Shown one piece after another: positions 1 through 22,110 of a DNA stretch of 22,110 nucleotides. A model generated the notes under the pieces. The model was given only the letters and a program-made list of their open reading frames with translations. It was not told the DNA's origin and searched no databases. Positions within the stretch are counted from its first letter, which is position 1. Each line of letters opens with the position of its first letter. The stretch covers positions 1 through 22,110 of the IMG/VR virus record IMGVR_UViG_2734482783_000015; one strand, given 5' to 3'. A program made the translations under genes and the position numbers. The stretch is from a virus. Its lineage: Duplodnaviria > Heunggongvirae > Uroviricota > Caudoviricetes.

Positions 1-999
1 TCAATTATTTGCTAACGGGTTTAATTTAACTGCATCTTCCAAGTGGTCTGGGGCAAAGTGCGCATATCGCATGGTCATTTTTATATCCGTATGGCCGAGA
101 ACGCGCTGCAAGACCAAAATATTACCACCATTCATCATAAAGTGGCTGGCGAAGGTGTGGCGCAAAACGTGGGTAAGCTGTCCTGCCGGTAGTTCGATGC
201 CTGTTCTTTCCAGAGCTGACCGGAACGCGCCATAACAATCACTAAACAACCGGCCTTTTTTATTCTCAGGCAGAGACTCATAGAGTTCTTTGCTGATTGG
301 GACGGCGCGGTTTTTTCTGCCTTTCGTGTTGGTGTACGTGATTTTGTATTTCGCGAGCTGGCTTTTTCTCAGACTCTCAGCCTCAGACCACCGTGCACCA
401 GTGGCGAGACAGATTCTTACCACTGGTTCTAAATCAGGGTGGTCATGCCTTTTACACTCTCCGAGCAGTTGCGAAATCTGGTCGTGAGTTAGCCAGGCCA
501 TTTCCATTTCTTCTGTGCGGAATGGGCGCATATTTTTCAGCGGGTTCTCACCCTTCCATTCTCCGAGGCGATTTAGCTCATTGAATACCGCCCGGAAGAA
601 GGCCAGCTCAAGATTAAGCGTGCGAGGCGATACCTCTTTCACTCTGTTTGAACGGGCATACTCACCTTTTAACCGTTTTTCTCGGTAGCGGGAAAACATC
701 TGCGCATCGAAATCGCGTGCGAGTGGTTCACCCATACACTCAAAGGCATGGTGCATGGCTAACTGGCGTTTCAGGCCGTCTTTCAGTGTAATGCCATGAG
801 CGCTATACCATGAATCAACCAGCTCTTTTAACGTGCGCCTGTCTTCCTTTTCTTCCTGCCACGGGTTTTGAACAGTATATTGCTCAAACGCCAGAGCTTC
901 GCCCTTAGTAGCGAATTTCTTTCTGATTCGTTTGCCTTTTGCGCCGTTTGGGTAGAGTTCACAAATCCAACCGCCAGCCGGATTTTTACGCACGGTCAT
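1..999 (-). CDS. int: Tyrosine site-specific integrase (P2/186 Int family)
   Basis: 332-aa ORF with the C-terminal catalytic-region signature of tyrosine recombinases (…HVLRHTFASHF…LGHTDIKMTMRYAHF…). Its ATG overlaps the cI stop by 1 nt, as in 186 where cI and int are co-transcribed. Stop codon at window positions 1-3. Confidence 0.92.
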   Translation of the reverse strand: MTVRKNPAGGWICELYPNGAKGKRIRKKFATKGEALAFEQYTVQNPWQEEKEDRRTLKELVDSWYSAHGITLKDGLKRQLAMHHAFECMGEPLARDFDAQMFSRYREKRLKGEYARSNRVKEVSPRTLNLELAFFRAVFNELNRLGEWKGENPLKNMRPFRTEEMEMAWLTHDQISQLLGECKRHDHPDLEPVVRICLATGARWSEAESLRKSQLAKYKITYTNTKGRKNRAVPISKELYESLPENKKGRLFSDCYGAFRSALERTGIELPAGQLTHVLRHTFASHFMMNGGNILVLQRVLGHTDIKMTMRYAHFAPDHLEDAVKLNPLANN

Positions 1000-1574
1000 T
1001 AGTTAACCTCGCTGTATACACCCATCACGCGACCTAATGCTTTAATGTCATCAAATCCACATTCAAAGGGAACTTTGCCCCCTGCTACATGTAGTTTTCT
1101 GCCAGGCAATTTTGTTAATTCTCGAATGCTAATTGCACCTTCAATATCAACGAGCCATTCTCCATCTGAAAGGGATGCGTCTCGTTCGATGAAATGGAGT
1201 TTTCCGTCAGCGTAGACGGCAATTGGATTCGTAAGCGGCTTGCTAAAGAACTTGCCAGCAATACTCAAATCGCCATCACTAACCAGGGATTCTTCACTTA
1301 ATGTGAATTTCTCCACATTTTGGGTATCGTTATTCATGTTGCCGGTTGTAGGTGACCCTTTGCCGGTGAGTAGCCAAGCGAGATTTGCGCCAGTTTCTAG
1401 GGCGCAATGCACAATAAAGTCATAAGAAATGGAATCGCGACTGTACCTATTAGCAAGAGAGCTTGATGCAATTTCGAAGTGTCTAGCTAATTGAATTTTC
1501 TGAGAAAATCCGTAAGCCTCGCAAATCCTATCCAGCACTTCTTCATTGTTTAAACCAAGACCTTCAATTCTCAT
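999..1574 (-). CDS. cI: Immunity repressor CI (186-type)
   Basis: 191-aa ORF upstream of and translationally coupled to int, divergent from apl. The translation closely matches my recollection of coliphage 186 CI (N-terminal HTH region …DRICEAYGFSQKIQLA…, C-terminus …KLPGRKLHVAGGKVPFECG…). Confidence 0.87.
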   Translation of the reverse strand: MRIEGLGLNNEEVLDRICEAYGFSQKIQLARHFEIASSSLANRYSRDSISYDFIVHCALETGANLAWLLTGKGSPTTGNMNNDTQNVEKFTLSEESLVSDGDLSIAGKFFSKPLTNPIAVYADGKLHFIERDASLSDGEWLVDIEGAISIRELTKLPGRKLHVAGGKVPFECGFDDIKALGRVMGVYSEVN

Positions 1575-1703
1575 GTAGCTTTAACCTATTTACAAACCCC
1601 ATTTTGGGAGTTATGTTAAGCCTAAACCTAGGCAATTAATGGCGAACGTTGGCAAACAGATGGCTATTAATTGCAATCTTTAGTAAAAGGGGAATCATGC
1701 AAC
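1575..1703. promoter_or_regulatory. Lysis/lysogeny switch region between divergent cI and apl (pR/pL-type promoters and operators expected)
   Basis: 129-bp AT-rich intergenic region between divergently oriented cI and apl. Contains inverted repeats GCCTA-N4-TAGGC (approx. 1622-1635) and the palindrome ATTGCAAT (approx. 1669-1676). Exact promoter hexamers not resolved. Confidence 0.6.
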
Positions 1704-1967
1704 ATGGCTTCTGAAATCGCAATCATCAAAGTTCCTGCACCAATCGTTACTTTGCAACAATTCGCAGAGCTTGAGGGTGTTTCTGAACGTACCGCCTACC
1801 GCTGGACAACCGGCGATAACCCTTGTGTACCAATCGAACCACGCACCATCCGTAAAGGCTGCAAGAAAGCAGGTGGCCCGATTCGCATTTATTACGCACG
1901 CTGGAAAGAAGAACAGTTGCGTAAGGCGTTGGGTCATTCCCGTTTTCAACTCGTCATCGGCGCTTAA
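1704..1967 (+). CDS. apl: Apl-like excisionase / switch regulator (186 Apl family)
   Basis: First gene of the rightward early operon. I chose the in-frame ATG at 1704 (MASEIAIIK…), 10 nt downstream of AAAGGGGAA, over the TTG at 1671 reported by the ORF track; this gives 87 aa, the size I recall for 186 Apl. Helix-turn-helix-like segment (TLQQFAELEGVSERTAYRW). Confidence 0.75.
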   Translation: MASEIAIIKVPAPIVTLQQFAELEGVSERTAYRWTTGDNPCVPIEPRTIRKGCKKAGGPIRIYYARWKEEQLRKALGHSRFQLVIGA

Positions 1968-1997
1968 TTCACTTTATGTGAATTGTAAGGATGCAAC

Positions 1998-2507
1998 ATG
2001 TTTGATTTTCAAGTTTCCAAACATCCCCACTATGACGAAGCATGCCGGGCTTTTGCGCAGCGTCACAACATGGCGAAGCTGGCCGAGCGAGCGGGTATGA
2101 ACGTTCAAACGTTACGTAACAAGCTCAACCCGGAACAGCCTCACCAGTTCACGCCGCCTGAATTGTGGCTGCTGACTGACCTGACCGAAGACTCAACCCT
2201 CGTTGATGGTTTTCTGGCGCAGATTCATTGCCTGCCATGCGTGCCGGTTAATGAGCTGGCTAAAGACAAATTACAGTCTTACGTCATGCGCGCAATGCGT
2301 GAACTCGGCGAGCTTGCGAGCGGTGCGGTATCTGATGAACGCCTAACCTCTGCCCGTAAGCACAACATGATTGAAAGCGTTAACGCTGGTATTCGCATGT
2401 TGTCGTTGTCGGCGCTGGCGTTGCATGCGCGTCTGCAGACTAATCCCGCTATGTCGAGCGTGGTCGATACCATGAGCGGTATTGGCGCATCGTTCGGGCT
2501 GATTTGA
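1998..2507 (+). CDS. cII: CII-like lysogeny establishment activator (186 CII family)
   Basis: 169-aa ORF immediately after apl with an AAGGA RBS. N-terminus MFDFQVSKHPHYDEACRAFAQRHNMAKLAERAGMNVQTLRNKL (HTH) matches my recollection of 186 CII in sequence and length. Confidence 0.85.
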   Translation: MFDFQVSKHPHYDEACRAFAQRHNMAKLAERAGMNVQTLRNKLNPEQPHQFTPPELWLLTDLTEDSTLVDGFLAQIHCLPCVPVNELAKDKLQSYVMRAMRELGELASGAVSDERLTSARKHNMIESVNAGIRMLSLSALALHARLQTNPAMSSVVDTMSGIGASFGLI

Positions 2508-2508
2508 G

Positions 2509-2715
2509 GTGCGTATGCTGAAAAGTGAACCGTCATTCGCGTCTCTGCTCGTTAAGCAAAGCCCCGGCATGCACTACGGCCACGGCTGGATCGCAGGTAA
2601 GGACGGCAAGTTCTGGCACCCGAGTCGCTCACAGGCTGATTTACTGGCTGGCCTCTCTACTCAAAAGCAGGGGGAATCATGGCTATCGAAGCTGTTTCCG
2701 CAACTGTTCCGCTAA
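2509..2715 (+). CDS. Small early protein, possibly Fil-like (phage filamentation protein)
   Basis: 66-68-aa ORF directly after cII, the position of fil in 186. Start is either GTG 2509 or ATG 2515 (GAGG 5 nt upstream of the latter). Assignment is by position and size only. Confidence 0.45.
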   Translation: MRMLKSEPSFASLLVKQSPGMHYGHGWIAGKDGKFWHPSRSQADLLAGLSTQKQGESWLSKLFPQLFR

Positions 2716-3017
2716 AAGCGGGTGAACGTCTGGCCGGTCTCAACCATGTGGCTGAATTGCGCGCGAGATATTGGGGCGATAGCTGGAAAGAGGTTGAGCG
2801 CTTTGTCGATGATATGCGCGATAAACGTGACCCACAATTTGAAGAAAATAATCGGGCGCTGGCCGCTATTTTCTTTCTGGCAAAAATACCGGCGGCTCGT
2901 CATGAGCTCGAATTAAATGAGCTGACTACTGACGAGAAAAAAGCGCTTATTACAGCGATGAATCATTTTCGTGCAGTGGTGAGTTTATTTCCCAAACGGC
3001 TAACCATGCCGAATTAA
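2679..3017 (+). CDS. Hypothetical early-operon protein (position of 186 dhr; identity not confirmed)
   Basis: 112-aa ORF with a GGGGGAA RBS before ATG 2679; overlaps the 3' end of the preceding ORF by 37 nt in another frame. No recognisable motif. Confidence 0.55.
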   Translation: MAIEAVSATVPLKAGERLAGLNHVAELRARYWGDSWKEVERFVDDMRDKRDPQFEENNRALAAIFFLAKIPAARHELELNELTTDEKKALITAMNHFRAVVSLFPKRLTMPN

Positions 3018-3085
3018 TACACGAATTTTATTAACTGACGTCAACCCGTCGGGCTTCCCATTGCCCGAATTCAGGAGAAAGCACT

Positions 3086-3313
3086 ATGCAAAATGTCGAA
3101 ACCCGTCATTTCAAAGTCGATAAAGACGCGCTGGCCATGTTGCTGGAAGAGGCCAAATCTGAAGAGCGTAAAGGTCGCGCACTGGCTATATCAATCCGCC
3201 TTGAGGCACTTGCTACCTATATCACTAACAAAGGTTTAAGCGCTATCGAAGCGGCCGAGCTGTTGCACCGCGAAGCCATCCGCTATGAAAACGAATCTCA
3301 GGAGCTGCACTAA
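3086..3313 (+). CDS. Hypothetical small early protein
   Basis: 75-aa ORF with an AGGAGA RBS; its stop overlaps the next start (TAATG), indicating translational coupling. Predicted helical and charged. Confidence 0.6.
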   Translation: MQNVETRHFKVDKDALAMLLEEAKSEERKGRALAISIRLEALATYITNKGLSAIEAAELLHREAIRYENESQELH

Positions 3314-3534
3314 TGGCCGACGCAATGGATATCGCACAACAGCGCGAACAGGCAGAACGCGAGCGACTCATCAATAACGCGCGTAGCCGTATCGCTGCGC
3401 CGTCTCGTTTTACCTGCGAGGTATGTGACACACCAATCCCGGAAGCTCGCCGCATTGCGATTCCGGGAGTGGCCTTTTGTGTAACCTGCCAGCAAATCGC
3501 CGAGCTCAAATCCAAACATTACCGGGGGGTATAA
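3313..3534 (+). CDS. TraR/DksA-family C4 zinc-finger protein
   Basis: 73-aa ORF with a C-x2-C…C-x2-C arrangement (CEVCDTPIPEARRIAIPGVAFCVTCQ), typical of the small TraR/DksA-like proteins in P2-family early operons. Confidence 0.75.
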   Translation: MADAMDIAQQREQAERERLINNARSRIAAPSRFTCEVCDTPIPEARRIAIPGVAFCVTCQQIAELKSKHYRGV

Positions 3535-3816
3535 ATGGGTATTCGCATCGAAGTTGGCGACAAATGGGTTATTACCAGCGACCAATATCAATTCATCCTG
3601 AATGAAAAGAAAGTCGTTAAGTCCGGTAAAAAAGCTGGTGAAGAATGGCTCGACACTATCGGCTATTATCCGAAGATTAACCAGCTTATTTCCGGCCTGA
3701 TACACAATCAGATTCATGGCTCGGATATTACTGCCATTGATGCTATGGCAGTAGAAATTGAGCGGGTAGGGCAACTATGCATAGCAGCCATTCAAGGGGC
3801 TAGCGTTGATGCATAG
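3535..3816 (+). CDS. Hypothetical early protein
   Basis: 93-aa ORF immediately following the zinc-finger gene; its end overlaps the gene A start region. No motif recognised. Confidence 0.55.
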   Translation: MGIRIEVGDKWVITSDQYQFILNEKKVVKSGKKAGEEWLDTIGYYPKINQLISGLIHNQIHGSDITAIDAMAVEIERVGQLCIAAIQGASVDA

Positions 3817-6055
3817 CTCTATGGTTGCTTATGCTTATCCGTGGAATGCTCCACGGTCGGCAATAGCCAGCCCATATCTCACCTACGACCAACAGTATCG
3901 CCGCGACCGTATGTTCGCGGCTTTGCTGCATGCGAGAAAGGTGCTTTCTCTCCAGCCTGAGTGCGTGCGTTTTGACGTTTATCGCACCGCTGCAGTGCTG
4001 GAGCAAAATCAGGGCAGTCAACGAGCCAATGCCTTTTTAATCAGCTTCTGCAAAAAGGCATTGCCGCGTCTTGAACTGGTCGTAAAAAAATATGAGTGTG
4101 TAGGTATCAACAGCAACGTATCAGCCGCTGTTTTTGGCGGTCTTTTTGATACCCAGCTTATGCAATATCTTGCGTCACGCATGGTTAATATGGTTGCCAG
4201 ATATAACCGCCTCCCGGATATGTCGCGCGCCGATATTGACCTGCTGGCCTCTGATATCGCTAATTTCATTCGCGCTGAACTGGCTGACATTGATGACACC
4301 GGATTTAGCGAGCTTAAAACGCTGTACACCTGGTACATGCGAGCCGGTTTCATTTCCCTGCAATTCAACGTTACCCCGCCGCATTGGGAGAGGGTGACAA
4401 AGAAATATGTTGGTGAGGATGAAATAGCCCCTGCAATCACTCGCATGTTTAATGAGGTTTGGTGGCGTGGCCGATTACGACGCATTGCGGCTGCATGGCG
4501 CGAACACCTGCACATTGCCGTTGGCAACGTCAGCAAGAAAAAGCATGCTTACGCGAGTAAAAACTGCGTGACCGACTGGCGCGAGCAGAAGCGCCGCACG
4601 CGTGAATTTCTCAAGGGGCTGGATCTCGAAGACGAAGACGGCAACCGCATCAGCCTGATTGAAAAATACGATGGATCGGTCGCTAACCCTGCGATACGTC
4701 GCTGCGAGCTGATGACCCGCATCCGTGGGTTTGAAAATATCTGCAATGAGCTCGGTTATGTCGGTGAGTTTTATACCCTGACTGCGCCGTCAAAATATCA
4801 CGCCACAACTAAGGCGGGTTACCGTAACACCAAATGGAAAGGAGCCAGCCCGTCGGACACGCAAAGTTATCTCACCGGCCTTTGGGCGCGCATTCGTGCC
4901 AAACTACATCGGGAAGAAATCCGCATTTTCGGCATCCGTGTTGCCGAACCTCATCACGACGGAACGCCACACTGGCACATGCTTATGTTCATGTTGCCGG
5001 AAGACGTCGAGCGCGTGCGCCTCATCATCCGTGATTATGCGTGGGAGGAAGACCTCCACGAACTGAGAAGCGATAAAGCCAAAAAAGCGCGCTTTCATGC
5101 CGAGGCCATTGACCCGGAAAAAGGCAGCGCTACCGGCTATGTTGCTAAATACATTTCGAAAAATATCGACGGCTATGCTCTTGATGGTGAAACCGATGAC
5201 GAAAGCGGTGAGCTGCTGAAAGAGACAGCCCCCGCTGTATCAGCATGGGCGGCGCGCTGGCACATCCGTCAATTCCAGTTTATCGGCGGTGCGCCGGTGA
5301 CGGTCTACCGTGAATTGCGTCGTCTCGCCGATACCGAGACCGCGCACGGTCTGAGCGTTGAATTTGCCGCCGTCCATGATGCCGCTGACGCCGGTGACTG
5401 GGCTGGTTACGTTAATGCGCAGGGTGGCCCGTTTGTCCGTCGCGATGATTTGCAGGTGCGCACGCTTTATGAACCGCGCGCCGAGTTTAACCTGTATGGT
5501 GAGGAAACCGTCTGCATCCGTGGCGTGTACGATTCTGCTGTCGGTGCTGGTACCCCGATTTTAACCCGGCTAACGCAGTGGAAAATTGTACCGAAGCGTG
5601 CCGTTGATTTGGCCGTTGACGTTAAGGGCGCTCCTGCGCCCTCTCGGAGTTCTGTCAATAACTGTACGGGAAGCGAAAGCGATCCACCGGAACTCGATTT
5701 ATCAAAACCCCTGAATCGACGTGAAAAGCGAGAGTTAACAAACCGAATCAGGAAGCAAAAGCCAGCAATGCGGCGAAAATTCATCCACGGAACGGATGAA
5801 CAAAATGCAGCTATAGCGAAAACTATTGGCGAGATACATCTGACAACCGGCATAAATATCAGCCGGGGTGAAGCCCTGCACCTGATGGCAGGTGGTAAAA
5901 GTTGCTTTGACGGTAAATGGTTGCGAGGAACGGCCACAGGAGAAATATTTACCACGGCGCCATCACATCAGGCGAAAGTTAAGGCGTATCGGACCAAAGC
6001 TACAGAAATCCTCAATCGTGTTGCGGTTTTAGCGGAGCTAGCAACGGAAATATAA
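3809..6055 (+). CDS. A: Rolling-circle replication initiator endonuclease (P2 gpA family)
   Basis: ~748-aa ORF (ATG 3809, AAGGGG 9 nt upstream). Contains an HUH-type motif (HDGTPHWHMLMF) and a downstream tyrosine motif (YVAKYISKNIDGY), as in P2 A. Last gene of the early operon, as in P2/186. Confidence 0.92.
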   Translation: MHSSMVAYAYPWNAPRSAIASPYLTYDQQYRRDRMFAALLHARKVLSLQPECVRFDVYRTAAVLEQNQGSQRANAFLISFCKKALPRLELVVKKYECVGINSNVSAAVFGGLFDTQLMQYLASRMVNMVARYNRLPDMSRADIDLLASDIANFIRAELADIDDTGFSELKTLYTWYMRAGFISLQFNVTPPHWERVTKKYVGEDEIAPAITRMFNEVWWRGRLRRIAAAWREHLHIAVGNVSKKKHAYASKNCVTDWREQKRRTREFLKGLDLEDEDGNRISLIEKYDGSVANPAIRRCELMTRIRGFENICNELGYVGEFYTLTAPSKYHATTKAGYRNTKWKGASPSDTQSYLTGLWARIRAKLHREEIRIFGIRVAEPHHDGTPHWHMLMFMLPEDVERVRLIIRDYAWEEDLHELRSDKAKKARFHAEAIDPEKGSATGYVAKYISKNIDGYALDGETDDESGELLKETAPAVSAWAARWHIRQFQFIGGAPVTVYRELRRLADTETAHGLSVEFAAVHDAADAGDWAGYVNAQGGPFVRRDDLQVRTLYEPRAEFNLYGEETVCIRGVYDSAVGAGTPILTRLTQWKIVPKRAVDLAVDVKGAPAPSRSSVNNCTGSESDPPELDLSKPLNRREKRELTNRIRKQKPAMRRKFIHGTDEQNAAIAKTIGEIHLTTGINISRGEALHLMAGGKSCFDGKWLRGTATGEIFTTAPSHQAKVKAYRTKATEILNRVAVLAELATEI

Positions 6056-6135
6056 GCGTTAATACTCATCCATATCATGTACATACAGTGTATTTGCAAC
6101 TTTTTTTTCTTCACATTTTTTATCAATGCGTGCTA

Positions 6136-6151
6136 CTGTGTATTTATACAG
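6136..6151. promoter_or_regulatory. LexA operator (SOS box) controlling the tum promoter
   Basis: CTGTGTATTTATACAG is a perfect CTGT-N8-ACAG match with an AT-rich spacer, lying 21 bp upstream of the proposed tum start. Consistent with the LexA-repressed p95 promoter of 186. Confidence 0.8.
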
Positions 6152-6171
6152 TATCTCGTAGTGGAGGTTGT

Positions 6172-6612
6172 GTGGATAGAGAGCTAAATGAGCACGTTAT
6201 GATTGAGCGGGTCGAAATGATTGCGCGTCTGACGGCTGAAGGGACTTGTCAGGAAAGAGACCGTGAAATCGCATTGAATTTAATTGCGGAGATAGCAAGA
6301 GGCAACTTAATGAAAAACAATAATTTTTCTGTTGTTTTTTCCGCGCAGCCTGTTGATGAAACCTTTGCGAAGGAGTGCAAGGTGAGGGTAAATATCACAT
6401 TAGATAAAGACCAAATAGTCGGCCAGCCGGTGATTGATGCTTTTCAGAGTGAATTGACCAAGCGAATACAGTCAGTTTTTCCGGCAACTCGCGTTAACGT
6501 CAAGAAAGGTTCTATGACTGGTGTTGAGTTGATGGGGTTCGATAAAGATTCAGACCGCGAAGCGCTGGACGCTATTCTTCAGGAAGTTTGGGAAGATGAG
6601 AGCTGGCGGTAG
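6172..6612 (+). CDS. tum: Tum-like SOS-inducible antirepressor with DinI-like C-terminal domain
   Basis: I chose GTG 6172 (GGAGG at 6163-6167), giving 146 aa, the length I recall for 186 Tum; ATG 6199 is an alternative. The ATG 6088 start in the ORF track lies upstream of the LexA box and is rejected. The C-terminal ~80 aa (…KVRVNITLDKDQ…LTKRIQSVFP…ILQEVWEDESW) resembles DinI. Confidence 0.8.
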   Translation: MDRELNEHVMIERVEMIARLTAEGTCQERDREIALNLIAEIARGNLMKNNNFSVVFSAQPVDETFAKECKVRVNITLDKDQIVGQPVIDAFQSELTKRIQSVFPATRVNVKKGSMTGVELMGFDKDSDREALDAILQEVWEDESWR

Positions 6613-6634
6613 CTCCTCAAAAAAGTGCCAATAT

Positions 6635-6668
6635 CAACCTCATGTTTGGTAGCATGGGGTTGTTTTTT
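6635..6668 (+). terminator. Rho-independent terminator after tum
   Basis: CAACCTCATG / CATGGGGTTG stem (10 bp, one mismatch), 8-nt loop, then TTTTTT; starts 22 nt after the tum stop. Confidence 0.6.
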
Positions 6669-6691
6669 ATGGAATTACGTAAAGGAAAATC

Positions 6692-7423
6692 ATGGATACC
6701 GTAATAGCATTTTTATCTCTGGCTCTTTTTATTGCTTTTATCATTGGTCTTATCAAGCCGTCGCTGGTTAGAATGCCGAATCGTAAGCGCTCAAGCGCGG
6801 TTTACCTCGGTGGCTGTCTGGCGTTGGGCGTTATTGGCTCAATCTTATGGCCGACTGAAAAGAGTCAGCCTGTAGCGAAAAATGATGTACCGATGGTTAA
6901 AGCGGAACCGGCTACGCCAACGTTTGAGTACGCAGATAAAACCCTCAAAGAATATCGCGACGAGCTAAAAGAAACCCGGCACGAAATCGTTAAGGATTAT
7001 GTCGGTTTCAAAAGTGTACCGGTCAGCTATGTTGATGCTTTTTATGCCTGTTTGAGTGAGTACACTTTTACTAAAGATGATGCGTTAAAGCTCGATGATG
7101 TGTTGGGGTGGTGTTTCAACGACTTCGAGAAGGATCCACAATCTCTAAATAATAAAATCAACCTTGATACCTTTCAGGATAACTTTAGCGGTTGGGATGG
7201 TTCTTATCGCCCGTTAGAGAAGCTGATAAAAGCCAGCATGAATGATGATTCCTCGTATAAACATGTTTCAACGGTCTACCATCTGATTTTGAATAAAGAC
7301 CCGCATGCCGTTGTAAAAACAACGTTTCGCGGCACTAATGCTTATGGTGGAGTGGTAAAACAGACCGTAGCGGCACGCGTAAACGTGCGAACGGGTGAGG
7401 TCGATTCGATACTAGACAATTAA
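6692..7423 (+). CDS. Hypothetical membrane-anchored protein (cargo gene 1 in the tin/old-equivalent slot)
   Basis: 243-aa ORF with an AAAGGAAAA RBS. Two N-terminal hydrophobic segments (VIAFLSLALFIAFIIGLI; VYLGGCLALGVIGSILW) followed by a ~180-aa soluble domain with no recognisable motif. Lower GC than the phage backbone. Confidence 0.65.
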   Translation: MDTVIAFLSLALFIAFIIGLIKPSLVRMPNRKRSSAVYLGGCLALGVIGSILWPTEKSQPVAKNDVPMVKAEPATPTFEYADKTLKEYRDELKETRHEIVKDYVGFKSVPVSYVDAFYACLSEYTFTKDDALKLDDVLGWCFNDFEKDPQSLNNKINLDTFQDNFSGWDGSYRPLEKLIKASMNDDSSYKHVSTVYHLILNKDPHAVVKTTFRGTNAYGGVVKQTVAARVNVRTGEVDSILDN

Positions 7424-7528
7424 ACAATATAGTGACAAACGCCGCCGGTGCTGAAATTTTCAGTGCTGACGGGGTAGAACAATGAGCATCGCGAGGCGTT
7501 AGATTAAAAATCATTTGAGGCAGATAAA

Positions 7529-8191
7529 ATGCTTTGGAAAATAATATCTTTTTTACTGGTAGGTATTTGTATATTTGTTTTTGGTTTATGGCTAGGCTCT
7601 ATTCAGGCTGAATGGGCGAAACCAGAGCATAAAGATGCTGTTGCTTACTTAGCTATGATTGGAGGGTGGGTCTCAGGGATTGCAACATCAGTCGCAGTAA
7701 TTATTTCATTGTATGCAACATACCAAGCATCACAGAATAATATTGAAAAATTAAGCTTGACCTATGAACCATACCCAAGCAATGACCCTGACTTATTCTG
7801 TGCAAATATTAAAGTAAAAAATTTGCGCCCTGTTGCTGCGCATATACAAGAATTTTGCTTAGAAATTAGTGGGTTGGATGGGCAGATTAATATAAATAAA
7901 CTTAAGGCTGGCGGACTGCCAGTTAAACATGCTTTGTATCAATTAGGTGAGGTATGGGAGTTCGCATTCTATCCCCACTCAACTCATTCAAATCTAAGGT
8001 TTTATGTGGACATGAAATTGAGAGGAGAGCCAACCTTTAAAAAGGGTTTTTTTGTTGTTAAAACAACAATGAAACAGTACCGACTCAAGATGCCTAAAGA
8101 CCTTCTGGATATAATGAAAGAAAGCTATGAAAAACAAATAAAAATACCGGAAGTGTACAAGCAATATACTGGTAAAGAAATGGAACTATAA
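7529..8191 (+). CDS. Hypothetical membrane protein (cargo gene 2 in the tin/old-equivalent slot)
   Basis: 220-aa ORF with GAGG 8 nt upstream. Two N-terminal hydrophobic helices (IISFLLVGICIFVFGLWLGSI; AYLAMIGGWVSGIATSVAVIISLY) followed by a ~150-aa soluble domain. Strongly AT-rich with lysine/asparagine-rich codon usage, unlike the flanking phage genes. Confidence 0.65.
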   Translation: MLWKIISFLLVGICIFVFGLWLGSIQAEWAKPEHKDAVAYLAMIGGWVSGIATSVAVIISLYATYQASQNNIEKLSLTYEPYPSNDPDLFCANIKVKNLRPVAAHIQEFCLEISGLDGQININKLKAGGLPVKHALYQLGEVWEFAFYPHSTHSNLRFYVDMKLRGEPTFKKGFFVVKTTMKQYRLKMPKDLLDIMKESYEKQIKIPEVYKQYTGKEMEL

Positions 8192-8314
8192 CGTGTATTT
8201 ATAAGCATCAATTTGCATGCGGTTCTCTGGCTTTTTTCCTGTGCGCATCGTCAGTGCTGGCGCGGATCCAGAGTGGTCATGCAACTGCATTAAAACCGAC
8301 CCATAAAGCGGGCA

Positions 8315-8333
8315 GGCGTGGCGGGGATAGCAT
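8315..8333. other. Probable cos cohesive-end site
   Basis: GGCGTGGCGGGGATAGCAT differs at one position from the 19-nt cohesive end I recall for 186 (GGCGTGGCGGGGAAAGCAT; P2: GGCGAGGCGGGGAAAGCAC). It sits in a G-tract-rich non-coding stretch just past the portal gene stop, the family's expected position. Confidence 0.55.
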
Positions 8334-8508
8334 TGCGCGCTGAGGCGGGTATTTATTTTATTTTTCCAGCGCCTGAGCGCGTCCCTGTGGCGTTGTTGGG
8401 GTTATGGGTGAGCAGCGGGCGAGGCGAAGTGGCGACGGCGTATCGTGGCGCTGAGGGCGTTGTGTACGGTGGGGTTAAAGCCGCCACGGCGGGCGGCTGT
8501 GGGTGGGG

Positions 8509-9546
8509 TTACTCGTCGTCGCCGAGGCTATATTTTTCGAAGCGGATAATTTCTTCACCCGCCCATTCGTTCAACTCCATAAACCGCGCCTGTAGCGGGG
8601 TCAGCTCGTTACGCACAAAAACCTTTGCCACCTTCTCAACGTCGCCCACTGAGCCGACGTTCTCAGGTTGGCCGCCCATTAACTGGAACGGGATGCGATG
8701 CGCGTCGAGAAGGTCAGCCGCGCTGACTTTCTTGATATTAAAAAAATCATCCTTCGTGGCGACTTCGCTCAGTGGTACGATTTTAATTCCGTCTGCTTTA
8801 CCGTTCGGCGCGTAGAAAAACAGGTTCTTAAAATTGCCGAGCCCTTTCGAGTCGCGCATCGCCTTTCGCAGTGCCTCGACGTCGGTGCTGCTTTGCGCTG
8901 CGTCGGTCACATACATGATGTAACCCGCATGCGCGCCGTTCTGGTAATACTTGCGACGGAACAGGGTCGCCGATTCATTCAGCCAGGCTGAATTGAGTGC
9001 GCTCAGGTATTCCGGCATCCCGTAAAGCTCCTGATTAATATCGGGCTCGAGCAGGTGGAAGACGGAACCGGGCGCGAACTGGTGCGGCTGTGTGTAGCTC
9101 TGAATGTACCAGTAAACGTCATCCTCGATGCCACGGCGGGTGTATTTCGCCGGTGAGGTTTCCAGTTTTAACGGCTTACCGGTCAGGCTGCGACGCTCTT
9201 CGATAAACGCATTGCCAAACACCAGATAGTCGAGCGCAAACCGGGTGAAGTCCTGACGGGATAACAGCGGGTGCGGGATGTAGGTCGACACCAGAATATT
9301 ACGCTTCACGTAAATCGGTGAGCTGTGGTGCACGGCGGCGCGCATGCTCTTCGCTAGCCCGGAAAAGCTCACTGGCGGCTCGTACCACTGGCCGTTGTCG
9401 ATACACTCGACATAATCGAGAATATCGCGGCGGTCGAGTACTGGCGTCGGCTCACCAAAAGTGAATGCTTCCATGCTCTGAGCCGGTGCGGCGGTGTGGC
9501 TTTGGGTGCGCGGCGGCTGCTGGCGCTTGTTGCGTTTCTTGCTCAT
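8509..9546 (-). CDS. Q: Portal protein (P2 gpQ family)
   Basis: Minus-strand ORF of ~345 aa. I chose the ATG at 9546 because it overlaps the gpP stop by 1 nt (the ORF track starts at GTG 9555). Size and position (adjacent to cos, co-oriented with P) match P2 Q. Confidence 0.9.
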   Translation of the reverse strand: MSKKRNKRQQPPRTQSHTAAPAQSMEAFTFGEPTPVLDRRDILDYVECIDNGQWYEPPVSFSGLAKSMRAAVHHSSPIYVKRNILVSTYIPHPLLSRQDFTRFALDYLVFGNAFIEERRSLTGKPLKLETSPAKYTRRGIEDDVYWYIQSYTQPHQFAPGSVFHLLEPDINQELYGMPEYLSALNSAWLNESATLFRRKYYQNGAHAGYIMYVTDAAQSSTDVEALRKAMRDSKGLGNFKNLFFYAPNGKADGIKIVPLSEVATKDDFFNIKKVSAADLLDAHRIPFQLMGGQPENVGSVGDVEKVAKVFVRNELTPLQARFMELNEWAGEEIIRFEKYSLGDDE

Positions 9547-11315
9547 TAGTTCCACTCCATGATGCTGGATGACTGCTCACCAGTTGCGGCGGTCAGCGGC
9601 TCATTGATTAATACGTGCATGGTTGCCCAGGCGAGATCGGCGTGACTGGCTTCCTCGGTGCGACTGGCCTCATAGGTCGAGCTGCGACCACTGCTGGTCA
9701 TGGTTTTGCGGATAGACATAAACGACTGCGTGATATCGGTCGCGCTGACGTCGTACTCGAGGCAACCGCGGCGAATGGTGTCTTTTGCTTTCAGCACCAT
9801 TGCGGTTTTCATTTCCGGCGTGTAGCGGATTTCACGTGCAGCCGGGTAGAACGAGCGCACGAGCTGGAAGACGCCCTGACCGAGCCCGGTCGCATCGATG
9901 CCGATATATTCCACGGTGTATTTCTGCGTGAGCTCGCGAATGGATTCGGCCTGTTGGGCGAAGTCCATCCCTTTCCACTGGTGGCGCTCGAGGATGCGGA
10001 ATTTGCCACCGGCAACGACCGGCGGTGCGATAACGACGCACCCGGCGCTGTCACCACGTAATGACGGGTCATAGCCAACCCACACCGGGCGGTGGCCGAA
10101 TGGCCGGTCGGCAAATGGCGCGTAGTCCTCCCATTTCTCGAGGCTGTCGACCATGCAGCGCTGTAGCTCTTCGAACGGGAATACCGACGCTTTATCGTCG
10201 ACGAACTCGCACATAAACAGGTTGCGGAACTCATCGACACTGTTCTCGCGCTTCAGCGTATCGATGTTGAACAGGGTGCATCCTTTGGCGAGTGCGTCCT
10301 CGATGGTGACAATCTGTCGCCACTGGCCGTCAGGACAGGCGACGCCCTTCGCGAGAGCGGCGTGACTGATATCGATATCGACGCGCTCGCTCTTGTCTGA
10401 GCGTCCCTTGTTGAACTGCTCACCCGACCAGAACGGGTAAGCGCCGTGCGCCAGCGATGAGGGGGTCGAAAAATAGGTCGTGCGTAAATGCTCCTGTGAC
10501 GACATCCCCCCGGCGACGCGCTTCAGTTTCTGGAAGTTGGGGATCCAGAAAATTTCGTCGACATACAGGTCGCCGTTGTGACTCTGTGCCGTGTTGGCAT
10601 TGGTACCAAGAAACATCAGCTCCGCACCATTGTTGCCGAGCACAATCGGGTCGCCGGTAAGCTCGACGCCAGCCTGTCGGGCAAAGGCGATAATGTATTT
10701 ACGGAATACATAGGCTTGCGTCTTACTGGCCGACAAAAATATCTGGTTGTGGCCGGTCTTCAGCGCCTGTAACAGTGCCTCACGTGCAAAATAGAACGTC
10801 GCGCCAATCTGTCGCGATTTCAGGATGTGCCTGATGCGGTGCGCCAGCCCAGCGCGCCACCATTCGAGTTGATAGTCGAAAGACTGCTCAAGGAAAATCT
10901 CTTCGAGTTTCTCGATAGCCTCTTCGCTGAAAAAGTTCTTTTTCGGTTTCTTCTTTTCCCCTTTGTTGCGGTTGGCCACGTTCGGGTTTAAATCCGCTTC
11001 GTTGCCAGTCTGGCCGTAGCGGTTCACCCGCGCGAGGCGCTCCATCTGGCGCGCCAGAAAATCCGCGACCTTAAAGTCGTGAGCCGTCAGGTCGGGCTTT
11101 GCATAGAGCTGAATCAGCCGCGCCTCGAGCGTGAACTCGACCCGGTTTAACGGGGCGGTTTCTTCCCATTTATCGCGCAGTTTCCAGCTCTGCACCGTGG
11201 GGCGCTTGACCTGTAACTGCTCCGCGATTTGTGGCACGGAATAGCCCTGCCAGAACAAAAGCGCGGCCTGTCGTCGCGGGTCGCTGAGTAGTGATGTGTT
11301 GTTGGTAGTGGTCAT
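9546..11315 (-). CDS. P: Terminase large (ATPase) subunit (P2 gpP family)
   Basis: 589-aa minus-strand ORF (P2 gpP is ~590 aa), divergent from O, with a Walker A-like segment (SRQIGATFY). Its N-terminus (…LLFWQGYSVPQIAEQLQVKRPTVQSW…) matches what I recall of P2 gpP. Confidence 0.92.
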   Translation of the reverse strand: MTTTNNTSLLSDPRRQAALLFWQGYSVPQIAEQLQVKRPTVQSWKLRDKWEETAPLNRVEFTLEARLIQLYAKPDLTAHDFKVADFLARQMERLARVNRYGQTGNEADLNPNVANRNKGEKKKPKKNFFSEEAIEKLEEIFLEQSFDYQLEWWRAGLAHRIRHILKSRQIGATFYFAREALLQALKTGHNQIFLSASKTQAYVFRKYIIAFARQAGVELTGDPIVLGNNGAELMFLGTNANTAQSHNGDLYVDEIFWIPNFQKLKRVAGGMSSQEHLRTTYFSTPSSLAHGAYPFWSGEQFNKGRSDKSERVDIDISHAALAKGVACPDGQWRQIVTIEDALAKGCTLFNIDTLKRENSVDEFRNLFMCEFVDDKASVFPFEELQRCMVDSLEKWEDYAPFADRPFGHRPVWVGYDPSLRGDSAGCVVIAPPVVAGGKFRILERHQWKGMDFAQQAESIRELTQKYTVEYIGIDATGLGQGVFQLVRSFYPAAREIRYTPEMKTAMVLKAKDTIRRGCLEYDVSATDITQSFMSIRKTMTSSGRSSTYEASRTEEASHADLAWATMHVLINEPLTAATGEQSSSIMEWN

Positions 11316-11479
11316 AAAACCTCACTGTGATGAGTACACGGCAAGGCTAAAGATTCAGGGGGGATGAATCGCTAACCCCCTGTTGTGTCAGGGGTTGCAC
11401 TTCTGTAACCGGTGGCTGACGAGGGAGGGAGTCGGGAAACTACATCCGACCCGATAACCCAACTCAGGACACCTGACTC

Positions 11480-12343
11480 ATGGCTAAAAAAATTTCGAAA
11501 TGGTTTCGCATCGGCGTCGAGGGGGACACCTGCGACGGTCGCGTCATCAGTGCGACCGATATTCAGGAAATGGCCGACGGCTTTGACCCGCGCGTCTACG
11601 GCTGTCGCATTAACCTCGAGCATATCCGCAGCGTTATTCCCGACAGCCCGTTTTGCCGCTATGGCGACGTCACGGAAGTGAAAGCAGAAGTGATCGACGA
11701 CGATTCGGCACTTAACGGCAAGCTGGCGCTGTTCGGCAAAATTGCCCCGCTCGACAACCTGCTCGCGATGCTGGCGAAAGGCCAGAAGGTTTACACCTCG
11801 ATGGAAATTCGTCCGAACTTTGCCAACACCGGCAAATGTCACCTCATCGGGCTGGCGGTAACCGATGACCCGGCGAGTCTCGGTACCGAATACCTGCAAT
11901 TCTGTTCCCGCGCACAACAAAACCCACTGGCCGGGAAGAAAGACCAGCCGGGCGACCTGTTCTCAGTGGCAACCCTTGCCGAGCTGGAATTCGAAGACCT
12001 GCCCGACACCCTGCTGACCAAACTCAGCGACACCGTGAAAGGCATCTTCAGCCGTAAACAGACTGACGACGATGCGCGTTTCGGTGATGTACATGAGGCC
12101 GTGACCGCCATCGCCGAGCGGGTGCAGACCGGCGGCGAAAGCGCCGAGGTGCGTTTCAGTGCAATTGAAGCCGAACTCGCCGACGTCAAAAAAGCGCTCG
12201 CCGAACAGGCCGACGCCACCTCGCAGCAATTCAGCACCCTGACCACCACGCTGGAAAACACCGAAAGCAGATCACAGGCGCGCCGCAAGTTAAGTACAGG
12301 CGGTGACGGCGATTCGGCGGTCTCCACGCTGACCGACTGCTAA
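11480..12343 (+). CDS. O: Capsid scaffolding protein (P2 gpO family)
   Basis: 287-aa ORF, first gene of the rightward head operon. Acidic, alanine-rich C-terminal half, typical of gpO scaffold/protease proteins. Confidence 0.87.
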   Translation: MAKKISKWFRIGVEGDTCDGRVISATDIQEMADGFDPRVYGCRINLEHIRSVIPDSPFCRYGDVTEVKAEVIDDDSALNGKLALFGKIAPLDNLLAMLAKGQKVYTSMEIRPNFANTGKCHLIGLAVTDDPASLGTEYLQFCSRAQQNPLAGKKDQPGDLFSVATLAELEFEDLPDTLLTKLSDTVKGIFSRKQTDDDARFGDVHEAVTAIAERVQTGGESAEVRFSAIEAELADVKKALAEQADATSQQFSTLTTTLENTESRSQARRKLSTGGDGDSAVSTLTDC

Positions 12344-12374
12344 CCCCTGATAACCCCGAAGGAAAAGAAACGCC

Positions 12375-13571
12375 ATGCGTAAAGACACCCGTTTTAAATT
12401 TAATCAGTACCTGAGCCGTATCGCTGAACTGAACGGCATCGAGGTCAGCGACCTCAACAAAAAATTCACCGTCGAGCCGTCGGTGACGCAGACCCTGTTT
12501 GACAAAATCCAGCAGTCGTCCAGTTTCCTGAAGCTCATCAACATGGTGACCGTTGGCGAGCTGACCGAAGAGAAGGTCGGTATCGATGTGACTGGCTCCA
12601 TAGCCAGCACCGCTGACACCGACGGCGGCGTCGAGCGTAAAACTGCTGATTTCGCGAAAATGGATGCATACCGCTATTTCTGCCATCCGGTGAACTTCGA
12701 CTATCACCTGAAGTACAACAAACTTGACCTGTGGGCGCGTTTTCAGGATTTCCAGATCCGGATCCGTAACGCCATCATCAAGCGTCAGGCGCTGGATTAC
12801 ATCACCATCGGCTTTAACGGCGTGAGCCGGGCGGCGACGTCTGACCGTAGCAAAAACCCGCTGCTTCAGGATGTGGCTGTCGGCTGGTTGCAGAAATACC
12901 GCACCGACGCGCCTGAGCGGGTGATGTCCAGCATCACCGACGCTGACGGCACTGTGATTTCGAATACCATCAAAGTGGGTAAAGGAGGGCATTACGCCAA
13001 CCTCGACGCGCTGGTCATGGATGCTTTCGAGTCACTGGTCGCGGAAATTCACCGCGAAAACCCGGAAATGGTTGTCATCTGTGGTCGCCGCATTCTGACC
13101 GACAAATACTTCCCGATGATTAACAAATTCCAGGCGAATAGCGAACAGCTCGCCGGTGAGTTGATTATCAGCCAGAAAACCATCGGTCAGCTTCAGGCGG
13201 TGCGCGCGCCGTTCTTCCCGGCAAACAGCGTTTTCATTACAACGCTGGATAACATTTCGATTTATCTGTACGAGGACGGCCACCGCCGCCACATCGTCGA
13301 AAATCCGAAACTCGACCAGGTGGAAAACTACGAACAGGTCAAAGTCGATTTCGTTATCGAGGACTACGAGGCCGGGTGCCTGATTGAGAATATCGAGATC
13401 CTCGAGCCGGAAGAACCCGCCACCACTGAACCAGTGAGCGCGGAAGTTTTCGCGGCGGCAATGGTCAAGGCGATGCAGTCTCTGACCAGCACTGCTCCGG
13501 CCAGCGCCCCTGTCTCTGACGGCGAAACTTCCCCGGCTGAAACCAACACCACTGACGGCACGGAGGCATAA
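12375..13571 (+). CDS. N: Major capsid protein (P2 gpN family) with extended C-terminus
   Basis: 398-aa ORF with an AAGGAAAAG RBS. Collinear with P2 gpN as I recall it (MRxxTRFKFNxYLSR…VAVGWLQKYR…HRRxIxENPKLD). It is ~40 aa longer than P2 gpN (357 aa), through a Pro/Thr/Ala/Glu-rich tail. Confidence 0.92.
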   Translation: MRKDTRFKFNQYLSRIAELNGIEVSDLNKKFTVEPSVTQTLFDKIQQSSSFLKLINMVTVGELTEEKVGIDVTGSIASTADTDGGVERKTADFAKMDAYRYFCHPVNFDYHLKYNKLDLWARFQDFQIRIRNAIIKRQALDYITIGFNGVSRAATSDRSKNPLLQDVAVGWLQKYRTDAPERVMSSITDADGTVISNTIKVGKGGHYANLDALVMDAFESLVAEIHRENPEMVVICGRRILTDKYFPMINKFQANSEQLAGELIISQKTIGQLQAVRAPFFPANSVFITTLDNISIYLYEDGHRRHIVENPKLDQVENYEQVKVDFVIEDYEAGCLIENIEILEPEEPATTEPVSAEVFAAAMVKAMQSLTSTAPASAPVSDGETSPAETNTTDGTEA

Positions 13572-13574
13572 GCG

Positions 13575-14333
13575 ATGGCAACCCCCGCACAGCGTCATGC
13601 GATGCGGGTCTCGGCTATCAGGGCATCGCAGCGGGATAACGCCCCGCTGCGTCATGCCTCACCTTACGAGCAAATGCTCGTCAAGCTGGCCGCAGACCGC
13701 CGGACGCTATCAGCAATTCGTTCTAAAGAACGCAAAGCGGATAAAAAACGCGAATTACTCCCGCTGTACCTGCCGTGGGTCGCTGGCGTACTGGAAAGCG
13801 GCACCGGCGCACAGGATGACATTCTGATGACGGTGATGCTCTGGCGTCTGGATGCGGGGGATATCACCGGCGCGATTGAGATTGCGCGCTATGCGCTGCA
13901 TTTCGGCCTGTCGATGCCGGAAAATCATTCCCGCACCACACCTTACATGCTGGCCGAAGAGGTCGCACTCGCGGCAACCCGCGCCCGAATTGCCGGTGAG
14001 CCGGTCGACGTTGCGCAACTACTTGAGGTCATCGGGCTAACCGATGCCGCCGATATGCCTGACGAAGTGCGCGCCCGACTGCATAAGGTCACAGGTCTGA
14101 CCCTGCGTGATGCCGGTCAGCTTCCTGATGCGCTGGCGCACCTGCAACGCGCCTTACAGCTCGACACCAACGCCGGGGTAAGAAAGGACATTGAGACCCT
14201 CACTCGTGAGCTGAACCCGAAACCGGTCGTCGTCAAAAAAACGGCGCCGAAAGCCGCGAAAAAGGCACCCGCGAAAAAACAAGATTCACCGGTGAAACGA
14301 GGTCGGGGACGCCCGAAGAAAGTCACCGGTTAA
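13575..14333 (+). CDS. M: Terminase small (endonuclease) subunit (P2 gpM family)
   Basis: 252-aa ORF immediately after N (GGAGG RBS), the size and position of P2 gpM. C-terminal lysine-rich tail ending in an AT-hook-like KRGRGRPKK. Confidence 0.88.
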   Translation: MATPAQRHAMRVSAIRASQRDNAPLRHASPYEQMLVKLAADRRTLSAIRSKERKADKKRELLPLYLPWVAGVLESGTGAQDDILMTVMLWRLDAGDITGAIEIARYALHFGLSMPENHSRTTPYMLAEEVALAATRARIAGEPVDVAQLLEVIGLTDAADMPDEVRARLHKVTGLTLRDAGQLPDALAHLQRALQLDTNAGVRKDIETLTRELNPKPVVVKKTAPKAAKKAPAKKQDSPVKRGRGRPKKVTG

Positions 14334-14430
14334 CAGAACGCGCCCCGCGCCGGGCGGCACGCTGGTCAATGTCGGTGATTCACCGTAACTGCGACCGGCG
14401 TCCACCGCCCACCTATTTACTGAGGTACTC

Positions 14431-14931
14431 ATGACCATGATTGTGATGAATAACCCGGCGCAACAGCGCGACCCGATGGTCATCCTGCCGGTGCCGGTTG
14501 ACGAGCCGGTGATTAAAAACACGGCCTTTTTCCCGGATGTTGATCCGAAGCGCATGCGCGAAGAAATGCGCCTCGAGCAGACCGTGACGCCGGTGCGTCT
14601 GCGCCGGGCGATTAAAACCGCGATGGCGGAGACCAACGCCGAGTTAACCGACTGGCGCGACCTTCAGCTCGCCGCCGGTTACGCGCGACTTGAGGATGTG
14701 CCGACGGATGAACTCGACGGCGAAAGTGTGCGGGTTTTTCACTACTTCAACGCTGTTTGCTCGATGACGACCGCGACGCTGTACGAGCGTTACCGGGGCG
14801 TTGATGCGAGCGCCAAAGGTGACAAAAAGGCCGACAGCATCGATGACACCATCGATGAAATGTGGCGTGACATGCGCTGGTCGGTTGCCCGTATCCAGGA
14901 CAAAGCGCGCTGCATCGTGGGGCAAATCTGA
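14431..14931 (+). CDS. L: Head completion/stabilisation protein (P2 gpL family)
   Basis: 166-aa ORF following M, with a GAGG RBS; size and position match P2 gpL. Confidence 0.85.
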   Translation: MTMIVMNNPAQQRDPMVILPVPVDEPVIKNTAFFPDVDPKRMREEMRLEQTVTPVRLRRAIKTAMAETNAELTDWRDLQLAAGYARLEDVPTDELDGESVRVFHYFNAVCSMTTATLYERYRGVDASAKGDKKADSIDDTIDEMWRDMRWSVARIQDKARCIVGQI

Positions 14932-15134
14932 TGAACATCTTCGCGCATCAGGGCGACACGCTCGACACGTTATGTCAGCGCCATTACGGGCGCACTGAAG
15001 GTGTGGTCGAGGCGGTATTGCTGGCTAATCCGGGACTCGCCGAGCTGGGCGTCGTCCTGCCACATGGCACGGCGGTCAGTCTGCCTGAAGTTGACACCGC
15101 ACCGGTATCGGAGACCGTGAATTTATGGGACTGA
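14931..15134 (+). CDS. X: Tail protein X (P2 gpX family)
   Basis: 67-aa ORF whose start overlaps the L stop (TGATG); same length and position as P2 gpX. Confidence 0.85.
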   Translation: MNIFAHQGDTLDTLCQRHYGRTEGVVEAVLLANPGLAELGVVLPHGTAVSLPEVDTAPVSETVNLWD

Positions 15135-15346
15135 CTGTGGATAAAATCACAACCTTTCTGACCTACTGGCTGTCAGTGGTGCTGGCGTATTTCGGTACGC
15201 AGACGCCGGAACGGCTCGCGCTTTATGTCGGGGGAAGCTGCGCCATTTTTACCGCGCTGGTTAACTTCTGGTACCAGCGAAAGAAATACCGCTATCTCGT
15301 CTCGATGGGGATTGATAAGGGGGTTATTCGTGGGCTCATTCGTTAA
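15125..15346 (+). CDS. Putative holin
   Basis: 73-aa ORF at the holin position (between X and the endolysin), with two hydrophobic helices and a basic C-terminus (…YQRKKYRYL…). Confidence 0.65.
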   Translation: MGLTVDKITTFLTYWLSVVLAYFGTQTPERLALYVGGSCAIFTALVNFWYQRKKYRYLVSMGIDKGVIRGLIR

Positions 15347-15839
15347 ACGTTGCAGTGTGGCCGTCGTGCTGGCGCTGGCGGCACTGGTGCCTGATTTTCG
15401 TTTGCTTCACACCTCGCCGGAAGGGCTCGCGCTGATTGCCGACCTCGAGGGGTGCCGGTTGCGTCCTTACCAGTGCAGCGCGGGTGTGTGGACGTCAGGC
15501 ATCGGCCACACTGCCGGGGTGGTACCGAAACGGGATATCACCGAGAAGGAAGCCGCCGCGAATCTGGTCGCCGACGTGCTGAACGTCGAGAAACGACTCG
15601 CGGTCTGTGTGCCGGTGGACATGCCACCCGCCGTCTATGACGCGCTGGTCAGCTTCGCTTTTAACGTCGGCACCGGCGCGGCCTGTCGCTCGACGCTGGT
15701 GTATCACCTGAAACACCGGCAATGGTGGCAGGCCTGTGACCAGCTCACCCGCTGGGTGTTTGTGAATGGTGAGCGTAATGCCGGGCTCGTAAACCGCCGC
15801 TTTCGTGAGCGCACCTACTGCCTGAAGGGGGTGAAATGA
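15330..15839 (+). CDS. Endolysin (phage lysozyme, P2 gpK position), probable SAR-type
   Basis: I chose GTG 15330 (AAGGGGG 6 nt upstream), giving 169 aa, over the longer ATG 15225 ORF, which would overlap the holin almost entirely. Body resembles lysozyme-like endolysins; N-terminus is hydrophobic (KRCSVAVVLALAALV). Confidence 0.82.
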   Translation: MGSFVKRCSVAVVLALAALVPDFRLLHTSPEGLALIADLEGCRLRPYQCSAGVWTSGIGHTAGVVPKRDITEKEAAANLVADVLNVEKRLAVCVPVDMPPAVYDALVSFAFNVGTGAACRSTLVYHLKHRQWWQACDQLTRWVFVNGERNAGLVNRRFRERTYCLKGVK

Positions 15840-16249
15840 AAACGATAGTCGTGTTGTTAGTGCTGGCCGTGGCTGGGCTGCTCTGGATGCGCCACGAAAA
15901 CACCAGTCTGACCCGTTCCTTTGAACGGGCGAATAAAGTCGCCGGTGACCAAAAAACGGTGATTACCATGCTGAAAAGCCAGCTTAAAACGGCCTCCCGT
16001 ATCCGTGGGGAAAATGAGACCGCTCAGGTCTTACTGCGCGGTGAGCTCATCGATGCCGGAGCGCGGGCACAGCGTCGGGAACAGACCATTACGAGGTTAC
16101 TCAATGAAAATGAACAGCTTCGCCGCTGGTATAGCGCTGATTTACCTGATGCTGTGCGCCGGTTGCACCAGCGCGCCGCCTGTGCCGACGCCGGTGATTG
16201 TTTACAACGCATGTCCGAAGGTCAGCCTTTGCCCGATGCCGGGAAGTGA
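15836..16249 (+). CDS. i-spanin (Rz / P2 LysB-like)
   Basis: 137-aa ORF whose start overlaps the endolysin stop (ATGA). N-terminal transmembrane segment (IVVLLVLAVAGLLW) followed by a charged coiled-coil-like region. Confidence 0.72.
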   Translation: MKTIVVLLVLAVAGLLWMRHENTSLTRSFERANKVAGDQKTVITMLKSQLKTASRIRGENETAQVLLRGELIDAGARAQRREQTITRLLNENEQLRRWYSADLPDAVRRLHQRAACADAGDCLQRMSEGQPLPDAGK

Positions 16250-16394
16250 CCCGACTACTAATGGCGACCTGAGCGCGGATATACGCCAGCTCGAAAGCGC
16301 CCTCGAGCGCTGTGCGCTTCAGGTCAGAACCGTGAAAAACTGTCAGGATAAAATCGATGTACAAGCCGAAGAGTCTGCGAAAAGCCTTAACTGA
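16104..16394 (+). CDS. o-spanin lipoprotein (Rz1 / P2 LysC-like), overlapping the i-spanin in another frame
   Basis: Start ATG 16104 gives 96 aa with a lipoprotein signal and lipobox (MKMNSFAAGIALIYLMLCAGC) and a proline-rich mature N-terminus. It begins inside the i-spanin gene and extends beyond it. Confidence 0.72.
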   Translation: MKMNSFAAGIALIYLMLCAGCTSAPPVPTPVIVYNACPKVSLCPMPGSDPTTNGDLSADIRQLESALERCALQVRTVKNCQDKIDVQAEESAKSLN

Positions 16395-16824
16395 CGCCGT
16401 GCCGGTGCTGGCACGAAACCCCGATATGATGCGTGTCTTTATCGACAACGGGAATCTGGCCTCGACGCTGGCGACGTCGCTGTCGTTTGAGAACCGGTAC
16501 ACGCTGAATGTGGTGGTGACCGATTTCACGGATGATATCGAGCTGTTACTCGTCCCGATTCAGGCGTGGCTACGCATACATCAGGCTGACATTATGACGA
16601 CCGATGAAGGGCGTAAAAAGGGATTCACCTATTTTGCCGATATCAACGACAACGACAGCGTCGATATCAGTATCAGTCTGATGCTGACCGAGCGCACTAT
16701 CGTTAAAGAACAGGGGGATAAGCTTCACGTTGAACAGGCTGAAGAGCCGCAGCCGCCGGAGCCCGTTACCCGGCCAGTTGAGCTGTATGTTAACGGTGAG
16801 CTCGTGAGTCGATTGCATGAATGA
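16357..16824 (+). CDS. R: Tail completion protein R (P2 gpR family)
   Basis: 155-aa ORF, the same length as P2 gpR, directly after the lysis cassette. Confidence 0.85.
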   Translation: MYKPKSLRKALTDAVPVLARNPDMMRVFIDNGNLASTLATSLSFENRYTLNVVVTDFTDDIELLLVPIQAWLRIHQADIMTTDEGRKKGFTYFADINDNDSVDISISLMLTERTIVKEQGDKLHVEQAEEPQPPEPVTRPVELYVNGELVSRLHE

Positions 16825-17284
16825 CTTTAAACCCTTTGACGATACGCTCACGGGGCTGATAGCGGCGCTGTCTCCTGCCGCCCGTCGCAGAATGGCCGCA
16901 GATATCGCTAAGACCCTGCGAGCCCGTCAACAGCGCCGGATTAAAATGCAGAAAGCCCCGGACGGGACACCTTACGCCGCCCGAAAACGCCAGCCGGTAA
17001 AAGCCAAAACAGGCCGGGTTAAGCGGGAAATGTTCGCTAAGCTCCGCACCAGTCGCTTTATGAAAGCCACAGCGGGGAATGACTCGGCGGTCGTGGAATT
17101 TACCGGCAAGGTACAACGGATGGCGAATGTGCATCAGTACGGTCTCAAAGATAAGCCTGGGCGAAACAGTGCGCCGGTACAGTATGACGCCCGAATGCTT
17201 ATCGGGTTTGATCATGAATCAAAAAATATGATTCATGACATAATTATGGTTTCTTTAGCTGAGGCGGCTAGATCTATTGATTGA
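16817..17284 (+). CDS. S: Tail completion / virion morphogenesis protein S (P2 gpS family)
   Basis: 155-aa ORF overlapping the R stop (ATGAATGA). The last ~20 codons and the stop lie in AT-rich DNA that continues into the downstream cargo gene. Confidence 0.85.
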   Translation: MNDFKPFDDTLTGLIAALSPAARRRMAADIAKTLRARQQRRIKMQKAPDGTPYAARKRQPVKAKTGRVKREMFAKLRTSRFMKATAGNDSAVVEFTGKVQRMANVHQYGLKDKPGRNSAPVQYDARMLIGFDHESKNMIHDIIMVSLAEAARSID

Positions 17285-17321
17285 TTTTATGTATTTTATT
17301 TTCTATACAAGTGAGGATGTT

Positions 17322-18665
17322 ATGGAAAATAAAAAATATCAAGTATTTGTGAGCTCTACATACGTCGATTTAATTGATGCTCGCAAAAAAATCATAGAAA
17401 CAGTCCTTAGTTTATACCACTTTCCAGTTGGCATGGAGATGTTTAGCGCTGATGACTCTGAGCAGTGGGATATAATAAAGGAGACTATTGATGCTAGTGA
17501 TTATTATGTGATTATCATTGGGCATAAGTATGGGTCCGTTTCTAAAGATGGTATTAGCTATACTGAAATGGAATATAACTATGCTAAATCATTAAATATA
17601 CCGGTGTTGGCTTTTATTAGAGGGAGGGACGTTTTAACAAAACCACATGAACGAGAAAGTGACCCTCAAAAAGAAAAGCAACTAAATGCTTTTATTGAAA
17701 AAGCTAAAGCTAACAAAATGTGTGATTTTTGGGAGACAATTGATGAATTAGCGACGAAGGTTGCTATCGCCTTACCAAAAGTAATGCGACGAAATCCACG
17801 AATAGGATGGGTGCGCGGTGACCAGGTCGCATCTAAAGAGATTACCGCCGAGTTGGCTGAGCTATCTAATGAAAATAGAAAATTAAGGGAAAAAGTCCGC
17901 GAATATGAAAGCCAATTACATAGCGATGCACCTCAATTAGAGCTGAGCATGATTGATAATGACTTAGCTTTGACGGTGGATGTGGAGTCGACTTATCAGG
18001 ATTACCTTCCACAACTATGCAAGGAAGCGGTACCTCTTGAGTTGAAGGACACTATCACCATTGATGAGATTGAATCATATAACTCTTCACTGCCTACTGA
18101 TAAAGATGTGGATTTATATAATAAAAAAATGAGATTGCACTGTAATTACAAAAACAATGCAATTACAGTGAAGCCCGTTTTAAGAAATAATGGGAGGACT
18201 TTTGCGTCAAATGTTTATGTTGAGATTGATTTTCCTGAATTCCTAATAGTGCTTAAAGGTTCTAATGAAGACTTCTTTATAAAAGAGCCGAAATTAAAAA
18301 TCCCTGAGTCCCCAATAAGTAAGCATAAAAAAAGACTCAGTGCTATAATGTCACTCGAAAATTTTAGGATGGGTATTTTTGATGAAACATCGATGGTAAT
18401 GGCTAAACCTCATTTGGAAGTGCCAGCAATAATTAAACGGATGGCTGATTTAGGAACAGTTAACCAAGATGAGTGGGTCATGAAAGAGGACCATAAAATC
18501 ACGTTGCGTGCGAAAAAAGTGTTACAGAGCTTAACTGTTGAGTATGAGGAAATAGTCATCATTCCCTTAACGATTGGCTCTGGAGTTATTAATTTTAAAA
18601 TTATATGTGAGCAATTGAAGGAGCCTGTTGTTTTTTCTCGTCAGGTTACAGTTACCCCAAGCTAG
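17322..18665 (+). CDS. Cargo protein with N-terminal DUF4062-like domain and uncharacterised C-terminal domain (candidate defence effector)
   Basis: AT-rich ORF between S and V. I chose ATG 17322 (GAGGA at 17313-17317), giving 447 aa; the ORF track extends to 17277. The N-terminal ~100 aa (KKYQVFVSSTYVDLIDARKKII…HFPVGMEMFSADD…DYYVIIIGHKYGS…GISYTEMEYNYA…IPVLAFI) matches the DUF4062 pattern as I remember it. A coiled-coil-like linker (ELAELSNENRKLREKVREYESQL) and ~250 aa of unknown fold follow. Confidence 0.7.
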   Translation: MENKKYQVFVSSTYVDLIDARKKIIETVLSLYHFPVGMEMFSADDSEQWDIIKETIDASDYYVIIIGHKYGSVSKDGISYTEMEYNYAKSLNIPVLAFIRGRDVLTKPHERESDPQKEKQLNAFIEKAKANKMCDFWETIDELATKVAIALPKVMRRNPRIGWVRGDQVASKEITAELAELSNENRKLREKVREYESQLHSDAPQLELSMIDNDLALTVDVESTYQDYLPQLCKEAVPLELKDTITIDEIESYNSSLPTDKDVDLYNKKMRLHCNYKNNAITVKPVLRNNGRTFASNVYVEIDFPEFLIVLKGSNEDFFIKEPKLKIPESPISKHKKRLSAIMSLENFRMGIFDETSMVMAKPHLEVPAIIKRMADLGTVNQDEWVMKEDHKITLRAKKVLQSLTVEYEEIVIIPLTIGSGVINFKIICEQLKEPVVFSRQVTVTPS

Positions 18666-18741
18666 TTTTTGTATGTTGTGCCATATCTGGTAAAACCCGC
18701 ATTAATTGCCGTCCAGAGCACCGGGCGGCATCCTTCCTTGT

Positions 18742-19383
18742 ATGAATACTCGCGCAACTCTTCAGGACGCTTTACGCCTCCTTCGCAACCTGATACGCAC
18801 CGGCGTCGTTGTCGAAGTTGACCTCGATGACGGGCGCTGTCGCGTCCAGACTGGCGGCATTGTTACCGACTGGCTTCAGTGGCTGACCACACGCGCCGGT
18901 CGTTCACGTGTCTGGTGGGCTCCGTCTGTGGGCGAGCAGGTTTTACTGCTGGCCGTGGGTGGTGAACTCGACACCGCTTTTGTGCTGCCCGGCATTTTTT
19001 CGGATGACCACCCCGCGCCGTCGGCGTCGGCTGATGCTTTTCACATCACCTTTCCTGATGGGGCTGTTATCGAGTACGAGCCGGAGACCGGCGCGCTGAC
19101 CGTGAGCGGCATTAAAACCGCAGACGTTACGGCGTCGGATTCCATCACCGCGACGGTACCGCTGGTGACGGTGAAAGCCGAGACCCGCATCACCCTCGAT
19201 ACACCGGAAGTGGTCTGCACCAACAAACTGACGACGGCGGCGCTTGAGGTACAACAAGGCGGCACCATGCGCGGAAACATCGAACACACCGACGGTACGT
19301 TTAAATCAAACGGCGTTCAGGTCGACAAACACGGTCACGGCGGTGTGCAAAAAGGTGGAGCCTGGACGGAGGGCACGAAATGA
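18742..19383 (+). CDS. V: Baseplate assembly / spike protein V (P2 gpV family)
   Basis: I chose ATG 18742 (MNT…), giving 213 aa, over the TTG 18706 start in the ORF track. Collinear with P2 gpV as I recall it (…CRVQTGG…TDWLQWLT…AGRSR…WWAPSVGEQVL…). Confidence 0.9.
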   Translation: MNTRATLQDALRLLRNLIRTGVVVEVDLDDGRCRVQTGGIVTDWLQWLTTRAGRSRVWWAPSVGEQVLLLAVGGELDTAFVLPGIFSDDHPAPSASADAFHITFPDGAVIEYEPETGALTVSGIKTADVTASDSITATVPLVTVKAETRITLDTPEVVCTNKLTTAALEVQQGGTMRGNIEHTDGTFKSNGVQVDKHGHGGVQKGGAWTEGTK

Positions 19384-19727
19384 CGACCCGTTATATCGGT
19401 ATGAACAGGGAGACCGGGTGCGCCATCACTGACGCCGATCATATCCGTCAGAGTTGTGGCGATATTTTGCGAACGCCGGTCGGCTCTCGCGTGATGCGCC
19501 GCGATTATGGCTCGCTGTTGTTCTCCCTGATTGATATGCCGCAGACCGACGCGCTGAGGCTGCAAATTATGTGCGCCTGTTATATGGCGCTGCTGAAGTG
19601 GGAGCCGCGCATCAGCATCAGCTCGCTGACGGTAGAACGTCAGTTTAACGGTCAGATGATTGTTGAGCTGACCGGCGAGACCCGGGACACCGGCAAAACC
19701 CTGTCACTGACTATCCCTGTGAGTTGA
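19380..19727 (+). CDS. W: Baseplate wedge protein W (gp25-like, P2 gpW family)
   Basis: 115-aa ORF, the same length as P2 gpW, overlapping the V stop (ATGA). Confidence 0.9.
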   Translation: MTTRYIGMNRETGCAITDADHIRQSCGDILRTPVGSRVMRRDYGSLLFSLIDMPQTDALRLQIMCACYMALLKWEPRISISSLTVERQFNGQMIVELTGETRDTGKTLSLTIPVS

Positions 19728-19731
19728 ATTT

Positions 19732-20640
19732 ATGCCGACTATCGACCTGAGCCAGCTCCCCGCGCCTGACGTGGTGGAAACGCTGGATTTTGAAACCATT
19801 CTCGCGGAACGCAAAGCGACGCTAGTCTCGCTTTATCCTGAAGAACAACAGGACGCTGTTGCGCGTACTCTCGCCCTTGAGTCTGAGCCACTGGTGAAAT
19901 ATCTGGAGGAAAACGCCTATCGGGAGGTTATCTGGCGTCAACGTGTGAACGATGCGGCGAAAGGCTGCACACTGGCTTACGCGAGTAATAACGACCTTGA
20001 TGTGATGGCCGGAAACAACAACACCGGGCGACAGATTGTGACACCCGCCGATGACAGCACTATCCCGCCAACACCCGCCGTCATGGAATCTGATACCGAT
20101 TTACGGTTACGCGCACAACAGGCTTATGAAGGGCTCAGCGTGGCTGGTCCGGTCGGCGCATATGAATACCACGGTCGCAGCGCCGACGGTCGGGTCGCTG
20201 ATATCTCGGTTGTCAGCCCGTCACCGGCCTGTGTGACCATCACCGTGCTGTCACGCGAGGATGACGGCACCGCATCCGATGAGCTTCTGACCATCGTTGA
20301 AAAAGCACTAAATGCTGAAGAGGTGCGCCCGGTTGGCGACAGGGTGACGGTGCAGAGTGCTGAAATCGTGCCGTATCAGATTGACGCCACGCTGTATTTT
20401 TATCCGGGGCCGGAGGCTGCGCCCATCCGTCAGGCCGCAGAGGAAAAACTGAAGGCATACATCAGCGCACAACAGCGACTGGGACGCGACATTCGTCAGT
20501 CGGCCATCTATGCCGCCCTGCACGTTGAAGGTGTGCAGCGTGTCGAACTGGCCGCGCCACTGGCTGACATTGTGCTCAGTAAATACCAGGCATCCTGTTG
20601 CACCGAATACCGCATCGCTGACGGGGGTGCTGATGAGTAA
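19732..20640 (+). CDS. J: Baseplate protein J (P2 gpJ family)
   Basis: 302-aa ORF, the same length as P2 gpJ, in the expected position. Confidence 0.9.
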   Translation: MPTIDLSQLPAPDVVETLDFETILAERKATLVSLYPEEQQDAVARTLALESEPLVKYLEENAYREVIWRQRVNDAAKGCTLAYASNNDLDVMAGNNNTGRQIVTPADDSTIPPTPAVMESDTDLRLRAQQAYEGLSVAGPVGAYEYHGRSADGRVADISVVSPSPACVTITVLSREDDGTASDELLTIVEKALNAEEVRPVGDRVTVQSAEIVPYQIDATLYFYPGPEAAPIRQAAEEKLKAYISAQQRLGRDIRQSAIYAALHVEGVQRVELAAPLADIVLSKYQASCCTEYRIADGGADE

Positions 20641-21244
20641 TAACCGGCTGTTGCCTGTTGGCTCATCGTTGCTCGAGGTCGCCGCCGCCCGCGCGGCCGC
20701 AGATATTGAGCGTGTGCCGGTACCGCTTCGCACGTTGTGGAACTGGCGCACCTGCCCGGTGCGGTTGCTGCCATATCTGGCGTGGGCGTTTTCGGTTGAC
20801 CGGTGGGATGAGAACTGGCCGGAAGCGACAAAACGCAGCGTCATCGCCTCGGCGTTTTTCATTCATGCCCACAAAGGCACTATCGCCGCCTTACGGCGCG
20901 TGGTGGAGCCGCTGGGCTATCTGATTGAGGTTAAGGAGTGGTGGGAACTCAACGAAAAGCCCGGAACTTTCCGGATTGTTGTTGGCGTACTCGAGACCGG
21001 CATCACCGATGAGATGTACCTCGAACTCGAGCGCCTGATAGAAGGGGCAAAACCGGCAAGCCGACACCTGACCGGACTCGCTATCAGCCTGAGCACCACC
21101 GGGCGCGCCTATGTGGGCGCAAGCTGCTACGACGGCGATCTGTTAACCGTTTATCCCTATACCGCCGGGGAAATTGTCGTCGGTGGGGAGTTTTATCCGG
21201 CTTCGGCCATTCATCTGATTGATAACCTGCGAGTAAGCGCATGA
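20633..21244 (+). CDS. I: Baseplate / tail protein I (P2 gpI family)
   Basis: I chose ATG 20633, which overlaps the J stop (ATGAGTAA) and gives 203 aa; the longer ORF from 20510 would overlap J in another frame. Confidence 0.85.
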   Translation: MSNNRLLPVGSSLLEVAAARAAADIERVPVPLRTLWNWRTCPVRLLPYLAWAFSVDRWDENWPEATKRSVIASAFFIHAHKGTIAALRRVVEPLGYLIEVKEWWELNEKPGTFRIVVGVLETGITDEMYLELERLIEGAKPASRHLTGLAISLSTTGRAYVGASCYDGDLLTVYPYTAGEIVVGGEFYPASAIHLIDNLRVSA

Positions 21245-22110
21245 CAACAAAATATTTTGCCATCCTGACCAATCAGGGCGCGGCGCGACTGGCAAACGCG
21301 ACCATGCTCGGTACTAAACTGAATATTACAAAAATGGCCGTAGGGGACGGGAACGGCACGTTGCCGACGCCTGACCCGGCTCAGACAAGACTCATTAACC
21401 AGACCCGCATCGCGCCGATTAATTCACTGAGCGTGGATGCTAACGACGCTGGTCAGATTATTGCCGAGCAAATTATCCCGGAAAATGAGGGCGGTTTTTT
21501 CATCCGTGAAATCGGTCTTTATGATGACGATGGCATTTTGATTGCTGTCGCCAACTGCCCGGAAACCTACAAGCCGTTACTGGCCGAGGGGAGTGGTCGA
21601 ACGCAGACCATTCGCATGATTCTTGTTGTCTCGAGCACGTCGGCGATCACCTTAAAAATCGACCCGTCGGTCGTGCTGGCAACCCGCAAATATGTTGACG
21701 ATGCGGTCATCGAGGTGAAGAACTACGCTGATGGACTTATGCGCAACCACGAACAGTCGCGCAATCATCCCGATGCAACCACTACCGCTAAAGGTTTTAC
21801 GCAGCTTAACAGCAGTGTGACGGATGACCGCGAGACACACTCGGCAACCCCGAAAGCCGTAAAAATTGCGATGGATAACGCGAATGCACGGCTGGCTAAA
21901 GAACGCAATCTCGCCGATTTACCTAACCCGGCACTGGCGCGCCAGAATATGCAATTAGGTGACAGCTCGACGAAAAATACCGGTACAACTGCCAATACTG
22001 TTGCGGCGGGTGATGATGCACGTATCACCGGTGCGATGCAGAAAAGCCAAAACGGTGCGGATATTCCAGATGTGGCGAAGTTTCTCCAAAACCTTGGTTT
22101 GGGAGAAGCC
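21241..22110 (+). CDS. H: Tail fibre protein H (P2 gpH family), N-terminal part; continues beyond the window
   Basis: ATG 21241 overlaps the I stop (ATGA) and the frame stays open to the window end (290 codons), so it is absent from the ORF track. The translated N-terminus (…ITKMAVGDGNG…YDDDGILIAVANCPETYKP…) resembles the conserved N-terminal domain of P2 gpH. Confidence 0.88.
   Translation, partial: MTTKYFAILTNQGAARLANATMLGTKLNITKMAVGDGNGTLPTPDPAQTRLINQTRIAPINSLSVDANDAGQIIAEQIIPENEGGFFIREIGLYDDDGILIAVANCPETYKPLLAEGSGRTQTIRMILVVSSTSAITLKIDPSVVLATRKYVDDAVIEVKNYADGLMRNHEQSRNHPDATTTAKGFTQLNSSVTDDRETHSATPKAVKIAMDNANARLAKERNLADLPNPALARQNMQLGDSSTKNTGTTANTVAAGDDARITGAMQKSQNGADIPDVAKFLQNLGLGEA

Follow-up and report, generated by a model that had tools for sequence, protein, structure and literature searches.

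A putative SOS operon of the coliphage 186 type, with a LexA box and a tum gene, in an Escherichia coli prophage

Is the prophage carried by IMG/VR record IMGVR_UViG_2734482783_000015 inducible by DNA damage in the manner of coliphage 186, or is it non-inducible, as P2 is? We examined this question in positions 1 to 22,110 of the record (the whole stretch of 22,110 nucleotides is hereafter referred to as the window), at a locus for which an initial annotation, made from the letters alone, had proposed induction through LexA-controlled expression of an antirepressor. The mechanism of phage 186 was worked out between 1989 and 1998. Induction of 186 proceeds via Tum, which is expressed from the LexA-regulated promoter p95, and a p95.tum fragment of 186 brings about UV-dependent de-repression of the pR promoter (PMC7708051). 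As summarised in PMC3121763 and PMC7708051 with reference to Shearwin et al. 1998, Tum binds its cognate repressor and so prevents operator binding.

The locus follows an ORF (3806–6055) that encodes the P2/186 replication protein A; an integrase gene is also present in the window, and the portal and terminase genes lie after the operon on the opposite strand. The 1.8 kb that we tested around tum matched the chromosome of E. coli EC23-1020 at 100% identity, and there the copy of tum is annotated in RefSeq merely as 'DinI family protein'. A blastn search against phage records aligned coliphage 186 (U32222) with all 801 bases of the query at 85% identity, and the U32222 features under the match were tum, the p95 promoter, the LexA site (which that record labels 'putative'), a terminator and orf97. 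The gene order and the position between gene A and cos are those of the 186 SOS operon (p95, LexA box, tum, t95a, orf97 and t95b; U32222 29020–30463). The features of the locus are compiled in Table 1. As a separate observation, the last ~55 codons of gene A, in the reading given by the window (5860–6055) and by phage PHB48, are in other frames in the 186 record (locus L001, U32222, ~1138–1340), and the annotated 186 A protein consequently ends ~130 nt earlier; either a real frameshift or an error made in sequencing for the old record could explain this difference.

Table 1. Positions in the window of the elements of the putative SOS operon and of the immunity region
Feature	Position	Strand	Basis or remark
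cI, 186-type immunity repressor, 191 aa	999–1574	-	71% identity to 186 CI; inferred Tum target
Segment aligning with the three pR operators of CI in 186	1574–1630		Aligned with U32222 23011–23067
Conserved non-coding block TCATCCATATCATGTACATAC, 21 bp	6066–6086		Lies ~70 nt before the expected start of p95 transcription
Palindrome ATACAGTGTAT	6083–6093		5-bp arms, central G
Conserved T8 run	6102–6109	+	Adjoins the -35 hexamer on its upstream side; conservation profile and sequence position
p95 -35 hexamer TTCACA	6110–6115	+	Aligned with U32222 minus_35_signal 29020–29025
p95 -10 hexamer TACTGT	6134–6139	+	18-bp spacer; aligned with U32222 minus_10_signal 29044–29049
LexA (SOS) box TACTGTGTATTTATACAGTA	6134–6153		Overlaps the -10 hexamer; aligned with 186 protein_bind LexA feature 29044–29063
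Shine-Dalgarno sequence GGAGG for tum	6163–6167	+	Sequence; invariant in the 3-way alignment
tum, predicted 146-aa antirepressor, GTG start	6172–6612	+	N-terminal antirepressor half and C-terminal DinI-like domain
t95a-equivalent intrinsic terminator	6635–6668	+	12-pair stem followed by a T run; terminator scan; aligned with 186 t95a 29545–29576
orf97 homologue, 243 aa, second gene of the SOS operon	6692–7423	+	93% identity to 186 Orf97; phrog_3403
220-aa ORF with two N-terminal hydrophobic helices	7529–8191	+	Occupies the place of t95b; phrog_16957 match

The proposal of SOS control rested on a perfect CTGT-N8-ACAG site at 6136–6151, said to stand immediately upstream of a 146-aa ORF. We read CTGTGTATTTATACAG at exactly these coordinates, and only 18 nt separate the end of the LexA box from the GTG codon at 6172. 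Although CTGTGTATTTATACAG is the sole match to this pattern in the 22-kb window, the bare pattern would be weak evidence alone, because 0.2 matches are expected and at least one occurred in 17 of 100 shuffles. The full 20-mer, TACTGTGTATTTATACAGTA, matches TACTGT(AT)4ACAGTA at 18 of 20 positions and is the only exact TACTGT-N8-ACAGTA in the window. Scoring with a LexA matrix, as the initial annotation had suggested, gave this 20-mer a heterology index (HI) of 2.87, against 12.4 for the runner-up in the window; the matrix is a symmetrised one made from 29 E. coli SOS boxes, and absolute values are approximate. No other strong LexA-type site occurs in the window, and the index of this one beats those of most of the chromosomal SOS boxes in the matrix set. 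Among 300 first-order Markov simulations of the window, not one contained a site with an HI of 6 or less, the median of the minima being 15.3.

The -35 and -10 hexamers of 186 p95 and its LexA box align base for base onto their counterparts in the window, where the -10 hexamer doubles as the left arm of the box, and the boxes of the two phages differ by two substitutions, both within the central spacer (TACTGTGTAT... vs TACTGTATGT...). The T8 run next to the -35 hexamer may function in p95 as an UP-like A/T element. A small ORF that crosses the promoter (6077–6187) was ruled out as a coding sequence, since the indels that relatives carry at 6094–6101 are not multiples of three.

The 146-aa ORF, which ends with a stop codon at 6610–6612, aligns with 186 Tum over 146 of 146 residues at 93% identity, and residues 1–58 are identical. 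Across its full length it matched phrog_189 (E 1e-77). That its C-terminal part resembles DinI had been noticed before, and the profile searches bear this out: Pfam DinI (PF06183) matched residues 87–145 with 65.4 bits, above the cut-off of 24.2 (E 5.8e-18), and residues 72–142 aligned with E. coli DinI of PDB 1ghh (E 2.5e-6). Profile similarity to Tum and DinI, the lack of which the initial annotation had named as a ground for giving up its proposal, was thus found. The NCBIfam DinI equivalog model (NF007893) scored the protein at 44.2 bits, below its cut-off of 111, so the C-terminal part is better described as a DinI-like domain than as the host DinI. The internal in-frame starts annotated in 186 tum are retained as ATG 6199, ATG 6310 and GTG 6382, the last of which is preceded by AAGGAG. 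Initiation at these codons yields truncated forms of Tum, the shortest of which is essentially the DinI-like domain; by analogy with 186 and with host DinI, this domain, made alone, probably modulates the RecA/SOS signal.

We collected 116 related loci that encode a Tum relative: 36 came from bacterial genomes spanning many Enterobacterales genera, and viral contigs supplied the other 80. In 114 of them a strong LexA box (HI 0.9–5.4), with CTGT and ACAG intact, was the top-scoring site in the 200 nt that precede the tum homologue. The box stood exactly 18 nt from the start codon in 104 loci, and the start codon was GTG in 112. Within the box, only the central spacer and the outermost bases varied, a pattern that fits the expectation for a site held by LexA. 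Near-identical N-terminal halves of Tum occur in varied 186-like phages of Salmonella, Yersinia, Klebsiella and Erwinia.

Some loci depart from this arrangement. Two Tum homologues have no LexA box and lie behind rearranged DNA: L037 (~1380–1500) keeps the right half of the box alone, beside unrelated DNA, and in L111 (~1370–1500) unrelated GC-rich DNA reaches the ribosome-binding site. In the split tum loci (L240, phage Midge, 2056–2475; L029–L039), a first gene of 60–64 aa and a separate DinI-like gene follow a LexA box of the same type; first ORFs of 62–65 aa are found in relatives. An unrelated short ORF comes after the box in five viral contigs.

For an antirepressor to govern induction, its target must be present. 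The window encodes a CI repressor made up of an HTH and a CI_C oligomerisation domain, with the Pfam matches Phage_CI_repr and Phage_CI_C, and the structure of 186 CI (PDB 2fjr) matched it with an E value of 4.6e-86; no Peptidase_S24 self-cleavage domain was found in it at E ≤ 0.001. The similarity to 186 CI is uneven, with ~55% identity in the linker region and ~92% over the C-terminal 52 residues. Apl and CII are 100% and 98% identical to their 186 counterparts, and the FR operator does not differ from the one in 186, whereas the pR operator region is more diverged. Thus the immunity region (999–1700) appears as a mosaic, in which a diverged CI and pR operator DNA lie beside near-identical Apl, CII and FR operator. 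Judged by its alignment with 186, the segment at the pR operators would be the switch that Tum releases. Since CI is only 71% identical to 186 CI, the action of this Tum on this CI is a matter of inference.

Taking the gene order, the box, the promoter and the Tum sequence together, we consider it very likely that the region is the SOS operon (p95, LexA box, tum, t95a and orf97) of a 186-like (Eganvirus-type) E. coli prophage. Orthology to the characterised 186 system thereby favours the earlier proposal of 186-type induction by LexA and an antirepressor over non-inducibility of the P2 style. The steps of induction, in which LexA repression of p95 and inactivation of CI by Tum are carried over from 186 (PMC7708051, PMC3121763), would be as follows. 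In the lysogen, host LexA would occupy 6134–6153 and, since the p95 -10 hexamer forms the left arm of this box, would keep tum silent. Upon DNA damage, RecA would become active and LexA would cleave itself, which would free p95 and allow Tum to be made. Tum would then bind the prophage CI and block it from the pR operators, CI itself staying uncleaved, and the early lytic operon (apl, cII ... A) would be turned on, leading to prophage excision and lytic growth.

Two other accounts of the same sequences have to be weighed against this one. The ORF might be a mere prophage paralogue of DinI that modulates RecA filaments, with the prophage induced otherwise or not at all. Such a reading agrees with RefSeq and several phage records, which call the product 'DinI family protein' or RecA filament binding protein, and with DinI being the only Pfam domain found in the ORF. 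However, the DinI match is limited to residues 72–145 and leaves out the N-terminal 58 residues shared without change with 186 Tum; it is the upstream half that reportedly carries antirepressor activity in relatives with a split gene (PMC3121763); and the DinI equivalog score falls far under its cut-off. This account would also need another SOS link, because CI has no self-cleavage domain. We regard it as extremely improbable. It is also conceivable that the module is intact and the switch nevertheless non-functional here, either through a mismatch of Tum with the diverged CI or through a defect elsewhere in the prophage. The identity of CI to its 186 counterpart, 71% next to flanking proteins at 98–100%, indicates a recombinant immunity region, and the pR operator DNA has diverged too. 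Against a loss of function stand the well-conserved C-terminal segment of CI and the unchanged FR operator, as well as the varied 186-like phages that near-identical Tum N-terminal halves accompany; moreover, the early and late genes that we examined in the window were all full-length ORFs. Failure of the switch for these reasons seems to us very unlikely.

A further question is whether p95 receives a second input. The initial annotation had pointed to a palindrome at about 6082–6092 as an additional operator or a degenerate LexA half-site. The palindrome, ATACAGTGTAT, exists and is displaced by one base (6083–6093), but the function offered for it did not withstand scoring: the best HI of any 20-mer that overlaps it was 22.6, a background level, so it is not a LexA site, and its right arm varies in distant relatives, the exact sequence being found in 56 of 116. 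Only its left arm belongs to the non-coding block TCATCCATATCATGTACATAC, which was at least 90% conserved across 100 distinct upstream sequences, a conservation equal to that of the LexA box. All 116 of 116 viral contigs with the core of the block had a strong LexA box 46–50 nt downstream. The block is absent after gene A of tum-less P2, which rules out a general feature of the gene A 3′ end. We also rejected a hairpin or terminator, as the single-sequence RNA fold was no stabler than those of shuffles (z = 0.72), and RNAalifold on 68 distinct relatives returned no consensus structure for the palindrome or the block on either strand. These properties are what would be expected if the palindrome or the overlapping block were a second operator, through which LexA or another DNA-binding protein acts on p95, and no conserved RNA structure accounts for the block otherwise. 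Several results speak against such an operator. Apart from the sequence being unlike a LexA site and the right arm unconserved, no second copy of the block was found in the window with up to three mismatches allowed, and, judged by eye, none of the CRP, IHF, Ogr/B (TGT-N12-ACA) and sigma-70 readings fitted it. In addition, the p95.tum fragment of 186 that serves as a working UV-inducible module begins in the middle of the block (PMC7708051), so that UV-inducible tum expression does not need the block in full. A second operator is therefore possible and, on balance, unlikely.

The SOS operon, as we read it, continues beyond tum. In 186, t95a is a partial terminator, and a note in the U32222 record states that expression of 186 orf97 from a plasmid blocks 186 infection. 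The gene is variable in the family, about half of the related loci being without orf97. Downstream of orf97, homology to 186 ends at ~7506, just before t95b, and restarts at ~8215, from where it runs to the cos end at ~8314. The sequence of t95b was absent from the window's operon, and a search of 7380–8600 for a canonical terminator on the + strand found none. The interval holds the 220-aa ORF instead, which is of a membrane type; its homologues, all annotated as 'hypothetical', occupy this position in 9 of 117 related loci as well as in several Peduoviridae records. Its sole match was phrog_16957 (function unknown), with no Pfam, NCBIfam or PADLOC matches; a defence-system identity was likewise set aside for orf97, the three collections giving no matches for either ORF and the homologues in phage records being called 'hypothetical'. 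P2-like phages have a hotspot of anti-phage cargo between gene A and the portal gene (PMC9122126). From its position, the 220-aa ORF may be a third gene, co-transcribed with the tum operon, and with t95b replaced by an ORF of the same orientation, a cargo gene in a defence hotspot of the P2 type may be SOS-induced. Our boldest proposal, that DNA damage switches on this hotspot cargo ORF together with tum and that the 21-bp block is the binding site of a second input, is offered tentatively, and we think it improbable as a whole.

Other features were observed between orf97 and the 220-aa ORF. Right after the orf97 stop codon, at 7427–7433, the window has a 6-nt insertion relative to 186, ATATAG, which makes a -10-like hexamer, TATAGT; a promoter scan coupled this hexamer with TCGATA at 7406, and the pair could serve as a promoter for the 220-aa ORF. 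A stable GC-rich hairpin, which 186 has too, lies at 7439–7475, and the 112-nt fold around it had a z of -3.1. It is not a canonical terminator, because it has no U run. An Rfam search of 5900–8400 gave no match at E ≤ 1.

The locus can be set beside several known systems. With 186 it shares the 146-aa Tum with its GTG and internal starts, the -35 and -10 hexamers, the box that overlaps the -10 hexamer, the t95a hairpin and the CI/Apl/CII type of switch. It differs, besides the spacer substitutions in the box, in its diverged CI, in the insertion after orf97 and in the 220-aa ORF that stands where 186 has the distal terminator t95b. The second half of Tum resembles DinI, and the halves are separate genes in Fels-2 and PSP3 (PMC3121763). 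In these phages and in phage Midge, a LexA-controlled promoter after gene A precedes first the antirepressor half and then the DinI-like half as two genes, whereas here the halves are fused in one protein, as in 186. Residues 72–142 of Tum align with nearly the whole of host DinI (E. coli, PDB 1ghh, 81 aa), and both genes are, or are predicted to be, LexA-controlled; the phage-carried ORF adds a 70-residue N-terminal antirepressor part, which by analogy with 186 would act on CI. The same logic, in which a small LexA-repressed antirepressor inactivates a non-cleavable repressor, is found in GfoA and GftA of the Gifsy phages and in AntC of N15 (PMC3121763), but these antirepressors and repressors belong to families unrelated to Tum and CI, and the Gifsy operons start with a dinI homologue. 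In non-inducible P2, the interval from gene A to cos contains orf91, tin and old and no tum, in contrast to the tum gene and LexA box present here. Induction of the lambda type depends on a self-cleaving repressor, whose Peptidase_S24 / LexA-like domain was not found in the window's CI.

The feature is an orthologue of the long-characterised 186 system in a prophage that is present in RefSeq genomes, and it brings no novelty in principle, the mechanism having been worked out for 186. The remaining points, namely the conserved block upstream and the additional ORF downstream, are small. Recognition of the operon is useful for annotation, since the RefSeq name is only the family name of DinI. 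From the sequence comparisons, this E. coli prophage should be SOS-inducible through an antirepressor and not through repressor cleavage, a distinction that is useful for predicting how the prophage behaves under DNA-damaging antibiotics.

What the first reader, a model, noticed from the sequence alone, without database searches (positions are those of the whole stretch)
17212..18741. AT-rich single-gene insertion between tail genes S and V encoding a DUF4062-like protein with an unassigned C-terminal domain
The S-V junction is normally tight in this family; here it holds a ~1.4 kb AT-rich gene with its own RBS, in the same orientation as the late operon. In P2 this slot holds the AT-rich moron orf30, and I recall methylase-type cargo here in some relatives. 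The protein's N-terminus matches the DUF4062 pattern (FVSST…DL…R…PVGME.F.A…DYYV.IIG.KYGS…G.SYTE.EY), a domain I associate with NTP-dependent conflict/defence proteins. A coiled-coil linker and ~250 aa with no motif I recognise follow. A single-gene cargo in a prophage moron slot with a conflict-system domain fused to an unknown domain is a plausible undescribed anti-phage (abortive infection or exclusion) function.
Basis: partly seen in the sequence, partly recalled or inferred. Interest (0 to 1): 0.82.

Follow-up and report, generated by a model that had tools for sequence, protein, structure and literature searches.

The report
Prophage-borne DUF4062 TIR-like defence gene
A P2-like prophage carries, between tail genes S and V, a single foreign gene whose front half matches the newly described phage-triggered NAD+-destroying "Swarozyc/Evangelion" defence enzymes, while its back half is a different, uncharacterised sensor domain.

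Summary
An AT-rich segment (GC 0.32-0.42 against 0.55-0.62) sits between P2-type genes S and V. It holds one 447-aa gene (17322-18665, +) with a good ribosome-binding site.

Residues 7-88 match Pfam DUF4062 (E 1.8e-28). Residues 3-209 align with the solved Swarozyc protein KpSwz (PDB 10wc; E 3e-46; 40% identity). That region covers the TIR-like NADase core and the helical stalk. All residues shown by mutagenesis to matter in KpSwz or Eva01 are invariant here (F9, E84, W163).

The C-terminal 240 aa are unrelated to the KpSwz winged-helix sensor (hhalign probability 0.14%). They are predicted to form an Ig-like beta-sandwich with helical insertions.

Close relatives of the prophage leave the slot empty or carry other cargo, including DUF4238, a family with a validated defence member.

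The most likely function is a single-gene abortive-infection system: the AUX domain senses a phage component and activates NAD+ hydrolysis. The trigger is unknown.

The defence reading is therefore supported, but two 2026 preprints already describe DUF4062 defence. This is a new sensor variant of a known kind. No phenotype, enzyme activity or expression was tested.

The parts
16817..17284 (+). Gene S (tail completion / virion morphogenesis), the last gene of the P2-type O operon. Its last ~30 codons (from about 17194) are AT-rich and specific to this cargo.
   Evidence: Pfam Phage_tail_S E 6.6e-34. Divergence from the 96%-identical backbone L001 begins at about 17194.
17194..17321 (+). Left edge of the foreign segment: a replaced S 3' end plus a 37-nt spacer with the RBS GAGGA. 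It holds only weak promoter-like matches (TGaCATAAT at 17236-17244) and a weak hairpin at 17254-17272.
17322..18665 (+). DUF4062-AUX gene, 447 aa plus stop. It is identical to an E. coli protein (UniRef entry UPI0006942C6C).
17340..17816 (+). TIR-like DUF4062 NADase core (about residues 7-165). The catalytic Glu E84 codon is at 17571-17573.
   Evidence: Pfam hit. Alignment to KpSwz PDB chain 10wc_A, where the E97A mutant residue aligns with E84. Eva01 E87-Y88 aligns with E84-Y85. F9, Q48, W49, T81, E82, E84 and W163 are invariant in 73 homologues.
17817..17933 (+). Helical stalk / coiled-coil linker (about residues 166-204).
   Evidence: AF2 helix at residues 172-200. The region aligns with the KpSwz stalk up to residue ~209-212.
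17934..18662 (+). AUX domain (residues 205-447): an Ig-like beta-sandwich with helical insertions and a hypervariable loop at about residues 341-380. Presumed sensor.
18675..18694 (+). Conserved GTTGT...(N)...AAA element at the right edge of the cargo. It corresponds in position to the annotated pV activator-binding site of P2.
   Evidence: GTTGT is invariant across five loci carrying different cargo. P2 annotation and sequence. Pattern match at 18677.
18742..19383 (+). Gene V (baseplate spike), the first gene of the V operon.
   Evidence: Pfam Phage_base_V and Phage_spike. Start position.

Best explanation
The gene is a prophage-carried, single-protein anti-phage abortive-infection system of the DUF4062 class (Swarozyc / Evangelion).

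Proposed mechanism:
1. The N-terminal TIR-like domain, with catalytic E84, is held inactive in head-to-head dimers or oligomers joined through the helical stalk.
2. The C-terminal AUX domain recognises a component or intermediate of an infecting phage.
3. [quoted passage not shown]
4. NAD+ depletion stops the infected lysogen and the phage with it.

What is shown here by sequence:
- homology of the core and stalk to KpSwz and Eva01;
- conservation of every residue that mutagenesis showed to be needed;
- cargo status in a variable slot.

What is inferred by analogy: NADase activity, autoinhibition, abortive infection, and the sensor role of AUX. The trigger is unknown. It need not be the portal, because the AUX fold differs from that of KpSwz.
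For: - PDB sequence search: KpSwz chain 10wc_A aligns at residues 3-209, E 3.3e-46. The engineered E97A residue sits opposite E84.
- 40% identity to wild-type KpSwz (P0309) over residues 1-212. Profile-profile probability is 100%, E 1e-60, over core plus stalk.
- Eva01 (WP_001808186.1) is 38% identical over residues 5-165. Equivalent residues are F11=F9, Q50W51=Q48W49, E87Y88=E84Y85 and W162=W163. All of these are invariant in 73 homologues.
- The preprints report loss of defence for KpSwz E97A and for the AUX deletion, and for Eva01 F11A, E87A, W162A and the AUX truncation. They also report NAD+ depletion and culture collapse at high MOI.
- Cargo behaviour: 15 complete E. coli genomes carry the identical arrangement. 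About 32 have 96%-identical flanks with a different gene. Others carry DUF4238 plus an 8xMP membrane protein, or nothing. A DUF4238 protein is a validated anti-T7 defence (PMC9122126).
- The core is conserved while AUX diverges (74% against 29% identity) and contains an indel-rich loop.
- The AUX domain also occurs behind other N-terminal modules: HetE-N in P0177, and a membrane-spanning N-terminus in P0191. This fits a portable sensor.
- Homologues at 57-59% identity occupy the same S-V slot in Klebsiella and other P2-like prophages. One lies in an Aliivibrio cassette array.
Against: - No phenotype, enzyme activity or expression was measured here.
- PADLOC-DB v2.0.0 (2023) has no model that hits the protein.
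- No convincing sigma-70 promoter lies upstream (best 8/12), and no clear terminator separates it from S. Expression in the lysogen, which defence requires, is therefore unproven. It could be transcribed only with the late O operon.
- One tested Evangelion lineage (Eva02) and divergent Eva01 homologues gave no protection, and three of four human DUF4062 proteins had no NADase activity. DUF4062 alone does not guarantee the function.
- Both supporting papers are preprints.
Confidence: 0.75

Rival explanations
1. It is an orthodox Swarozyc system: the AUX domain, despite its different fold, also binds phage portal rings, and the portal activates the NADase.
For: Core plus stalk are 40% identical to KpSwz, which is portal-activated. 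A beta-sandwich is a plausible protein-binding module.
Against: The KpSwz AUX domain is an HTH/winged-helix domain of about 115 aa. The AUX here is about 240 aa and beta-rich, with no sequence or profile similarity (E 0.42, probability 0.14%). Eva01, with a third type of AUX, points to replication/recombination functions instead. The carrier is itself a portal-containing P2-like phage, so a general portal sensor would risk self-triggering (inference).
Confidence: 0.12
2. It serves the prophage's own lytic cycle rather than defence of the lysogen. It would be expressed by read-through from the late O operon, for example to manipulate host NAD+ metabolism or to exclude co-infecting phages or satellites late in infection.
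For: It has the same orientation as the late operon, lies only 37 nt after S, has no clear promoter of its own, and no strong terminator follows S. The homologues in L004 and L005 are arranged the same way.
Against: The slot is empty in several functional relatives, and closely related backbones hold unrelated genes, some on the opposite strand, so the gene is dispensable for morphogenesis. The same protein family occurs outside phages, in a cassette array and on plasmids. An unregulated NADase during the phage's own late phase would cut its burst (inference).
Confidence: 0.08
3. The TIR-like domain is not a simple NAD+ hydrolase here. It might make a signalling nucleotide or act as a nucleoside 2-deoxyribosyltransferase-like enzyme, or the protein might be catalytically inert.
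For: DUF4062 shows distant similarity to both TIR and NDT families. NWD1, NWD2 and NPHP3 were inactive in vitro.
Against: The closest characterised relatives (KpSwz at 40%, Eva01 at 38%) cause NAD+ loss. KpSwz yields only ADP-ribose and nicotinamide. The catalytic E-Y motif is invariant. No partner effector gene lies in the slot.
Confidence: 0.05

Closest known systems
Swarozyc (KpSwz, K. pneumoniae; PDB 10wc/11cq/11cv; bioRxiv 10.64898/2026.05.01.722283)
   Same: Single gene. N-terminal DUF4062 TIR-like core with the catalytic Glu, the W of the GW(V/I)R motif, and a helical stalk. 40% identity over residues 1-212, hhalign probability 100%. Carried on a mobile element: KpSwz lies next to AlpA and DUF5906 genes, which looks like a P4-type satellite.
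   Different: KpSwz is 325 aa with a ~115-aa HTH/winged-helix AUX domain that binds the Bas14 portal. The window protein is 447 aa with a ~240-aa beta-sandwich AUX and no detectable homology to that domain. It sits in a different genomic niche, the S-V slot of the helper-type phage. It is not one of the five accessions tested.
Evangelion Eva01 (S. aureus pMW2; bioRxiv 10.64898/2026.06.25.731849)
   Same: Single-gene DUF4062 core plus AUX. 38% identity over the core, with identical SYTEMEY and QW motifs. F11, E87 and W162 equivalents are present.
   Different: Eva01 has a short AUX domain (the protein is about 180-220 aa), is plasmid-borne in Gram-positives, and its escapers map to recombination genes. 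No stalk-plus-beta-sandwich region is present.
P2 orf30 and the other P2 morons (old, tin, Z/fun)
   Same: Same physical slot as orf30: after the O-operon terminator and before the pV activator site. AT-rich and non-essential.
   Different: orf30 is a 261-aa protein on the opposite strand with no Pfam or PADLOC hit, and is unrelated in sequence. The published P2 defence hotspots are gpA-portal, Z/fun and tail-cI. Only a coarse 'downstream of GpL' hotspot covers this region.
Human TEP1 DUF4062 domain (vault NADase)
   Same: Same Pfam domain and the same catalytic-Glu logic.
   Different: TEP1 is a eukaryotic multidomain protein (TROVE-DUF4062-NACHT-WD40). It was not compared directly here.

Membership tests
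DUF4062 (PF13271) TIR-like NADase superfamily | Profile match above Pfam's gathering score | tested here: met
   99 bits against a 24.7 cut-off, E 1.8e-28, full profile 1-82.
DUF4062 (PF13271) TIR-like NADase superfamily | Catalytic Glu in the acidic-SYT / E-Y motif, the N-terminal aromatic residue, and the Q/W motif | tested here: met
   E84 lies opposite the E97A position of KpSwz and opposite E87 of Eva01. F9, Q48, W49, E84 and W163 are invariant in 73 homologues.
DUF4062 (PF13271) TIR-like NADase superfamily | NAD+ hydrolysis to ADP-ribose plus nicotinamide | not testable with these tools
   Biochemical assay needed.
Swarozyc (sensu KpSwz) | DUF4062 core followed by an intertwining helical stalk | tested here: met
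   Alignment runs through residue ~209-212. Predicted helix at residues 172-200.
Swarozyc (sensu KpSwz) | C-terminal HTH/winged-helix AUX domain homologous to the KpSwz AUX | tested here: not met
   BLASTP finds nothing after residue 212. The AUX profile does not hit the KpSwz chain at E<=10. hhalign probability 0.14%. The predicted fold is a beta-sandwich.
Swarozyc (sensu KpSwz) | Activation by phage portal; abortive infection | not testable with these tools
   Needs a phage challenge, escaper mapping and co-expression.
Evangelion (broad definition: single-gene DUF4062 core plus diversified AUX required for defence) | Single gene with a conserved core and a divergent C-terminal auxiliary region, on a mobile element | tested here: met
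   One ORF in the slot. Core identity 74% against AUX 29%. Prophage cargo.
Evangelion (broad definition: single-gene DUF4062 core plus diversified AUX required for defence) | Demonstrated anti-phage activity that depends on both core and AUX | not testable with these tools
   No experiment was possible. The identity of the tested E. coli lineage Eva03 could not be retrieved.
Known defence systems in PADLOC-DB v2.0.0 | HMM hit to any defence protein model | tested here: not met
   0 families at E<=1. The library predates the DUF4062 reports.

The most novel reading that the evidence does not exclude
The ~240-aa beta-sandwich AUX domain is a previously uncharacterised, portable phage-sensing module. 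It recognises a trigger different from the portal (Swarozyc) and from recombination intermediates (Eva01), and it can be wired to several cell-killing effectors: DUF4062 NADase, HetE-N, and a membrane-spanning N-terminus. In addition, the S-V (orf30) gap would be a fourth defence hotspot of P2-like phages. In this hotspot, cassettes are swapped by recombination between the 3' end of S and the pV activator site.
Probability: 0.45. Interest if true: 0.55.

Novelty: new variant of a known kind. Interest (0 to 1): 0.4.

Why it matters
DUF4062 was recognised as an immune NADase only in 2026. Just two sensor types have been studied: a winged-helix domain that binds the portal, and a short AUX domain linked to recombination.

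This protein represents a large subfamily with a third sensor architecture. The AUX profile finds at least 744 clusters at 50% identity, spread across Enterobacterales, Vibrionaceae and even a Priestia plasmid.

Finding its trigger would show how one effector scaffold is re-targeted. It would also show how a P2-type prophage avoids setting off its own defence.

The locus also documents the S-V gap as an exchangeable cargo site. That is useful for guilt-by-association discovery: the alternative cargos there are unannotated.

Tried and rejected
- **Library scans.** PADLOC (2023) and NCBIfam gave no meaningful hit for the protein. PHROGs only returned families of unknown function: phrog_9489 over the full length and phrog_15411 over the N-terminal half.
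- **Foldseek, full model against PDB.** This library stops at 2026-04-08 and so lacks KpSwz. The hits were generic beta-sandwiches with low TM-scores.
- **afdb50.** Not installed.
- **BFVD search of the AUX model.** Only generic DUF11/Ig-like matches.
- **AUX profile against PDB sequences.** Nothing apart from a chance integrin match.
- **Promoter/terminator scan.** Counts were no higher than in shuffled sequence. There is no convincing promoter, and only a weak hairpin inside the end of S.
- **Phage collection.** tblastn found no close homologue in deposited phage genomes, only a distant Acinetobacter phage match. Evidence for prophage carriage therefore rests on bacterial genomes.
- **Identity of Eva03 and the tested E. 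coli Swarozyc.** Supplements for the Evangelion preprint are not held, and no accession appears in the text. The Swarozyc accessions differ from the UniRef identifier of the window protein.
- **Short AUX-profile hits.** I first took these for new architectures. Most proved to be N-terminally truncated DUF4062 proteins. Only P0177 and P0191/P0212 stand as alternative fusions.
- **Catalytic residue.** I first assigned E82 from numbering alone. The PDB alignment shows it is E84.

Full report
**1. The observation**

The window is a P2/186-like prophage. It encodes an integrase (1-999, minus strand), a CI repressor (999-1574, minus strand), gpA (3806-6055), a portal (8509-9555, minus strand), terminase, capsid and lysis genes, then R (16357-16824), S (16817-17284) and V (18742-19383).

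Between S and V lies one long ORF. From the ATG at 17322 to the stop at 18665 it encodes 447 aa. GAGGA sits 5-9 nt upstream, and homologues begin at the same methionine. An upstream TTG at 17277 would give the 462-aa form that one Salmonella record annotates.

GC content drops to 0.32-0.42 over 17200-18600, against 0.55-0.62 on either side.

**2. The slot**

In the annotated P2 reference, S is followed by the putative rho-independent terminator of the O operon. Next comes the non-essential orf30 on the opposite strand, then the activator-binding site of the pV promoter, then V. The S-V junction is therefore a gap between two late operons.

The gap is 66-68 bp and empty in Wphi, BIS20 and pro147. 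It is occupied in other relatives:
- P2 carries orf30.
- Klebsiella phage ST147-VIM1phi7.1 carries a 347-aa protein with a weak LmuA match (E 2e-6).
- Prophages close to the one in the window also carry cargo (below).

Among 5,426 complete E. coli genomes:
- 15 carry this exact arrangement at 99% identity or more.
- About 32 have flanks 96% identical but a different gene, a 361-aa protein with no hit on the minus strand.
- Another backbone holds a DUF4238 protein plus an 8xMP/RipA membrane protein. A DUF4238 protein from a P2 hotspot is a validated anti-T7 defence (PMC9122126).

Alignment of the junctions places the left break at about 17194, inside the last ~30 codons of S. Each cargo therefore brings its own S C-terminus. 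The right break lies immediately before a GTTGT-containing element (18675-18694). That element is conserved whatever the cargo, and it matches the position and half-site of the P2 pV activator site.

**3. The protein**

*Core and stalk.* Residues 7-88 match PF13271 DUF4062 (E 1.8e-28).

The PDB sequence library contains KpSwz (10wc, 11cq, 11cv). It aligns with residues 3-209 at E 3.3e-46. The alanine of the deposited E97A mutant falls opposite E84.

I recovered wild-type KpSwz as P0309 (325 aa). It is 40% identical over residues 1-212, and nothing aligns after that. Profile-profile comparison of the two families gives probability 100% (E 1e-60) for core plus stalk.

I read Eva01 from a pMW2-like plasmid (WP_001808186.1). 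It is 38% identical over residues 5-165. The equivalences are F11=F9, Q50-W51=Q48-W49, E87-Y88=E84-Y85 and G161-W162=G162-W163. All of these residues are invariant in an alignment of 73 homologues.

*AUX domain.* The AlphaFold2 model (pLDDT 82) shows an alpha/beta core, a long helix at residues 172-200 and a beta-rich C-terminal domain. Modelled alone, the C-terminal 250 residues give pLDDT 85 and pTM 0.70.

It has no detectable relationship to the winged-helix AUX of KpSwz. The AUX profile does not find the KpSwz chain even at E<=10, and hhalign gives probability 0.14%.

**4. The family**

The full-length architecture is common. A search found 1,234 proteins at E<=1e-3, many of 440-470 aa and 40-62% identical.

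A profile of the AUX domain alone finds 744 clusters (50% identity) in 1.84 billion representatives. Among the 150 best hits listed, AUX nearly always lies at about residues 200-450 of a protein of about 440-480 aa. Every one of those hits that I scanned and that had an intact N-terminus, apart from the two fusions below, carried DUF4062.

Two exceptions are informative, and they make AUX look like a portable module behind different effectors:
- P0177 is a complete 371-aa gene with a HetE-N domain in front of AUX.
- P0191 and P0212 place AUX behind a membrane-spanning or otherwise unknown N-terminus.

Across the homologues, the core is 74% identical to the window protein on average, the stalk 53% and AUX 29%. 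An indel-rich loop with low pLDDT lies at residues 341-380.

Homologues at 57-59% identity sit in the same S-V slot of Klebsiella and other P2-like prophages. An Aliivibrio homologue lies in an array of small genes, mostly acetyltransferases, separated by ~130-nt repeats, which looks like a chromosomal integron. A Priestia plasmid carries a full-length 41%-identical copy.

**5. Mechanism**

The two preprints report the following.
- KpSwz is an autoinhibited TIR-like NADase. Binding of its AUX domain to a phage portal ring activates it. It depletes NAD+ and causes abortive infection. E97 and AUX are required.
- Eva01 needs F11, E87, W162 and its AUX region. It lowers NAD+ and blocks phage genome accumulation. 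Escapers map to recombination genes.

The window protein shares core, stalk and every one of these residues. I therefore infer the same output, NAD+ hydrolysis leading to abortive infection, and the same logic: AUX senses, the stalk transmits, the TIR-like domains re-arrange.

The trigger cannot be inferred. The different fold argues against simply assuming the portal. A sensor carried by a P2-type phage must also tolerate that phage's own proteins (inference).

Expression in the lysogen is unproven. The best upstream promoter match is 8/12, with a possible extended -10 at 17236-17244. The hairpin at 17254-17272 is weak.

**6. Comparison and novelty**

By the broad Evangelion definition (a single-gene DUF4062 core plus a diversified AUX), the protein is a member of a known kind. 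By the narrower Swarozyc definition, it fails on the AUX domain.

It is not one of the five Swarozyc accessions tested. The identity of Evangelion's E. coli lineage Eva03 could not be established from the text held.

Published P2 defence hotspots are gpA-portal, Z/fun and tail-cI. One 2026 preprint notes a coarse hotspot 'downstream of GpL', within the late genes. I found no explicit description of the S-V gap as a defence site.

**Verdict:** this is a real feature and very probably a defence gene. The effector is known, the sensor is uncharacterised and the trigger is unknown. It is a new variant of a known kind, of moderate interest.

Noticed in passing
L001:2473-3558 (-), L003:1870-3928, L014:1152-2195: Closely related P2-like prophages hold other cargo in the same S-V gap. 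One has a 361-aa protein with no Pfam or PADLOC hit on the opposite strand. Another has a DUF4238 protein plus an 8xMP/RipA octameric membrane protein. A third has a 347-aa protein with a weak LmuA match. The gap behaves like an unlisted defence hotspot.
   Followed up: partly
window 17194-17284: The left recombination junction lies inside gene S. The last ~30 codons of S are AT-rich and differ with each cargo, so cassettes seem to carry their own S C-terminus.
   Followed up: partly
window 6088-8191: A second AT-rich island (GC 0.37-0.45) sits in the classical gpA-portal (old/tin) hotspot. It holds a 174-aa ORF with a DinI-like C-terminus and two ORFs (243 and 220 aa) with no Pfam or PADLOC hit. 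These are possible further cargo or defence candidates.
   Followed up: partly
P0177 (L017:267-1382); P0191, P0212: The same AUX domain is fused to a HetE-N domain (complete 371-aa gene) or to a 400-aa N-terminus with predicted membrane helices, in place of DUF4062.
   Followed up: partly
L006:5854-7470: The Aliivibrio homologue is bracketed by members of ~130-nt repeat families within an array of small genes, mostly acetyltransferases. The gene appears to be a chromosomal integron cassette there.
   Followed up: partly
L011:1-12978: KpSwz itself lies beside an AAA ATPase plus S8 peptidase pair and next to AlpA and DUF5906 genes, which looks like a P4-type satellite. DUF4062 variants may thus be carried by both a satellite type and a helper-phage type.
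   Followed up: no
L010 (NZ_CP051374.1 88768-100108): A Salmonella record labelled a 194-kb linear, non-mobilizable 'plasmid' carries a P2-like prophage with a 96%-identical DUF4062 gene in the S-V slot. The record may be a mis-assigned chromosomal fragment.
   Followed up: no
window residues 253-258, 289-295, 429-431 of the protein (nt ~18078-18095, 18186-18206, 18606-18614): Within the otherwise fast-evolving AUX domain, a few motifs are invariant or nearly so: YN..LP, NxG...A, and a C-terminal ICEE. Their role is unexplained; they could be structural or an autoinhibitory contact.
   Followed up: no

Follow-up and report, generated by a model that had tools for sequence, protein, structure and literature searches.

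A perfect inverted repeat in the exchangeable 3′ end of tail gene S, beside a putative Swarozyc-like NADase gene in a P2-like prophage

The window analysed here, a stretch of 22,110 nucleotides, is a P2-like prophage, and we focused on the slot between its tail-completion gene S and its baseplate gene V. Gene S (16817-17284) matched the Pfam family Phage_tail_S (E=7e-34), and the match reached profile position 147 of 148. The conserved core of the gene (16817..17209, + strand; codons 1-131, the last of which read Leu-Ile-Gly-Phe; GC 0.56) forms the backbone side of the junction and is followed by a module-borne tail of 24 codons, DHESKNMIHDIIMVSLAEAARSID, plus the stop (17210..17284, + strand; GC 0.32). 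The module between S and V consists of one cargo gene (17322..18665, + strand) and encodes no regulator and no recombinase. By direct reading, the cargo gene is preceded by the Shine-Dalgarno sequence GAGGA (17313..17317, + strand), whose G..G positions are invariant in the alignment of related cassettes. Gene V (18742..19383, + strand; 213 aa) was identified by its Pfam Phage_base_V and Phage_spike matches and by the RefSeq annotation of relatives.

At the right edge of the module, the conserved backbone at 18673..18700 (+ strand) corresponds by analogy to the binding site for the activator (Ogr/B-type) of the late promoter pV. The ATGTTGT at 18673 starts 69 nt upstream of the V ATG, the same distance as the annotated P2 site, and the pattern GTTGT...TA.A.C is kept in four relatives that are otherwise unalignable at the right edge. 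The cargo stop (18665) lies 7 nt from this site. By analogy with the P2 annotation, the V transcript would start at the V ATG. We considered the objection that the TGT-N12-A(A/C)A element at the right edge has the wrong geometry, as it predicts a start at the V ATG, and dismissed it, since the P2 annotation has the V operon start there.

The cargo gene encodes a 447-aa DUF4062 (TIR-like NADase) protein (Pfam PF13271, E=2e-28), which is Swarozyc-like with a different C-terminal domain. KpSwz is a Swarozyc DUF4062/NIR TIR-like NADase defence protein (bioRxiv 10.64898/2026.05.01.722283; PDB 10wc), and residues 3-209 of the cargo protein matched the 10wc entry in sequence (E=3e-46), the catalytic Glu being conserved. 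A PADLOC 2023 scan did not recognise the cargo. Homologues of the cargo family at 53-62% identity were found in Klebsiella, Enterobacter, Cronobacter and others, and every homologue examined was located between S and V of a P2-like phage, 37-68 nt downstream of S. A megablast search with the locus found no match among 50,697 phage records, and tblastn with the cargo protein returned only two weak Acinetobacter phage matches. A scan of genome contigs added only two distant relatives (36-40% identity) in MAGs of Geobacteraceae and Desulfovibrionaceae, which have no bearing on the junction. The most divergent members of the cargo cluster (P0129 and P0130) are C-terminal fragments at contig ends that do not cover the junction. 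We regard the cargo as a putative Swarozyc-like NADase defence gene whose family is a long-term resident of the S-V slot.

The locus type and the domain family of the cargo are already known. The S/V region (orf30) is one of three regions of P2-like phages with horizontally acquired genes (PMC3091744), and the tail genes have been noted to contain a defence hotspot (PMC13586616). In the P2 annotation, the same slot holds orf30 on the opposite strand, with a putative O-operon terminator hairpin just after S. The module of the window has the features of an S-V cassette: it occupies the slot between S and V, the content of this slot varies among relatives and includes empty sites, and its base composition is unlike that of the backbone, with a GC content of 0.32-0.37 compared with 0.56-0.60.

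To locate the left breakpoint, the 3′ end of S was aligned against relatives with other inserts or none, all from E. coli genomes: L001, whose S-V site is empty; L002, in which a different cargo lies on the opposite strand; and L003, with yet another cargo made up of two genes. The DNA of the S core is 92-95% identical to that of relatives with other inserts or none, and the S genes of L001-L003 are about 95% identical to that of the window up to positions ~17195-17209 (the Gly-Phe codons). Beyond these codons, each relative, including the one with the empty site, has its own tail of about 18-24 codons, with homology kept at the protein level. Change-point analysis over six module types placed the left boundary zone of the variable module at 17190..17218 (no strand assigned), where identity to relatives with other modules drops from ~0.94 to ~0.4. 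We then collected 80 further loci using the S core alone as query, and each insert size class among them had its own S tail. S cores at least 88% identical (range 88-95%) were joined to six different tail-plus-cargo combinations, as well as to empty sites. The GC content of the tail tracks that of the cargo, being mostly 0.17-0.43 beside inserts versus 0.40-0.53 at empty sites. The left junctions of most module types fall at 17190-17218; two types have earlier junctions (17142 and 17169), and in one locus (L058) the junction lies after the S stop.

These comparisons show that tail and cargo are exchanged as one unit between near-identical backbones. The first-pass annotation had proposed that the last ~20 codons of S were supplied by inserted DNA, and this is supported for ~20-24 codons by the six tail-plus-cargo combinations on cores of 88-95% identity and by a tail GC that is low like that of the cargo. 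The part of this proposal that stands is exchange. Mere addition does not, in that a homologous functional C-terminus was replaced: the Pfam match extends to position 147 of 148, and phages with an empty site have a tail of their own. The palindrome-bearing S tail was found only together with the DUF4062 cargo (in 15 E. coli chromosomes, four IMG/VR contigs, one metagenome contig and two further assemblies), and no case emerged of the same palindrome and S C-terminus without an S-V insertion. The S-cargo junction is identical in fifteen complete E. coli chromosomes.

The short region between the S tail and the cargo contains a candidate sigma70-like promoter, which the cargo would have as its own. 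In an alignment of 16 diverged lineages, the sole invariant non-coding positions besides the ribosome-binding site form a sigma70-like pattern common to all of them: a -35 element T(A/G)GA(C/T)N, 16-18 nt, and a -10 element TAnnTT. In the window, the inferred -35 element TAGATC (17269..17274, + strand) overlaps the last S codons, and its T and G are invariant in the 16 lineages at fixed spacing. The inferred -10 element TATTTT (17292..17297, + strand) follows 17 nt after the -35 element, its TA..TT being invariant or nearly so across the 16 lineages. In the nine lineages in which the distance was measurable, the element ends 22-25 nt upstream of the start codon of the cargo. The predicted transcription start lies near 17304. 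Scored with a crude PWM, the top promoter score was no better than in shuffles of this AT-rich DNA, and a consensus promoter scan called neither the conserved promoter nor any promoter at the palindrome. The PWM score is thus non-discriminating, and the promoter is proposed from positional conservation only. A weak terminator-like hairpin with a T-rich stretch (17254..17272, + strand) was called by the consensus scan and overlaps the end of S; at -7.1 kcal/mol (z = -0.6) it is no better than shuffles, and its function is doubtful.

Within the exchanged tail lies the inverted repeat that drew attention to this junction, TCATGAATCA AAAAATA TGATTCATGA (17212..17238, no strand assigned). Direct reading of the sequence confirmed that the repeat is perfect, with 10-nt arms (17212-17221 and 17229-17238) that cannot be extended outward and a 7-nt spacer, as the first-pass annotation had described it. 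The same annotation had placed it at the GC drop, about 45 bp before the S stop and about 85 bp before the cargo start, and this too was confirmed: GC falls from ~0.56-0.59 in the body of S to 0.32-0.36 from the palindrome on, and the distance from the right end of the palindrome is 44 nt to the S stop codon and 84 nt to the cargo ATG (17322). Its assignment to the left edge of the S-V insert was likewise borne out, the palindrome starting 3 nt inside the boundary. The boundary itself is set by the end of the conserved S core, after the Gly-Phe codons, and not by the palindrome.

The palindrome falls within S codons 132-141, which read GAT CAT GAA TCA AAA AAT ATG ATT CAT GAC (D-H-E-S-K-N-M-I-H-D). 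The hairpin that it could form has an energy of -11.7 kcal/mol as RNA and -8.3 kcal/mol as DNA, and the RNA hairpin is stable relative to shuffles (z = -3.9). Three of the ten stem pairs are G-C, and the 3′ flank, CAUAAUUAUGG, lacks a U-tract. The palindrome is identical in every member of its E. coli/Salmonella lineage.

We compared the palindrome with chance expectation at several scales. Perfect 10-nt repeats with spacers of 0-20 nt numbered 0.61 per 22-kb window in block-wise dinucleotide shuffles, 36.5% of which contained at least one. In the 1.5-kb AT-rich island, two perfect 10-nt repeats (at 17212 and 18138) were present versus 0.04 expected from shuffles. The second of these (18138-18170) is disrupted by SNPs in relatives, indicating that such repeats arise in the island without being conserved. 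When the tail was recoded with its peptide preserved, a repeat of at least 10 bp appeared in 4.8% of recodings under the codon usage of the cargo and in 9% under that of the pooled S tails. The palindrome is real and locally unusual and, with its coding context considered, no strong outlier.

The codon that completes the repeat is CAT (His140; 17234..17236, + strand), a derived codon that supplies three base pairs of the right arm. The S-tail codon aligned to His140 is GAA or GAG in 62 of the 75 distinct tails, and no lineage other than that of the window has CAT; P2 and several other S tails have ATG ATT GAA at the position of the window's Met-Ile-His140. Recoding with Glu in place of His140 lowered the probability of a repeat of at least 10 bp from 0.048 to 0.003. 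Hotspots of quasi-palindrome (template-switch) mutation are known in E. coli, and the multi-base change from a Glu to a His codon, completing the arms, fits such a mutation. Selection for pairing fits the change equally well. The nearest outgroup tail is only 58% identical, so that neither the ancestral left arm nor the mutational event can be reconstructed.

To assess how widely the palindrome is conserved, we inspected the equivalent codons in related cassettes. Besides the lineage of the window, 15 lineages of the family, with cargo identities of 53-62%, were covered; none had a repeat of at least 7 bp there, the best being AATCAT-12-ATGATT, and 30 of the 36 S-tail types had no repeat of at least 7 bp. 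Among the lineages compared, the palindrome is confined to the one E. coli/Salmonella lineage. In the eight sequences of this module, which vary at 183 sites in 3001 nt, the S tail and promoter lie within an invariant block (17207..17316, no strand assigned) of 110 nt, the longest SNP-free run in 3 kb, while the flanks of the block in S and the cargo differ by 3-6%. This signal is modest, as the promoter lies in the same run and the comparison is effectively one of two clades, from E. coli and Salmonella. An apparent identical cassette on diverged backbones in L007-L009, with a sharp crossover at 17206, was dropped, the SNP map showing ~3% co-divergence of the cargo. A pattern match in a giant-virus MAG (L006) proved to be an unrelated tandem (ATGAATC)n repeat.

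Under the peptide-preserving null, the 36 S-tail types contained three repeats of at least 8 bp versus 0.56 expected, and two of at least 10 bp versus 0.11 expected. One type (L002) has a 12-bp repeat with a 7-nt spacer, and another (EPDD) has an 8-bp repeat that the nearest sister lineage does not share. This excess of long repeats in S tails is mild, and it is borderline once the window, itself chosen for having a palindrome, is left out.

The first-pass annotation had raised the possibility that the palindrome is an operator for a regulator of the cargo gene. In its present form, this reading holds that the palindrome is a lineage-specific protein-binding site tuning the defence gene, either as an upstream site, its centre lying at about -79 relative to the predicted start, or as an operator on a second promoter. 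The latter would be formed by a lineage-specific extended -10 element, TGaCATAAT (17236-17244), with the palindrome covering the -35 and spacer region. The perfect 10-7-10 dyad symmetry and the position within the 110-nt invariant block are what such a site would show; TGaCATAAT scores about equal to the conserved promoter candidate under the crude PWM, and a prophage defence gene needs expression in the lysogen that is independent of late promoters. However, the conserved candidate promoter lies 31-60 nt downstream of the palindrome, and the other 15 cassette lineages all keep this promoter and lack the palindrome. The overlapping TGaCATAAT motif is not conserved, and the consensus scan called no promoter there. 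The one-gene module brings no regulator, and matches to the half-site in the window numbered 3 versus 1.55 expected, with no excess over chance. A distance of 17 bp between half-site centres is also unusual for a dimeric operator. To our knowledge, none of the consensus sites of CRP, FNR, Fur, ArgR, Cra, LexA and IHF fits the palindrome convincingly; the FNR-like TTGAT-N5-ATCAA has N5 against N4 in the consensus, and the ArgR-like TGAAT/ATTCA half-sites are at the wrong spacing. The operator proposal was thus left unsupported, and we consider a lineage-specific regulatory site unlikely.

The stability of the hairpin as RNA bears on another reading, in which it acts in the late O-operon transcript, by terminating it partially, by stabilising its 3′ end or by pausing ribosomes close to where S ends, and insulates the NADase gene from strong late read-through. 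P2 has its annotated putative O-operon terminator hairpin after S, and no canonical terminator lies between S and the cargo in the window. Strong hairpins in or after the S tail also occur in some other module types (the 12-bp stem of the L002 type and a post-stop hairpin in L058). Against this, the stem is AU-rich with no adjacent U-tract, and the terminator scan did not call the palindrome. Lying 44 nt upstream of the S stop, the hairpin would be unwound by translating ribosomes, and no conserved structure is present there in the other 15 cassette lineages or in 30 of the 36 tail types. An Rfam search of the palindrome gave no match. We rate a role of the hairpin in the late transcript as improbable.

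The position of the palindrome, starting 3 nt past the collapse of identity to other module types, raised the question of a recombination element. The repeat would then be a crossover site or scar, or a fragile palindrome, extruded as a cruciform or cleaved by SbcCD, that promotes exchange at the adjacent S core. Its A-rich centre would favour extrusion, and the mild excess of perfect repeats at S-core/tail junctions points the same way. On the other hand, SbcCD-dependent instability would generally call for more than 10-bp arms around a 7-nt spacer. At the right edge, near 18660-18700, there is neither a similar repeat nor a similar half-site, the other cassettes and tail types at this locus do without the palindrome, and the junctions differ by module type, from 17142 to beyond the S stop. 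The cassette has also co-diverged with its backbone, at SNP levels of ~3% for the cargo and 5% for S, so the junction bears no mark of a recent transfer, and the module has no recombinase gene. The suggestion of a recombination junction in the first-pass annotation thus found no support, given the absence of a right-edge partner, the lack of this palindrome in other cassettes and the varying junction positions, and we judge such an element very unlikely.

Viewed across the S tails, the candidates for a recurrent repeat are the 10-bp repeat described here, a 12-bp repeat in the L002-type tail with the same 7-nt spacer, and an 8-bp repeat in another DUF4062 lineage. A broader and quite doubtful proposal is that hairpin-forming repeats in the S tail are a recurrent, independently evolved part of S-V cassettes, which either insulate a toxic NADase gene from late read-through or are break-prone and seed module swaps. 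If it were true that boundary hairpins promote exchange or insulate the cargo, this would provide a mechanism for the very fast turnover of defence genes reported in P2-like phages.

The palindrome is probably, though by no means certainly, an incidental, lineage-specific inverted repeat in the coding sequence of a cassette-borne S tail, with no dedicated function. In such a scheme, modules would be exchanged by homologous or illegitimate recombination, with the conserved S core on the left and the pV/V region on the right serving as flanks. The S tail would travel with the cargo because the candidate cargo promoter is physically interleaved with the end of S. Within this tail, the palindrome would have originated from the encoding of D-H-E-S...M-I-H-D by AT-rich codons; a template-switch (quasi-palindrome) mutation, replacing the common Glu codon by CAT, may have made it perfect. 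In late S mRNA, the repeat can fold into a hairpin of about -12 kcal/mol, which would be melted by the ribosomes translating S.

The palindrome itself is probably of little consequence, and the useful result is the anatomy that surrounds it. The unit swapped at the S-V hotspot takes in the last ~24 codons of S, an essential tail gene, together with a candidate promoter that has its -35 element over the end of this gene, and it stops 7 nt short of the pV site. The arrangement illustrates that a late operon can stay intact with a defence gene fitted very closely into it. The inclusion of the C-terminus of an essential gene and an overlapping promoter in the swapped unit is a detail that may be new, and the exact cassette boundaries are useful for annotation or engineering.

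We finally compared the locus with known systems. The cargo protein and KpSwz align over the N-terminal DUF4062 domain and the helical stalk, and E82 of the cargo corresponds to E97 of KpSwz after a 15-residue N-terminal offset; they differ in that residues ~210-447 of the cargo have no similarity to the auxiliary (portal-sensing/portal-binding) domain of KpSwz detectable by sequence comparison. With phage and host repressor operators, the palindrome shares perfect dyad symmetry upstream of a lysogen-expressed gene, but it is not conserved with the promoter, is centred ~79 nt upstream of the predicted start within a translated ORF, and comes with no cognate regulator or repeated sites. Its likeness to the quasi-palindrome hotspots of E. 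coli consists in a perfect repeat in fast-diverging sequence and a one-codon, multi-base change (GAA/GAG to CAT) that matches the other arm; unlike those hotspots, the event is not reconstructible here, the best outgroup tail being 58% identical. The P2 O-operon terminator is likewise a hairpin near the 3′ end of S. Its position is downstream of the stop codon and its 12-bp stem is of mixed composition, whereas the palindrome of the window lies inside the ORF and is AU-rich with no U-tract. The closest parallel in overall layout is the P2 orf30 locus, which shares with the window the slot between the end of the O operon (S) and the pV site, the 69-nt geometry and a low-GC, non-essential cargo whose contents vary among close relatives. 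In P2, orf30 occupies the opposite strand, the annotated putative terminator stands between it and S, and the S tail has a higher GC content; in the window, the cargo is co-oriented with S, its candidate promoter has the -35 element over the final S codons, and the swapped unit includes the last ~24 codons of S.

Positional conservation pointed to a sigma70-like promoter for the defence gene at 17269-17297, comprising a -35 element TAGATC, a 17-nt spacer and a -10 element TATTTT. The -35 element shares its sequence with the last codons of the tail gene S, and the T.G (-35) and TA..TT (-10) positions were invariant in 16 diverged lineages. A Dam site (GATC) was observed within the -35 element at 17272-17275, and another at 17210-17213, overlapping the left edge of the 10-bp palindrome in the 3' end of S.

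An alternative upstream start, TTG at 17277, would lengthen the cargo ORF by 15 codons to 462 aa, and this longer version is annotated in at least one Salmonella record (P0122). Both the conserved ATG and the Shine-Dalgarno sequence argue that translation truly begins at 17322. Constructs of the Swarozyc protein KpSwz begin at residue 15 or 16 in the Swarozyc preprint (bioRxiv 10.64898/2026.05.01.722283), which suggests that the KpSwz annotation is likewise over-extended at its N-terminus. The region around this start also carries an imperfect 22-nt inverted repeat (82%; 17286-17342), in which the -10/5'-UTR region pairs with the first cargo codons, and RNA folding placed the Shine-Dalgarno sequence of the cargo in its loop. 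In several other lineages, T-run/A-run dyads on both sides of the -10 element take the place of the 22-nt repeat, for instance TTTTATGT-7-ACATAAAA in the related S-V locus L011, with further examples in L027, L031 and L032. Such an element could serve in translational or transcriptional control of the defence gene.

Over residues ~210-447, which form its C-terminal half, the DUF4062 protein showed no sequence match to the auxiliary (portal-sensing) domain of KpSwz or to any Pfam family; this half may sense another phage trigger.

A second strong inverted repeat was found inside the cargo ORF at 18138-18170 (CACTGTAATTACA-AAAACAA-TGCAATTACAGTG; -11.4 kcal/mol), with a perfect outer 10 bp and a 7-nt A-rich loop like that of the palindrome. 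This repeat does not appear to be conserved, since SNPs among relatives fall inside or at it (18155, 18170, 18172 and 18173). The longest perfect inverted repeat of the window (4027-4063; 12-nt arms AATGCCTTTTTA.../...AAAAAGGCATT, 13-nt spacer) is located within a 749-aa ORF (3806-6055), presumed to be replication gene A, and its candidate roles are origin-related or internal terminator.

The S-V slot of other genomes was occupied by different modules. In locus L002, the S tail contains an inverted repeat whose 12-bp arms pair perfectly across a 7-nt spacer (1122-1152; CTTGGCTATTAT-TGAAGTT-ATAATAGCCAAG; -16.1 kcal/mol, P = 0.004 given the peptide), also present in L052, L055, L056 and L060. 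The cargo gene of this module runs on the opposite strand and encodes a hypothetical protein of 361 aa; the repeat lies ~20 nt beyond the convergent cargo stop, and no U-tract accompanies it on either strand. Locus L003 carries a two-gene insert (4884-6942), one product being a RipA-family octameric membrane protein. A recurrent occupant family (inserts L058, L068 and L084) comprises predicted membrane proteins of ~260-310 aa, encoded on the opposite strand and having in common a motif resembling DLQLLRLYHGINV.

At the right edge of the window's module, a pV late-promoter activator site (ATGTTGT..., TGT-N12-AAA) was identified in the 18673-18742 region, and the defence gene stop codon lies just 7 nt upstream of it. 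The distance from this site to the V ATG is exactly 69 nt, the same as in the P2 annotation, which places the V transcript start at the ATG.
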